DNA from: Paecilomyces variotii
Lineage: Eukaryota
NCBI GenBank assembly: GCA_004022145.1
Contig: RCNU01000002.1
Length of the DNA: 64,000 nucleotides
Reading direction: 5' to 3' (one strand)
The notes below the pieces were generated by a model. It did not search any database. It was not told the origin of the DNA and worked only from the letters and a program-made list of their open reading frames with translations. The position numbers were made by a program, and so were the translations under genes. Of the stretch, positions 1 through 64,000 are shown piece by piece. Each line of letters starts with the position of its first letter. The first letter of the stretch is position 1.

Positions 1-128
1 TTTCCAACGGGTACCCATCTGAAGTAACTATGTGCAGTACTCCATATGTATGCACAGTATGATACTACTGGTCAAAAATAGCAATTACCCACCCACACAT
101 AGTTAGAAGCGAGAAAAAAAATAACCTC

Positions 129-154
129 AATAATAATAATAATAATAATAATAA
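129..154. repeat. (AAT)n microsatellite, ~8 units
   Basis: Directly visible tandem AAT run. Confidence 0.95.
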
Positions 155-1189
155 CGCTTCAGATGCATCATCAATACGTATACTATTTGCTAACTAGTTA
201 TTGCTATCGTTATGAAATGCCATTTGATACGATAATGAATACCTTACCTCATTGTGTCTATGAGTATTATTGAGAAATGGTCTGTCTAAATTTATCGTTG
301 GGTGGAGTAACGAATTATGTGGCATGGTGGCTGGGTGAGACAGACGGGGGGGAGAACAGATGTGATCAAGTTACAGTAGTATGTACATATCTACGGGGAT
401 CGAGATGATCTAGAAGTACTTAGATAGTAGACTAGTTAGTTATTAACAGACAGAGTACGAGCCGGTTGTTCTGTCGACTATTCCCTGCATCCTACCTAAT
501 TATTGATTGTAGCTACTTCTCTAACTAGTAGTTACCTGGCCCTTGGTCCATTGTCATCAAATCGTCCTTACCCCATTCGGTGACATTGGTCCGAATCTCG
601 AATCTCCCCTTACCATACAGAGCCGATAATAATAATATTAATAGTAACTAGTTACTTTACTGTGCTATATAATAGCACGGGAGGGAAACCCTGGCCCAGG
701 GAATATACTTCGAGACGCACCTCGGTCATTATTTCTAAAAAAAAAAAATCCCTCCATTGTTTGCGTAACGCGTATTTAGAGGCTAGAGACCTTGTATACT
801 ATGTTGAGCTATTTTAGTTTCCCTTTCATCCGGGGTGATTTAAATTTTATAGGGAGTCTTTATTCATATGGCTAGGGTACAGTATAACTATATAGGTTTA
901 ACTAGAAGCTCCGTTATGTTCAGTGATAGGGGTTACTAATAGATGTAGAATATTGAATGATGGCATGGAAGCATGGTCTGACCAAAATGGCTTGAATTGC
1001 TTGCTTGCTTGAATCTAGGGGCGGGGGAGGGGGAATTTGAACCCATATTTATCTCTAGCGTACAAAGAACCTAGATCCTAGTAATCTAGTAATCAAACGG
1101 ATGATTGACAGATCACCTGGCGTTCTCTTTGTACGCCGACAATAGACAATCGTAAAGTAATAACGTTATATGATCCTGAGCGAGCGACA

Positions 1190-2042
1190 TCAATCTTCAA
1201 CAGAACAATCCTCTTCATCCTCTTCAATTTGTGCCACTCGATTCCTCCTCTTCATCATATTCGACGACCATGACCTTTCGTCCTTGGTACCATGCAGGCG
1301 CAATAAGCTGGCACGAGTCTGGAACACTGATATCGAACGGAAGTCCCTCAGTTGAAGGTGAATAAGTTATCTCGATAACGACGTTTACAGAAGCTACTCA
1401 GTTATTGATTGTGTGTGATATTCCGAGATTTGGAGTCGTTGAATGACACTGTCTACATCAGATCAGGAGAGGGTACCCGAGAGAGAGAGAGAGAGGTATC
1501 GATGTCTGTCTGGCTGATTCCAAAGATCCATCGGATTATGTGTGATCTCTAGAACAGTACAGGCCACTCCAAGGGGTTTGAAATCCCTAGCAGCATAATG
1601 GAAGCCAGCGACGTTCTTTGAAAAGGCGAGTTTGTTGCATTAAAGGTGATAGTTAATGCTGTGACGGAAGTCGACTGTCACGACTAGACCAAAAAGGAGA
1701 ACTCCTCGGAGGTACCTAGATCTGGCCCCAGGTCTGATATACTGTAAGCTGCTTGGCTGCACGGGATCGAACGGCAGGATCATCGCTGTTCATATCAGCG
1801 AGCATATCTGAAAAGCGGTTAAGTGGCTCGAGCATGTCAGGATCAATCGTAGGAACGAGTTTTCGCCGCTTGTTTGACTGGAAAGCCTGGCTTGGCGCTT
1901 TGCCTGACGTCGACGACTGCTGTTAGCTCTGATAGCTGAAGTGCTGAATGCTTGGTAACTGGTGATGATCTCGATAATGGTAGTTATGGAAAGGTAGGTG
2001 TAGGAGGAAGCTTTGCTCCTCCTCTGAGGAGTAGGCAGCCAT
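1190..2042 (-). pseudogene. Probable RIP-damaged pseudogene of unknown family
   Basis: ATG at 2042 gives MAAYSSEEEQSFLLHLPF...SYQS*QQSSTSGKAPSQAFQSNKRRKLVPTIDPDMLEPLNRFSDMLADMNSDDPAVRSRAAKQLT, with one stop (TAA in a Gln-rich run) in ~100 codons. A downstream frame reads ...DVDSVIQRLQISEYHTQSITE*LL*TSLSR*LIHLQLRDF...EEDEEDCSVED*. Surroundings are TpA-rich; exon structure uncertain. Confidence 0.45.
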
Positions 2043-3239
2043 TCCAAACTGTCACATCGTGTATGTAATATCGTGTTAGAGCCAGCTAAAACAGTGAATA
2101 TATTCCAGGAATACATGTACTTCCCGATACACCTTGGCTCCTGGAATTGGAGACCTTTGGTTGATTCCTGGAGCTACCAGCCTTACAGGGGAGATATGTA
2201 ATCCCGCTGCTGCGGGGCTATGTATAAAAGTTGAAGTCAGTTGAATAAGAGCTATTCTACTATTCTCCAATATAAAATATGAAGCTGAATATTTCTCTCT
2301 CGACTAGTATCTAGGTCGTCGAGTACGATCCTTTCTCCGTCTACGTAAGTAAGTAGAACAAAGCACATAGGTATTGTCGCTGCATTGCCAAAAATAATAA
2401 TATTAAACAAACTAGTGCAGTAGTGAGTGATATCCCCTGACGTAGTAGTATAATGGGGATCCATCGAAGTACTCGTAATTATATCGTATACAATTTCTGA
2501 GACAATCACGGGAAGAACAACGGGATAAGTTACTGGCATCCGCGAAAGAGAAATGAGAAACAACTAAAATAAACCTGGGTCAAGGACGGGATATGTCTTA
2601 CACGAAGCCGTTATTTTATGATGCATCCCGCTTTAGATGTGGGGGAGTAAGATATACTTCCCGTGTGTTCAACTTATTTCTTCTATATAGAAGATCCAGA
2701 AACCCGAGTAGATATCTCGACATGAAGCTAGAGTAGGTTACTGTTTGACTAGCTAACTAGTTATCTCACGCTATATGCATTTGCGAAAGGCTTGGCCCTT
2801 TTCTGCGAATGATCACTGATTGATTCTAGTGTAGGATGTGCTCTAGTATAGTGAGTCAGATGGCCGACTTCGCTCCCGTTCGGTATCTCCTCGAGTCGAG
2901 TATGAGACATTTTCCTATTGGGGCCGGATATCAAATGAGCTCTTTCCCCCTAGGATGGTTCGTCTATAATTTAGCTTCAAAAGACGCGTACAGTAGGTAG
3001 TATACTGCTAGTACTAGTAGGATCCCAAAAGTTCGGAAGGCGTTAGTGGAGAGTACAAGCGGCACGGGCAAAATGATAAAACGGTAACGTGTTTCACACA
3101 TTAAATAGCAGACAATAGAAACTGGGCTGTAATAATATAAGGTGATATATACAAGAATAGTAGAAGCCATCGAGCGTTCTAGTAGACTGTCCATCCTTTG
3201 ACTGGTTAGGCCGTAATCTTCAAACTGATTCGAAGAATA

Positions 3240-5168
3240 TCAGGATAGAGACGGCGAGGTCTTCCACTGGTATAAGGCCCTCAGGACAGCGACGCCACCG
3301 GACTGCGTCTCGACGGTACGACCACGTCCCCGATCATTCACGTCCTGGTGTCTTTCCATGCGACCGTCGGTGCTGGATTCTAGCTGACTGCTAGAGTGGC
3401 GCGATGCGCTTCCTGCAGAAAAGGTGTCGCGTTTCTTATCTAGTAGCGTGGTGGCCACTTGACCGGCGCCCAAAGCGAAAGGATCAGCATGAATATGAGT
3501 AGTTGGGCCCCAATCTGCGCGCGATTCTTGGTCGTTACGGTAGTCGTCGGCGCCATATGGCACAGTCGCGGCATCAGGGGCATGACGGCCATCGTCCGGG
3601 TACTGTCTCCCCCACCACATTCCGAACTTGCCTTGGTTGTCTTTTGTTTTCAAAGCGGCTTCTGCGTTGTACTCGAGCCAAGACCGATAGCTTCGACATC
3701 TGGCTTGATGCCACTGGAAAATCAGTCTGCGATCGACTTCCGATTGACCGCCGTTCAGCTCCGCGACGAACCGTTCCTCGTGTGGGCTGAGGGGTCGACA
3801 GAACTCTGCGAAGTGGTGGAAGAAGATGCCCTTGAAAGTATGGCTATTCTGGGAGCAACCACCAGCAGAGTCGCACACCTCCTCCAGCACGCCCCCACGC
3901 CCTAAACCAGCCCACGCAGTGCTCTGCTTCTTCGGCCAGCCTGTTGCCATGATCACCTTCAAGATAAGGTCATGTCCGTCGCGCAGATAATCCTGGGTAC
4001 CAGTCGCTAGCCAGAGTCCTCTCAACCCACTAAGGATGACACCCTGGTTGTAGGTGTAGACCATGGGGTTGAGCTCATCGCATTTGCCACTGCCTGGCTG
4101 TTTTGCATTTCTCCATCCGCTAATATGGAATCCATCAGCATAGAGGCCACGATGACCGATCATATTTGAATCCTTCAGCCATTGATAGCCCTTGACGGCC
4201 GCCTCGAGGTGAGCAGGGTCGCGTTCGTAATGGAGCCCATCGACGCTGGCATCGGATGCTAAAAATGGCGAGTCGATTGGATCGCCTGGAAAATAGATAT
4301 ACATGCCAATGCTGGCAGAAATAAATAGCTCGTTCGTAATAGCGTTCTTGTATGGCGTGACATGAGGGCTCCAGACCATTCCACCATCGCAGAGCGAGGT
4401 ATCCCAACCTTGTGCAGCCAGTTCATAGAACAACCGCGCTCTGTGAGCAGCCGGGGCACGAAATTGGACACCGTGCCATGCTCCATACAAAGTACTGGTC
4501 GAGTTGGGCTCCAGACTGTAGCGCAACTCGGAATGCAAGTCTTGAAACTTGATATTCTCCAACCACCCCAGTACAACCCACAGCATATCATCGAAGGCCT
4601 GATTTCTCAGACTGAACGCATTCTCTCCGAAGTAGAAAGCTAGCGTATGGTCGAAATATCTGTTGACTGTGTTCTCGAATGCAATCGCAGTATGCGATGC
4701 AGTAGACGCCAGATCGTGGGCCTCTCCGATAACCGACGAAAAGGAGGCCGCGAGGATATGATTCGGTGTTGCAGTCAATGATGAGAGCGCCGCAGAAACT
4801 TGAGTTCCTATCACTGCAGCGGTCCAGTCGATGCTTGTCGGCCATGTGCCCTGCCATTGTTGGAAATATTCCCTCTGCATCACATTGAGGGCATTCAGCA
4901 GATCCCGCAATGTGAGACTCACAGAGATAAGTGACTCCGACTGCGACTCTTCGAAAGACCGATTGCTAGCACGAGGCAACTCGTCCTTTACACTCTGTCC
5001 ACGGTCTTCTCCAGATGCAAGAGGTTGCTGCAGTTCAAGATCGCTCTGGGGCCGCTGCGCCAGCGCATTGGCACCTGATAACAGGGAAAGAAAGCAAACT
5101 GCGACGATCGTGCATAGGATATTCCAAGGCGCCATGGTTCTTTCGGGACCGAAGCGACGAGGGCCCAT
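3240..5168 (-). CDS. Glycoside hydrolase family 76 protein (alpha-1,6-mannanase-like), secreted
   Basis: 642-aa intronless ORF; signal peptide from the second Met (ATG 5135); GH76 motifs AFDDMLW (catalytic DD), CDGGMVW, YKNAITNELF, YTYNQGVIL, TFKGIF. Confidence 0.9.
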   Translation of the reverse strand: MGPRRFGPERTMAPWNILCTIVAVCFLSLLSGANALAQRPQSDLELQQPLASGEDRGQSVKDELPRASNRSFEESQSESLISVSLTLRDLLNALNVMQREYFQQWQGTWPTSIDWTAAVIGTQVSAALSSLTATPNHILAASFSSVIGEAHDLASTASHTAIAFENTVNRYFDHTLAFYFGENAFSLRNQAFDDMLWVVLGWLENIKFQDLHSELRYSLEPNSTSTLYGAWHGVQFRAPAAHRARLFYELAAQGWDTSLCDGGMVWSPHVTPYKNAITNELFISASIGMYIYFPGDPIDSPFLASDASVDGLHYERDPAHLEAAVKGYQWLKDSNMIGHRGLYADGFHISGWRNAKQPGSGKCDELNPMVYTYNQGVILSGLRGLWLATGTQDYLRDGHDLILKVIMATGWPKKQSTAWAGLGRGGVLEEVCDSAGGCSQNSHTFKGIFFHHFAEFCRPLSPHEERFVAELNGGQSEVDRRLIFQWHQARCRSYRSWLEYNAEAALKTKDNQGKFGMWWGRQYPDDGRHAPDAATVPYGADDYRNDQESRADWGPTTHIHADPFALGAGQVATTLLDKKRDTFSAGSASRHSSSQLESSTDGRMERHQDVNDRGRGRTVETQSGGVAVLRALYQWKTSPSLS

Positions 5169-6747
5169 TTTGGTAAGCGAGACTCCTTATCGTCTTGTAG
5201 GCTATCTCGTAACTGCGCCGCGATTCCGATAATCCGCGATATCCAAAGAAATAGACAATGAAGCAACGGTCACGCGCGGTCGACGCAAGCCAGTGCCATC
5301 AAACGAGGAGCGCCGGCGACCGACGGCAAACGATCTGCATCAATCCTTCGTGAGGCAGAAAGTCGAAAAAGAAGAATAGAGAGGAGAAGATGAGGTTGCC
5401 CTGGATGGCGAAAAGAGAGCTGTCGCCGAGTCGCTTCCGTCGAGCTCTGCGGGGAATGTGGGGAGTTAAACTTGGCTGGCCGTCTCAGGCTTGCTCTGGC
5501 GTCTCCCTGGTTAGTAGTCAAGAGACCGCCGCGTCTGTTGGAGCATCAACAGCAGCACCGCGGTCTTGTCCTGGAGAGATTCTACAAATGGTGTGTTCTT
5601 TGCCATGGCGTATTCTCTGACAGCGTTTTCTGCCAGCCACGCGTCGTTGACATGTTCTGATTTCATACACTGTTAGAGTTGATCATGCAACCATGACTCC
5701 TTGAAAGCCCTTAGCGCATCATAGTACCCAATTCAATTCAGGTCACAAGTGTATGGACACTTCCTCAGAAAAAGGGCAGTCAAGTTTTGAGGAGCGATAC
5801 TCGAAATGCCCGGCTCTTATTATAAGCTTAAAGGTGTCGCGTGCTCGGTGATCTATGTGCCATATGTGAGAATATTCCACTGGACTAATGACACCCGATA
5901 CTCAGGTGTCTTGGCATCATGTTGGAACATTACTGGTAAAATAGATATTATTATTACCTATTAATACATCTATAACTACCGTTCATCACAGATCTGCGAG
6001 CAGCTCACTGCCTCAGTTGGACTCTGACACACGTGACCAGCTCATCCGGCTTCCTCTGTACTGGACTGCTTAACCTCGAACAGGTTGGTATATTCTGCTT
6101 AAGTCTTGAGCATGGGAACTGGTAATAGGAACAATGTCATTTTGGCATCGGGATACCTGAATTAGCTGGATAAGGAGTAATCATATGAATTGGCAAAGAA
6201 AGAGGGCCTGATATTCTGCTCACTGTTTCCTACATTAACGACTACTATCCACTACGCACGATAGCCTTTCCCGTAGTCTCAAGTAGCCACGTCGGAAACT
6301 GACGCCCTCTTACCACTACTACCAGATATAAGTTCTGCATCTGTGGCAGATAACACCCAAAATGTGAGATCAGCTTAGTTTTTGGGAATCGAAACCTTGT
6401 GGCATATCATGCAAGGAATAGAAATATCAAAGACTGTACTTTGGTATTTCAATCTATATGGCTAGGAAGCAATTCAGAAATCATGTAGTCTAATTGCATG
6501 GCGTTAATATGTTTGATAAGCAACATCTAATCTATATTTATAGTGATGCGGGTACCCGCGATGGTGATGGTTAAGATGATCTAGGATCAGGTGGAAAGAA
6601 GCTGAATTCTGGTAGCTAAATGCACTAGACTATGGGTGTACACTGCTCTGCTGAGGTGACACCTCTTAGATCCGTGCCATATAGACTTTTCATTTCCTCA
6701 GATCGAACCCAAGCTTTAGCACAAAACTAGTTTTGTCATAACGAGCT

Positions 6748-7089
6748 TCACGCTGAGCATGTGGAACCAGCAGCTTTACTACCAAAATCGCAGCCCACGC
6801 CGCAGCTTCCGTCGTCGTTGCCATAAGCCACAGGAACATTTACCCGTCCAAAATTTATCAAGGTTTCATCATTGCTCTCACAGATGCCAGAGACTGTTTC
6901 CTCATCATTCAATTGCTCACAATTTGCGTCGCCGATATAACCCCAGCCGGTACAACCGCAGGCATCGGTCATAGCAATTATGCACCCCCCAAGCTTGCCG
7001 TTTGAGAGGGTGAAGGTGGCAGCAGAAACGAGGGCGGTATTGGAGGTCAAAACGGCAAGGCCGCTAAGGAAAGCGGTGATTGAACGCAT
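6748..7089 (-). CDS. Small secreted cysteine-rich protein (113 aa, 8 Cys)
   Basis: ATG start, hydrophobic signal peptide MRSITAFLSGLAVLTSNTALVSA, even number of Cys in the mature part, intact ORF. Confidence 0.8.
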   Translation of the reverse strand: MRSITAFLSGLAVLTSNTALVSAATFTLSNGKLGGCIIAMTDACGCTGWGYIGDANCEQLNDEETVSGICESNDETLINFGRVNVPVAYGNDDGSCGVGCDFGSKAAGSTCSA

Positions 7090-7455
7090 GATTTCTTGAA
7101 AAGTGAGAATCTGTTAGAGAGAGGGACAAGGAATAATGTATCAGAGAGTGGACGAGACGTACCGGATAAGTGGTGATTTCTTGACGAGCACAATTGTTCT
7201 GGGTCTGTATCCGCTTTCACAGGAAGAAATATAGGCTGTTGCTGATGTTTTTAAGAAGATTCAATATAGGAGATATGAGTCTTCTTATATCTAGTTCTCA
7301 GACCCTTTTAAGGCCACCCGAAAAAACAGGATTGACAATCTGGACCGTTGTTAGATACCTATGATTTGGCTGTTTAGATGAATCTAAAGGGCCTTCGCGG
7401 CCGCTGCAATGCAACGAACGCGTCTAGAGATGTCAGACTCTAGACCCTAGACTCC

Positions 7456-8774
7456 TCTGGTAAAAAGACCACACAATACACCGTATACGCTGCTGAGATA
7501 GAGGGATCAACGCCGCACTTAAGCAACTAGAAGCTCATTTGGGGGCTCAGGCGCCCGAAGGAAATGAGGCTGTCACTATCTTCACGGATAATCAAGCAGC
7601 AATCACCCTGCAGGACCCAATAGCTGTAGCGGCGTCGAGTCAGTATTGGTTATTTTTATTTATTTATTTATTTATTTTTATTTTTATTTTTTTTTTCAGT
7701 AAATACTGCGGAATATTCTTGAATAAATTGATCGCCTAACGGATCGACAGTGCCAACTCCGAATCTAACTGCTCCTCGGTCATACAGGAATCCGAGGGAA
7801 TGAAGCAGCTGAACATTCTATCAAAGATGTCGTGGTACTAGCCGGCTAGAGACCCAAGCCAGCTAGCTCAGAGGCAAAGACAGAGAGAAAGACATTGGAA
7901 AGAGCAGTGGCTACCTAGCACAGGCCCATAGAAGCGTGTTGGCAGGCAAGTCTCGCCAGCTAGGTTCTTGAGCTATATTCATACGGCTCATTGCCGGCAA
8001 AGTCTGCAATCTCTATATGAAACAGAATAGAATAGCAATGTGTAGCAAACCCACAGGGGTCCTTTAATTGGAGGTTATTTGACGTCCCAAGTAAGAAGCT
8101 CCTTAAGCTCCTTAAGCTCCACTAGGGGCTTATACAAGCAGCGAGCTTACCCACAATACAGCTCTAGATACGGAATACTGCACTAGGGGAATACTTCACT
8201 ACAATAAGAAAGGCGGATATTGCAGTAACTAATACCATTGCGGCATAAAGGAAGGGGATACTGACCATGTTCTTACCAAATATCCTTTATACCGTACCAA
8301 GAAGCACGAGATACTCTAGAGTGCGCCCCTGAGGAAAACAAATTCTTGTTAAATCCTTACCTAGGCACCTCTCCTCTAACGTGCTATGCAGTTTAGTCTG
8401 AATATCCACATCTTAGGGCAATTCCGCTGCCTCCCTATGACCTATTAGATTAGATAACTCGCCGATTCTGAATCAGCACTAGCTGGTTCAATTAGATCAG
8501 TTACGCTCCTAGAACTACCAGGCCTATAAGAGACTGCCTGCAATTTGTTTATTAAACATAAAGAGCATATGTGCGCGTAGTCCCTACCCAAGAGTCTTAC
8601 CCCCCGCACAGTACGCTAGCCGCCTAACCTTGCCCTTGCCTTGATATCTTCCTGCCCTCACTGACCATCTTATGTATAAGCTCCCTACCAGCCCTTCACT
8701 TGTGTTACCTGTTTCGCATGTAAATAAGCCCGGAGGGCAGCCGCTAGATATGTAGTTCGTAGGTAGGTAGGTAG
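7456..8774 (+). mobile_element. 5'-truncated, degenerate non-LTR retrotransposon (Tad1-like LINE) relic
   Basis: RNase H motifs TVYAAEIE(frameshift)GINAAL..VTIFTDNQAAI and GHTGIRGNEAAE (7778-7813); decayed zinc-knuckle region YHCG..DHVLTKYPLY (8233-8292); LGQFR end motif (8413-8427); (TAGG)n tail at 8760-8774; many stops and frameshifts. Confidence 0.85.
7650..7697. repeat. (TTTA)n/poly-T simple repeat inside the LINE RNase H relic
   Basis: Directly visible. Confidence 0.9.
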
Positions 8775-10145
8775 TCAGATTAGAGTTACTTAGTCTTGCG
8801 AGGTCTGTGCCGGGCGCGAATGGTGGACCGGCAGAACCACTGCCCACTCGGCCGATATCTAGGGCTGACAGATGCAGAAATGACTAACTAGCTATTAACT
8901 ATGTTACGGATACTAACTACACAATATAGTACATAGTAGCTATCTACTACGGACTAGGTGTTTATTTCGCTAGGTGTTTATTTCGCAATATGTGCTAACT
9001 CCTATGCTGTATATGCAACGCAACATCATTACCTAGTCTTGTCGCAGTACAATGTCCCTTTTGATCCGTCGATGTTATCGCGTGGACATTAGGTCCCCCA
9101 TGTGTCACACCGTAAGCTGAAGATGTTTTCAGGGCGATGACTAACTGATGCTTGACCGTAATTGAAAGTTTGATATCGGGCTTCTAGAGTCCAGGAAGGC
9201 CGATCGCGAAGCACAGCCGGTTTCCAGGAACATGACCGCAGCGATCATCGCGAGAAGGAGACCACGGAGGCTATCTAAGTTGAACACGTGGCAGTTAAGT
9301 GGTTAATGCTCCCAATTTATTTCGGGTGCATGGTAGAGTGCTTGCATAGTCCATTTGGGGCTAAAACGGTTAGAGCATATTATTAGAAGCGCCAAAACTT
9401 CACACGGTGGCTCTGGATTGGTAATGTCTTTCCTTTGCTTGCGGATAGAGTTGCAATGCTAGATGTCAGATGCAGACAGTTTTAGAACTGTTCACATCGA
9501 TACGAAAGTCGAGAACTGCCGGAAGATGCGACTCGAGGCTCGGAAGGAACAGCGGGGGAAAAATCCAGTATACAAACAGGCTTCCAGGTGTCCGTTGATT
9601 TTGATCGGTAGTTTAATCATCGTGGTATTCGACTCTACCAGCCGCACTAAATTGGAGGAACCGATTTACGCATCCATTCGTTGTTATACTCGGTCAGAGA
9701 AACGCAAACACATAAAGCCCGATTTTCATTACGTATCATGCACATTATCTCTCAAAAAGCTTTTTTTTCTGTACTCTCATTGGTGAGATCGTATCCTCCC
9801 GCTGTAGTCGCGGAATTGGGAATATATCTTTGGGATCTTCAGTTATAGTTAGCGGCTGATGGCTGCAAGCAAGTCCTTGGGTTACATACCTCGTTCAGCA
9901 TCATCTAGAGTGCCGACATATGTCTCGAAGTATCTCCTGCAATATATCCCTCAGACACACGTCAGGATGTTGTAGCGAGAAGAGACAATGTCGGCAAAGG
10001 CGAATTTATATCCATATCTGGCAGAAAGGTCTCGGCTGCCAGGCCGCGCCATACCTTCCTGACGCGCAACTTGTGAAGAGGCTGCGCATTCAGAAGCGTG
10101 AAAGAGGCGTGAGCGAAGTGTTCAAAGCGCCGATCTTTTGCTTTC

Positions 10146-10729
10146 TTAATCTCTTGCACCATCCGCGCCAGGGCTACGGCTTCTGTCACGACTCCTGCTT
10201 CTTCCTCGTCCACCCCGGGCACCCTTTGGTGCTCCACCCTTGCCCTTAGATGGCGGAGGCCGCACAAATGCATAGTCAACCTGGATGGTCTGGTCGAGGA
10301 GCTTTGCTCCATTCAGGGCCTTGATAGCTGCGCTCGCTTCAGGCAGGGTAGAATATTCAATGAGGGCGTATCCCTGTAGAAGTGGCGGACAAAGTTAGCC
10401 ATTCAACGCCCACCGTACTCTCTGCGCACCGTTCTATGCAATACAAAAGACGACCGCGATTTTCGAAAGTCACGAACCTTAACGTAACCGGTCCTTCGGT
10501 CCAAGTTCAAGTTGAAGTTCTTGATCTCGCCATACTCCGCAAAAAGGTCCGTCACGTCTTCCTCCGAAGCTTCCTCATGGATATTTGTTGCGAGAACGAT
10601 CCATCCCTCAATGCTGCGCACTGCAACTGCTCCTGTCTGCGTTCGCGGTTCAAAGGCGCCAGTAGCGGAGGCTGGAGGGGCACCGTCGTCTTGCGACACG
10701 GGCGGGTCGACTTCCATTTCAGCGGACAT
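10146..10729 (-). CDS. Y14: RNA-binding protein 8A / Y14 (exon junction complex core)
   Basis: Exons 10729-10478 and 10373-10146 (GTTCGT..GCTAAC..CAG intron); [38 protein letters not shown] signature; RS-rich tail. Confidence 0.96.
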
Positions 10730-12079
10730 TGTCTGGGATGATGTCGGTATGAGATTCACAAACAGACAGGTCTAAAATAAACAGTGCAGATTTTCGGTAA
10801 GGAATTTGAGGTGTCTATCCGTGACACGTTGGGGCAAAGTGAATCAAGACCCGTTGTGCAACTGTTGCGCTCACTCAGGAAGTGGTTGAAGACATGGAGT
10901 AAGCTATGCTTATGTAATACAGCATAAGTTCACTAACGAGGAGTAGCTCATACTTTGTTCTTGAACGAGGATGACAAGAATGAATTATCCTAAGTTTCTA
11001 GTATGAATATGCTAGGTTCTGGTAGATCATGGTTAAAATTCCCAGGCGATGATTTCATCCTTCTCTGCTTCTGTTTACCCCAAATCTTTGAACCTAAATA
11101 TATATTTAGAACTATACTACGGACAGCTCCATTCTTCTTATGACAGTCAATACAAAGCTTATGTTAGCTAAAACAATATCCAGAGGTGCTTCGAGGCAAA
11201 CTTCGCTACTTTATGTCCTGTCACAGGAGGAGAAAATGCGAGAAGTAGAACTACACCCAGCATTCTTTTGAATGACAGACTTTTGTTGTACGATCTCTAT
11301 CAAAGAGAGCTTTTGTAAATGCATGTATTGGTCACAACCCTATGCATAGAACAGATATCATGACCCGATGACCTGATGACGTGTGACTTGCTGCCATAGT
11401 CTAAAACACAAATCCTCCCGAGACATAAACTGTTATCAAGGCTCGAATTAGCAAGTCAAAGCCCACAAGGCTAGGTGAACGACACACCTTCTGTACAAAA
11501 TATGGGTATGAAAGGTTATAGAACCCTTCTTCTCTCTGTTGACGTTGACTCGTGCCTGGGCATCAGTCTGTCAAGCCCTCTGCTAATTCTAATCCTCGTA
11601 TCCACGTAGGTTGCCAATACTTGTTTGTCCTGAGAAAGATTGGTGACACGTAGAAACCATGCTGAAAAGTGATAAAGTGGGTTTCAACAAGTTACAAGCC
11701 AGATTTTGTCCTCGGGACAGACAATGCTATATTAGCCATTCATTATCATGTTAGAGGAGTAGGATGCCAAAAGAACAAAGTATCTTGATAAAGGAACACA
11801 ACAAATAAAGGCTATACTTCTAACTTAATGTAGTAGTCTTAATTTGTTATGTCTTCTGATAGCTGCGGCGGGCTCCGCCTATATAGGGAGAATTCACTGT
11901 GAACAACACTTGAGTGAAATCATATCAGCATGGCGGTTGTTATGTTATTCCTTCTCTTTCTGCTCCTTGCAATATGCTTGAACAACCTAAAATCTTGTCT
12001 TGGGCATATTATAAACCTCAATAATCACAATCAGGAGAAGTACAAAAACTCTGGATATCTCTGGTGTATAGCCTCCAGA

Positions 12080-12873
12080 ATGGCGCAGACGTAAGTCCCA
12101 ACCTCTGTCGAGAGAGAGTTTGACTGAGGACTTATTGTGTCATCTGCAGTTTGGAACCTGGACCGTCTGGTGGGAACCAGGCAGTTCGGATCGTCAAGCA
12201 GATCGAGATAGTTATTCGCGGCGCCAGAGATGACCAGTATAATATGCTTCATTGCTCGCATAGCGAGCTCGACGTGCATTTCAACCCACCGCGCCAGACT
12301 GTCACGGTCTTCCAAACAACGAGACATCCAAATGATCCATACGTATCTCATACAGTTGTCGTGCGTTTCACTAGGAGGAATTCTCGATTCATTAAGCTGG
12401 ACCACCTCCCTGACGGTTCTCTGCTCGTCAACTTCGAAATTCTGCCGTTTTTGAACATGCAAAATGAAAGAATCCTGAGCGTCGAGCACATCTACCATGG
12501 CTTTGAAGCAAACGTGCTCAAGAACCCGTTGGATGAGGAACTTGTTATGTGCGATTGGTCCTCCAAGCAGCTGCAGATGATACTTCCCGCGGCAAAGTTC
12601 TTCTCCAAGGACACCGAAGCTATAGCGCTCTTGACGTTCGGATGCATCACACTCGATGAATACTATGGCATGTTGCCGCACTTCAAAAGACCGACTCCGC
12701 CTCCACGCCCGCGGTTCTATTTCGATGATGACATGAGAGCCGCCCAATTTGCGGCATTGAGAAGAGCAGCTCTTAGAGATCGAAATGCCCCAGGAGCAAC
12801 TGGATGGACTTTGTCGATGGCGGAGGGCTTCCTTGGAAAGCACATGAAGGAAGAGAAGCGGCGACGCAAGTGA
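12080..12873 (+). CDS. Hypothetical protein, ~244 aa
   Basis: An 11-nt exon (12080-12090) and a GTAAGT..CAG intron (12091-12149) join in frame to the 240-codon ORF (MAQT-LEPGPSGG...); basic C-terminus EKRRRK; no family recognised. Confidence 0.7.
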
Positions 12874-13529
12874 ATGGATGGATAATGAACTATCTTGGCA
12901 GAATCATAGTTTTCTCGTGTCACGCAGCCGAGAATGATAGGATACAATGGCAATAAGCACAGCGCGGTGTGTCGAGTATGAAGTAGCAACGAACGATGTG
13001 AAATGAACCTTATCTCCATGTAGTATCCTTGATATAATTATGGAAACATCTAAGTATCATGGAACCAGCACAACGAGAGTAGATTATACAAGGTGATATT
13101 GGAGGCGTCCGGTAGTAGAGCTACTCATGCTCTAATAAACTCCAAATTAGCCCCAGTAACTGACAGACTGATTGATGATAAAGGGTCTCATGTATCGACT
13201 GTGGAGTCAGGAAGTAAAGAACAAGATGAATGCGACTAATGGGAAAAAGCTACGATTGCTCGGTAGGGAGTAAAGTGATGTGGATCAGAGTATACAAATA
13301 TGAAACAACCAGTGCAACCAAAGGCACTTAGATTCGAACTTGTGTTCCATCATATCATCCGACTTGCTTTAGAGTTGTGGTAAGTGAATGATAGCCGTCA
13401 ATGATAATCTTGAAGGGCCGTTGATCGCAAGTAAAGGAATATGCAAGTTACCAGCCGACTGCGCCATATGAGGTCTACAGGTAAGGACCTTGAACCGACC
13501 CACCACTGATTATACGTGGTGGAGAGTCC

Positions 13530-13554
13530 ATTATTATTATTATTATTATTATTA
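13530..13554. repeat. (ATT)n microsatellite
   Basis: Directly visible. Confidence 0.95.
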
Positions 13555-16217
13555 GCGAGCTAACGCCTGTTCGTGCCAGTAGTGTTCTGCTGTCTCATCG
13601 GGATCATGCTTCTCAGCCAGCAGTTTCGTACACAGATGGTAACTTAAGCAGATGCCCCTGAGCATCTAAACCACAAAAAGGAAAGCAAGGACCATGCCCT
13701 CGATGGCAGCTCTTTGAGCGTCTAGATGGTCTCTGGAAGAGAAGAACGCGTGAAATAAACATAAGCCTGGTTGGTCTAGATTTCTCCCTTGCTCCCCAGC
13801 GCTGCACGTGATATACTGGAGGGTTCCATCTCCGCACCTCAACCCCTTCTCCCTTGATCGACCACTAACTAATTTATTTATCAGATGAAGGTGGAGACGT
13901 CAAACACGCACATCCCTTCTCGTTCCGTAAGGACCCGGATCTCTTGCTCACGTCTTGCTTGATGACCATTCCACTTTTCTCTGAGGTCCATACTCGGAGC
14001 CCTGACCCTGAGGAAGCATTGCGCAGGCTGCGCAGCTGAGCGTTTCCACACTTCGAAAAGACTGGAGTTTAGAAGATGATACTCTACCCGCTAATATGTG
14101 TACCTAACACTATAGGCTGCTACATGCCCGTTGGCGCTAGACTCTCGCGCGATGCATGTGCGTATTGAATAACTCCCTCCTTCGGTAGATACTCGCAGCA
14201 TGGCTGATCCTACTCTACACAGGTGCCAAATCGATCCATGCGCATACTCTGCGATCCTGACAGCACAGGCCGTTCATTATTGCGTTGATTAGGGCTGGGC
14301 TATTTTAGGGCGTTCGGTATCAAAGCTGTTCCAAAGCTGTTCCGTCCTTCTACGTACAAGACCTCCAATTGCCGGAAGCTTGTCAAAACCAAGCTCACAA
14401 TGTTTCTCGTTTTCTTTCTCTCTCTCTCCCACTCTTTTCTTTCTTTTTTTTTTCTCTTCTCTCCTATTATATTTTACTCACTAGCTCTGGATCTGTCTAG
14501 CCCTGGAAGCCATGCCAGACCTCCGCCTTTGGTTGAATCATGCTATTAATACCGGATTCTCCAAACAAGTCGTAGCACTAACCATATAGCTCCTGGGGCT
14601 TCATGGACTAGCAGTGGAGCAGCTGGGATGGCACATATAGCAGACGCTAAATGTGGACTCGGAAAAAATATCATCATGTGGGAAAAAAAAAGAGGCCCCT
14701 CTTTCGTGAGGAGTTTTTTTGTGGCCCGGCCGTGTGCCGGGCTTCCGTAAGGCGAATATTCCATACTGATTTGGGTGTTATCGGCATACCACTTATCTAC
14801 GGACCTGTTGTCGATAACCAAATCGCCCATGGACATATTCACACCACATACACTACCGCGACACCATCGCACGAACTCCGGGGTAGTCACTACTCCAGAA
14901 TCCCAAGGAAATTGACTGCAAGCGCCACGACAGGAGATCCCGGGCTCGCGCATCTTGGCCATCTTGGCGAAGGCGTTGAGAGACTGACCATTATTATTAT
15001 TTCGACTGAGTTGTTCTCATTTAGTTGGCCAGTCGGTTGCTGGTGCCCCTGGGCGATGGTCACGGGCGAATCAATCTCGAGCACGCTATCTCAGAACATC
15101 AACACTCTACCATAAATGTGAAGTGGACTAGCCGAGTCTAAAATGAGCCTAAATATCCTAACGACAAAATGGAGAGCAGTGACTGGCTGGAAGAGACTGA
15201 AAACCTCTGTCGGTTTCCCGTTTAGTGGCATAAACAGCAGCCACCACGACGCCCCTTTTGACCTGGAGTATCTGCTAGTTATGCTCCTCCGAGCTTGCTT
15301 TCAATGCGCTACCATCGCGCTATCTTGGCGAAGGGTATCTGCCATCGATGGCTCCCAATCAGAGGGTCGTCTCCATCGTCGCAGTGGCGGTCGTCGTCCC
15401 AGATTAGCTGCCCAGCCGGCCTTCTAGATGGGCCCTGCTCTCTGGTGAACGCTGGAAATCAAGCTCGATACAACATGGCCGGCCGAGGTCGCCCTCTTCT
15501 CCTTTTCCGGCATGGGCGATGCCGGGTCCTTCGATGTGACGGAAAGTGAGAGACGGTGGTCTGCCAAGCTGCTTCACTCTCTCCGCAGCATGTCATTCTA
15601 CTCTTTCAGTTTCCATCGGCGTTGATCAACTGTCACCTTGTCACGCCTTCTTTGGCCAAACCGGCTTTTCGTTCTTTACTGCCCATTTGTCGCTCATTAG
15701 CCATTTCTGTCGCGCTGTGATCATTGTGTTTCTGTCTTCCTTTTCTTCTTCCCAATCCAACCGGCGGCGGGTTCATTCGTTTTTCGTTCTTATTGAACGT
15801 GTGCTTGGTTATCAGACGGCGTAGCTAGCAACTCGCTGCTCCCGCCTGGTCGTGCAGATCATCAGCCCACTATCCTGAGCAGACGATCGCTTTGGGAATT
15901 GATCCGTACAGAGAGATAAGCCATTTGAAGGAACCTCGAATTTCCTTGCTCTGGCATCTAGCACTGTATCCCATTACGCCGCCTTGGTGTTTATACGACG
16001 CTCGTTACGAAGAGGAAACATTGGAACATACGTTCGCAGGTGACATTCATTCGTTTTCGCTTAATCATGAAAAAAACGATCTGAGAGATCGGAATTACAT
16101 TGAGAGTCTCGAGTTAGATACTGAGTGAGATTCGGCGCGCACCTGGCAACTGAAACCGAAGACCTAACTGGGTCCTTTCTACTGGGGTTGGATATATCTT
16201 TGAAGGTATAGGCCATC

Positions 16218-17912
16218 ATGTGGTTACAGCTCATTTCAGTCCTCAGTCTGGCGACATCGTCGCTCGCTGCCAGTACTGAAGAGTGGAAGGGGAGGTCAGT
16301 GTATCAGGTTTTCACGGACAGATTTGCTCGTACGGATGGGTCGACAACAGCACCATGTAACACTACAGAAGGGCTATACTGCGGTGGAACATGGAGAGGG
16401 ATCATCAATCATCTGGATTATATCGAGGGCATGGGATTCGATGCTATCATGATATCTCCTATTGTCCAGAATATTGAAGGCAGGGTGTCCTACGGCGAAG
16501 CCTATCACGGGTACTGGCCTCAGGATATCTACACCTTGAATGACCATTTCGGTTCTCACCAGGATTTGCTCGATCTTGGCAATGCTCTGCATGAGCGCGG
16601 CATGTGGCTAATGATCGACACCGTGATCAATAACATGGCCTACATAACTAACGGCAGCAACCCCGCGACTTCCATCAACTATTCCATCTTCACTCCTTTC
16701 AATAACGAGGATTACTTTCATCCTTACTGTGAGATCACGAACTACGAGAATTATCCGCTTGCCCAGAGATGTTGGACCGGTGATGATATTGTACCGCTGC
16801 CGGATCTCAAAACCGAATCCAGTGATGTTCAAAGTATCCTGGAGAAGTGGATCCAGGGGATAATTTCGACATACTCAGTCGACGGTCTGCGTATCGATGC
16901 TGCGAAGCATGTCACCCCCAGTTTCCTGCCGAATTTCTACAAAGCCGCTGGTTTGTTCATGACCGGAGAAGTCATGGAAGCAAGTGCAGAAATTATCTGT
17001 AACTATCAGAGCAACTGGATCCCCAGTGTTCCTAACTACCCAGTCTATTATGCCATGCTGTCAGCCTTTACCGAGGGCAACATAACCGCATTGGCGGACG
17101 AACTGGCCCTCATGAGCTCGCTGTGCCCGGATACCACCGCATTAGCATCATTTTCCGAGAATCACGATGTTGGCCGAATTGCTTCTATGAACCCAGACAT
17201 GTCGGTAAGTCCTACTGGACAATAGTACTAAACTCGAGAAGGAAAAGGAAATACTGACGTCGAATCTTTATAGCTCGCTAAGAATATACTAGCCTTCACT
17301 ATTCTTGCGGACGGAGTACCCATGATCTATCAGGGCCAAGAGCAACATTTTACAGGCAGCGGCACACCTGACAATCGGAAGGCCCTGTGGCTTTCCAACT
17401 ACGACACGAATGCGGAGCTTTATCAATTGGCGTCGATCCTCAACAAGATCCGTAAGCAAGCCATGCGGATCGACCCCGGCTATCTGGATTTCAAAGCGTA
17501 CCCTATCTATTCTGGATCCAGTGAACTCGTGATTCGCAAAGGCAGTGAACGCCGACAAATCATCAGTGTTCTGTCGTCCAATGGCGAGAACGGTGGTGCA
17601 TATGACCTAACGTTACCCATTTCCTACGAACCAGGTAGTGTAGTCACGGAGGTCATCAACTGTGTGAACTATACCGTCGACGATAAAGGTCAACTCCAAG
17701 TGCCAATGAACAAGGGTCTCCCAAGAATCCTATTCCCAGCCGATCAGATGGGTGGAAGTGGGCTCTGCAATATCGGTAACTGGACCAACTACGGAAAGGC
17801 CAAAAAGGGTAACGGCTCTTCTGCTGCTCCAGATACCCGCATCTCGCTCAGCGCATTATGCTTCGGCCTCTTTATCTCTGTTTTCGGCAGTGCCTTTGCG
17901 CTCATAGCCTGA
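16218..17912 (+). CDS. GPI-anchored GH13 alpha-amylase-like protein (Agt/AmyD-type 4-alpha-glucanotransferase)
   Basis: Exons 16218-17204 and 17274-17912; signal peptide; catalytic GLRIDAAKH, GEV, FSENHD; region I DTVINN lacks the conserved His, as in Aspergillus Agt enzymes; hydrophobic GPI-type C-terminus. Confidence 0.92.
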
Positions 17913-19033
17913 GGACACCGCCCATTATTTACAGGAGTCTATTTTCCATATCCGGCGGAGGGTGTTTTTGGTTCGTTTTCCTGTTTCGTTGTACATACAT
18001 ATGCAATGGCAATGGTCGAGGTCTCCTGGATATTGGATTCCGTCCCCAGAGCGGCCATTTCTTCGACCTTCTGTCTTATGGCTGATACGTTCTATTTTGG
18101 TCTATTAGCTTCCTCTTCTCCGATCATATCTGCAGCGGCGTCATTTCAAGACGCGTGTGTGGGTCTTGCATTTCTGCCACTGCCCCTAGGGATTACCATA
18201 CTACCCTGTTCTCACTCCTTCATCCCTCATACCCAAAAAAGGCATATAGGGAGACCCCTTCTGTCTGTCATTCCATATTGATATATACGTTATAATTGTT
18301 ATGTTACACATAGGGAGGATTAATCAGGGAATGATACGAGAGGAACGATTTTGGCTATAACATTTCCACTTTCAAAAAGAATCCAACAAAAACAAATATG
18401 AAAGCAATCTAACTAACTGTATTAATTACATCACGCACGTTCTATCTATATCCATTCTATCTCCGTCCTACCCGTCGGCACTGCATGCAATGCTGGTATC
18501 TACGCGTGAGAAAGATACCTGTGACGCCAACCGGATCTGATCGGGTAGCTTACATATACTCTGTGTTCCACTGGACGTGCTAAAGGCGTGGAGTGTTGTG
18601 GGGACGCGATTGACTTAATTTAAGAAAAGATATGAGCAAGTTGTTTAGTATATGTGATCTGATAGGTTGCAAATGAGAAAAAATGGGCTATTATTGTCAC
18701 TACTGGTATTGTCAATAGAACTACTTGTTTCGCCATTTCATATTGCCTATTATATGCACGTTTGCTAGATGTGGTTTATTTGATGTTTAGGCGATGTGCA
18801 TGCAAGACATCAAGGGGGACGATCATTTTGAAGAGATACTATGTACAGAGATAGGGCTGAAGTGAAAACAATTTCTTCGTCGTAATATTACATAGAAAGA
18901 ATGAGACGATGATCTCGAGCTTTTCTTTCCAAGATCCAAATAACACCGATTTAGCGTATAATCTAGATTGTATCCCCCAACTAGCTGGGGCCGTGTTCCT
19001 TTAAAGAACAGTCTTCTTTGCGAAGATCGCCAT

Positions 19034-20109
19034 TCACTTGCGGTTCTGGCGCTGCATGCCCAGGATCTGGACCATGCGGATGAAGATATTCAGGAAGTCA
19101 AGCTCCAGACTGATGCTCTCGTTGACAACGTCCCTCCTGACAATGCCACGCTCGGCAAGACGCGCGTGGTGCAAGATCTTCTGGATGTCGTAGAGGGTGA
19201 AGCCACCGAAGACAGCAAGACCACCATACAGCCAGATACGCTCAGACCACATCAGAGTGCGGGCAGCGGTGGCGGGAAGGACCAGAGGAGCGAGACCGGA
19301 GAGAGCAACGATGGTGACACCGGCAAGAAGGGGACCGCCAAGGTACAGGTACTTCTCCTGTTTCGCGGTGGCACCGACGAAAGCGATCGAGCCCATCATT
19401 CCAACGGTGTAGAGACCAGCGCGAGCAAGGATAGCCGGGTTGACGAACATCAGCGGGGACAGAAGAGCAGCCTGGGTCACGTTAAAGGCACCCCAAAGGG
19501 CGTACTTTGCGATATAGCTAGTGATGCAACGTTAGCTCCTAATTTCTCCTGCGAATAGGATCGATGTACTTACTTGTCAGGAGAAGTGTAGAGAGTGCCG
19601 TACATGGTACCAATGCTGGCAACCAGACCGAGACCGGCCACAGCCCACGGGTTGGTAGCCATCAGACGGAACGACCAGCCGTTGGCGTGCAACGCTCTCG
19701 CGGCAATTGCAATGATACCGACTCCCAGACCGGTGTGCAGGAAAGTGTCATTCAGGTAGCTCCGTTCGTAAGGAGGCATTCCGCCATCCTCTCTCGTTTC
19801 GCGGTTGAAGATCAAGTTCGCAGCGACGACTGTTCCTCCGACGATGGCAGCTCCGTAGAGCAGTCTCTGAGTAAGGTTGCCACCCTGGGGGACGCCGTAA
19901 GCGGGCTGCATGTACGTCCGGCGGAAAGCATCCTGGAAAGTCTGTCTAGAGCGGCCGAAGATGGACGATGGCGCAGATGTCGATGCCTTGGGAGCTGAAG
20001 CGGGTTTGATGGGAGTGTTGTGAAGGAAGCGGACAGGATTGTGGGAGGCCTTGGAGACCTCCTTTAGAGCTGTCGAAACAGCAAAAGGACGTCTGAGCAT
20101 GAAAGCCAT
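19034..20109 (-). CDS. Bax inhibitor-1 family mitochondrial membrane protein (GHITM/MICS1-like)
   Basis: Exons 20109-19574 and 19517-19034; Arg-rich presequence; multiple TM helices; LYLGGPL, LYGGL..F..FTLYD.Q, LDFLNIFIR motifs. Confidence 0.92.
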
Positions 20110-20432
20110 GGCTGCGACGACTGAAGGTTGATGCAAGAGAGACGAAGGGAGCGGTTATAACTAGTTAAATAGCTACCCACTTCGGGCGATAATCGATCAT
20201 TAATCGATGTGACGTCCGCTCCGGGTATCCGAACGTTCCAGAAGCGCTAGACCACTTCCCCACGTGATCGTGAGTCACGGTCCCGCCAGTCCACGTGATT
20301 CGAAGTGGGATGCAGAGAGTGCCGGGAATAATAGCGTGTATTGCATTTATCTAGGTATTATTATTCTGGTTGTGGAGGAACAATATTATTCTGCAAGCAT
20401 ACAAGAACAGGTCGACAGCAACTGAAGCCATT

Positions 20433-21148
20433 ATGTCGCTCCTTGAGACCATCGATCTGTCGCATCTGCCCCCTTCCACTCCCGTGCATATTGCTCTCTA
20501 TCGAGATGTAAAGAATGCCCCCTTCCTCAGGCAGCAGCTTCTGTCGGGAAACACCGAATTCGAATATGCATTTATTGATGCGAGCATGGTACGGTTGATA
20601 ATTCATCTCGTCAGTCTGGACTTCGAGGTGCTAACGAGATATAGATTCTTTCGAGGACGCACATTCTTGCAGCTACTTTCCGGGCCGTCAATGATTACCT
20701 AAACGGGCGACTAAAGTCAAGAAACGTGCATTCTGAAATCGTCTTTAGCCTAAGTCCAAACAATAATGTTTGTATATTGGTGTCTACAAGCCATGAAGTG
20801 ATACTGACTGGCTTGCTTTAGATCGCGGAATCGTTCCGCAAATTTGGCCTGACAGATGCCACGAAGGATTTGTTGGTGATCAAAGTCTCTGTGAGCCCAG
20901 AGATCACCCATGATTCAGTAGCTCAGCACCTGGAAAAGGTTGTTGAAGGCAGCCCTGTTCCCTTCAGTGATGAGACATTATCCACCATATCCGATGTCAG
21001 CAAAATCAGGAAAGCATACAAGCTGGGAGCCGCGCCCGCGAAGCCTACAAAGGCTACTTCCGATCAGGTGAATGGAACCCACTATAGCAGCCAGAAAGAT
21101 CTGCAGGTTGCACTCTTGGGTGCGATTGCATTGCGTGGAGCTACTTGA
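20433..21148 (+). CDS. CGI121: EKC/KEOPS complex subunit Cgi121
   Basis: Exons 20433-20588, 20645-20767, 20822-21148; motifs [43 protein letters not shown]. Confidence 0.95.
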
Positions 21149-21961
21149 TCGCCCTTGAGACAGTTCTTCGACCCGTTGCCTACTGAGCGGTTGATATATG
21201 CCGGGGAATAAGCAGAACCGGGCTGGAAACCATTGCTTGACCCTTCGAATCCGGGAAATTTACTTATGATGGCTCCCATCTCACATGGCAAGCCGTGGTT
21301 CTTTCTACAGTGATGGAGCTCCATTGGATATTGGATATAAGGAGTCATTTACTGCAGGGGCGACATACAATCAAGTTCTTCCGCTTTTCCCTGACTGCCA
21401 AGACAGACAGCCATTGAGCAAAGAAAGCAAATTACGGAACCCTGCCTCAATTACCTGACTGCATCCAGGTAGGAGGGTTAAAAACCACAGCAATACCGTG
21501 CAGCGGTAGCTCGCCTGTAGATTCAGGCGCAAGTGGCATTCGCATCGGTGTACATTGTATATACCTAGATGCTAGTTAGATCACTGAAATCACTTGCGAA
21601 GCAAATTCTTCTTTCTTCCGGATTTGTACTCGATACTGGTTCAGTAGATAAATCTTAGTTCGTTGGATGCACAATGGAGATCGTTCTAAACCGAGAGTCT
21701 AGAATCCTGATGCTTATTGCTTATCGCTGCGTACCATCGGTTGCCCCGCGACCCGCTATGATCCATATCGGGTAATCCTGCAACTTTGCCAAGCCAAACT
21801 TTCTGGAGAAGACAATGCCGCGCCACGGACACACTTGACAACCTCAGTACCTGGAGCTCTGGAGGAGCATACAGACTCTCTATAATGAAGCCTCTAGCGT
21901 CCAGGACGACTCGACTATTTACAGCCACGACACAAGCTTGATTCTGCGAGGATTCGCCGCC

Positions 21962-24554
21962 ATGGCTGCGACGGCGGAGGTAGTTATCCTCCCTTCTTCC
22001 TCGCCGGCACCTATTTTTGCTCAATCTCCCACCCCTGTCTCATACAGCCCTGAGCGACTGTTCGGGCTCTCTCCTCGAGATAACTCTTCGCCTTCGATGC
22101 TTTCTCCCACGTCACTTTTTAGGTCTTCCCACTCTGCGCGGGCGCAGAATAGGCGTTCGAGAGAAGGATTCGCGGGTGGCGATGTGCGGTCTCAGAACCC
22201 AGGAATCGGCTCAGAAGATATTCTGATTATGAGTGCTGCACCCGAGGAGCTGAAGGAGAAACCGAAACGGAGAGCGAAAAAAGGAACGCAAGGAAAGGAA
22301 ACAACCGCGGTGAATCTGGACCAGCTGTCCCTTGAGACTACTACAGAGGGAATAAGAAAGCCGGCTGAGGTGAAGAAGGGACGGAAGCGGGATACAAGCA
22401 AAAAGCAGGAAAAAGGAAACAAGACTCTGAAGGGAAAGGTGGCAAAGGTCGGAGCTGGGAAACTAAATAATTATTCTGGCAAAGCAATGCTTCCCGATCA
22501 GCCTGTTGAGAACGCTTCAAACTCTGGGTTTGATTGGGAGAAAGACGGTCTACAGCTCGAAGAGGCTACGAAACGCAGGCTGGATTGGACACCGACAAAG
22601 AATTCAAAGGACTCGACGAAGACGACGGCGGCGGAACTCGTCGGTAACATCGACACTAATGGCGATGATGTGGGAGGATCACAAGCTTCCTGCAGGCGCA
22701 GCTTTGGCAATCTGCTCTCAACTTACGGGTTCGATGGAGAGAGTCGTGCGCCTGAAGACGCTGTCCGCAATCTAGGTGGTGAAGGCCCTACCAAGCGAAG
22801 ACGGATAGAGGTATGTGGTTCGATCACGATAATACGCCTCTTATTATACTAAAATGACTGTTTAGTTGGTGGACTCCAATGTCTTCACCTTGCCAACCTT
22901 TCGCCGGCTGGACACTACCGATGCTTCCTCTGGCGACTCCGCAGCTGAAACAGCCGCACAAGAGATTACGAAGAAACCGCGAAAGAAAAAGATGACGACT
23001 ATTACAGCTCATGCTACTGCGCGATATGTCCCTGATTACGAAGGGGACAGCAACACTCTTAGTCGATATCTGGTAGTCGATGAGTATCAGCCGACAACTG
23101 AAAAGGCCACCAGCAAACAGAAAACGTCCAAAACAAAGAAGAGCCACGGCACGAAGGACGAAGCTCAGGGGTTTACTGTTGTCCATCCAGAAGCAGCTTT
23201 CAAGTCACTTGAAGACCAAGAGCTTCTGTTTGGCACATGCAGCCAACTCGAACGAGAGGAATCCCCGACATTCGTCCGCGAAGTCCAAAAGGCAATTCGT
23301 GCTTCAGAAGCCGATATACAAACGGAGGAAGGATACCGCCCAACCCAGAGTACAATGTCTCATGCATCGGGCGCCACCACAGTGTCGCGATTTACAGCCT
23401 CTAGGAATCTGTGGTCTGTAGCTGCGAGGGATTCCAGCGGATCTCTAGTCCAAGCGGAGGTTGTGGACCTTGTGGATTCTCCGGACGCCCCGAAGGTGTC
23501 GTCTGAAATACTTCACCAAGGCATTCTTCCTGTGGGGAGACAGAAAAGCCCCCCGCAAGATAACACGATCGGACTACAGTCAAGTCCTGTTGCAAGTACC
23601 GAGAAGGCTGGTTCAAGGAACGACAAAAGCCTGTCCCTCCAAGCTGCGAACCAGGGCAGCTATATTTCGCAGTCTGAGCATCGTTCAGACCCGGAATTAG
23701 CACAGGGGGTGAGTGAACAAGAAGTAACCAGGCCTGAAATGCCCCAGTATACCGGGTTCACAGACGCGGAACTTGCCAAGAAAATAGCTTCATATGGTTT
23801 CAAACCTGTCAAGGGCCGTAACAAGATGATCGAATTGCTTCAGAAGTGCTGGGAGTCTAGACTACCAGACTCGGTAAAGCATGCGAAGCAAGTCACTCCG
23901 GCTCAATCAAAGGGATTGCCTGGTTCTGAAATGACGACCGTGTCATGCGAGACAGGAAATAAGCCGCAGGCCCGCAAACCTGCAAAGGCCGATTCTGCAG
24001 GGTCTCAATCTAAACGAACCGCTGGGCGAAAAGCGGACCGGGCTGCAAAGCCAGCATCAAAACGTCCAAGCAAAAAGACAACCACATCCGAAAACCAAGA
24101 GAAGCCAAAACCTCGCTTTCAAGATGTGGAGGAGATTGAAGATTCTGAAGAAGAGCTGATTCCCTCTCCAAGTCGCATGTGGAGCCGTTATATTCCTCGT
24201 GATGCCACACCCGTTTCTCTCCCCTTATCTGCGGTCCCGAGTCCTGCGCGGGAGCAGAATAATACAAAAAAACCCTCTCGCAGCTATCAACTTCCAGAAG
24301 ATTTTCCTGAATTATCTACGAAGGTGATGGAAGCCATCCGTGCTCAGCCTCGTCGACCATCAGTGAATGGTCGTCCGTGTCTTACCTGGCACGAGAAGAT
24401 CCTTATGTATGATCCCATCGTACCTGAGGATCTTACTGCGTGGTTGAACACGGAAGGGCTCAACCTCGTCGGCGAAGACGAGGAAGTCAGCCCTCACTTC
24501 GTGAGAAAATGGTGCGAGAGTCACGGGATATGTTGTTGCCCGAAAAAGACTTAA
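21962..24554 (+). CDS. SLX4: Structure-specific endonuclease subunit Slx4
   Basis: Exons 21962-22810 and 22866-24554; LFGTCSQL motif, SAP-like MPQY..FTDAEL..YGFKP, C-terminal WHEKILMYDPIV.EDLT.WLN..WCESHGICC. Confidence 0.93.
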
Positions 24555-25258
24555 GTCGACCAGCTCTGCTTGTGTATTTATACATGGACATATTTTGTGA
24601 ACTCGATGGCACAGCTGCCTGTCGTTTTCCTGTTATTTCATACCCGCATATCTCCCACCGCATGGTGATTACTGGACGCATTCGTCTTCTGGAATCTGGG
24701 TGGTGTTTGGGTATTTCTTTTCACAGGGTTATAAGGATCGAGATTATATATGCCCTTTCTTTCTGGAATACTGAGATTACATATACCCTTCTGGAATAGA
24801 TTATTTTCGTCTATGTGCTTTGCATAGCTCTCCATGAACGATGATAAATATGGCAACAACTATCTACCTTGAAACCTCATATTCTCATAGTCCAGTAATC
24901 TGACACAATCATATATAACTCTCAAAATCTCGGGATAAGCTACAGAATCACTAAATAACAAATAAACTATTCTGACGAACCTCCTGCACCATGAACGCCA
25001 AGTATAGAAATGGAAAACGACACCGGCCATGCAAACCTCATTTGGGAAATGCTGATACAGACAAAATGATAATATGACGACCAACACCCATACATCTTTC
25101 TCGTCCTATAAACGCCGATCGAGAGATCACGATATATCAAATCCAATTCCCCAAATCTTGAAACCATTCACCACGCCAGTTCAAAGTTCACAGTCGATAA
25201 TTTGTATGCATATACTAAACCCCCCTCCCCTCGAGGGCACCCAGTTTCGCTCAAAATC

Positions 25259-27362
25259 TCACGGCTGGTAATGCTGCTGCCCATAAGACCCACTAGATGA
25301 TGGATCATACGATCTCTGCTGCTCTTGTTCCTCGTTTCCAGCGGTTGCGTGATCCTGCTGCGACATCTGCAGTGGTGGCGGTGGTGGGAGATCAAGATTC
25401 ATCCCTCCTCCCCACTGAGACTGTCTTGGCATAGTTTCATGCTGCATGAATGCCGATGGCTCCATGATGGACATCCGCTGAGAGTTGTACAATGTATCTG
25501 ATAGGTTCGCGGACCCAGTCTGCCAGCTACTGTGGTTGCTATGTTGCTGGGGTTGTGGTTGTGGTTGATTCGTTCCTCCAGAAGCTTGCTGGGAAGAAGA
25601 AGAAGTACTACTCCTTCCGTGGTGGATGAAGGGAGAGGGATCCATTGATGTGATTCGTTGGGTGGTGAAGATGGCGTCTGGTGATGAATTCATTACTCCT
25701 GAAGGCTGTTGAGTACTGCCGTGCTGGACGAAGGGAGAAGGATCCATTGAGTTGATCCGCTGGGGGTTGAAAATGGCATCCGTCGCGTTCTCAGGATGCC
25801 ATGGTCCAGCCTGTGGAGGGATATTGGTGTTGGTGCTTCCTGTGCGTGAGGCAGTCTGGCCTTGGACTATATGGGGGATGTGTCGGAACCAGGGGAATGG
25901 GTTTCGGGGTCGAGGTTGCGTTGTTGATGGTGGTTGTGGGTTGCTGCTAGATGCTGTTGGAGCTGGTAGGTCCCGGTAACTTGACGACGATGGGTCTTGG
26001 GCAGTGTTGTTGTATTGCTGGAGGGATTGAGGGGTCGGGGCATATTGATAGATATATTGCTGTTGGTCTGCTGTTCAAGATTGTTAGTCCTCTGCTTCGA
26101 TGGGGCTAACTGTAGTTAATACCTACTTTGTCTTTCCCCTGTCCCAGTCAGTGTAGGATTTAGTCCGTATAAAGCTGGCATCTGCATCGAATTCTTGGAG
26201 GTATAAATCAGTGATATGTATCTCCCTAAAATATGCACTGTCTAGTGGTGGTGCTTACTGTAGATGGAGGTGGTAGACGCATCTGCCCAGTGTTTTCAAT
26301 AGAACGGTCCATTCCAGACACGGACTGTTGCTGGAATGATGAATTGTGTGCCTTCCATCACGTATTAGTGATATGCATCCTAACTTACAATCAAATAACT
26401 AGAACCGTAGTATACTCACCGTCTGTGTCGCTGATGGCGGCGGAAGAGCAAAATCACCAGGGGTAGCGGGAAAAGGCACCCTAGAATACTGTCGTTGATA
26501 CTGCTCCGGAGCGATCGGTGCATGCGGCGCAGCATATGTATTTCCAAAGCTGCCGTATTGGCTATTAGCCACGGCTCTTAACCTATTCACCTCCGCATCC
26601 ATAGAACCAACGAGTCGCCAAAGTCGACTATTCTCTTCGACTAGCAACGGCGTTATTCCTCGTCTATATGTCCGTTTGGAGTTCTTATCGGTTAGCCAGC
26701 AGGGCACGCCGCGACCTTGGCAGTTCTTGCAATCTCCCGGTTCATCGTCACATCTCATCTTCTTCTCCTGTATTTTTTAAGAAAGGGATCTAATTAGCAA
26801 GGAGAAAGAGGACAGACGCATATACCGCAAGGTCTCAATATCAACTTACAGTACAACGATCACATGCCTGAGGACACCGTTCCGCATCCGTGAGCCTTTC
26901 ACGTACCCTCGCCGACCAATCTGGCGATGGGGCATCTTTAGGACGGCGAGGTTTCTTTTGCTTCTTACGTGCAGGCTCTCCACCACCGGATCCCTCTGTT
27001 ACAGCTGCCGAGGAAGCACTTGTTGGAAACGCAGGAGGCGCCGCTAAGGTTTGTCCGGGAGCTGTGAGAGGAGCTGTGAGACTTGGGATATTTGCGGTCG
27101 TTGTCTGCGATGATGTAGTTGTAGTTGGAGCAGTCCTGAGATCTTTTTAGTAAGTATATCTTATCAATGTCTCTTATCCCCCTGATATAACCCTATTCAT
27201 GGAGCATGGGAACATTAATCTTCTATCGATGGAGTGTACGCACCCTTGTTCTATATTCTCTTCTTGGCCCCCTTGGCTGAGTTGGTCGCTGTGACCATGG
27301 CCAGGGGAGCTCCCACTGCCATCTTCAGATTCAGTATCATCCCTTGTCCTCTTTCCGGTCAT
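25259..27362 (-). CDS. Zn(II)2Cys6 transcription factor with long Q/P/S-rich C-terminus
   Basis: Six exons read by eye (27362-27244, 27135-26850, 26767-26420, 26351-26259, 26193-26127, 26070-25259). Splicing reconstitutes CDRCT|EKKMRCDDEPGDCKNCQGRGVPC, preceded by basic RKKQKKPRRPK. Confidence 0.85.
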
Positions 27363-28727
27363 ATTCAGCGGAATGAAATCGTATATATAAGACCTTGAAA
27401 AGCAAACCACAGCAACAATCAATGAACGGGCAGTAATCGTCACTCCAAAAAGGAAATAACCGAGTCAACAGCACAATAGGGATGTTTGAAGGGAATCAAA
27501 ATATGAGAACGATGACTTTGCAGTTTCTATGCAGGAGAAGTGCCTCCTGGAATCCTGATTGATTTCGGACTCTATATAGATTGCATGGGAAACAGCGAGG
27601 AGTTCTCCTGATCGAACTGGACAGCTAAATACGGTTGGAAGCACAAAGCGTATGTCGATTGAGCTGGCCATATTGAAAGTCATTGTCTGTATGATAAGAC
27701 CTTTGTTTGGTTTAGTATAGGGGATATATCTGCGGTCTATGAGGAAGACATAAAGCGAAAGCCTGTATCTTTGTTATTATGATTAGACAAAGTTATCATT
27801 CAATAGTGGTGCTTTTTTGTTTGAATGTGCCCTCTTACCTTGAACTGTTTTGTCTCTTCAAACCAAGCAACAAAGCCTCTATTGCTCTCAGTGAGAAACA
27901 ATAGACCAGAGACTAGAATAAATCTCTCTTTGTTGGCATATGGTTCGTTTCTGTGGTCTAGAGGCGTTATGTCAGAGTAGCAATATGCTCTGTTCCTACC
28001 CCTTTGTGTAGCCCACAAAGGTTATTATCTGCAAGAAGTATTATTGGAGGTGACTCAATGAACTTGAAGACGCAAGTCTTTGGTAATGATTGTCTATATC
28101 GATCGAGTGAGTCCAAGTAGTATCCAATCCGAGAAGTGACGACTCTTCTGATCCTGAGATGAAGCTAGCCGCCATATGGCAAATCTAAGATAAGTTACAA
28201 ACCGAAGCCAGAAAAATGTTCATTGCATAGTTGCTTTCCCGCCACTGAAATGAAAGCCGAACCCTACCAGAATGGAGCGCCCGATGTCATCTGAGAACTC
28301 CCACACCTCAATTGGCCAAGGAACCGAACCAAAGCAGAATTGAGACAGAGCCAGTGTTGCTCAGGAATAGAAAATGATAAACAACGTCAAGAAAAGGGCC
28401 CATCGGATACCCGACTGAACCATGAGAAGTCATGAATCATTATACATCTCGACAAGGTGTGAAAACAGTTAAATATCAACGACAGGAACGACGGCAAATG
28501 TGCACGGTACAGAGGCTCTCCGGGGAATCATGCAGGAAACAAAAGGGAAAAAGAAATGTCCAGAAGGTATATGTCGAGGTATGGGTAGATCATGATGCCA
28601 GAAATATGTCACGATATTTTCAGGTTCGTAAATCAGATAAAAATCTTCAGCTCAGGGGCATAGTGTGTCAAAGCAGTAATTGTCAGGATTTTGTGAGGGG
28701 GTCAAAGAGTAGGGTTTTCGACTAATA

Positions 28728-31566
28728 TTATCGGAAGTTCTTGCCGTTTTGAGCAACCGTTTGAAAGTGTATTCTGTTTCTGTACTTCAGAGGACCACCA
28801 CGCTCCAGCCAAGGCGTGAGATTCTTGCACTGGCTGACATCGAATGTTTCCAGTTGGTTACAACCTTCAGCGACGGCTTCGACTCCCACGCCTGTGACAC
28901 GCACGCAGCCACGTACCGAAAGCTCCCGAAGAGACAGTAGATGGAGGCCAATACTGCGCAGAGACGGATCCGACACAGCGGAGCCGCAGAATGACATGTT
29001 GAGGTATGTCAATTGAGAGCATTGCAGGGCAAGGACCTCGGTTGCGGTGTCTGATAACGCGCAGCAAAACGACTACGGGCCCCCGTTAGCTATTTGAATA
29101 AGCCCCTCAAAAGACGGAGAACTAGTTGGTACTTACCAGATCCAGTTCACGTAACTGCTTAGCTGCGTTTGTCAGGTAGACTATGGCATTATCCGTCAGA
29201 TAAGTACAGTCAGCCAGACAAAGTCTCCGCAGCCTTGTAAATTGGGCATTGCCCCAATATTGGAAACCTTGATCTGTGATAGTCGTACAACGTGTCAAGT
29301 CGACTTCTTCGATACGAGGTGCAGCGTGAGAAGCAATATGATGCATTGAGCGGTCAGTGACATGTTTGCAGTAAGACAAGGTTAACTTCCTCAGCTGAGG
29401 ACAGCCGAAGACGACGCCAGCAGGAGTCTGCATTGTTGGCTTGATGATCGCCTTCGAAGCCTGAGCGTTCATAGTCTGTTGGGCGAACGTTGCAGCTGGT
29501 ACGACCCATCCTACGATGCGAGCTAAAAGAGTATCGCTGACTTTTCTGCAGTTGCTCAAGTCCACTTCCTGGAGCCCTGTTGCTTTCCCAGCCATGTCAA
29601 GGATCGCAGAAGCAGTAACATCCCAAACGCTTTTCATCTTCCAGGCTTTAACATTGACACCGCATGCAGTCGCTAGTGCGCTAAATCCCTCGTCTGTCAC
29701 GTGGAAACAGTTGCTGAGATCGACATATTGAGGCCGCTCGCCGACGAACGGACAAATGATGGTGATGAGGATTTCATCCGTGACCTTTCTGCTATACATG
29801 CTAAGGTCCAGATATCGAAGGAGATGAGGAGACTTTGTCACAATCTCCATCCAGCGGCCGCAAACGGCTCGAAGACGAAGAAGGTGATGAAGGTCAAGAT
29901 GCTGAAAGACCCTTACTAGAATACTCTCTGGGAGGATCCCTTGGTCATTCGAGCGCTGCTGGCTTTTTTCTCGCTTCGCATTGCTGGTAACATCGAAAAT
30001 GGGGAGGTGAGTCGAACTGGCCGATCGCGAATCGCTTGGTGATGATTGTCGATGGTATTCCCCTGAGGCTTCCTCAGGGGTGAGCGGCGCAACCGAACCC
30101 CGACGAGATCTCAGTCGTACGTTGTCCAACCCGACGTTCAAAAATGGGTCAGGGTCTGATGGCTTCAAGACAGGACGGTCCTCTATCCGAGAAGGCTTAG
30201 ACGGACTTTCCAGCTCCGTTTCCGTCAGCGTCACCAGAGGCATAGACTGCCTTCGAGAAGCCGCAAGTTTGATTTTATCATCTAGAGCAAGCTCGTTGAT
30301 TGGTGGTGTTTGGTCGACTGTATCAGACATGACAACGTCTCCGTCAGATGCTGATACCAGTCTCTCCTTAGCAGTACGCTCGACTTGTCGCCGGACATCA
30401 TGGGGGCATCTCTTCCAGAATTCTGCCAACACGTCTCCGCTTATCATAAGGCACTCAACCGCAGTTACCGAACGTACAGTGGCTGTTCTGCGGGGTGCTA
30501 GCGACAGACTCACGACCTCCCCAAAGTACTGGCCCTGTCTCAGGCGAGCTTTAACTTCCATACCTTTGTTCGTAAGTTGTTTCTGCCCGTTACGTGGATG
30601 ACTGTTGTCAGACTTCTCATTGATGACTTCTACTTCACCACGGACAATGAAGTAGATCTCTCTACCTTGCGAGTCTTGCTTAATGATATCTGCGAAAGGG
30701 GGGTACGAGCGGGGTTGCGCGTTAAGGCCCAGGAAATGGAGTAAATCGGGAGGTAACCCTGAGAACAGCGGAAGCTCCTTCAGCAGTAGCCGGACATTCA
30801 CCATGCCATTCGCCAAGGCACTTGCCGTTGATCCATCGGACAACCCTGGACTAGGAGATTTCCGCTTTTTATTTATGCTGTTGATGCTGAGATCCTCCTC
30901 GTCAGCGACAGACAAGTCTCCTGAGAAACTGTCTCGAACTCTTTTCGAGCCTCTTCGGTTGATCTCAAAGGCATCTGATGGAGGTGTGGATTGTTGCTTT
31001 TTCTTTTTCTCCAGTATTGTCAACCTTTCCTGGGCCTCGTCTCTGATGGCACGTTCTACCTCCGGGAATCGTGGGAGTATCTTCCTGAAATCCTCCTTGG
31101 TCAACACAACCAGAAGACAGCGCGTCCGGGCGATGATTGTTGCAGTCCGGGGACGATCCATCAAGACACCGATCTCCCCGAAGAACGCGCCTGGTTTGAG
31201 CTCTGCGTATACACTTTCGCAGTCCCGCGACGTCACTGCCACTGCACCCCTCACCAGCCAATACATGGCTTTAGCCTCATCGCCTTCTGTCAAGATGTAG
31301 TCGTTGGGAGAGTGCAACTGAGGGCGGAGATGCAATCCAACTTCGGCCAGGAAGGAGTTGGGAGTGGATTGGAATAGAGGAAAGGAACGTATTCGGTCGA
31401 CAAGGTCCAGGGGCATGCCCTGTATCTGGGAGGATGCCAGTGGTGATGGGCGCACCGGCCGGCTAGGATTCGTTTCGGAATTGAAGGAGCGAATTAGGGA
31501 AACCGTCTCTGACACCGGGGCAGCGGCCTTGGTAGACCCTGCGCCGGATCTGCCATGACGGCGCAT
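28728..31566 (-). CDS. Protein with two cyclic-nucleotide-binding domains, an F-box and leucine-rich repeats
   Basis: Exons 31566-29137 and 29072-28728; phosphate-binding cassettes FGEIGVLMDRPRTAT and FGEVVSLSLAPRRTAT; F-box LPESILVRVFQHLDLHHLLRLRAVCGRW; Cys-containing LRRs (LxLSxCxxVTD). Confidence 0.93.
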
Positions 31567-34380
31567 GATTATTGATTTGGTTCTCGGAGGAGAAATGTCA
31601 AGAGTAGATCTCTTGGTGCAGTTAGATCAGGCACATCGTCGCCCGGCTGAGAGCATTGGGTCAATGACGTCGATGGAAGAAGAAGAGTCACCGTAGGGCA
31701 GCACACATCGTCGAAGCCCAGTCGCAGCCAACTTTCCGCTGTCCGTCCAGAAAGCAGCCCGGGGAGACAATGGAGATGGGGTCTGATGTCGCTGCGACGG
31801 CGGTCTGCAGAATGTGGGACACAATCGATTCACAGCTGGGGGGAATTACCGGGCCGCAGACGGTGGAGGACGAGGACCACGAGCAGATGCCGACAGCAGC
31901 TTTGATAATAATACCGGAAACAGTTTCATGCGCGACTTGCGGTGGTAATGATGCAGGGAGAGAAAAGAGAAGATTCCTTGGGGCGATTCGACGTCGGTCC
32001 TGAGGCATGAACGATAGCTGGGTTGAAGCTTAAGCTCGTTGAGTCGACCAGAGGTGGGGGAGCAGCGCTGACGAAACGCCGGTCCACGGAGGGGCGGAAA
32101 ACGATGCTTGCGCTCTCGGTGCTAATCCCAAAGGTTGTGGAACAGCGCAAGTGATGGCCAGAACAATAATAACAATAATGATGATGATGATACCTGTGCT
32201 CGATCTGCTCTAGAGTACGCCTTTCTCGACCTTCTCGATTCGGTAATCTCGAAGCCAAGAGAACTAACCGGTCATGTGCGAGCTCAGCTAGGTACTGTCC
32301 TGTCCTGTCCTGTCCTGTATTAATATTATTATTTATCCGTCAGCTAAGTTATCGGAGAGACAAGAACGAGGCGCACGGGAGGTTAATCTGGTGGAGCATT
32401 CCGCCTTCTCCAGATCCAGAGCACGATCAAGTCAAGTCAAGTCAAGTCATGGGTCATCACTGGTCGAGTTACAAGGCGAGCTGAACTTCTGAGGCATCAG
32501 CAGCTTCCCGTGCGCACCGGTTCGTTGTCTGTTCCGTGCGTCGATCGAAGTCTCAACGGTTCTCCAGTTGAACTCGTTTCTGACCGCTCTTACTGTCACT
32601 TCGACTTTGACTCCACACAATTGACGGCTGTCGCGGGGCCGTGCAGGGTCCACCGGAGGCCAAAGTCCACGGCGGCAACTTCAGGTTGTACCGTTGTAGT
32701 AGTGATAGAGCTTCGCTTCACTCTAGAACCGGTATTTCACTGGAGGGAACAAGCACTAGCAACGATTCACACCTGAGATATAGTAGTCTCGCCTGTGTTC
32801 ATATCACCATTTGGAAACATTGCAGGTAGAATAATCCGGCGAAACTCAATATAAAGCAAGGTCGACCGCGCCAGGCCGAAGAACCACCTAGTTAGCAGTC
32901 CAGCGTGAACGCTAGACTAAGATATCGGACGAATTGGTGGATATCCGTTCCCTGAAAAGGACCAAAGCGAAGTCCAGGAAATAATAGTAGTTACAAATGC
33001 ATTGGACGTCTACGAAGGACTCCTAGTCGAAGACTAGAGTAAGTCTGGCACGTGTAGACGTCTTGCGCTTAGAAGCTATTCCGCTGCGAATAACTACCTA
33101 GGTAACTATCATCTCCTCGATGACCAAGGCAACACGCCAGAGAACAGAGCGTATCTCCATCTTCACGTGGTTCTTACTTACTAGAAACCTCCAGGCTCAA
33201 AAAATAGAGGTATTGGAAGCAATTGATAACGGAAATGGCTGGGCAGAGTAACTACCAGGATAATGACATGGCATTGAGATCTATGACACTGGATCGTATG
33301 TGGCCTCTCCTAGAAATAGTTACAGGGTCCGAGAACCTACTGCATGGCATCGGTCTGGGCAGTGCCACAACCCGAACCCTCGCAGGGGGCTGGTTCAGCA
33401 TACTTAACATCCCAGCCCTTGAAAAGCCAAGATGACGTGAGCTGTACCGGAATATTCAATAATGCTGCAGAACCTAACGACTCTCGTCGGCCTGGATAAC
33501 TGGGCTCTTTTAGAGTAATGAATCTAAGCGCCTCTCGAATCTCGTCAGCTCGCATCCGCGATTCCGGTTCGTATCTAGTATTGGCTGCTTTCCATCCAGT
33601 ACGAGTAGGAACAGAAATATGGCATGCGATGTATCAGAAATGAAACCTTTTCAAAATCTTCATTTTTGTTTTCTTTTTCTTTTTCTTTTTCTCCTTTCAG
33701 CTGTAGCGGACCCCAAAACCACCACGAAACCTATTACTGTAAAGAAAAATCCTCCGTTAAAGTTCGGAGTTAACAAAAATAGACGTAAACAAATACTGCG
33801 TTACAAGCCAGGAAAAAATTTGCAGGTTTCATATCTATTCAAGCAATTTGCCGGCCACTATTATACTCTCTTCTTGCGACTTGTATGAGCTCTGCAGGGG
33901 AAAAATGATTCATCAATCAGTTAAGGCAGTAGATTCCACATATACTGAGAAGGCTACCGATGTACTGTCCTTCCAAAGTCCTCCTATTTCTAGGCGGTTT
34001 CGCATAACTCGCGTGAGTATCAAGGACTCATTTCGGAGGTAACAGTCCACATGGCTCGAGCCTGCGTACACCTTTCGGGCGCTTCCGGTGTCCGTGGATT
34101 GCTAAACTCTGGGGTATCAATAATGACAGAAGAGACGATAGGTACCGAAGAGAGGAGTGCGCTGTGTTTCGTGACTCTCCTAGAGTCTCAGGCGGGTCGC
34201 AGCTAGCGTGGCAAGTCGATGTGCTCCTCACTTTATGGAGACAGCAATCGAGCTGCATCCGTCCATCCATAAAAGCCCTCAGAGGGCTTAACGGAGAAGT
34301 AGACGTAAGCCAATGTACGTTTACCAGAACATGGCTCTGGGTGTCAAGTGCGCCGCACTAACTGTGCTGGCAGTATGGCC

Positions 34381-35076
34381 TCATAGAACGGTGTCGCTTT
34401 CGGGCCGAGACTGCTTTTTGCCGAGTATGAAATTAACATATGCCGGGCGGTTTCCTTTCATGGATTCAAGCATATCTTGCATCAGACCGTACGCAAGACT
34501 CAATTTCAAACCGAGTTTCGTCGTACGTGCGGCGGTGTAAACGTCGTGACGAGCTGGAAACACCGTTCAGTCAGTTCGCATGCTAACAAATGGACATATG
34601 GAAGTAATGGTGGACCGACCTAATAAACTGTAAATCCCAGAGAAAGACAATCCGGCCGTAACGGTCGACAGGAAGTCCCTGCGATCATGACGTGCATAAT
34701 CCACTGTCTCTTCGAATAGACAGAACGCCATAGCTCCCGCGCCGAGCTTGAATCCCAATTTCATACCATCCTTAACACCACCAACTATGGACTTGTAGTT
34801 CTTGCTCTTGTGATACAGGAACCATCCTGTCGACGTCGTAGGGAACCGATGCGCGTTCTCGGCTCGAAACTGGAAAGCGGCCTTTTTACTGCCGTGGGAA
34901 GCACCAATTGCCATTCCCACGCCGAAGGCAGAGGCGGTCGTATAAGGTAAACGGTCTTTGATTTCAATTCCAAGTCGAGGAGGTGTATCCGAATCAAATA
35001 GCTTGTACCAGTGTATGATCTTGAACAATGCCGAGTTCTCGTCGGTCTGCGGCGGCTCAGCCTGCAGCGTCGCCAT
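34381..35076 (-). CDS. Tim17/Tim22/Tim23-family-like mitochondrial membrane protein
   Basis: Exons 35076-34620 and 34553-34381; FRAENAHRFPT...GW.LYHKSKNY motif and Gly-rich TM segments. Family assignment is from memory. Confidence 0.75.
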
Positions 35077-35361
35077 GTTGAAGACGAGTTTGCGTTCCTT
35101 CCGATGTTCTTGACTCCTGCTCTCCGAACTGCAATTCGTCGCTTCTTTCTCTTTCAAGAGGAAATAGGAATAGGTTCTAGGCAAGTCTCTTTGGCCTGAA
35201 GCTCCGCATGTTCTGAATCGGAGACTGTGCGGGTAACGACCAAGCTTTCTGAAAGGTTGTCGGCGGAACGCGACCCCAATTCTCCGATCTCATCTCCGTG
35301 TCAAGACTTCCCCGCCAGAGCGCAAATCCGCAGCGGGCAGATTTGAACTCTACCCTACAAT

Positions 35362-35897
35362 ATGGTAAGATCATCACTATTTCCGCCCCTATATCTACAT
35401 CTGCATGGATATAACTGACCGGACGAAAGGCGAAACCAAGTCCTCTCAGCTGGACATTACTGTTCAGAAAGCACAAGACAACTGTGCTGCTCATGCTACC
35501 GCCGAACGAAACTATTACGTCGGCGAAAACTGAGCTCCTCAAAGCTCTCAACTCGCGTGGGCTAAAGGAAATTAACGGTGACTCCGTTCCTGAAGATCCG
35601 TCTGAGATCGAATTCGGAGTACCCGTGGACAAAAATGAACTTGAGAAAGGCTGGACGAGACTGGATGTCGAAGTACCAGGACTAGCAGAAAGCGGCACCA
35701 AGAAAAAGAAAAAGAACGGAGGGGAGGTTACCCTACAAGGAGCAGATATCAAAGATGGACAGTCTATTGCGTTCAGATTCCGCAAACCTTCTACAGAAGA
35801 TGCAGGGAAAGATCAGCTTGATCTAGACTTGGAGCTCGAGGATCCCAGCTGGGACGTCATCGTTCCTAGCCTCGATGATGAGGAGCCGGAGTCTTGA
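35362..35897 (+). CDS. Conserved hypothetical protein, possible ubiquitin-like fold
   Basis: Coding part of exon 1 is only ATG (35362-35364); intron GTAAGA..CTGAC..AAG (35365-35429); exon 2 is in frame (MAKPSPLSWTLLFRKHKTTVLL..IKDGQSIAFRFR). Confidence 0.75.
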
Positions 35898-36749
35898 AGG
35901 GAACAGACTGCAGTAAGAGATCCTATGGGTATGAGGCACTTCATGAGGGGTTCAATATCTGGTTTAGGTTGGCGTTCAATGAGGATTAACTACTGTGGAT
36001 ATGGCTGAGATAATCAACGTTTGCTATGAAAATGTTTGTATGATAGTAGAACAAAGCAAAATCAAGCATTATATTCATCCATTCCAGAGCAGACAAGTCA
36101 TTCGTTGTCGAGAATCACACATCGAAGGACACTAACAATGTCTTAAGAGGAACTTCCTCTGCTCAGGACCAGATCCCCATTATCGACTATATATTTCATA
36201 GCATCTTGCTTCTCGCTGAGGACCACCAGAGTAACGTCACAATCTCGCACGTAATTGTTCTGGAGAAAAAAAAAGAACTTAAAAATACGTCGACGCCATA
36301 TCTAATCGGCCCTTTTGTCAGGACCGCGGAGTATGTACTCTAATGATTGATATCGGTGTCTTAAGTGCGTGGCAGTTGTAAAGGTGTACTGATAGTTGCG
36401 GGAAACTAGTCAACCAACGCCTGTAACTTGTATTTCCACTGGGTTTTTGCGGTAGCCACGCACAACCACTCCACGTGCTGGGTTGCCCGGAGCAACCGGC
36501 GATGGAACAACATTCCATGCATCAACAAGCCACAATTGACAACTGGAGCGACCAAACAGCAGCTCTGAGGCTGGAAGGTCCACATCAACATTCCCCCCGA
36601 TCCAGCTTCTTTTGTGCTTCTTTCCCTCATTCTAGTGACGATATCTTCTTAGGTCGGGGACTATACGCCTGGTAGGGGGTTTCGATATCCGACTTCGACC
36701 CCTTATTGACCCTACCTGTCGCCAACGTTGAGCGCCGTGGAACTACATA

Positions 36750-39700
36750 ATGGCTGGTTCGAGCGGCGCGTCATCGATCTCGGTGACGGTCAGAGTCCGG
36801 CCGTTTACGATTCGAGAGGCTGCACAGCTTGCAAAATGCGACGATGGACCACTGTTTCTTGGGGACGGCTCCCTAGCTGGCGTTCCCACCCCGAAACTCA
36901 CCCAGAAAGGCATCAGACCTGTGGTCAAAGTCATCGACGATAAGTGCCTGTATGTCCATCTCCTACTGACGTGTCGGCGTGGAACTGACTTCCTTCCAGT
37001 GTCTTCGACCCACCTGAAGACAACCCCGTCCACAAATTCTCCAAGAGCGTCATCCCCAACGGAAAGCGTGTCAAGGATCAGACATTCTGCTTTGACCGCA
37101 TCTTCGACGAGAACGCGTCCCAGGGCGAAGTGTATGAAGCTACCAGTCGAAGCCTCCTCGATAGTGTACTTGACGGATACAATGCCACCGTTTTCGCCTA
37201 TGGAGCAACGGGATGCGGAAAGACGCACACTATCACTGGAACCGCCCAGCAGCCAGGAATCATCTTCCTCACCATGCAGGAGCTCTTCGAACGTATACAG
37301 GAGAGATCGGAAGAGAAGGTGACAGAGGTTTCCCTGTCATATCTCGAGATATACAACGAAACCATCCGTGACTTGCTGGTTCCGGGAGGCAGTAAAGGCG
37401 GACTTATGTTGCGTGAAGATGCCAATCAATCTGTCTCTGTGGCGGGACTATCAAGTCACCACCCGCAAAACGTGCAGGAAGTCATGGACATGATAATGAA
37501 GGGCAACGAATGTCGAACCATGTCTCCAACCGAGGCGAACGCAACTTCTTCCAGATCTCATGCCGTTCTCCAGATTAATGTCGCCCAGAAAGACCGCAAT
37601 GCAGATGTCAATGAACCGCACACGATGGCTACCCTCAGTATTATTGATCTTGCAGGGAGTGAGAGAGCTAGTGCCACTAAGAATCGTGGAGAGAGGCTCT
37701 TAGAAGGTGCAAATATCAACAAGTCACTGCTAGCTCTCGGCAGCTGCATCAACGCCCTTTGTGACCCACGGAAGAGAAACCATGTTCCCTACCGAAACTC
37801 GAAACTCACTCGTCTGCTGAAATTTTCTCTGGGAGGAAACTGCAGGACGGTGATGATTGTTTGCATTAGCCCCTCCAGCCAGCATTTCGACGAAACACAA
37901 AACACTCTACGATACGCGAACCGCGCAAAGAATATTCAAACGAAGGTTACGAGGAACGTGTACAACGTGAATCGACACGTGAAAGACTTCCTTGTCAAGA
38001 TTGATGAGCAGATGGCTCTGATAAATGAGCTGAAGGCACAGCAAAAGGATTACGAATCGGTAGCTTTCGCCAAATTTAGGAAGCAGAACGAAAAGAAAGA
38101 AGGTGTTATGCGGGAAGGAATCTCTCGCATTCGGAATGCGTATGAGCATTCGGCTTCTGAGAGACAGGAAAAGGCGAACAGCATGCTTAAACTGAGACAG
38201 GTGTCCCGCAGGATCGGCGTGCTGTCTTCTTGGATAGCTGCTTTCGACGGGGTGTGTGCAAACTGCGAGCGCGAGGAATCGATGTCAAATCTCCAAGCTA
38301 TTCGAAAGACGGCACAAGGTATTCTTTTTGAGCTGGAAGGGAGCCGGCAGCATTATCACCAAAAGCTGGCAAAGAATAACTGGGAGCGCGGTATCAATTC
38401 AGCGCTCGAGCATGGCATCAAGCTGCTTCAAGAATTCGAGACCAGCGACAATACCGACATCGCGAACCTGAAGCGTGAAGTAGAGCTCTTGAAGTTCACT
38501 GCTGAGCGTGAGGCCCTCACTGCTATTGCAGAACAGGAAAAGGCAGGAGACGTGGCGATCGTCCAGATGCTGCTCCAAGCTCATTTCGAGACTATTTCTT
38601 CAATCGAGAACATTATGCAGCTCAGTGAAGAAGAGGCAGTTGAAGCAGGCAAAAAAATCTTGATGAAAATGCTCAACTCATGTTCAAGCGCAACGTCAAA
38701 TGTGGTGAAGCCTGACGAAAACTTGCCTCAGATTGACTTGTCTTTCTCCCCTCCGAAACCAGCACCCGCACGCCGCAAGAAGCTCAGCCTAGCTGGACCC
38801 AATCCAGTCCTGACACTGAACACGAATACAGCAATTGCACCTCCCTTGATTTCTCCGACGAAGGGCTCACCACGTCGACGCAAGCTCGGCATCGCCAGGA
38901 AGGGTGTCAGCTTTACACCGAAGAAAGCTCAGTCTAAGACGGCGAAGAGAAGCGTCCGATGGAAAGATGATGAACAGGATGGTTCTCTGGCCGAATTCGA
39001 GAAGACGCCGCAGAAGGCGCAGCCAAATCCTGAGGTCTCTTCTGACGACACATCGCTGCTGAGAGCATCTCCAATACCACGTGCATCCCCAGCACGAGGT
39101 ATCCCAATTCCCACTCGCTTGGCCAGTCCGTCACTCGGTTCCTCGCCAATTTCTACGCCACCAGAACCGACATTGAACATTCAGAAGAACAGCAGCAGAT
39201 TCACGACTGGTTTCCTCTCCAAAAAGTCCAGCAGCTCCCCAATTCAGCCGCCAGTGGCAAGCCTCCCCTTGTCCGACAATGATGGCTCCCCACTCCGGGA
39301 TATCGAAAACAGCAGTTTCTTCAACCGCTCTTCTCACCATCGCTCTTCTCTCGACCGCCCCTCCAGGATAGCGGTGCGAACTTCTAGCGGTAGTTACACC
39401 AGCAGTCCTAGTCGCGTCTCGGATACGGAAGACAACTGGAAGACCACCAAAGCAGACGCAATAACGATCAGCGCTGCAATGAGACGAATTTCGAGTTCTC
39501 ATATCGGTAGCACAAATTCAGCCAACGTGAGCCGTGCGCACCGCCGTCGAAGCCCAACGGCGGCTTCATTGGGCACCTCTCCTAATGAGAACGCCATGTT
39601 CACGGCCTCCCAGGCTCGCAGGATGGTGAAGAGTGACAAAGAACATGACGTCAAGCCCAGCGTGCTGGGACCTCGCACTGTCCCGATCACAAAAAGCACC

Positions 39701-39850
39701 GGCCAAAGACGCACCACTCTCGGGGATATACGACCGAGAGAAGTCAGTCTGACAAGCAGGGATGCCATCAGATTGAGCACAATGGCGGCAGGGGGCACTG
39801 GCGGTTCTCGCAGCAGTCTCATGCCATCCGGCAAAGGCACTTGGAGATAG
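36750..39850 (+). CDS. kipB: Kinesin-8 family motor (KipB/Kip3)
   Basis: Exons 36750-36949 and 37000-39850; VRVRP, P-loop GATGCGKT, NATSSRSH, IDLAGSERAS, HVPYRNSKLTRLLKFSLGGNC. Confidence 0.95.
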
Positions 39851-40637
39851 ATAACTTGTCCATTTGATTTGGGGGTCTCTGGCGAACGTAGATCATGACA
39901 GGTGTTTAGGTTTCTTATACCAACTTTGTTTTCATTATGACATTGAAGGGTTATTGGTTCAACCGGTCGGTTTGGAGTCATGGTTTCAGGAACGAGAACG
40001 AAGGCATTGGTGGGCTTGACGTGTTGATGACACCCGGTCAGCATTACTGTCTGTCCCCTCTAATAATATTTTGTTGCCTATATTTTGTTCTTATCCCTAT
40101 AGTTAACTTCTGCACTGTAAAATATCAAGTCTCCGTCCTGGGATCAAGCAACCAGCAACCGACAAAAATCACGTGCTCACTGCAGCTTCCTTCAAACAAA
40201 AAGGAGACAATTTGAGTTGCAAATTCTATCTCCATTTGATCTCGAAAAAGAGAATTGCAATGTGGACTCAGCAGCTACTTGCAATGGGCGCGAAGTAGTT
40301 ACCTAGTTACCTCATTAGAGCTTGTCGGAGGATTTGTCATGCTGCAATGACGCCACTGGCTTCACCATCGCATAATTGTCGATTGCCTGGCAGTTACTGT
40401 CCGAATCACTATCTTGTCTAAATCTACAGCTTCACGAAATCTGAACCATTACTGAACCTACAGAATAGTCCCATCGTGCCTTTGAAGCATATTTCTCTCT
40501 ACGCCGACGTTTTTGTAACGGTAATAATAGCATCCCCGCTTCCGATAACGATCGATCGCGACCGCCCCTCTCCGCGACCCAGCAAAAATAAAAAGGGAAA
40601 ATTTCCTGGGAACACCCAGTACGTACACAAATAATAG

Positions 40638-41450
40638 ATGGCTTTCGCCGCATCTGCGATTGCACCGACTCTATTCTCACGCCTCTTCCGGCCTTTCTCG
40701 ACTAGCTTTCCATCCTTTTCTCTCACATCATCTGAATCGATCGCGTCGCGAAACATGTCGGACAACGCGCAGAAGGCGACCCTGGCGGCTGGTTGCTTCT
40801 GGGGAGTGGAACACTTGTATCGGAAACACTTTGGAAATGGGAAGGGACTTCTGGATGCCAAAGTTGGATATAGTGGTGGACAGAGTGATTCGCCGACTTA
40901 TCGCGCCGTGTGCTCGGGGACGACTGGTCGTATGTCTACCAATTATACTTCCTTCCCTGCTGAGATCAATTCCGTAAAATAGTTCTAACAGATATGTTCC
41001 CTTTTGCGGGGAAATAATTAGATGCCGAGTCGCTACAGATTACCTTCGATCCCTCGAAAGTCACTTATCGCCAGCTCCTAGAATTCTTCTACCGCATGCA
41101 CGACCCCACGACGGCGAACCGACAGGGTCCAGACGTTGGCACGCAGTACCGTAGTATCATTTTCACGCACAATGACGAGCAGGAGAAGACCGCGAAGGAG
41201 ATCACCGAGAAGGTTGAGAAGGAATGGTACAAGAAGCCCATAACCACGCAGATTGTGCCTGCAGGCCAGTGGTGGGATGCAGAGGAGTACCATCAGCTGT
41301 ACCTAGAGAAGAACCCTAGTGGCTATGAGTGCCCTTCTCAGTATGTGTGCCCGGATCCTTTAGGGGCTGGATATGTTGTCTGGCAGATGCTGACTGTTGA
41401 CTCCCGCGTAATATAGCTTCATTCGAGATTTCCCTCCTCTCTCGGAGTGA
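40638..41450 (+). CDS. msrA: Peptide methionine sulfoxide reductase A
   Basis: Exons 40638-40929, 41022-41340, 41417-41450; GCFWGVE active site, [25 protein letters not shown]; second in-frame ATG at 40755. Confidence 0.97.
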
Positions 41451-41834
41451 CTAGCCCCTAAACTATGATAGATGGGGCCGAAACATGACAGGGATATACC
41501 GATGCTGCCCGTTGAATGCTCCGAGGTATATAGTGATCTCGAAAGAGATGGGGAGACCAGGTTGCTTCTTACGGCGCCATATAATTGACAGTCGGTGAAG
41601 CTGTACAGGACTTGTTTACCGGAGCATTCTATCTAGCAAGTTAGCAAATTACACCTTTGTTAAGCGATAGGAAAGCTCTCTTGGTGGAAACTGGTCTGTC
41701 ATGTTGCCCAAACTCAAACAGCACCTGAGAGCCAGATATAAATACTAGTGGGCCTTTTTCTATGATCGATCAACGACATATCTCATATTCAGGGCTGTTT
41801 TCCACTGTTCATGGCAGGTGTGAAGATCCTAATC

Positions 41835-41860
41835 CATCATCATCATCATCATCATCATCA
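41835..41860. repeat. (CAT)n microsatellite
   Basis: Directly visible. Confidence 0.95.
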
Positions 41861-42408
41861 CGTGAAGTGGGCGGGAATGCTCCGATACAGTAAGACAGCG
41901 CAGACCGATAAGATCGCCCAACTACAGTTCATCGAATCAGCCGGACTGCAGTAGAATGAGGGGTATGCAGTAGCAGCGTAGTAGTGAGCCCAAAGAACGC
42001 GAATTTACTAATACATAATCCCTCCTCACGGATAAGATCCGGTGGAGACAGACTGGGTCCAGCATGCAGGGCATGTTGGGATGAGATGAGATGAACTGCT
42101 GTTCTCTGGCCACGCCCGTGGTCGATTATATCCAAAGAGATCTAAAACGATATTATATTTTCATGTTTTGTAACAGATGTTATTCTATTGAGTGATATGG
42201 ATATTTAAGCAAGGAATTGCAATATCATACTGTAGTCACAAATATTCAATCAAGGCGAGCATACCTGGGTGTTCACTGTTTCGTCATCAGTTCTACAGTA
42301 CCTAGCTAGATGAGTGTCCAACTATCGAATCTCGAGCAACCTCATCTCCTAAAATAGGAACTACATAGGTATCCGTGTTACCAAAATATTGGTCTTGAAG
42401 GTCTCCAT

Positions 42409-42549
42409 AGATAAGCATACAACCGGGCCGGTGATAATTGACATGGCACGCCTCCGATCACCTGGAAAGGTTGCTGGCCGGCCCGGACATCGTCCCGGTG
42501 ACATAGGCGATCGTATCTGCAGATAACCCTGTACGCTTTGTTCCTTATC
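42409..42549. promoter_or_regulatory. Putative PrnA sites (CCGG-N-CCGG at 42423-42431 and 42478-42486) interleaved with GATA (AreA-type) sites
   Basis: Motifs are visible upstream of the proline dehydrogenase ATG and match the described A. nidulans PrnA site form; GATAA/TTATC at about 42410, 42433, 42522, 42545. Confidence 0.65.
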
Positions 42550-42929
42550 CGGCGTATCTGGGACGCTGTGCTGGTTTGCGCTCAGTGATATTATATAACC
42601 TTTCGATTGCGCTGATGTTGGCATTAATTCCCGTCCTCTTAGGAGTACGAGTTAATTAACGGAGTGCTCTGTTGTTTGTAGGTTGCGATAAGAACTGGAG
42701 TTTATACCTCTATCTTGCTGCTTGTTCAAGAGCTCCGTCGAACCGTGGTTTCTCTGTACAATCGGTGTATCTGGGGAAAGTGCAACGCTTACGGAGAACT
42801 ATATTTCTATATTCCTGAATCTTGGTAAGGCCAGTTTCTATATAAGCATCGCACTTGTCTCCCCAGCAGTGCCAATCTTTTACGCTCAAGAGGACGACAT
42901 ATTCACAAGCCAAAATGACAGATAAGTGA

Positions 42930-44486
42930 ATGCAAGCCATGATAAGGAACAAACCGATTCTTTTCCCTGGTCGAACCCTGACTGGCGGTGTTCAATATAT
43001 CAACCTACACGAGTCTGTCGATTGGATTAGGAACACGAGATATGTATCACACATTGCCAGCCATCGTCCTAGACGATCCTATGTCCCGAATTCAAATCTT
43101 CTTTCGATAAGGAGATCACACGTGGAAGTACGGACACCTACTCTTGAACGCAGCAAGAAAGAAAATCCGCTTTCTATCCTACCTCTCAGTTCCGTTATCA
43201 GATCATTGTTAGTTACGACGGTTTCTTCTTCTCCAGTCTTGCTGTCACCATGCATGCGGTTGTTGTCATTTTTGGCCGGTTCAAAATCAGCTTTGCTGGA
43301 CCCCGACAGAAATTCTCTCTTGAGATATATTCTCTCAAAGACAGTCTATACCCAATTTTGTGCTGGTGGGACTCCGCAGGAAGTCAAGGCATATATCCAG
43401 AACCTGAAGAGCAGGGGTTACACAGGAGTTATTCTCGGATATGCAAAAGAGGTTGTGATGGATGAAGATGAAACAAGTGTCAGTGGGGTGTCTATAACAG
43501 GAAGGATTGAAGATGCTGCCGAGGAGCAAAAGAATGTACGGGAGATCCTTGAATGGAAAAACGGAACCATGAAAACTGTCGAACTGGCAGATGAAGGTGA
43601 TTTTGTGGCTTTGAAGTTCACAGGTGCTGGTAAGCAAGCCTTGCAGCATTTGCTCCGCAAGCTACCTCCTTCACCCCAGCTGGAAAAGGCCATCATCGAG
43701 ATATGCGACACGGCGAAGCGGCGTAATGTCAGGTTACTGTTTGATGCCGAACAGCAGGCGCTGCAACACGCAATTGACGAATGGACACTCGAGTTCCAAC
43801 GTAGATACAACAAAAAGGAGGAGCCGCGTGCGTTGATATACGGAACTTATCAGGCATATCTGCTCTCGACGCCAGCAGTCCTTGGCCGTCACCTGGAAGC
43901 GGCGCAAAGAGAAGGGTTTATCCTAGGTGTGAAACTCGTCAGAGGTGCATATATAGGCAGCGATCCAAGGCATCTAATATGTCGGACAAAGGAAGAGACG
44001 GACAGACAATACGATGGTATCGCAAACTCATTGATCACGAGAAGGTATGGTGAAATCCTTCGTGCGCCTGCAGAATTATCGACAACCGGTGCCAACCAAG
44101 GACCATTTCCGTTCCCTCGTGCGGACCTCATCCTTGCAACTCATAACCGCGCCTCAGTCAAGAAAGCAAGAGCTATCCGTGATCAACAAGTCCGCGAAGG
44201 CCAACCTTTGATTGAGATGGGATATGGCCAACTGCAGGGAATGGCAGATGACATCAGCTGCGAACTTGTCGAAGAAGGGAAAGAAGCGCGCGAGAGCCAT
44301 GTCCTAGATGGGGAAGTTCCAAGGGTGTATAAGTATCTCGTCTGGGGTACTGTTGGGGAATGCATGGAGTACCTGGTTCGCAGAGCGCAGGAGAATAAAG
44401 ACGCTGTTTCAAGGACAATGGATACCAGAAATGCGATGTCAACAGAATTGAAACGGAGAGTTTTGAGAGTCAGCAAGAGACCATGA
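42930..44486 (+). CDS. prnD: Proline dehydrogenase (proline oxidase; PrnD/Put1 family)
   Basis: Intronless 518 aa; Y.QFCAG, ALKFTG, LLFDAEQ, TYQAYL, GVKLVRGAY, ATHN, GQLQGMAD, YLVRRAQEN. Confidence 0.93.
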   Translation: MQAMIRNKPILFPGRTLTGGVQYINLHESVDWIRNTRYVSHIASHRPRRSYVPNSNLLSIRRSHVEVRTPTLERSKKENPLSILPLSSVIRSLLVTTVSSSPVLLSPCMRLLSFLAGSKSALLDPDRNSLLRYILSKTVYTQFCAGGTPQEVKAYIQNLKSRGYTGVILGYAKEVVMDEDETSVSGVSITGRIEDAAEEQKNVREILEWKNGTMKTVELADEGDFVALKFTGAGKQALQHLLRKLPPSPQLEKAIIEICDTAKRRNVRLLFDAEQQALQHAIDEWTLEFQRRYNKKEEPRALIYGTYQAYLLSTPAVLGRHLEAAQREGFILGVKLVRGAYIGSDPRHLICRTKEETDRQYDGIANSLITRRYGEILRAPAELSTTGANQGPFPFPRADLILATHNRASVKKARAIRDQQVREGQPLIEMGYGQLQGMADDISCELVEEGKEARESHVLDGEVPRVYKYLVWGTVGECMEYLVRRAQENKDAVSRTMDTRNAMSTELKRRVLRVSKRP

Positions 44487-45200
44487 CCTATAATAATCGC
44501 GAAGACGTTCATATGGTTTCTCTGAAGCTATTCCTCTTGCAAGATTTCTTTCGTTGCGAGTTCTCTCTCAAGATTCCATTATAAAGTTCAAAGCCATAAT
44601 AATGACTTGCATCGCGTTATGTTAAAATTGCTATATAAGATTCGCAGTATATCAGTGACAAGGATGATTTGCTAGGAGTGCGGTGGGCTCCCTCGACGCA
44701 GCAGAATAAGGAGCGCTCCGCTCAAACACCACTCTCTTTGTTCCTGACGACAGGCCACCAGACCTCGTCTCTCATCCGATATCAGTTCTGCAATATTCAT
44801 AGTGAGAAGCGATTGAAAGTTTCATGGAGTCTCTGAATTCTGCACGAGGCTCCTCCAACGTCTGATATGAGTCTATGAATTGGGCGTATCCTCTCGTATG
44901 TTATGCTCCTCTGACTTCCCTGCTAGATTCTTCGCTTCTTACCATATTCATCCTTCAATCTAATTCTTTGACATCTAGAAGCAGAAGGCCAGACTATTCC
45001 ACATTTTGGTGAAACTATCGGCAAAAGGGTGCTCACTGGCCTTCGTCTAGTCAAGCCCAACCTCGCGTCCAGGTGCAGTGGGATCTCTTTGATGACATAC
45101 ACATCCCCGCTAACACTTTCAACTGCAATAAAGAACATCTCAATCTGTTTTTCTTCTCAATCATCCCGTTTCTCAAGGGGAGCCGAATTTTGTCTTAATC

Positions 45201-46636
45201 ATGGTCCATACTATTGACGGCGCCATGGCGGAGGCCTTGAGCTGCCTTCGTCTGGTTTCCAACCAGGTTGGTCTCATACACGGGTGACAGGTCTCCCTGG
45301 CTAGATTGTACTGACACGATAATACACGATCATAAGTTTCGCGCGTATGGCAGAGCTGAGGCCGCGAACGCTCTGGGAAAGCTCAGCGTCGAGCTTGTTA
45401 GCGCCTTTTCTGGAGCTGTCCAGGATCTTCCTACTGAAGCTTACTTGTTCAATGACAATGTATGTCCAGACAATGCAAAACCGGCGCGTGTCAATGTATT
45501 TTGTGATATCGAATGAGTTTGACAGATATATAGTGTCCTGCACGTCACGCCAAGCAAGAGAATGAAGAGAAGGAAGTCAGTGACATACCTTCTCTTGGAA
45601 CTCATGAGAAGCAATATGTGGTAGGAGCAAGCACACCGAATGGATGAACTTTGAAGAACTAGATGAGAACTGATCTGTCGTGTAGTTCCCCTTGGTGCCA
45701 GAGAAGCTGCAGCAGCCGATGATAATACCACCCTTCAAGGAGAACTTGGCTCCAGTCGCGACGCCAATTCGACCTATTCCATCAATCGCAGAAAGCATTG
45801 CGCAGATCGCACAGTCAGCGCAAGCCCAGATAAAGCCACCCACTCCCCTCATGGAGATGGACCAGAAACAATCTATGCTCACTTATTTAGCCCTGGCAGA
45901 GCAGACCATTTCTGCCCCAGGGGCAGTGATAAGCGAGGAAGAACGCAAAGCTGGCGTCGTCTATCTGCACGGAAATGTGTTCCAGAACTTCATCCGTTTT
46001 GTCACCGCGCGCATCCACGAGGGACCGCTGCAGGAGATCGTGATCGAATCGACCCAAAAGACTAAGATCGTATTCCTGTACGCAGCCAATGCCAGGGAGT
46101 TTGTCAAGTCGAATGAGCAGAAACTGGCCACCACGGGAGTCTCGCGCTTCGGTGCCGGTTACACGGTGGAACTAGTAGAGTCAACCGCGTGGAACGATAA
46201 CCAGTTCATGATGATCCACCCGTTCAAGGAACGCCGGCGTCTCACCTTTGCGAGACAGAAGCTGTTCTCGCAGAATCTCACGGCTGCCAGATGGAGAAGG
46301 GATATTGCGGAGATCGTGGGGCCCCATAATATTGATTTCCTTTGGATCTTCAATTCTGGGAATGGTAGGTTTCTCTCTCTCCACGAACCGTTAGGGCTTT
46401 TCTTCTTTCTATCAGATCAGCATGCTGACTTGGATCCCGCAGCAACGGCTGTCTTTACCAGTACCGTCGTCGCCAGGAAGGTCCTGGAGAGATTCAAGAA
46501 GCTGAAAGTCTCTCGTGGCAGCGTCTACCAGGGTGTGGATGTATCTTACTCCAGCGATCCCTGTGAAAAAGAGCTGCACTTGACCACTCAGGCGAAAACT
46601 CCTTATCACGCTTTGCAACTTCCAGCCGGCCCATGA
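45201..46636 (+). CDS. Hypothetical protein with possible RRM-like domains
   Basis: Multi-exon model from ATG 45201; main exon from 45686; 78-nt intron 46365-46442; FNSGN|ATAVF..YSSDPCE resembles a degenerate RRM. 5' exons less certain. Confidence 0.65.
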
Positions 46637-48799
46637 TCATCACATACTTCCAAGTTGTTGTTATTATTTCAGAAAATTGGTCGAAGCCGATGGACCCGTG
46701 GTTAGGATTGGTGTTTGGGGTTGGTGTTTATCTATTGCTCGCGTTGGGAACGTTGACTTTGCAAAACAAATGGTGAAAGGAAGAATATTCCACGAAGGGA
46801 TCGATACATCGCGACTCCAGGACCAAGTAACGGCAGTATGTACGTACTTTATTTTGAAATCCAATGGTCTTGTGTGTTAATGGCAATGACATTTACAAAC
46901 CGCTCATAGAATATCCTAGAATCCTATGCACTATGAGATTTGATTTGAGATCGTATACTATCCTCAATCATACATGGAGTGCACATAAATCCATGAATAC
47001 TTCCGTAAGGAAAAGCGGTTAAGAGAGTAAGGGATGCCGCGGCAATTTCCTCGCCCCCTTGCTTCTTTCTCGGTGAGTCACTCTTATCGGTTTGAAGGTC
47101 TCCTTTAACCGCGCAAGCATTGACCTCAGCTGGAATGGTGCTAAGCTTCGCTGTCAATCTGTACCATAGCGATTCGCATGTCTCAAGCATTATGCCGCGC
47201 CCTCACAAAATGGAGAGGATAGGCATGAAGAATGCACGGCACCCCACCGATGGTTGGTTTAGAGTAGGTCGGCACTTAAATCATCGATGCAAAGCACGGA
47301 TATGAAGTCATCGATGGGACTCTAGCAGGTTTACCGTAATAAGAAGCGTTATTCCCGCAACAGCGTTGGGTTGACTGTTTTTGCGGTGCTTTTATGGGGC
47401 AGATAATGATACCTAGTGTCCAGTGTCTTAGATCCTTGGGGGGTTAGCACGTGTTCCACCTCCAGTTGCTCCCAGGGGCAGATTATCCTTCAGACGAGGT
47501 CCTTGCGCGAATATATCAACGTCGATCCCCCATTGGGATTATCACTTTGATTCTGATCTGCATTTAATAATGGCAGAAGATGGGTTTCTGTTCAGCGCAA
47601 TGCTATGCAGAGCTTTGGGGGAGTGGGAATCGGTGGCATGATTGTGCAACTAATCGATCGATATGTGATAATTAGCCAATCGAAGCAGAAAGTGTCGGAC
47701 ACACAGAGGAACCAACCTTTTAGAGAAGCTTCGAGGCAAAAATGTATCTAGACTGGAGGAACGGCATTCGCCGCTCAAGGACAGACAAATTTAGCGGCAT
47801 CCGGCACTTTCAGCAGCTTGATCATGCGGATACGCCCCCAACTAAGAATAGCATAGCATGTCCGTATTCCATTGCTGGATTAACTATCTGGGTGCCTTCA
47901 TGTTCCAATTGCCATGATCCCCTTCTTTGGCCACCTCAGACTCAGACACGGCAACGGATGGACCCTTAACTGGCAGCAATCGCGAGGGGGTAGATATGGT
48001 AGATCCATCAGGAGTCTTTCGGATGGTGATACTGTCGCAGTGCCCTACGAAACCCCATGGTTCGTGGGTATTGTAGCCCTTTGCGACCCCAAGGTTCAAG
48101 TTCTCATATCCTGCTAGTTTCAGAACAGTTAACGGGGTAGCCACTGAAGTGGCGGCTTCGGATCCGTTGAACCATAAATCGCGTAGCGAGATGCCCGGGT
48201 CCCTTGAAAGTTGATGCTGGTGGCCAAGTAGGTTAGCCATGGTCAGGGATGAAGAAGGGATCCTACGCGACGTTTCTAGCGCTGAACTGGCTTCCGCCCT
48301 AGCCGGAAGATGTTCAGCGCAACTCAAGGGCTGTCCAGAAGATCCAATAATAATAAAAATGATAGACCAGCAGGCAATCAACCAGCCTGGAGTCTTGGAC
48401 TGTTGGAGACGGCGTGCAAAGCATCTCCCCACAATAATGACCTCCCTAATTTACTTGCCCAGGCCCTGCTAACTAGTTCGTTGACCCAGACCAGACCACT
48501 TGCTACATTAATATTACTTCTGGGCTTCGCCTTTCCCCTCGTTTTCTTTCGTCTCTTCCTTTTCCAGCTCGGTCAACTTCAGAGGAAGAAGGCAATCCAC
48601 GTTCGCTCCCGCTGTACTTTGCGGCCCTCCATCGCGGCATCCCATCGTTATCCCGCCGCCGTCTTTCGTTAACAAGCCGACTCAATCGTTACTGCCTTAT
48701 AATTGAAAACGTCCCGGAGCCAGACGTGGTGTTGCATTTTTTTTTTCTTAGTACATTCTTCCTCGTATATACGCGCGCAAGAGATACCCTTCTGTCAAA

Positions 48800-50236
48800 A
48801 TGGTTCGCCTTGCTACGACCTTGCTGTTGGGCGCTCTGTCCGCCTCTGCTGTGTTGGCCGACACCACGACATGCAGCCCCGACAATAAATGTCCGTCGGA
48901 CAAGCCCTGCTGTTCGCGTGAGTGACAGACGATACCGGCCCAGTGGGTTGAGAATATAGCAGCTGATTGCATTTCGACATATAGAGTATGGTGAGTGTGG
49001 CACAGGCGCATACTGCCTGGGTGGATGTGACCCACTCTCGTCCAACGCGCTCGACTCTTGCACTCCTGCGCCAATCTGCCAGAGCAAGACCTACAACTTC
49101 GACAACCTCGATGGCATCGAGGCGAACACCAAGTACCTGGGTGATGCCAGCAAGGCGGACTGGGTGTCGAGCGGCCAGCCGCTGTCGAGCAACGGCTCGC
49201 TCGTCCTGACCATGGCCCCCAAGACCGTTGGTACCCTGCTGGCCAACAACCACTACATGTGGTACGGTAAGGCCACTGCCAGACTGAAGTCCAGCCGCGG
49301 CCAGGGTGTTGTGACGGCTTTCATTCTTCTGTCTGATGTCAAGGACGAGATCGACTACGAATTTGTCGGTGCCGACCTGGAACATGCGCAAACCAACTAC
49401 TACTTCCAGGGCATTACGGACTGTAAGATCGTGCATATCCTACTTTGGGGGAACATGCCTTACTGATTGTTCATTTCGCAGATGATAATGGAGCCAACGC
49501 TTCTGCTTCTGACACTTTCGACGACTGGCACACCTACGAGATCGACTGGACCCCAGATCAGATCACCTGGTCCATTGACGGCCAAGTTAACCGGGTCAAG
49601 AAGAAGTCCGAGACATGGAATGCCACCGCAAACCGTTACCAGTTCCCGCAGACCCCCGCTAGAGTTCAGCTGTCTCTCTGGCCCGCCGGTCTGAGCACCA
49701 ACGCTCCTGGCACGATTGCTTGGGCTGGTGGTGAGATCGACTGGGACAGCGAGGACATCAAGGAGCACGGTTACTACTACGCTCTGTTTGACCAGGTCAC
49801 TATGGAGTGCTATGACCCTCCTGCTGGCGCCAACATCCAGGGCAACAGCTCTTACATCTACACTAGCTATGCGGGTACCAACAACACTGTCGAGATCACC
49901 GACAAGCCTACCGTTCTAAGCTCTTTCGAGGCCACCGGCACCAACATGACCGCGGGTGCTTCTTCGGCCTCCTCGAGCGCCTCCAGCACCGCCAGCGGTG
50001 ATGACACCGTCCCCGGTGTCAAGGGCGGTTCTGGAGCGGCGTCGGACAGTGGAAGCAGCAGTTCGAGCTCGAGCTCTGGAACGAGCTCTGGAACCAGCTC
50101 TGGTTCTGGATCTTCCACCACTGGCTTCACCCAGGGTGGCTCCCAGAACAACGGCGCTCTCTCCCAGAACGAACGGGTGCTGAGTGGTTCCCTGTTCGCC
50201 GTTCTGGTTGCTGTGGTCGTTCTGGTTGCTATGTAA
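48800..50236 (+). CDS. UTR2: GPI-anchored GH16 chitin transglycosylase, Crh family (Utr2/Crh2-like) with N-terminal chitin-binding module
   Basis: Exons 48800-48917, 48985-49422, 49482-50236; signal peptide; CP..KPCCSQYGECG.GAYCLGGC; catalytic DEIDYEF; Ser-rich stalk; hydrophobic GPI tail. Confidence 0.93.
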
Positions 50237-52296
50237 ATTGTACTTTTTTGCATGCCTAAGGTTTTGGTAACTCCTCTTTCATGGACAAATTTTCTTTTCT
50301 TGAGAATGGGGTTCAGTTGTCAATCCTTATTCCAAACTTTATCGGGCAATATACTCCCCCATGCGTGCGCTTTTGAGAGTTCTCTAGTACATTTTAATAC
50401 CCTGGGTAATCAGTTATGAGCCAGTATATTCATGTCTCAAGATGTCATAATACCATGAAGTAAGTCCTCAATATAGAGGCAACCTAGTTTTGATCCTTCC
50501 ATTACATTTTGTCACGTCCGGGAAGACCAAACCGGAGATCCTACTTTCCTTTTCTCGAGTGTGGTCTAGCGAGTTATGATCTACTTTTGACTATTCCTGT
50601 TTATTATACGATGATGTACGTCAGTTTCTGCTAGCAACTGAATGTTATTTCAAAGGAGGCAACCCCCGGATTTGATCTGCACTGTGATATCACGTAAAAA
50701 GCTCCTGACAACACTGCCAACCCCTGGGCCGCATGGTACGGAAGAATACACGGGATAGCGCATACTAATTAGGCCGATCTAGACACGGCTAGTAACATAC
50801 CCCAGACGCTTATGGAGTAAATCAGTAAGGATCAACCTCATCTCTGATTATGTTACCGGTTATCTGTTATTCTGGTAGATGCCATAACAGGCTATGCAAA
50901 GCTGCTGATGATCCCGGCCGCGACTGCCTGGAAATATTTCGAAGATTAGTTGAACACTTCTGACAACCTCTATAAAAGACATGTTGGGTATCTGCCCGGT
51001 CTTTGCAACATTGTCCATGTCATCCCTAAGCCTAATTAGGGGTTGTAAATGGTAAGCCTGGGATCTATGGAGTACAATGGAGTGGCATCCACTCAAATCT
51101 GAGTCGGACCGTTAGATCTGAAAGAAACGGCAGCTTGCAGCGGACCGTGTCAGTATCCGCAAACCTTCTATCCCTGTTTCCCGACCATATGTCTGAGTCC
51201 GGATTATGATATCAATGACTGCACATAATGGTCCTGTCATCGTTTCTGTCTTGCAATATAGTATAGATGGCCATTCTTAGTCTCCCCATTAAATCTGTCC
51301 ACAGACACCGCTTTCAATACCTGAACACCTACACCTTGGTGCCACAGCTAACGCCTGATTCCCTTTGTCGTTTGCTGCCTTCTCGGTTGCTTTCTGACAG
51401 GGTACCTTCATTTATCCCTCCGGTCACACCAATAGCTATTCTTTGCTGACAAGCTTGAATGACGTGGATACACTCTTGAGTTCTGTAAAGATGTGGGCGA
51501 AGATCTTACTGGCAGTCCCAGAAATGTGTAATGGCGATTGATTCCAACCTCTCAAGAGTGTCTGGGAATAAAATACAATAAGATATTTGCTTTCCAATAC
51601 ATACTGATTCTCTTTTGATTCACTCGTTTTCATGTTCTTCTGAATCATGCTTTGATCAAGGAAAACATTTCCTTCTTCTTATTCTTCTCTCTCTCTCCAT
51701 TCAAACAGCGGTGTTATACCTCTGTGCTTATGGGCCGCATCATTGACTTCATCTGAAAGGGAACAGCCAGGCAAACAGTTAAAAAAGATTCGTGGACATG
51801 AAGTTGACTACTTTTGATCCAGGGGATAAAACCCATGACGTTGTACCTTGTTTTTTCTCCCCCTGTTTCTTCTTCTTCTTCTTCTTTCCGTTTCTCACTC
51901 TCTTGAGCCTGTTTAACTGATTGAATTCTGACGAGTTCTGAGACCCTTTCTATTTTGAAACGCTCGGTTAGATCTTGTGTATTCTCCGCAGGAAAGGAGC
52001 AAAAGCTATTTTTGGGTTTCTTCATCCCCGTCCAGAAGATCTCTGATATCTCATTCAGTATATCCCGTCAGAGGAAAAGAGACAACTCTGGGGGAAAAGG
52101 GGAAGACGGCACTGATTCTACAGTCGTCCATTCTGACTTCTATTCCACATTTCCCTTCCTTGCGTCTTTCCTCGAGAAGACGACGAAAAGCTGAAAGACC
52201 GTCGAGCTTATTCATTATATGGTCAACAACCGCCCTTCCTATCCTTGTCCTCAAGGAGAAGAAGAAGAAGACAAAACGAAGAGCCTACCCCCCAAT

Positions 52297-52578
52297 ATGT
52301 GTAGATACATAGCCTTCACCCACTCAGGCTGTGGACACCTTTGCTTCAAAGTCGCGATATTCTGCAACTCTCTATACAACGAACTTCAGCGAATCAACGA
52401 TCCTTACCAACGCCAAATGTATGCGCTCCCATTCGATCCGCCGGACTGTCGGCCACGACTGGGATATAATATCATCGACTACAAACCAGGTGGTTGGCGA
52501 TATTGTCCGACTTGTTTGGAGAACCTGCTGGGTGGTACGCCGGGTTTCGCTGGTTCCTATGGGAGGGATTCTCGATGA
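52297..52578 (+). CDS. Small Cys/His-rich hypothetical protein (93 aa; alternative ATG at 52219)
   Basis: MCRYIAFTHSGCGH.C......C ... C ... CPTC pattern; no signal peptide; preceded by a pyrimidine-rich leader-like region. Confidence 0.6.
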   Translation: MCRYIAFTHSGCGHLCFKVAIFCNSLYNELQRINDPYQRQMYALPFDPPDCRPRLGYNIIDYKPGGWRYCPTCLENLLGGTPGFAGSYGRDSR

Positions 52579-53159
52579 ATACCTCATGATGGACATTATG
52601 GATCATTATTTGTTTCTGAGAACTGCGTTGGGGCGTGGTTGCTGGTCTTGGTATCCGGGTTAGGTTATCAAGCTGGGAGGAAAAAGGGTTTGGATAAGCT
52701 TCTTACATCTGGGCATTAAGTTTTTGTTAGGAATACCTACCAGAGACTAGGATCGTATGATCGGATCGTCTTTTTTCTTTCCTTTCGTTGATGATTGATC
52801 CTCTCTGTACATTACGTGGAATTGTAAGATGATAAATAAGTTCGTGTCGGCTTCAGTTGGTGATAATAAGTATTTAGGATAGATGAGACTATTATTAGCA
52901 TGTGCGTAGATATTCAAGACATCTGAATATTTTCAGCTTGTATTTATTCACAACCCACTGATTTATACGTCCATATTCTAGGGGGGGACAAAAACTCCTT
53001 ATGCGGTATCCACTGTGAGAGACGGCAACGATCCATCATCCTACGACCAACGTGAAGAAAGCTTAGCCTGAGAAATCTTACGGAAATTATCGAGAAAATG
53101 CACTGATATGACCAAAATGGAACGCCTAGCTCGGATAAAACAGATCAAAAGGATAAAAA

Positions 53160-55026
53160 TTAGTGGATCGCGCCGCAGCCACAGCTTCGGCTGTCAATAT
53201 GCGTAATCTCATCATCTGCGCCGGCTTCTGTGGAGCGTTTCTTGAAATCGCCATGGTAGGTGTCAAGGGCATCAGTTCGGACGTCCTCGCCGAGAGGATT
53301 GCCCATCCACAAACTGTCGCTGCTCTGGAGCTTCTTGGTCACTGCGTCGACGTCGACGTCGAGATAGTTGGCCAGGAAGTGGCCCACTTCAATGTTCTCG
53401 TGGTTACCGACCAGTGGCCAGGCATCTGCGCCGGAGGAGGCATAGATGTTCACGTCAACGCCTGCAGATATGTTAGTTAAATCATCCAGTATCATCAAAG
53501 GGCTGTTCCAACTTACCGGAGTGACCGTGCGTGGACCAACCGATCTGCGACCTTCGGCTGATGATATCAGCGAAAACATAGCTGGCTGGCCATTGCGCAT
53601 TACTCTCGATTATAGCGTCGACCTCTTCATCAGTAGCATCAGAGATCCCGAGTCCCTTCCGCAGGAGCTCCTCTCGGATATAGGTACGCTCGGTCAGTCT
53701 GTTCCTCTTCTCATCGCTGCGAAGATAGTCGTTGAGCTTAGCGTGCAAGTACTCAGAGGAGTGGCTGGCGTTGGCTAGTACTCCTGGAAGCCACAAGTAG
53801 TCAGGATAAGACTTGTGTAGCTGTCTTGCTGCGGCAAGACCGCCAGTCTCGTGGTCAGAAGTGCTGACCAGCACACCGGGGGTCGAGTCATTCTCCAGGA
53901 ATTCCAGAGCCGCAGCGAAGGCCTTGTCGTATGCGAGAACTTCGTGTACCTGCGCAGCTGGGTCATTACCATGTCCAGCGTGGTCGATACGCGAGCCTTC
54001 GATCATAATGAAGAATCCCGTGTCACTGTCCCTGGTCGCCTCGCTAAGCGTCTTGAGGGCAGTGCGAGTCATCTCCTCCAAGGACGGGTATACATCGTTG
54101 GCGTGGCGGCGGTCGATTTCATAGGGGATGTCTCCTTTCGCAAAGAGGCCCAGAAGAGGCAACTTAGCCTCAGCACCTCCATTCAGTGCATCGAATTCAT
54201 CCCGAGTCTGGATATAGTTGTAACCGCCCTTCTCAGCGAACTCAATCAGATCACGGTCATCGGCACGGCAGCTTCCATCGGTCGTGTTTGGCAAAAAGTG
54301 ACAGCGGCCACCTCCAAACATGAGATCCACGGTCTTTCCCAGAGGGTGATCCCCAACCTCCTGTGCCGCGATGATATCCTCATAGTATCGCAGATTGGCG
54401 TGGGAGGCGAAACAGGCCGGCGTGGCATCGGTGATCCGCGTCGTCACGACCAACCCGGTCTTGTATCCCTTCAGGGCAGCTGCTTCAAGGACCGTACCGC
54501 AAGGGGAGTGATCGGGGAGGACAGAGATAGCACCGTTGTAGCTCTTGAATCCACACGAGAAAGCCGTAGCTCCAGCCGCAGAGTCGGTCACCAAGCTCGA
54601 GCTCGATCTCGTCCTCGAGCTACCGATGAGATGACGGTCCAGTACCAGAGTATCATCCACAGGCAACCCCTCCACCAGCTGTCTCCAGCTCCTCGTCATC
54701 TCCAGACTGGTCGGGCCCATTCCATCCGACACCATGAAGATCAAGTTGCGTTTGCCCGTCGGCTTGCCGTTAGGGCCCCACGACCCCTTCGAATCGTGCT
54801 TTCCGGTCGATCCATGCTGCAGAAAGACAGAGAGAATGATGACGGCGACAGTAGCTACTAAAGCCCAGGTGAAAAGACCAATCTCTCGCCAGAGAGCCCA
54901 TCCACGGCGCTCCTGACCGCGATTCGTCCGCTGTCCGGTCAGAAGAGCATCTTCCTCCTCTTCGTTACGGATGGACGACCCATCGGTCGATGGGCGGGGA
55001 ACCAGCAAGGGCTCCTGACGCGCCAT
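53160..55026 (-). CDS. PHO8: Vacuolar alkaline phosphatase (Pho8-like, type II membrane protein)
   Basis: Exons 55026-53517 and 53461-53160; single TM; FMVSDGMG, VTDSAAGATA, DATPA, EGSRIDHAGH.ND, TSDHETGG, THGHSGVDV. Confidence 0.95.
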
Positions 55027-55538
55027 CTCTCAGAAAAAGGGCAAACGAGAGTGTTTCAACGAAAAGAACGAGTAGAGTATTATGTCTATCAGGGAGAGGA
55101 AGCTCGATGGAGTTGGGAGGCCGTTATGGCATGTGGTTCACTAAGGGCTTGGCGGCAGGAGGACGCTATACAATACCCATACATCACCGCGATACCGATG
55201 GTTTGGGAACCACCAGCGCCGATCAAGTCCTAACTGAAGCTCCTAGTTAATTTTATTCATAGATAATAAAGCTGGGGATACGCTTCTATTTATCCAATAG
55301 GTCCACGCCTCTAGATGAAGAATCAAGCGTTCCTGGAAGAGATGAGACATAGGTTGATAGTATACAGTATTACTATAGATACCAATTACGAAACGGGCGT
55401 GTGACAGCACATAGCGCCCCAGCCCCCATCAAAGCACCAGCCAGGCACAAGTATCTAACTATCGTAACTGGTGCCTGGTGCTAGGAACTAATTAGCATCG
55501 GACCAAAGAGTAGAGTGCAATAGTTCGACACCGCTCAT

Positions 55539-56353
55539 TCATCGTGACCTCCATCCAATCGGTATCATTGCTGCTGCAACTTCAGTGACACCGCGCTCGG
55601 TTGCCAGCAGATTGAACTGAGCAGCTGCATTCCTGGTATCCTGTACTTCAACCCGAATTCCCAACAGATTGATGTGCTTTCTTGTCTCCGGCGAAAGCGG
55701 TGCCATTTGGCCTCCGACTCCAAGGATGAGTAGATCTGGAAAGAGGTGATATAATTGTTAGTAACGAAAATAGAGAGAATAGGTAATGAGACAAGAGGTC
55801 GAAACACACCAGGTCTAGGCCACACCAAGCTCAACAACCCCCATGCTTCCTCCGGGACCTCAAATTGACCCTTTGCATTGAGCATCAACCCCTTCTTATC
55901 ATCTCCCTTGTCGTATCCCTCCCACGGCCGCCAGGAGAAAGCCTCTCCGCCTACCAGCAGCACACCGTCACCGCCGGTGATCTTGACTCCATTATCCAAG
56001 TGGAATCCATCGTCCAGACAAGCGTCGATGGCTGTACTAGGAGCTGGGATATTGCCGAAAACATTAAGCGCGCCAAAGTCAGTCTGAGTCTCTTCGTTTG
56101 AGGGCGGTCCGCGATCGCGATTCTGAGGTTTCGCTGGCTGGGCGCGAGGAACAATCCGCGATGGTCGACGGGCAGTGTTGCTGTTGTAGCGGCGTGGAAT
56201 ACTGGCTCCAAGAGATCGATAAGCCGGATTCACAGGCGATGCGATAGAGGTTCTGAGAGCAGCATGCGACGCAGTCCGACTGCATGTGGCAGCAGCGCCT
56301 GTCGAGATAGAAGCTCGCAGGGCGCGCAGGAGCTGCGGCGACGGGGGCTGCAT
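55539..56353 (-). CDS. NDUFAF3: Mitochondrial complex I assembly factor NDUFAF3 (DUF498/Mth938-like)
   Basis: Exons 56353-55810 and 55735-55539; Arg-rich presequence; PRPDLLILG, DTRNAAAQFNLLATER. Confidence 0.9.
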
Positions 56354-57180
56354 TGGATTGAAGTATGTGGTATAGCTTTCACAGGAGAGGAGATAAAGTA
56401 TAGAAGAGAGTTCGCAATTGGAGATATGGCGTGGTTCCACGATTCGAGTTGTTTCCTGCGTTCAATAACCTATTGGTAATGCTCCAGAGTTATGTGGTCT
56501 GTCGGCGCGCAACCCGCTGGGAAAACTCCGCTGCCTTAGCGGAACACGACGTCAGCGCAAAAATACAGCCGAGGATATTATTTACCAGGAACAGCACAAT
56601 AGTCCACGTCCGGTAATATCAAATAGAGAGTAACTAGGATGATCACGCTGTCAGTAAGAAACTGAACATATATACAGATAATTACACTACGCTCTACAGG
56701 AATTTGAAGAGGAGAAATTGCATAAAATCTCATTTATTCTTTTTTTGCTTTTGAGTCATTGCTGAGAATGCCCGGGGGAAACGTCCACCGGTTCTATCTT
56801 CTACTTATTATTGTCTCCACCGTCTCCTTCATAAAACAAGCATTATTAGTTTTTAGCGTGATTAGGTCGAGGGCCCGACTTCGCTGGCTAGCAAGCAGCA
56901 GAGCCCCGGTGCCCAGAAAGGGGCCGTAGAAAATGAGCGTCTCTCGTACAAGTCGTAATGCGGTTCACAATGTCGTAAGAAATGCACCAGGCAGGTTCAC
57001 TTCGAAAGCAAGCCCGAAAATAATCTCCATCCCCAGGTGTCAGACGTGAAAATATGGCCGTAACTAGCTCGCTGTCGTATCCCTCTTGTCAAATATTCTC
57101 GCACGGCAGTGACTCCAGAGTCGCGAAACCGCCAAGACAAACCTACGATGAGGCAAATCTTGTGCAACTCGCTTTCAGAT

Positions 57181-60142
57181 TCAGTGGTCTCGGGATTTCT
57201 GCGCATCTCCATTTCCCGCATCGCCCTCGCGACCACCTGGGCCCTGGACAGCACCGTTGCGCTCCTCATCAGACTGACTAGAGCTATCATCTCCATTAGC
57301 GGTGGTCGATGCACTCCGAAGACGTTGCGCGCGATCCTGTAGGACCTGCGCTTCAGCAGCTGCCTTCTGTGCACGGATTTGTTTGCGCCACATGCTCGCG
57401 TAGCGGCCCTTCATAGCAAGAAGCTGATCGTGTGTTCCGCTTTCGGCAACCTGGCCGTCATGGAGGACGAGGATTTGATCGGCAGTAGTAATAGTGCTGA
57501 GGCGATGGGCAATGACCAACATGGTGCGCCCACGGGATAGCGTAGATAGCGCGCCTTGGATATGCTCCTCTGTTTCCGTATCAAGAGCAGCAGTAGCCTC
57601 ATCAAGAAGAATTATGCGAGGATCCTTGAGGATAGTCCGAGCAATAGCAACCCGCTGCTTCTCGCCTCCACTCAGACGGAGACCGCGCTCTCCAACCTTC
57701 GTCTGGTAGCCGTCTGGGAACGAGAGAATCTTGTCGTGGATGCTAGCAGCCCGGCACGCTTGGTAGACATCATCGTCGGTCGCGTTCGGGTTCGCATACT
57801 TCAGGTTGTACATCAAAGTCTCGTTGAAAAGGACAGTGTCCTGCGGCACAACACCAATATGGCGTCGAAGAGAATCAATCGTTATTCCCTTAACATCCTG
57901 ACGGTCCACCAGGATTCGGCCTCTGTTAGAATTGTAGAAACGGTAAAGTAAGCGGAATACTGTGGATTTTCCACCCCCTGACTCTCCAACGAGAGCAGTA
58001 GTGGTTCCAGGGGCGCAGTGAAAGGTCAGACCGTTCAAGGCAGGTTTCCGCGTATCGTATGAAAATTCGACATTTTCGAATGAGATATCGCCTTTGCAAA
58101 CAGGCATCGGGGCGGCTGAGGGACTATCCACGACAGTGGGTTGTTCCCTGAACAGCTCGAGCATTCGTTCAGAATTAATCAAGGCTGACTGGATAGATCG
58201 ATAGAAGGTACCGAAGAAATTCAACGGTCCCTGTAACTGGGCCATGTAAGTCAAAAGCGTGACAAACTGGCCCACTTTGCGCTGTCCAATCGAGACCTGA
58301 TAAGCGGCAATAAAGCAGGTAATAAGTAAACCCAGCATGAACACGGTGTTTTGGCAGGTATTCATCAGAGTAAGCGAGAACAGAACATGATATTCGGCCT
58401 TCTGGAAGTCCTTGACAGCCCCACGATACCTATTAAATTCGTACTGCTCCGCATTGAAATATTTGACTGTCTCATATGAGACCATGGAGTCGTTCCTAGT
58501 GATCGCGTGGTTAGTACTCTTGAAAGGCGTTACTAATGTGAGCTTCATTGGGAACTTACTTGACGGCATCCTCTTGCCTTGAAGCATTGACCATCTGCCT
58601 CCGGATTTCAGCTCGCCATTGAGCCATTCTAACAGTCACATACAAGTAGCAGAATGTGACGATGGCGACGACCAATGCGTAGTAGGCGTCGAAAGCAACG
58701 AGGAAATAGCCAATTGCAACACAGAGATCGATCAACATAGGAACAACCTGGAACGTGACCTGTTCGAGGAAGGTGTTGATGGAGTTTCCCTTCGAGAGGG
58801 CGGAAAGAACTTCTCCCGTCTTTTTACCCAGGTGGAAGTCAAGGCTGAGTCCATGGACATGCTCGAAAGCAGCCGTAGAAAGCTCCATGTACGAATATTG
58901 TCCGACAGGGATCCACAGACTGGAACGGAGGGACCCGATGAGACCCTGGCTTCCCTGGAGCCATCGGAAGAGGATATACAGACAAATATCGAACCACGGA
59001 ACCCGGAAATCGCCACCTTCTTCTCTTGACAGTATGTTTGTGATGATACCGACCTGATATGGAACGAGAACGTTGACGACACGCTGAAGGAGGATCAAGC
59101 CAAAACAGACCACCACAATAATCTGCAAGCGTCGAGACTTGGCGGGCCAGAGGTACGGGAAAAACAAGGAGTATCCGCTCAGATATTCCCACCAGCTGGT
59201 AGAGGGGATCGTAGTCGGGCGCACCCAAGGATCAGCTGGCTTGGAAGTGCTCTGGTTTCCATTGGCTTGCGTTGAGCCATAATGATTGTTTGCGACACCG
59301 GTTTCTGCGGCTGAGTGGTTAAGCAGTCCAGTAGTCTCACTGGGTGAATTTGCTAGGCGGGTAGCTGCTTTCCGTCCTCGGATACCGGACATGGAGTTGA
59401 TGGCGTAAGTTAGAACGAGGGCCATCAGGACCAGTATACGCACTACACCGGATGCCACTTGCATAGACTCCCATAGAGTGATGCCTCGCACCAGAGGACC
59501 GCCATCGGGGTCTCCCACAATTGGTTCATGATGAGGGGTCGTATAGATCGATAAGGAGACAGCAAGGAGGATGAGTTCTAATGGAATTGCTGCCGACCAT
59601 GGCACCAGCTGTGCAAATGTTGGCGCTGGCTTTGTGTCCAGTAAGGATATGAGAATGACAGCGTAAACGAAGAAGGATCCGATAATGTAAATCTAGACGG
59701 AAATTAGGAAGCTACTTCAAGACGACGCCGATTTTGATCTGATACTTACCACGTATGACTGACCACACCACCAGTGCTCCGAACGACAGAGGATCACGTG
59801 CGTCATAACAATCGCAGCGTCTGCAACGAAAGTGACCAAGACCGCAACGCTCAACCACTTGAAAAGAAGCTGCGTCCATGGACTGAATGGTCGAGGTTCT
59901 TTAGTCACGACCATCGTACTTCTGGTCCGCTTGGGAAGGGGCCTGCCACCAGGCCCAGTTGTGACGGCACTGCCATTTGTGGATAGACGTTTCGCAGACC
60001 TCACAGAGCTCACGATAAAAGAGGTGATGAACACTACGAGCAGAATGATCGGCGTTCCAATGTGGAAATATTCGAGAAGCTCGCGGGCGGTATCGTGAGA
60101 CACCACAGGCTGAGAGCCAGGCGTTGTTGTAGTCGAACCCAT
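57181..60142 (-). CDS. HMT1: Half-size ABC transporter, heavy-metal tolerance Hmt1/ABCB6 type
   Basis: Exons 60142-59750, 59692-58560, 58495-57181; N-terminal TM extension; LSLDFHLGKKTGEV; Walker A GESGGGKST; LSGGEKQR; LLDEATAALD. Confidence 0.92.
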
Positions 60143-62335
60143 GGTCAATTCCTCCACACAGTTCCACGGATTCAGATAGTAATCTTTGTTTCCATGACAC
60201 GACGCGAACCGCACGTGTTTTGGGGAGGATATGCGCAGGGGGGGCGATATGGAAATTCTGGCGCTCGCAATCGGAAAGGACAGTGACAACTATGCTATTG
60301 TCTCCTTGGGGGGGTGCTGAGACACTAATCCGCTCAGATAATTCCGCGCTTAATAGAACGAACTGGGCGTCAATGCACAGTTAGAAAGTTGGATGAATAG
60401 GTACAGCGAAAGTGAGATCAACGAGGGATGTGTCCAGCCTCGTGCGTACGGCAGAAACGAACGGATACGCGAGCAAGGTCTTTGAAACAAGACTGCACCA
60501 CGCCTAGGACGCGAAGAGCCTGCAAGCGGTAGAGGTACGGTTCGATGGTGGAGAGAAATGGTTGTGGCTCAGCAGGTCCGTCCGCCGGCGCGGGGAGCAA
60601 GAACAAACGCTCCGAGGACGGAGACTGATAGTACCGCACGAGGATCAAACTGATCAAAGATCCTCGAGGACAGTACGAAATGAATGAACACCAGATGAAA
60701 AGGTAATGATTAGAAAAAGAAGAAGGAGGAAGAGAAAAAAAAGAGATGGTGAGAACGCTCGAGAGCTTCTGGGAGGTTAGGGTTCGATAGTATCATAGAC
60801 GGATCCGTATCCCAGCCCAGGATGCCCAAGCAGCAGGCCAAGCTAAACTAACAGACTGGCGGGGATCAAGCTTGGGACGGACTGGCTTCCGAGCTTCCTT
60901 GTTGGCAATGCCAGCCGGGGAGGAAAAGAAAAAAGTGCCACAGCGATCGACTAGATGCTGGCCAAACACGGATCTCTAGAACTCTCCAGAGGACAGCACG
61001 GGCAACAGAAGGGAAGAGGAGATGGTTCAGACAGGAATTGCGCCAGGGTAGAGATGGCAAACAAGTGAGAAAGAGAGAGAGAGAGAGGGTGTCTTGGAAG
61101 AGAAATGAGATTCACGCGAGCTTCAACTCAAGATCGCCACAGAATCAGATTGTGAGCGGTGAGCAGCCGTAAAGCCGGCAGAATGGGCGATGGAGCCAGA
61201 TCGGCGGCGAGAAACCAGTCAGTGAAGAAGCTGACAGGAACTGCCTCTAGTGGATTTGACCTGCACATCTCCTGCATCAGGATTCAGCAGAGCACTCATC
61301 AGAAGATCAGGGATAGTTCTCAGCAATAATATCTCTGTCTATTTCCCCGATTGCAGCTCGGGCTAGTGATTGCATTGGAACTCCCGTGAGACTTTCAGAA
61401 GAGGGCAAAATATCCTCCTCTTCTCTTATCCTTCACATCCCCTTCGCAGTCAAGCAAGGCCGGGGATTGTCGTGGTCTCACAGCGACGCAGCGTCAATAA
61501 TAATAATAATTAGACTCCCAGCCAGCTCGAACTATCTTCCCGACTGGCAGGACCGTGGGACCCAACGCCTGAGCTTCCCCGGAAGGCAAAAAAACCAACG
61601 AACTAGAGGATTATTCTTCTTCTTCTGACAAGCTGAGCTGGAACATCGTCGACGACATCACCAGTCCACACTCGTCCCACCTTGGTGCACCCACTATCAG
61701 CCCCAGTGATCCAGGCCGATAATCGATAGTGGTTGACGCGGTGGCCGATCCGATCTGCCTAGCCGGCCAACCGATTTCCCTCCTGTCTGGCCTATTCTGC
61801 TTCTCTGTCCGCCGCGGCGGGTCACAGCAAGCACAAAAAGCTCCGGTCTGCGCGCTTCTTGCCGGTGGCTGGATGCTGAAGCTGCTGGGCAGCAGTCGGT
61901 CGGACAAATCTCATCGGTCTGCTGCTGCTCCCTAAGTACCGCCCGCAGATCGGTGCGTCTGCTGCACTTCATTCCTGCCTGACCGATCTATCCTTCTCGG
62001 GTGTACGCTGAAGATTCCGAAATATTCTGTGCACCTTTGCTACAGTCGCTTTACGAGTCACTGCGGGACCGGTCGCGGGCCAACTCAAAACTGCAGACAG
62101 CGTTTCACGCCTGCCAGCAGCTCGTCGGGCTCCAAGCGGCTCCAAAGACTTTGAGTTGTAGCAGCCGTCGTGTCCGTCGACTTCCAAACACACCCATCAC
62201 GCGTGCTCGCCACCGTCTGGTGGATGGCCAGTCGACTGTTCGCGACAAGCTCCGCTCCAGCCCTCGTCTCGCCTTGACAACGGGCGATGGAGCGCCAATC
62301 CTGGTTGGGTTGCTCAACCTCGACCTGAGCTCATC

Positions 62336-64000
62336 ATGGCTGATCAGTCGCGATTGCACACACGGTCGAGTTCCGCGGCCCCTCCTCCGCCTCCTCCCCC
62401 GGCACCACCGCCGCAACAGGGCCAAAGGTATACCAACAGAGCCACGAGCGCGTTAGCTCGATTTGCTCAGCCATTTCTGTCTGGCTCGAGACCCCCGAGT
62501 CCGTATAACACAAGTCGGGACGAACCTTCGCCCATTACACGCCCTGCGCGGGCCAGATCATTGTAAGGCTTCCCCGCCATGAGAAGAGCCGGCAGCTCCT
62601 TGTTCATCAACGTCAATAGTGCAACACAGAGAAACTAATTGAAGACACAGGCCGGGTCTCTCGCAGACGATTATCCATAAGACGGGGCTTCCAGTCACTT
62701 CGCTGGATATATCTCCCCAGAAGACACATGCCGTAATCGCTGGCCGGGAGATCCTGAAGACGATTCGCGTTTCCCCTGATGGGTGCTCGGAGGAGTTCGA
62801 TCTCCGGAATGCAATTGTGAACTCGTCTGTTAATCAAAATTCTTCAGCGCTCTCCGCCAGGTACAAGGATCAGCTTTCCGTGAAGGACGTTAAGTGGTCT
62901 CATGGCGAGTATGACAAGATTATTGCAACAGCAGTGGCCAATGGGCGCATTGTCGTCTACGACTTGCAGCGTCCGACTTTGGAACTTGCCCGCTTTCAAG
63001 GCCACAGTCGACAGGTTCATAAACTAGCTTTCAATCCTCATCTGCCCGCGTGGCTGCTTTCCGGCAGTCAGGATGCTACTATCCGTATGTGGGATCTGCG
63101 CATGGCGTCCGGAGAGCGCGGGGTAGCTACATGCAGCAGTAAGGAACGGTACAATGGGAACAGCGATGCTGTTCGCGACATCCGCTGGTCTCCCACCGAT
63201 GGGGTCATGTTCGCGACAGCCACAGACAGCGGAGCCATTCAACTCTGGGACGCACGCAAAGTAAATGCCCCTATGATGAAACTTGCTGCTCATGACAAAC
63301 CGTGTTTCTCGGTCGATTGGCATCCGGACGGGAAGCATTTGGTCAGTGGTGGAACTGATAAGCAGGTGAAAGTCTGGGACTTCTCGTCATCTGCAGAACG
63401 CAGACAGAAACCGACCTTTCAGTTCAGGACACCGCAGGCTGTGGTGAACGTAAGATGGCGCCCGCCGTATTGGACATCGGAATCTCAGGGTCCAGGTGAC
63501 TGGCAGTCCACTCAGCTGGTAACATCCTATGACAAGGAAGATCCACGTGTTCACCTTTGGGACCTTCGACGTCCGCATATTCCGTTCCGCGAATTTGATA
63601 GATATGGCACTTCAGCGGCCGATCTTCTGTGGCGCTCAAAGGACTTGCTATGGACCGTGGGAGAGGCCGGTGTTTTCACCCAAACTGATATTAGATATGC
63701 ACCACAGGTAGTCAGTCAGCGTCCAATGTGCTCCGTAGGCTGGAGTCCGAATGGGGAGGTGCTCACATTCGCTCAAAAGCGTCCGCGACGGCGCCCACTA
63801 GGTGTCGACACGGCGGAGTTCCTGGATATTCGAGAAGAGCACAGCAGTAGCGGTGAGAAGCTTACGAGCCAAAGTCTGACAGATGACAGCCTTGATGAAG
63901 CTGTAGTCACAGCTCCTATACGTAAGAGACACGGTGGAGCTGCTGGTAAAAGAGGATCGAAGTCGGTAAGCCATACTCCACCAACAGCAGATGATACCCC
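62336..64000 (+). CDS. RTC1: WD40-repeat SEACAT/GATOR2 subunit (Rtc1/Sea2/WDR24-like), truncated by window end
   Basis: Exon 62336-62562, intron 62563-62650, then an open frame to the window end; WD repeats [56 protein letters not shown]. Confidence 0.8.

What the first reader, a model, noticed from the sequence alone, without database searches (positions are those of the whole stretch)
28728..31566. Tandem cNMP-binding domains fused to F-box and LRR: candidate cyclic-nucleotide-controlled SCF ubiquitin-ligase receptor
Seen: two cNMP-binding domains with intact FGE...R cassettes, then an F-box and Grr1/FBXL-type LRRs. Known: F-box/LRR proteins recruit substrates to SCF, and fungal cAMP signalling is usually attributed to PKA. 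Inference: a second messenger could directly gate substrate ubiquitination, a PKA-independent effector route. Orthologues probably exist and are annotated generically, but I know of no biochemical characterisation.
Basis: partly seen in the sequence, partly recalled or inferred. Interest (0 to 1): 0.75.

Follow-up and report, generated by a model that had tools for sequence, protein, structure and literature searches.

The report
Candidate cAMP-sensing F-box protein FbxA
This mould gene is the counterpart of a known protein-disposal adaptor (FbxA) that also carries an intact-looking cAMP pocket and conserved protein kinase A sites, so cAMP may steer protein breakdown through it in two ways, an idea for which I found no published test.

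Summary
The gene is real: two exons, an RNA-supported intron, 924 aa, in the order CNB-A, CNB-B, F-box, LRR. It is the Paecilomyces variotii orthologue (73% identical) of Aspergillus nidulans FbxA/Fbx19 (AN4510). So it is not uncharacterised: published work shows SkpA co-purification, nuclear location, and carbon-repression and xylanase defects of deletions.

CNB-A has a canonical phosphate-binding cassette (Arg140 in 71 of 74 distant relatives). CNB-B is a variant, with an insertion and Val at the small-residue position. I found no paper that tests nucleotide binding.

Three things are new here. The fusion also occurs in chytrids, Mucoromycota and unicellular animal relatives. The linker holds a conserved PKA-type RRxS site (68 of 100 relatives, 3.2 expected), PKI-like in early lineages. 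A second RRGS site of the A. fumigatus orthologue is a published candidate direct PKA target.

'PKA-independent' is therefore doubtful. The best model is an Skp1-bound receptor with two cAMP inputs, direct binding and PKA phosphorylation. Gating of ubiquitination is inferred, not shown, and FbxA was not seen in the CulA pull-down table.

The parts
29137..31566 (-). Coding exon 1 (aa 1-810): CNB-A, CNB-B, linker, F-box, most of the LRR
   Evidence: identical to P0135
29073..29136 (-). 64-nt intron, GTAAGT...CTAAC...TAG
   Evidence: skipped by RNA contigs in 3 of 4 runs
28728..29072 (-). Coding exon 2 (aa 811-924 and stop): last LRRs
30988..31410 (-). CNB-A (aa 53-193), canonical cyclic-nucleotide-binding domain with C-helix Arg181
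   Evidence: (SthK CNBD, E 1e-25, no gaps over 126 aa)
31138..31182 (-). Phosphate-binding cassette A (F129-G130-E131...R140-T141)
   Evidence: G130 70/71, E131 69/72, R140 71/74
30946..30957 (-). Proximal PKA-consensus site RRGS207 in the A-B linker
   Evidence: matching A. fumigatus phosphopeptide, WT/pkaC1-deletion ratio 2.8, P 0.040; an RRxS follows the CNB-A C-helix in 84 of 120 close homologues
30343..30801 (-). CNB-B (aa 256-408), variant cassette
30478..30525 (-). Phosphate-binding cassette B (G349-E350...R360), one-residue insertion, Val352
   Evidence: G349 80/80, E350 70/80, R360 70/81; canonical in 12 of 69
30085..30156 (-). Distal linker motif DPDPF...L480...RRGS491V: PKA-consensus site, PKI/RII-like in early lineages (RRASVAVW)
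   Evidence: 119 of 120 close homologues
29797..29940 (-). F-box (aa 543-590)
   Evidence: 32 of 48 residues identical to A. nidulans FbxA
28758..29796 (-). Cys-containing LRR solenoid (aa 591-915, spans the intron) with a near-invariant basic/aromatic set W648, N672, R674, K675, Y732, K734, R759
   Evidence: FBXL2, Z 32.7, rmsd 3.1 over 330 residues
31567..32005 (-). Probable 5' leader, with four upstream ATGs inside the stretch and one more at 32008
   Evidence: RNA contigs of run X3; ATG list. Contigs cannot show a start site
28060..28727 (-). Probable 3' UTR; T-run loose end at 28060 suggests the poly(A) site
   Evidence: run X10 (one contig)

Best explanation
This is FbxA/Fbx19, an ancient opisthokont F-box/LRR protein that binds Skp1 and probably reads cAMP twice. 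Shown here: the gene model, domain order, orthology, a canonical CNB-A pocket and two conserved PKA-type sites. Shown in print for orthologues: SkpA co-purification, nuclear location, carbon-repression and xylanase phenotypes, and PKA-dependent phosphorylation of the proximal site. Inferred: (1) CNB-A binds cAMP (about 0.8); CNB-B is weaker or structural in filamentous ascomycetes. (2) PKA phosphorylates the linker RRxS sites (about 0.85) and PP2A (PphA) reverses this. (3) The basic LRR patch reads a phosphorylated RRxS-type motif, either its own (autoinhibition or self-destruction) or a substrate's. (4) cAMP binding plus the phosphorylation state switch substrate capture, cullin loading or FbxA stability (about 0.5), tying glucose/cAMP signalling to turnover of a regulator of alternative-carbon use. 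SipB (STRIPAK) and PphA are the first candidate substrates or partners.
For: Orthology: 675 of 924 residues identical to AN4510; CNB-A is the best-kept part at 120 of 136. Skp1: AN4510 is listed in SkpA tables for vegetative growth, sexual development and three stresses with 2-26 unique peptides, and not in the free-GFP file; the reverse pull-down holds SkpA/SconC. Pocket: CNB-A matches SthK, yeast PKA-R, HCN and PKG CNBDs. G130, E131, R140 and C-helix R181 are kept in 70/71, 69/72, 71/74 and 75/78 distant relatives. 100 of 117 CNB+LRR relatives keep at least one canonical cassette. A six-frame search found four CNB genes in this genome (a lower bound); of the cassettes read, only the PKA-R pair and CNB-A have the textbook form. 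PKA: distal RRxS-hydrophobic site in 68 of 100 linkers against 3.2 expected; A-B linker site in 24 of 46 against 3.8; A. fumigatus phosphopeptide, 17 of 18 residues equal to the A. viridinutans orthologue, in the table of direct PKA target candidates. LRR patch and motif are lost together in the four-CNB chytrid paralogues (0 of 12 each) and kept together in holozoans (5 of 5, 4 of 5) and one-CNB chytrids (14 of 16, 16 of 16). Phenotypes lie in carbon signalling. SipB and PphA appear only on the Fbx19 sheet of the F-box interactome file.
Against: No binding data exist for either CNB, and some orphan CNB domains use other ligands (PMC6440977 passage). AN4510 occurs three times in the SkpA/CulA file, all on the SkpA sheet, and CulA is absent from the 14 proteins of the Fbx19 pull-down, so assembly into a full SCF is not shown. 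No substrate is known. The PKA effect on the proximal site is modest (2.8-fold, P 0.040, 87% localisation). The distal site has no phosphorylation record that I could find, and AN4510 is absent from the six held supplements of the A. nidulans PKA phosphoproteome. The unphosphorylated motif is low-confidence in both AlphaFold2 models, so no cis docking is seen. The co-loss of patch and motif is one evolutionary event. The pull-downs used overexpressed fusions and STRIPAK supplements searched (12 of 24 files) do not list AN4510. Deletion phenotypes are mild.
Confidence: 0.5

Rival explanations
1. Pure direct gating, independent of PKA: cAMP or cGMP on the CNB pair opens the LRR for a substrate and the RRxS sites are incidental.
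For: Canonical and highly conserved CNB-A. Four-CNB chytrid paralogues lack the RRASVAVW motif (0 of 12), so CNB plus F-box/LRR can exist without it.
Against: RRxS sites are kept far above chance in otherwise variable linkers, and one is PKA-dependent in vivo in A. fumigatus.
Confidence: 0.15
2. Non-canonical PKA regulatory partner: the PKI-like helix plus RRxS docks in the PKA catalytic cleft, the CNBs make the hold cAMP-sensitive, and the F-box routes the kinase or the complex to Skp1 and ubiquitination.
For: In 39 early-lineage sequences with the RRASVAVW motif, P-11 is hydrophobic in 36 and P-14 in 28, positions not fixed by the search pattern. The chytrid model puts a helix just before the site. 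An amphipathic helix ahead of an inhibitor sequence is the PKI/Smoothened layout (PMC13186710 passage); the P-11/P-14 spacing of PKI is recalled. The genome's own PKA-R has a like site.
Against: The site follows the CNBs rather than preceding them, and P0 is Ser, a substrate. The A. fumigatus orthologue is marked 'No' for the PkaC1 interactome, and no PKA subunit is among the 14 Fbx19 partners. In the 19 filamentous-ascomycete-type sequences P-11 is hydrophobic in only 8 and the Trp is lost.
Confidence: 0.15
3. A non-SCF Skp1 complex: FbxA binds SkpA but works as a cAMP-sensitive nuclear scaffold for PP2A/STRIPAK parts, not as a ubiquitin-ligase receptor.
For: Found with SkpA but not on a CulA sheet. 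The paper reports 13 F-box proteins that bind SkpA only. The top partners are SipB and PphA.
Against: CulA was assayed only in vegetative growth, so loading could be conditional. The fold is closest to FBXL2 and FBXL17, both in SKP1 complexes.
Confidence: 0.12
4. The CNB domains do not bind cyclic nucleotides, or bind another ligand. They are protein-interaction modules and cAMP acts only through PKA.
For: The genome's NTE1-like and sulfate-transporter-like proteins (labels recalled from sequence) carry variant cassettes. CNB-B is non-canonical in 57 of 69. Trypanosome PKA-R binds nucleosides.
Against: CNB-A keeps Gly, Glu, a small residue, Arg, Thr and the C-helix Arg across fungi and holozoans. 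Non-binding CNBs usually lose the Arg (established knowledge, recalled).
Confidence: 0.08

Closest known systems
A. nidulans FbxA/Fbx19 (AN4510); N. crassa Fbx-19 (NCU08642); A. fumigatus Afu2g03170
   Same: Orthologue: 73% identity over the full length, same domain order, both cassettes and both RRGS sites kept.
   Different: Nothing of substance in the window's copy. The passages I read treat FbxA as an F-box protein and do not discuss the CNB domains; it is described as unique to fungi, which the holozoan members contradict.
FBXL-type SCF receptors (human FBXL2, FBXL17; yeast Grr1)
   Same: F-box followed by a Cys-containing LRR solenoid; FBXL2 Z 32.7, FBXL17 Z 31.4.
   Different: About 20% identity. 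They have no N-terminal CNB domains (recalled). Grr1 was not compared directly here.
cAMP effectors with CNB domains: SthK and HCN channels, PKA regulatory subunits, PKG, Epac
   Same: CNB-A cassette and C-helix align without gaps to the SthK CNBD; matches to Bcy1, HCN and PKG. Two CNBs plus an RRxS site recall type II R subunits.
   Different: The output module is an F-box/LRR. The two CNBs are separated by about 60 disordered residues, and the RRxS site lies after them. No dimerisation/docking domain was reported by Pfam.
Small-molecule-sensing F-box proteins: TIR1/AFB, COI1, FBXL5 (recalled, not tested here)
   Same: A ligand is proposed to control an F-box/LRR receptor.
   Different: In TIR1 and COI1 the ligand sits in the LRR as a glue. 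Here it would bind a separate allosteric domain, closer in logic to the sensor domain of FBXL5, and the ligand would be a second messenger.
PKI and Smoothened PKI-like motifs
   Same: Amphipathic helix followed by RRx-S/A-hydrophobic.
   Different: Ser at P0 makes it a substrate, not a pseudosubstrate. The helix signal is weak in filamentous ascomycetes.

Membership tests
FbxA/Fbx19 orthologous group | Full-length similarity and same architecture as AN4510 | tested here: met
   675 of 924 identical; CNB-CNB-F-box-LRR in both. No reciprocal search of the A. nidulans genome was run.
FbxA/Fbx19 orthologous group | Single copy in the genome | tested here: met
   Own-genome cNMP_binding search gave 6 matches in 4 genes, only this one with this architecture; the count is a lower bound.
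FBXL-type SCF substrate receptor | F-box motif | tested here: met
   PF12937 34.6 bits, PF00646 27.8 bits, both over cut-off; L-P-E, I/L, V-C, W hallmarks.
FBXL-type SCF substrate receptor | C-terminal LRR solenoid | tested here: met
   AlphaFold2 model and match to FBXL2, Z 32.7, 330 aligned, rmsd 3.1.
FBXL-type SCF substrate receptor | Binds Skp1 | not testable with these tools
   Published for the orthologue: SkpA pull-down tables and the reverse pull-down (PMC9744329 supplements).
FBXL-type SCF substrate receptor | Assembles with cullin and ubiquitinates a substrate | tested here: inconclusive
   AN4510 was found only on the SkpA sheet of the SkpA/CulA file; CulA was tested in vegetative growth only. 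No substrate known.
Canonical cNMP-binding (CNB) domain, CNB-A | Beta-barrel with cassette G-E-x-small...R at spacing 9 | tested here: met
   G130-E131-I-G133...R140; conservation; 61 of 69 canonical.
Canonical cNMP-binding (CNB) domain, CNB-A | C-helix able to cap the base | tested here: met
   Helix 168-193 in the model; R181 in 75 of 78, aligned to an Arg of the SthK C-helix. Its equivalence to the HCN capping Arg is recalled.
Canonical cNMP-binding (CNB) domain, CNB-B | Cassette G-E-x-small...R at spacing 9 | tested here: not met
   Spacing 10 and Val352; canonical in 12 of 69 relatives. G, E and R are kept, so binding is not excluded.
Canonical cNMP-binding (CNB) domain | Measured cAMP or cGMP binding | not testable with these tools
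   No report found.
PKA regulatory subunit | Inhibitor site N-terminal to contiguous tandem CNBs | tested here: not met
   RRxS sites lie between and after the CNBs, which are about 60 residues apart. The genome has a separate PKA-R.
PKA regulatory subunit | Stable complex with the catalytic subunit | not testable with these tools
   A. fumigatus orthologue marked 'No' in the PkaC1 interactome column.
PKI-like PKA docking motif | Amphipathic helix before RRx(S/A)-hydrophobic | tested here: inconclusive
   Strong in early lineages (P-11 hydrophobic 36 of 39), weak in the window's group (8 of 19; the window has L480).
PKI-like PKA docking motif | Non-phosphorylatable P0 residue | tested here: not met
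   S491 in 69 of 79 aligned relatives.

The most novel reading that the evidence does not exclude
FbxA is the living representative of an ancient opisthokont cAMP effector, apparently lost in animals, in which a cyclic nucleotide directly controls an Skp1-linked ubiquitin-ligase receptor. cAMP on CNB-A and PKA phosphorylation of a PKI-like linker motif, read by the protein's own basic LRR pocket and erased by PP2A, together form a coincidence switch that decides whether targets such as the STRIPAK subunit SipB, or PKA-C itself, are ubiquitinated.
Probability: 0.35. Interest if true: 0.85.

Novelty: new variant of a known kind. Interest (0 to 1): 0.6.

Why it matters
Fungal cAMP signalling is usually explained through PKA alone (general knowledge). 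This genome holds only four detectable CNB genes, and FbxA is the only one besides PKA-R with a textbook cassette among those read. If it binds cAMP and this changes ubiquitination, it would be a new output class for cAMP: an E3 receptor gated by a second messenger. It would also give a mechanism for the carbon-repression and xylanase phenotypes of fbxA mutants, which matter for enzyme production. The test is cheap, because deletion strains exist in A. nidulans and N. crassa and the residues to mutate are now defined (R140, R360, S207, S491, K734/R759). The gene itself is known, which caps the score.

Tried and rejected
Complex prediction of CNB-A (aa 50-195) with the F-box/LRR (aa 540-918) and cAMP gave no verdict (score 0.00 in two runs, alignments not used); it is not evidence either way.

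AlphaFold2 of a one-CNB chytrid member (P0263) to look for cis docking of RRASVAVW: residues 332-369 stayed under pLDDT 50; phosphoserine cannot be modelled.

A PDB sequence search with the motif stretch found nothing at E 10. The SIKE family was not found in the own genome, so SipB could not be modelled. A degenerate pattern for the PKA catalytic subunit found nothing; the kinase scan showed a PkaB-like exon (label recalled) among 30 loci, and I did not pursue a PKA-C complex because a pass would follow from likeness to PKI/RII structures.

N. crassa phosphosite positions for Fbx-19 were not in the three held supplements. AN4510 was not in the A. nidulans PKA phosphoproteome supplements, nor in the main text of PMC6016232. 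The original fbxA paper is not held.

No named animal, choanoflagellate, plant or basidiomycete protein with CNB plus LRR appeared, or in the Atlas rows. These searches show only top hits and few names, so absence is not proven.

A gene-model artefact was rejected: exon 1 is one open frame from CNB-A to the LRR, RNA contigs cover it, and the fusion recurs across the family. Contamination of the holozoan records was considered unlikely: four sequences from separate datasets group together, apart from most fungal rows but beside the four-CNB chytrid clade, in a midpoint-rooted FastTree of 101 F-box/LRR regions. No formal clade test was run.

Neighbouring genes (Slx4, Zn2Cys6, Tim17-like, kinesin, proline dehydrogenase, GH76, amylase) show no functional link. 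Earlier scan notes held nothing on this gene.
Full report
1. Observation. The finding is a real, expressed, two-exon gene on the minus strand: exon 1 31566-29137, intron 29136-29073, exon 2 29072-28728. The 924-aa product equals a stored Paecilomyces variotii protein letter for letter. RNA contigs skip the intron in 3 of 4 runs laid. Pfam gives two cNMP-binding stretches, an F-box over cut-off, LRRs and the family-specific region cNMPbd_u2. AlphaFold2 (106-row alignment) folds CNB-A, CNB-B, F-box and LRR with high confidence and leaves the linkers disordered. The C-terminal part matches FBXL2 and FBXL17 (Z 32.7 and 31.4); the N-terminal part matches PKG and PKA-R CNBs.

2. It is a known gene. 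The A. nidulans hit named 'protein fbxA' is 72-73% identical over the whole length. Supplements of PMC9744329 equate it with AN4510 = Fbx19 and list orthologues in N. crassa (NCU08642), A. fumigatus (Afu2g03170), Fusarium and Candida albicans, with none listed for S. cerevisiae, S. pombe or Cryptococcus. AN4510 is in the SkpA tables for vegetative growth, sexual development, NaCl, H2O2 and menadione, and not in the free-GFP file (12 of 21 files were searched). It is mainly nuclear. Deletion gives 2-deoxyglucose resistance and lower xylanase in A. nidulans (seen through citing passages, and the database text). In N. crassa it gives allyl-alcohol sensitivity and poorer growth on arabinan and pectin. 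The Fbx19 pull-down lists 14 partners, headed by AN1010 (9 peptides), the PP2A catalytic subunit PphA (6) and SkpA/SconC (3). AN1010 is SipB, the SIKE-like STRIPAK subunit, and AN1010 and PphA occur on no other sheet of that file. Against a plain SCF role: all three places of AN4510 in the SkpA/CulA file are on the SkpA sheet, and the paper notes 13 F-box proteins that bind SkpA only, with CulA tested in vegetative growth alone.

3. The cassettes are not equal. CNB-A aligns without gaps to the cAMP/cGMP-bound SthK domain over 126 residues (E 1e-25). In 87 rows (the window plus 86 of the 149 distant representatives), G130 is kept in 70 of 71 rows with a residue there, E131 in 69 of 72, R140 in 71 of 74, T141 in 66 of 74 and the C-helix R181 in 75 of 78. 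CNB-B keeps G349 (80 of 80), E350 (70 of 80), R360 (70 of 81) and R402 (67 of 81), but has an insertion and Val352 at the small-residue position. Of 69 relatives with two complete CNBs, A is canonical in 61 and B in 12; 100 of 117 CNB+LRR proteins have at least one canonical cassette, and many of the other 17 look like fragments. The genome search found four CNB genes: PKA-R, this gene, and two with variant cassettes that I label NTE1-like and sulfate-transporter-like from recall. I infer that CNB-A binds a cyclic nucleotide, most likely cAMP; the Thr after the Arg does not decide between cAMP and cGMP, as SthK has it too.

4. The fusion is older than fungi. Of the 150 best representatives, 117 carry CNB plus LRR, with one, two or four CNBs. 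I named 20 of them by exact look-up; 16 had a name. They include Saccharomycotina-type yeasts (Clavispora, Tortispora, Lipomyces), Mucoromycota-type fungi (Jimgerdemannia, Calcarisporiella, Dichotomocladium, Dissophora), chytrids (Blyttiomyces, Polyrhizophydium, Thoreauomyces), Paraphysoderma (Blastocladiomycota), and four non-fungal records: Pigoraptor vietnamica (Filasterea), Ichthyophonus hoferi (Ichthyosporea), Chromosphaera perkinsii and a 'Clim' gene model. Group names not backed by a taxonomy call, and my reading of 'Clim' as Corallochytrium, are recalled. Pfam confirms two CNBs, F-box and LRR in three of the four non-fungal proteins scanned, and the fourth carries the same families in precomputed hits. 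The published description of FbxA as unique to fungi is therefore too narrow.

5. The linker between the last CNB and the F-box is variable (mean conservation 0.32), yet holds RR-x-S-hydrophobic in 68 of 100 proteins, against 3.2 expected from shuffles. A wider search to the F-box start found it in 88 rows, 16 of them directly before the F-box and perhaps not the same site. In the window it is RRGS491V, kept in 119 of 120 close homologues. In 39 early-lineage proteins it reads RRASVAVW or a close variant, with a hydrophobic residue at P-11 in 36 and at P-14 in 28. The chytrid model puts helices on both sides. This resembles the helix-plus-inhibitor layout of PKI and Smoothened (passage in PMC13186710; the PKI spacing is recalled). 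The signal is weaker in the window's own group (P-11 hydrophobic in 8 of 19). A second site, RRGS207, lies between the CNBs (an RRxS there in 84 of 120 close homologues; 24 of 46 distant A-B linkers against 3.8 expected). Table S3 of PMC7773993 lists this site in an A. fumigatus 'cyclic nucleotide-binding domain protein' as a direct PKA target candidate: 2.8-fold, P 0.040, not in the PkaC1 interactome. I assign that protein as the orthologue from a 17-of-18 peptide match. The A. nidulans PKA phosphoproteome supplements do not list AN4510.

6. The LRR. A set of basic and aromatic residues after successive strands is nearly invariant: W648 80/80, N672 78/79, R674 74/79, K675 68/79, Y732 73/77, K734 77/77, R759 77/77. 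I infer that they form a phosphate-reading patch; I could not inspect model coordinates to confirm that they cluster. The four-CNB chytrid paralogues lack both the NCRK element and the RRASVAVW motif (0 of 12 each), while holozoans (5 of 5, 4 of 5) and one-CNB chytrids (14 of 16, 16 of 16) keep both. This is one event on the tree, so it is a lead only.

7. Mechanism. The best-supported reading (0.5) is an Skp1-bound F-box/LRR receptor with two cAMP inputs: direct binding at CNB-A and PKA phosphorylation of linker sites, reversed by PP2A. The output would be substrate capture, cullin loading or FbxA's own stability, acting in carbon-source signalling. The anatomy, orthology and conservation are shown here; Skp1 binding, phenotypes and one phosphosite are published; ligand binding and every coupling step are inferred. 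Rivals are pure PKA-independent gating (0.15), a PKI/RII-like partner of PKA-C (0.15), a non-SCF Skp1 scaffold for phosphatase complexes (0.12) and non-binding CNBs (0.08).

8. What I saw of the papers. PMC9744329: passages, section 6, supplement searches and one part of file 11; S1 Fig (domain drawings) was not visible and may show the CNBs. PMC6838226: passages and supplement searches. PMC7773993: passages, part 1 of Table S3 and the one matching row. PMC6438568: passages and 12 of 24 supplements. PMC6495382: supplement search only. PMC5468973, PMC8359064, PMC4545925, PMC10743114, PMC12880806, PMC6143667, PMC13186710, PMC6440977: passages. PMC6016232 and PMC7991009: term searches with no hit. 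Colabardini et al. 2012 (PubMed 22142781): not held; seen only as cited, and it may discuss the domains. The claim that cNMP binding is untested rests on nine searches of an open-access library, which misses most subscription journals; bioRxiv supplements were closed.

9. Verdict. The gene and its Skp1 link are known, and the architecture is in automatic annotation. The cAMP-sensing role is open, well supported by sequence and easy to test. The opisthokont-wide range, the conserved PKA/PKI-like site and the SipB/PphA leads appear not to have been put together in the papers I could read. Novelty: new variant of a known kind. Interest 0.6; 0.85 if the coincidence-switch model holds (probability about 0.35).

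Noticed in passing
window 32289-32356 (+ strand): RNA contigs of two runs skip a 66-nt GT..AG stretch on the plus strand, about 700 nt upstream of the fbxA start, where no ORF of 150 aa or more lies: a divergent spliced transcript, non-coding or the leader of a neighbour.
   Followed up: no
window 31567-32008 (- strand): The probable 5' leader of fbxA is about 440 nt and holds five upstream ATGs opening frames of 4 to 106 codons, which could regulate translation.
   Followed up: partly
P0223, P0225, P0226, P0233, P0319-P0337: Chytrids have a second paralogue with four CNB domains before an F-box/LRR, lacking the PKA motif and with a different LRR surface, beside a one-CNB paralogue.
   Followed up: partly
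P0214, P0245, P0252, P0268: Unnamed proteins with 6 to 9 tandem CNB domains and no F-box or LRR detected; P0214 has seven near-identical canonical cassettes in eight domains.
   Followed up: no
P0231, P0236, P0244, P0247: In the Dissophora-containing clade CNB-A is the degenerate domain and CNB-B the canonical-spaced one, the reverse of ascomycetes.
   Followed up: partly
P0173, P0176, P0183 and related yeast-type rows: Saccharomycotina-type members have long insertions in the CNB-B cassette and an RRSSV-like site directly before the F-box.
   Followed up: partly
ESM Atlas rank 7: A 58-member cluster carries cNMP_binding, cNMPbd_u2 and a Bax inhibitor-1 domain (1365 aa): probably a merged gene model with a neighbour, or a real fusion.
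   Followed up: no
window 25259-26776 (- strand): A Zn2Cys6 domain exon (26402-26776) lies next to a Gln/Pro-rich 271-aa frame with imperfect internal repeats; likely one transcription-factor gene.
   Followed up: no
P0257, P0263: NCBI names these chytrid CNB/F-box/LRR proteins 'anaphase-promoting complex subunit Hcn1', apparently a mis-transfer from the HCN1 channel name.
   Followed up: no

What the first reader, a model, noticed from the sequence alone, without database searches (positions are those of the whole stretch)
41417..41468. msrA stop lies in a TGA-CTAG readthrough context that would append a peroxisomal PTS1-like tail (-LAPKL)
Seen: the last exon ends GAG TGA CTA GCC CCT AAA CTA TGA, so readthrough gives ...PPLSE-X-LAPKL*. 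Known: UGA CUA(G) is the efficient readthrough motif that generates cryptic peroxisomal isoforms in fungi (e.g. PGK) and animals (MDH1, LDHB), and PKL is a recognised non-canonical PTS1 variant. Inference: a minor peroxisomal MsrA isoform repairs oxidised methionines in the H2O2-producing organelle. None of the other stops I checked in this window has this context. I do not know whether this has been reported for fungal MsrA.
Basis: partly seen in the sequence, partly recalled or inferred. Interest (0 to 1): 0.85.

Follow-up and report, generated by a model that had tools for sequence, protein, structure and literature searches.

The report
Hidden peroxisome tag behind msrA stop
A mould's gene for the enzyme that repairs oxidised methionine ends in a leaky stop codon followed by five codons spelling a peroxisome address tag, and distant relatives keep the same arrangement, so a small share of the enzyme is probably sent to peroxisomes.

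Summary
A three-exon fungal msrA (PMSR domain; splice sites and poly(A) ends confirmed by RNA contigs of three studies) ends ...FPPLSE TGA CTA G, then CCC-less five codons L-A-P-K-L and a second TGA, all inside the mature 3' UTR. The heptamer TGACTAG itself is not enriched in the window. What makes it real is conservation: among 59 distinct fungal msrA 3' ends recovered from metagenome contigs plus the window, 9 have an in-frame extension ending in [K/R]-L-stop, against 1.3% of control ORF ends in the same UTRs. All 9 have TGA followed by C; 9 of 11 TGA-C ends carry the tail, 0 of 47 others do. Four Penicillium-like or Eurotiales-like orthologues, two of them syntenic, keep a 5-6 codon tail (LGSRL, LGPRL, LSQKL, LLANKL). 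They do so through synonymous Leu and K/R swaps, although synonymous sites are near saturation. -PKL and -PRL work as PTS1 in the Eurotiomycete Histoplasma (published). Readthrough and peroxisomal import were not measured. The phylogeny-corrected test was underpowered, several -3 residues are non-canonical, and no Aspergillus DNA could be examined. I found no paper on a peroxisomal MsrA. Verdict: probably a new cargo of the known readthrough-PTS1 mechanism.

The parts
40638..40929 (+). msrA exon 1, coding part. First ATG at 40638. A 39-codon N-terminal presequence (mitochondrial-type by composition, inferred). Second in-frame ATG at 40755-40757, then the GCFWG catalytic motif.
   Evidence: PMSR 1.1e-14. 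Exon end at 40929 from RNA joints. Presequence conserved in Eurotiomycete proteins.
40930..41021 (+). Intron 1 (92 nt, GT..AG)
   Evidence: Joint 40929>41022 in RNA contigs of X20, X17 and X19.
41022..41340 (+). msrA exon 2, the bulk of the PMSR domain
   Evidence: Pfam PF01625 1.6e-40; RNA joints; 83% identity to the best fungal MsrA.
41341..41416 (+). Intron 2 (76 nt, GT..AG), splitting the His codon of CPSH
   Evidence: Joint 41340>41417 in X20, X17 and X19. The same intron position is seen in L001, L002, L003 and L006.
41417..41447 (+). Last coding mini-exon: (H)[10 protein letters not shown], the conserved MsrA C-terminus
   Evidence: most of the 120 fungal MsrA proteins end ...HF[VIL]RxFPPLS[EDA].
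41448..41450 (+). First stop, TGA (proposed leaky stop)
   Evidence: TGA in all 9 Eurotiomycete-like lineages with DNA.
41451..41454 (+). CTAG: the +4 to +7 readthrough context
   Evidence: CTA invariant in WIN, L002, L003 and L006; CTG CTA in L001. Published context UGA CU(A)(G) (PMC4207609).
41451..41465 (+). Readthrough extension L-A-P-K-L, with a PTS1-like C-terminal tripeptide PKL
   Evidence: Homologous tails are LGSRL, LSQKL, LGPRL and LLANKL. -PKL is sufficient for import in Histoplasma.
41466..41471 (+). Second stop TGA (41466-41468) and a third in-frame stop TAG. The TAG is TGG in other strains (41470 A>G).
   Evidence: table 3.
41472..41765 (+). Rest of the 3' UTR. Poly(A) tails follow 41667, 41674 and 41765.
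   Evidence: Loose ends of A-runs in X17 and X19 contigs (table 7). No significant RNA fold in 41440-41540 (z -0.52).

Best explanation
This is the orthologue of fungal methionine-S-sulfoxide reductase A. Its normal stop, UGA followed by CUAG, is a weak terminator. A few per cent of ribosomes (figure inferred from published cases) insert an amino acid at UGA, translate five more codons and stop at the next UGA. The result is MsrA-X-L-A-P-K-L. The new C-terminal tripeptide PKL is a weak type-1 peroxisomal targeting signal. It would be read by Pex5, so a minor fraction of MsrA enters the peroxisomal matrix while the bulk stays cytosolic or, via the N-terminal presequence, mitochondrial. Shown here: the gene model, the presence of the extension in mature mRNA, and conservation of stop context, frame, tail length and terminal [K/R]-L across deeply diverged orthologues. 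Inferred: readthrough itself, import, and a repair role in the H2O2-producing organelle.
For: (1) Sequence and gene model.
(2) The extension lies in the mRNA. RNA contigs run unbroken from 41417 to 41554-41667, with poly(A) after 41667, 41674 and 41765, and show no alternative joint.
(3) Orthologues. L002 reads TGACTAGGTTCTAGATTGTGA (LGSRL), L003 TGACTAAGCCAAAAACTATGA (LSQKL), L006 TGACTAGGGCCACGATTGTGA (LGPRL) and L001 TGACTGCTAGCGAATAAGCTGTAG (LLANKL). The window reads TGACTAGCCCCTAAACTATGA.
(4) The last Leu uses CTA, TTG or CTG and the basic residue uses AAA, AGA, CGA or AAG. The peptide and both stops are kept, not the nucleotides. Third-position identity in exon 2 is only 0.47-0.61.
(5) L001-L003 are 91-98% identical over 102 aa to named Penicillium MsrAs. 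L006 shares the kinesin-msrA-proline dehydrogenase gene order, and L003 shares the kinesin.
(6) Statistics. 9 of 58 extensions end in [KR]L, against 8 of 601 control ORF ends in the same UTRs (binomial 7.8e-8). 5 of 58 against 6 of 601 match the published PTS1 pattern (p 2.9e-4).
(7) Link to context. 9 of 11 TGA-C ends have the tail against 0 of 47 others (Fisher 5e-9). After collapsing to 33 clusters at 80% nucleotide identity the counts are 7 of 9 against 0 of 24 (p 8e-6).
(8) Literature. UGA CU(A)(G) suffices for readthrough in Ustilago and HeLa, and the authors' PTS1 pattern includes PKL, NKL, GKL, PRL and SRL (PMC4207609 passages). -PKL is sufficient and -PRL partly sufficient for peroxisomal targeting in Histoplasma (PMC13343957 passages). 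A. nidulans GAPDH uses readthrough (PMC12316961 passage).
Against: - No direct measurement of readthrough or localisation.
- The -3 residue varies (P, S, Q, P, N, G, L, G, E). 4 of the 9 tails (QKL, GRL, LKL, EKL) are outside the published search pattern, so some may be poor or non-functional signals.
- Two Eurotiomycete-like lineages lack the tail (L005: TGA CCG, 18-aa tail ending STA; L011: TGA TTG, LASLGME). Two Onygenales-like ones have LKCSL and LKCPL.
- The phylogeny-aware test had only 2 independent pairs on supported branches and cannot reach significance. The 102-aa tree is largely unresolved.
- Taxon labels of loci rest on similarity over 102 aa only.
- No Aspergillus or Talaromyces DNA could be examined.
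- None of the 120 closest fungal MsrA proteins has a canonical native PTS1; only P0069 ends -SKI.
- The conserved N-terminal presequence could outcompete a weak PTS1.
- The main text of the Histoplasma peroxisome proteome paper does not mention methionine at all (0 occurrences; supplements closed).
- A reductant for MsrA inside peroxisomes is not known to me (recalled).
Confidence: 0.65

Rival explanations
1. The conserved extension is translated by readthrough but serves something other than peroxisomal import. Examples: a short fail-safe tail whose second stop limits damage from a leaky UGA, a stability or degradation signal for mis-terminated protein, or another C-terminal recognition motif.
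For: - Non-canonical and variable -3 residues; 4 of 9 tails fall outside the published PTS1 pattern.
- The second stop sits at a fixed short distance in Eurotiales-like lineages.
- The Onygenales-like lineages L013 and L018 also have a 5-codon tail plus TGA but no basic residue at -2.
Against: - A fail-safe stop does not explain why the last two residues stay [K/R]-L through synonymous and K/R changes. It also does not explain why unrelated 15-21 codon tails in Sordariomycete-like lineages end the same way.
- The only function known to me for a C-terminal x-[K/R]-L is PTS1.
- -PKL and -PRL have been tested as PTS1 in a Eurotiomycete.
Confidence: 0.17
2. Chance: an ordinary stop that happens to sit in a TGA CTAG context with a PTS1-like tripeptide downstream. 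No meaningful readthrough and no selection.
For: - TGACTAG is not enriched in the window (5 against 7.97 expected).
- No stimulatory RNA structure downstream (z -0.52).
- PKL is a weak, permissive match.
- The phylogeny-corrected test was underpowered.
Against: - Conservation in four other Eurotiales-like lineages with near-saturated synonymous sites.
- 9 of 58 against 1.3% background for [KR]L ends.
- A strict link to TGA-C that survives collapsing of close relatives.
Confidence: 0.1
3. The conservation reflects an RNA-level element in the 3' UTR (a binding site for a regulator or a processing signal) rather than a translated peptide.
For: CTA directly after the stop is invariant at the nucleotide level in four lineages.
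Against: - Nucleotide identity of the extension (0.54-0.79) is barely above that of the next 100 nt (0.51-0.64).
- What is kept is the frame, the two stops and the encoded L-small-x-[K/R]-L, with Leu as CTA, TTG or CTG and K/R as AAA, AGA, CGA or AAG.
- No significant fold.
Confidence: 0.05

Closest known systems
Readthrough-derived cryptic PTS1 isoforms of fungal metabolic enzymes: Ustilago maydis Pgk1, Tpi1, Rpe1 and Art1; Aspergillus nidulans GAPDH. Sources: Freitag 2012 (not held, recalled and as quoted in PMC12316961 and PMC9549241) and Stiebler 2014 (PMC4207609, passages read).
   Same: UGA followed by CU(A)(G); a short in-frame extension ending in a PTS1 tripeptide and a stop; patchy but recurrent distribution among fungi; a minor peroxisomal isoform of a mainly cytosolic enzyme.
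   Different: The cargo is a protein-repair and antioxidant enzyme, not a glycolytic, pentose-phosphate or NAD(P)H-shuttle enzyme. The tail is only 5 residues. The tripeptides are mostly weak variants. Nothing has been tested experimentally.
Human LDHB and MDH1 readthrough isoforms (PMC4359377 abstract; PMC4207609 passages; PMC5133446 abstract)
   Same: The UGA CUA G context, a hidden PTS1, a low-percentage isoform, and conservation of context plus signal across a large clade.
   Different: Animal rather than fungal; a role in redox shuttling; readthrough rates and import have been measured there.
Ptc5-type proteins that carry both an N-terminal mitochondrial presequence and a C-terminal PTS1 (PMC7217942 abstract; PMC9549241 passages)
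   Same: MsrA here has a conserved N-terminal presequence and, after readthrough, a PTS1-like end. Competing or sequential mitochondrial and peroxisomal sorting is conceivable.
   Different: Ptc5's PTS1 is constitutive, and its route through mitochondria depends on a transmembrane segment and Imp1 processing. Neither is evident here.
Weak PTS1s of Eurotiomycete proteins: Histoplasma catalase CatP (-PRL) and a -PKL protein (PMC13343957, passages)
   Same: The same tripeptides as the window (PKL) and L006 (PRL). -PKL is sufficient for import and -PRL gives partial import.
   Different: Those signals are at the normal C-terminus, not behind a stop codon.
Dual mitochondrial/cytosolic MsrA of mammals and cytosolic Mxr1 of yeast (recalled, not from a call)
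   Same: The same enzyme family (PF01625), and one gene supplying more than one compartment.
   Different: No peroxisomal form is known to me. The yeast-like locus L080 ends YLREM-TAG with a 2-codon tail.

Membership tests
MsrA / PMSR (PF01625) | PMSR domain match above Pfam's gathering score | tested here: met
   Exon 1 part 55.4 bits and exon 2 part 139.2 bits, against a cut-off of 23.7.
MsrA / PMSR (PF01625) | Catalytic GCFWG motif and the C-terminal GYxCP Cys region, as in fungal orthologues | tested here: met
   AAGCFWG in exon 1. GYECPSH spans exon 2 and exon 3. The tail matches those of the fungal MsrAs.
Functional translational readthrough giving a cryptic PTS1 | UGA stop followed by CU, ideally CUA G | tested here: met
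   TGA CTA G at 41448-41454. The definition comes from PMC4207609.
Functional translational readthrough giving a cryptic PTS1 | The in-frame extension ends in a PTS1 tripeptide directly before the next stop | tested here: met
   LAPKL-TGA. PKL is in the Stiebler search pattern. -PKL is sufficient in Histoplasma. No PTS1 predictor was available, so the 12-residue context was not scored.
Functional translational readthrough giving a cryptic PTS1 | Stop context and hidden signal conserved in orthologues | tested here: met
   4 further Eurotiales-like and 4 Sordariomycete-like lineages. 9 of 11 TGA-C ends against 0 of 47 others. Exceptions are L005 and L018. The phylogeny-corrected test was underpowered.
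Functional translational readthrough giving a cryptic PTS1 | The extension lies within the mature mRNA and is not removed or bypassed by splicing | tested here: met
   RNA contigs of 3 studies cover 41417 to 41554-41667 without a joint, with poly(A) downstream.
Functional translational readthrough giving a cryptic PTS1 | Measured readthrough (reporter, ribosome footprints or peptides across the stop) | not testable with these tools
   Only assembled RNA contigs were on hand. No ribosome profiling or proteomics.
Functional translational readthrough giving a cryptic PTS1 | Pex5-dependent import of the extended isoform into peroxisomes | not testable with these tools
   Needs microscopy or fractionation. 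No complex prediction was attempted, because the tail-bearing exon has under 30 residues and fungal Pex5 was not on hand.

The most novel reading that the evidence does not exclude
One msrA gene in Eurotiales, and in part of the Sordariomycetes, supplies three compartments. The conserved N-terminal presequence sends it to mitochondria. The internal AUG or the unprocessed form serves the cytosol. UGA readthrough to an x-[K/R]-L tail sends it to peroxisomes. This would be the first dedicated protein-repair (methionine sulfoxide reductase) activity assigned to the peroxisomal matrix, and it would be old enough to be shared by Penicillium-like and Sordariomycete-like lineages.
Probability: 0.4. 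Interest if true: 0.75.

Novelty: new member of a known kind. Interest (0 to 1): 0.62.

Why it matters
Peroxisomes make H2O2, yet how their matrix proteins are repaired rather than degraded is poorly known. I found no paper describing a peroxisomal methionine sulfoxide reductase. The searches were: 56 papers held at least 3 of the 4 terms, and none of the 25 listed held the enzyme's name; 13 papers, none relevant; six phrases, 0 papers. If the hidden tail works, MsrA joins the short list of readthrough-made peroxisomal isoforms and extends that list from core metabolism to oxidative-damage repair. The case is directly testable in Penicillium and related moulds with standard reporters. It also shows that routine annotation misses both the 11-codon last exon (16 of 120 public models stop at ...CPxQ) and the functional tail behind the stop.

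Tried and rejected
- Own genome: none is held, so there is no genome-wide count of TGA-CTA stops or of hidden PTS1s.
- Genome-contig scan: the 80 loci carry bacterial or archaeal MAG or isolate titles. I did not analyse them further and did not use them.
- Enrichment of TGACTAG in the window: none. The other four sites are not gene ends with PTS1-like tails.
- Downstream RNA structure as a readthrough stimulator: none (z -0.52).
- Phylogeny-aware association test: only 2 independent pairs on supported branches, so it is uninformative. The tree of 102 columns is mostly unresolved.
- Native PTS1 in MsrA homologues: none of the 120 closest has one, except P0069 (-SKI). Of 149 further representatives, 5 end in a pattern or [KR][LIM] match. 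Only P0124 (-SSL) and P0250 (-QKL) look eukaryotic. L061 ends -GKL natively. This is too sporadic to weigh.
- Selenocysteine at the UGA: considered and dropped. Fungi lack that machinery as far as I recall, and the site lies after the conserved C-terminus.
- Alternative splicing that would bypass the stop: no such joint in the RNA contigs. Contigs can miss rare forms. The X15 contig is unspliced and says nothing either way.
- Earlier notes of this scan: nothing relevant.
- Freitag 2012 (Nature) is not held. Supplementary tables of Stiebler 2014 and of the Histoplasma proteome are closed and could list MsrA.
- Complex prediction with Pex5: not attempted.

Full report
**Observation.** The window between 40.5 and 41.8 kb holds a three-exon gene on the + strand. 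Its two large exons match Pfam PMSR (PF01625) at 1.1e-14 and 1.6e-40. Translation of 41418-41471 gives [15 protein letters not shown]. The codons are GAG, TGA (41448-41450), CTA GCC CCT AAA CTA, TGA (41466-41468), then TAG.

**Gene model and transcript.** No whole genome is held for this window. Twenty public runs hold the stretch. I laid four RNA runs on it.
- Contigs of X20, X17 and X19 (three studies) join 40929 to 41022 and 41340 to 41417, both with GT..AG ends. The introns are therefore 40930-41021 and 41341-41416, and the last exon starts at 41417.
- The CDS is 40638-40929 + 41022-41340 + 41417-41447, which makes 214 codons.
- The contigs continue unbroken past both stops to 41554-41667. 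Runs of A follow 41667, 41674 and 41765. The five extra codons therefore lie inside the mature 3' UTR.
- No other joint was seen, though contigs can miss rare forms. The X15 contig is unspliced and uninformative.
- Strain variants in these runs leave 41448-41468 untouched. The nearest is 41470 A>G, just after the second stop.

**Is the motif alone unusual?** No. TGACTAG occurs 5 times in the window against 7.97 expected. The other four sites do not close genes with PTS1-like tails. The 100 nt around the stop have no unusual RNA fold (z -0.52).

**Protein relatives.** With exon 2 as query, 5742 proteins scored E <= 1e-20 among 8000 candidates, and the best 120 were listed.
- The closest are 83% identical. 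The closest named one is Talaromyces atroroseus, followed by Penicillium and Aspergillus species.
- Most of the 120 end ...CP[AS]HF[VIL]RxFPPLS[EDA], which confirms the 11-codon last exon.
- 16 of the 120 public models stop at ...CPxQ, meaning they miss that exon.
- None has a canonical native PTS1. P0069 (named Sphaerosporella brunnea) ends -SKI.

**Orthologous DNA.** A scan of metagenome contigs found 305 relatives and kept the best 80. I located the conserved C-terminus in each locus and read on past the stop. Together with the window this gives 59 distinct fungal 3' ends. The remaining loci were bacterial or had no recognisable end.
- window: TGACTAGCCCCTAAACTATGA (LAPKL)
- L002: TGACTAGGTTCTAGATTGTGA (LGSRL)
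- L003 (same as L004): TGACTAAGCCAAAAACTATGA (LSQKL)
- L006 (same as L007, L008, L009): TGACTAGGGCCACGATTGTGA (LGPRL)
- L001: TGACTGCTAGCGAATAAGCTGTAG (LLANKL)

L001, L002 and L003 are 98%, 91% and 95-97% identical over 102 residues to Penicillium proteins or their unnamed near relatives. L006 equals the unnamed protein P0025. L006 has the window's gene order (kinesin, msrA, proline dehydrogenase), and L003 has the kinesin. All five have the intron at the same place.

**Kind of conservation.** Third-codon-position identity in exon 2 among these five lineages is 0.47-0.61, so silent sites are close to saturation. Nucleotide identity of the extension (0.54-0.79) is hardly above that of the next 100 nt (0.51-0.64). 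What is kept is as follows:
- the TGA, and the CT(A/G) after it;
- the frame, and a tail of 5-6 codons;
- a small residue at -4;
- a basic residue at -2, encoded as AAA, AGA, AAA, CGA or AAG;
- Leu at -1, encoded as CTA, TTG, CTA, TTG or CTG;
- a stop directly after it.

This is the signature of a translated peptide, not of an RNA motif.

**Wider pattern.** Four Sordariomycete-like lineages (about 80% identical to Xylariales and related named proteins) have TGA followed by C and longer, mutually unalignable tails that end the same way:
- L016: TGA CGC, 20 codons, ending ...GRL.
- L026: TGA CGC, 21 codons, ending ...LKL.
- L029: TGA CGC, 15 codons, ending ...GKL.
- L060: TGA CTG, 19 codons, ending ...EKL.

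L026 and L029 are fairly close to each other (third-position identity 0.77). The others are not (0.45-0.59).

The counts are these:
- Of the 58 extensions that end in a second stop within the locus, 9 end in [K/R]-L. L061 is left out because it has no second stop within the locus. Among control ORF ends in the same 3' regions (other frames and later stops) the figure is 8 of 601, or 1.3% (binomial 7.8e-8).
- 5 of 58 against 6 of 601 match the PTS1 search pattern of Stiebler et al. (p 2.9e-4).
- All 9 sit behind TGA-C. 9 of 11 TGA-C ends have the tail against 0 of 47 other ends (Fisher 5e-9).
- After collapsing lineages at 90, 85 or 80% nucleotide identity, the association stays at 2e-8, 2e-7 and 8e-6.

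These tests ignore phylogeny. The phylogeny-aware pair test found only 2 usable pairs and is uninformative, and the 102-column tree is mostly unresolved.

**Results against the reading.**
- L005 (TGA CCG, 18-residue tail ending STA) and L011 (TGA TTG, LASLGME) are Eurotiomycete-like and lack the signal.
- The Onygenales-like L013 and L018 have five-codon tails LKCSL and LKCPL without a basic residue.
- Four of the nine tails (QKL, GRL, LKL, EKL) are outside the published pattern. I recall that yeast Lpx1 uses -QKL, but that comes from no call.
- No Aspergillus or Talaromyces DNA could be read.
- A second scan, of prokaryote genome contigs, returned only records with bacterial or archaeal titles.

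**Literature.**
- Stiebler et al. 2014 (PMC4207609, passages) show that UGA followed by CU, better CUA and often G, is enough for efficient readthrough in Ustilago and HeLa cells. It creates PTS1 isoforms of Tpi1, Rpe1, Art1, LDHB and MDH1. Their search pattern accepts [SATPCVNG]KL and [ASTPCE]RL.
- A passage in PMC12316961 states that A. nidulans GAPDH uses readthrough.
- In Histoplasma, a Eurotiomycete, -PKL fused to a fluorescent protein is sufficient for peroxisomal localisation. Catalase's -PRL gives partial localisation (PMC13343957, passages).
- MDH1 readthrough is about 4% (PMC5133446, abstract in the listing).
- I found no report of a peroxisomal MsrA. In one search, 56 papers held at least 3 of the 4 terms, and all 25 listed showed 0 occurrences of the enzyme's name. 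In one search, 13 papers held both terms and none was relevant. In one search, six phrases gave 0 papers. Searches added nothing.
- Freitag 2012 is not held. Supplementary tables are closed, so a listing of MsrA there cannot be excluded.

**Mechanism proposed.** Most ribosomes stop at UGA 41448 and make the 214-residue enzyme. A minority decode UGA with a near-cognate tRNA (Trp, Cys or Arg, recalled), add L-A-P-K-L and stop at 41466. The exposed -PKL end would bind Pex5 and bring that fraction into the peroxisomal matrix. There MsrA would reduce methionine-S-sulfoxide in matrix proteins or free methionine sulfoxide. The context, the transcript and the conservation are shown here. Readthrough, import and function are inferred. 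The conserved N-terminal presequence (...[12 protein letters not shown]...) and an internal Met in Eurotiales suggest additional mitochondrial and cytosolic forms. How a presequence and a weak PTS1 would compete is open. Ptc5-type sorting (PMC9549241 passages) is a precedent.

**Comparison and verdict.** This works like the known readthrough-PTS1 isoforms and meets every sequence-level criterion of that class (context, hidden signal, conservation, presence in mRNA). The two experimental criteria could not be tested. It is a new cargo of a known mechanism, not a new mechanism. I put 0.65 on the peroxisomal-isoform reading and 0.17 on a translated tail with another role. I put 0.10 on chance and 0.05 on an RNA element. 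Interest 0.62: a specialist would find a conserved hidden peroxisomal form of a protein-repair enzyme noteworthy, and it is readily testable.

Noticed in passing
window 40638-40757: msrA starts with a 39-codon Ser/Arg/Phe-rich presequence (...[12 protein letters not shown]...), followed by a second in-frame ATG at 40755. The presequence is conserved in Eurotiomycete MsrAs. The internal Met is present in Eurotiales-type proteins but not in the Onygenales ones listed. This suggests mitochondrial plus cytosolic forms from one gene.
   Followed up: partly
window 36989-39850, 40638-41468 and 42930-44486; L006 and L003: The gene order is kinesin motor protein, msrA, proline dehydrogenase. It is shared with locus L006, and the kinesin also with L003. 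Several public Penicillium gene models (P0046, P0047, P0049, P0059, P0063) fuse the kinesin and PMSR domains, probably a merging artefact of neighbouring genes.
   Followed up: partly
proteins P0004, P0011, P0021, P0029, P0041, P0049, P0054, P0057, P0060, P0061, P0065, P0071, P0075, P0080, P0097, P0113: 16 of the 120 closest public MsrA models end at ...CP[ASM]Q. They read into intron 2 and miss the conserved 11-codon last exon. The true stop, and therefore its context, is absent from those annotations.
   Followed up: no
L016, L026, L029 (stop at 2846, 609 and 2846 in locus coordinates): Sordariomycete-like msrA genes end TGA CGC and have 15-21 codon open extensions ending GRL, LKL or GKL. 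UGA CG(N) may be a second leaky context used for the same purpose. I recall UGA CGG as a plant-virus readthrough context, but did not check this.
   Followed up: partly
L061 (native end ...DLEGKL), P0069 (...ETESKI), P0124 (...GSSSL), P0250 (...ERQKL): A few MsrA homologues carry PTS1-like tripeptides at their ordinary C-terminus. The taxa are unknown except P0069, which is named Sphaerosporella brunnea.
   Followed up: no
window 41470: An A>G difference in three metatranscriptome runs turns the third in-frame stop TAG into TGG. The first and second stops and the five codons between them are unchanged in all laid contigs.
   Followed up: no
window 41825-41867: A run of CAT repeats, read as nine or more His in the + frame of ORF 41766-41954. 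It lies downstream of the msrA poly(A) sites. It was flagged as a repeat by the read-laying tool. It is not known whether it is coding.
   Followed up: no
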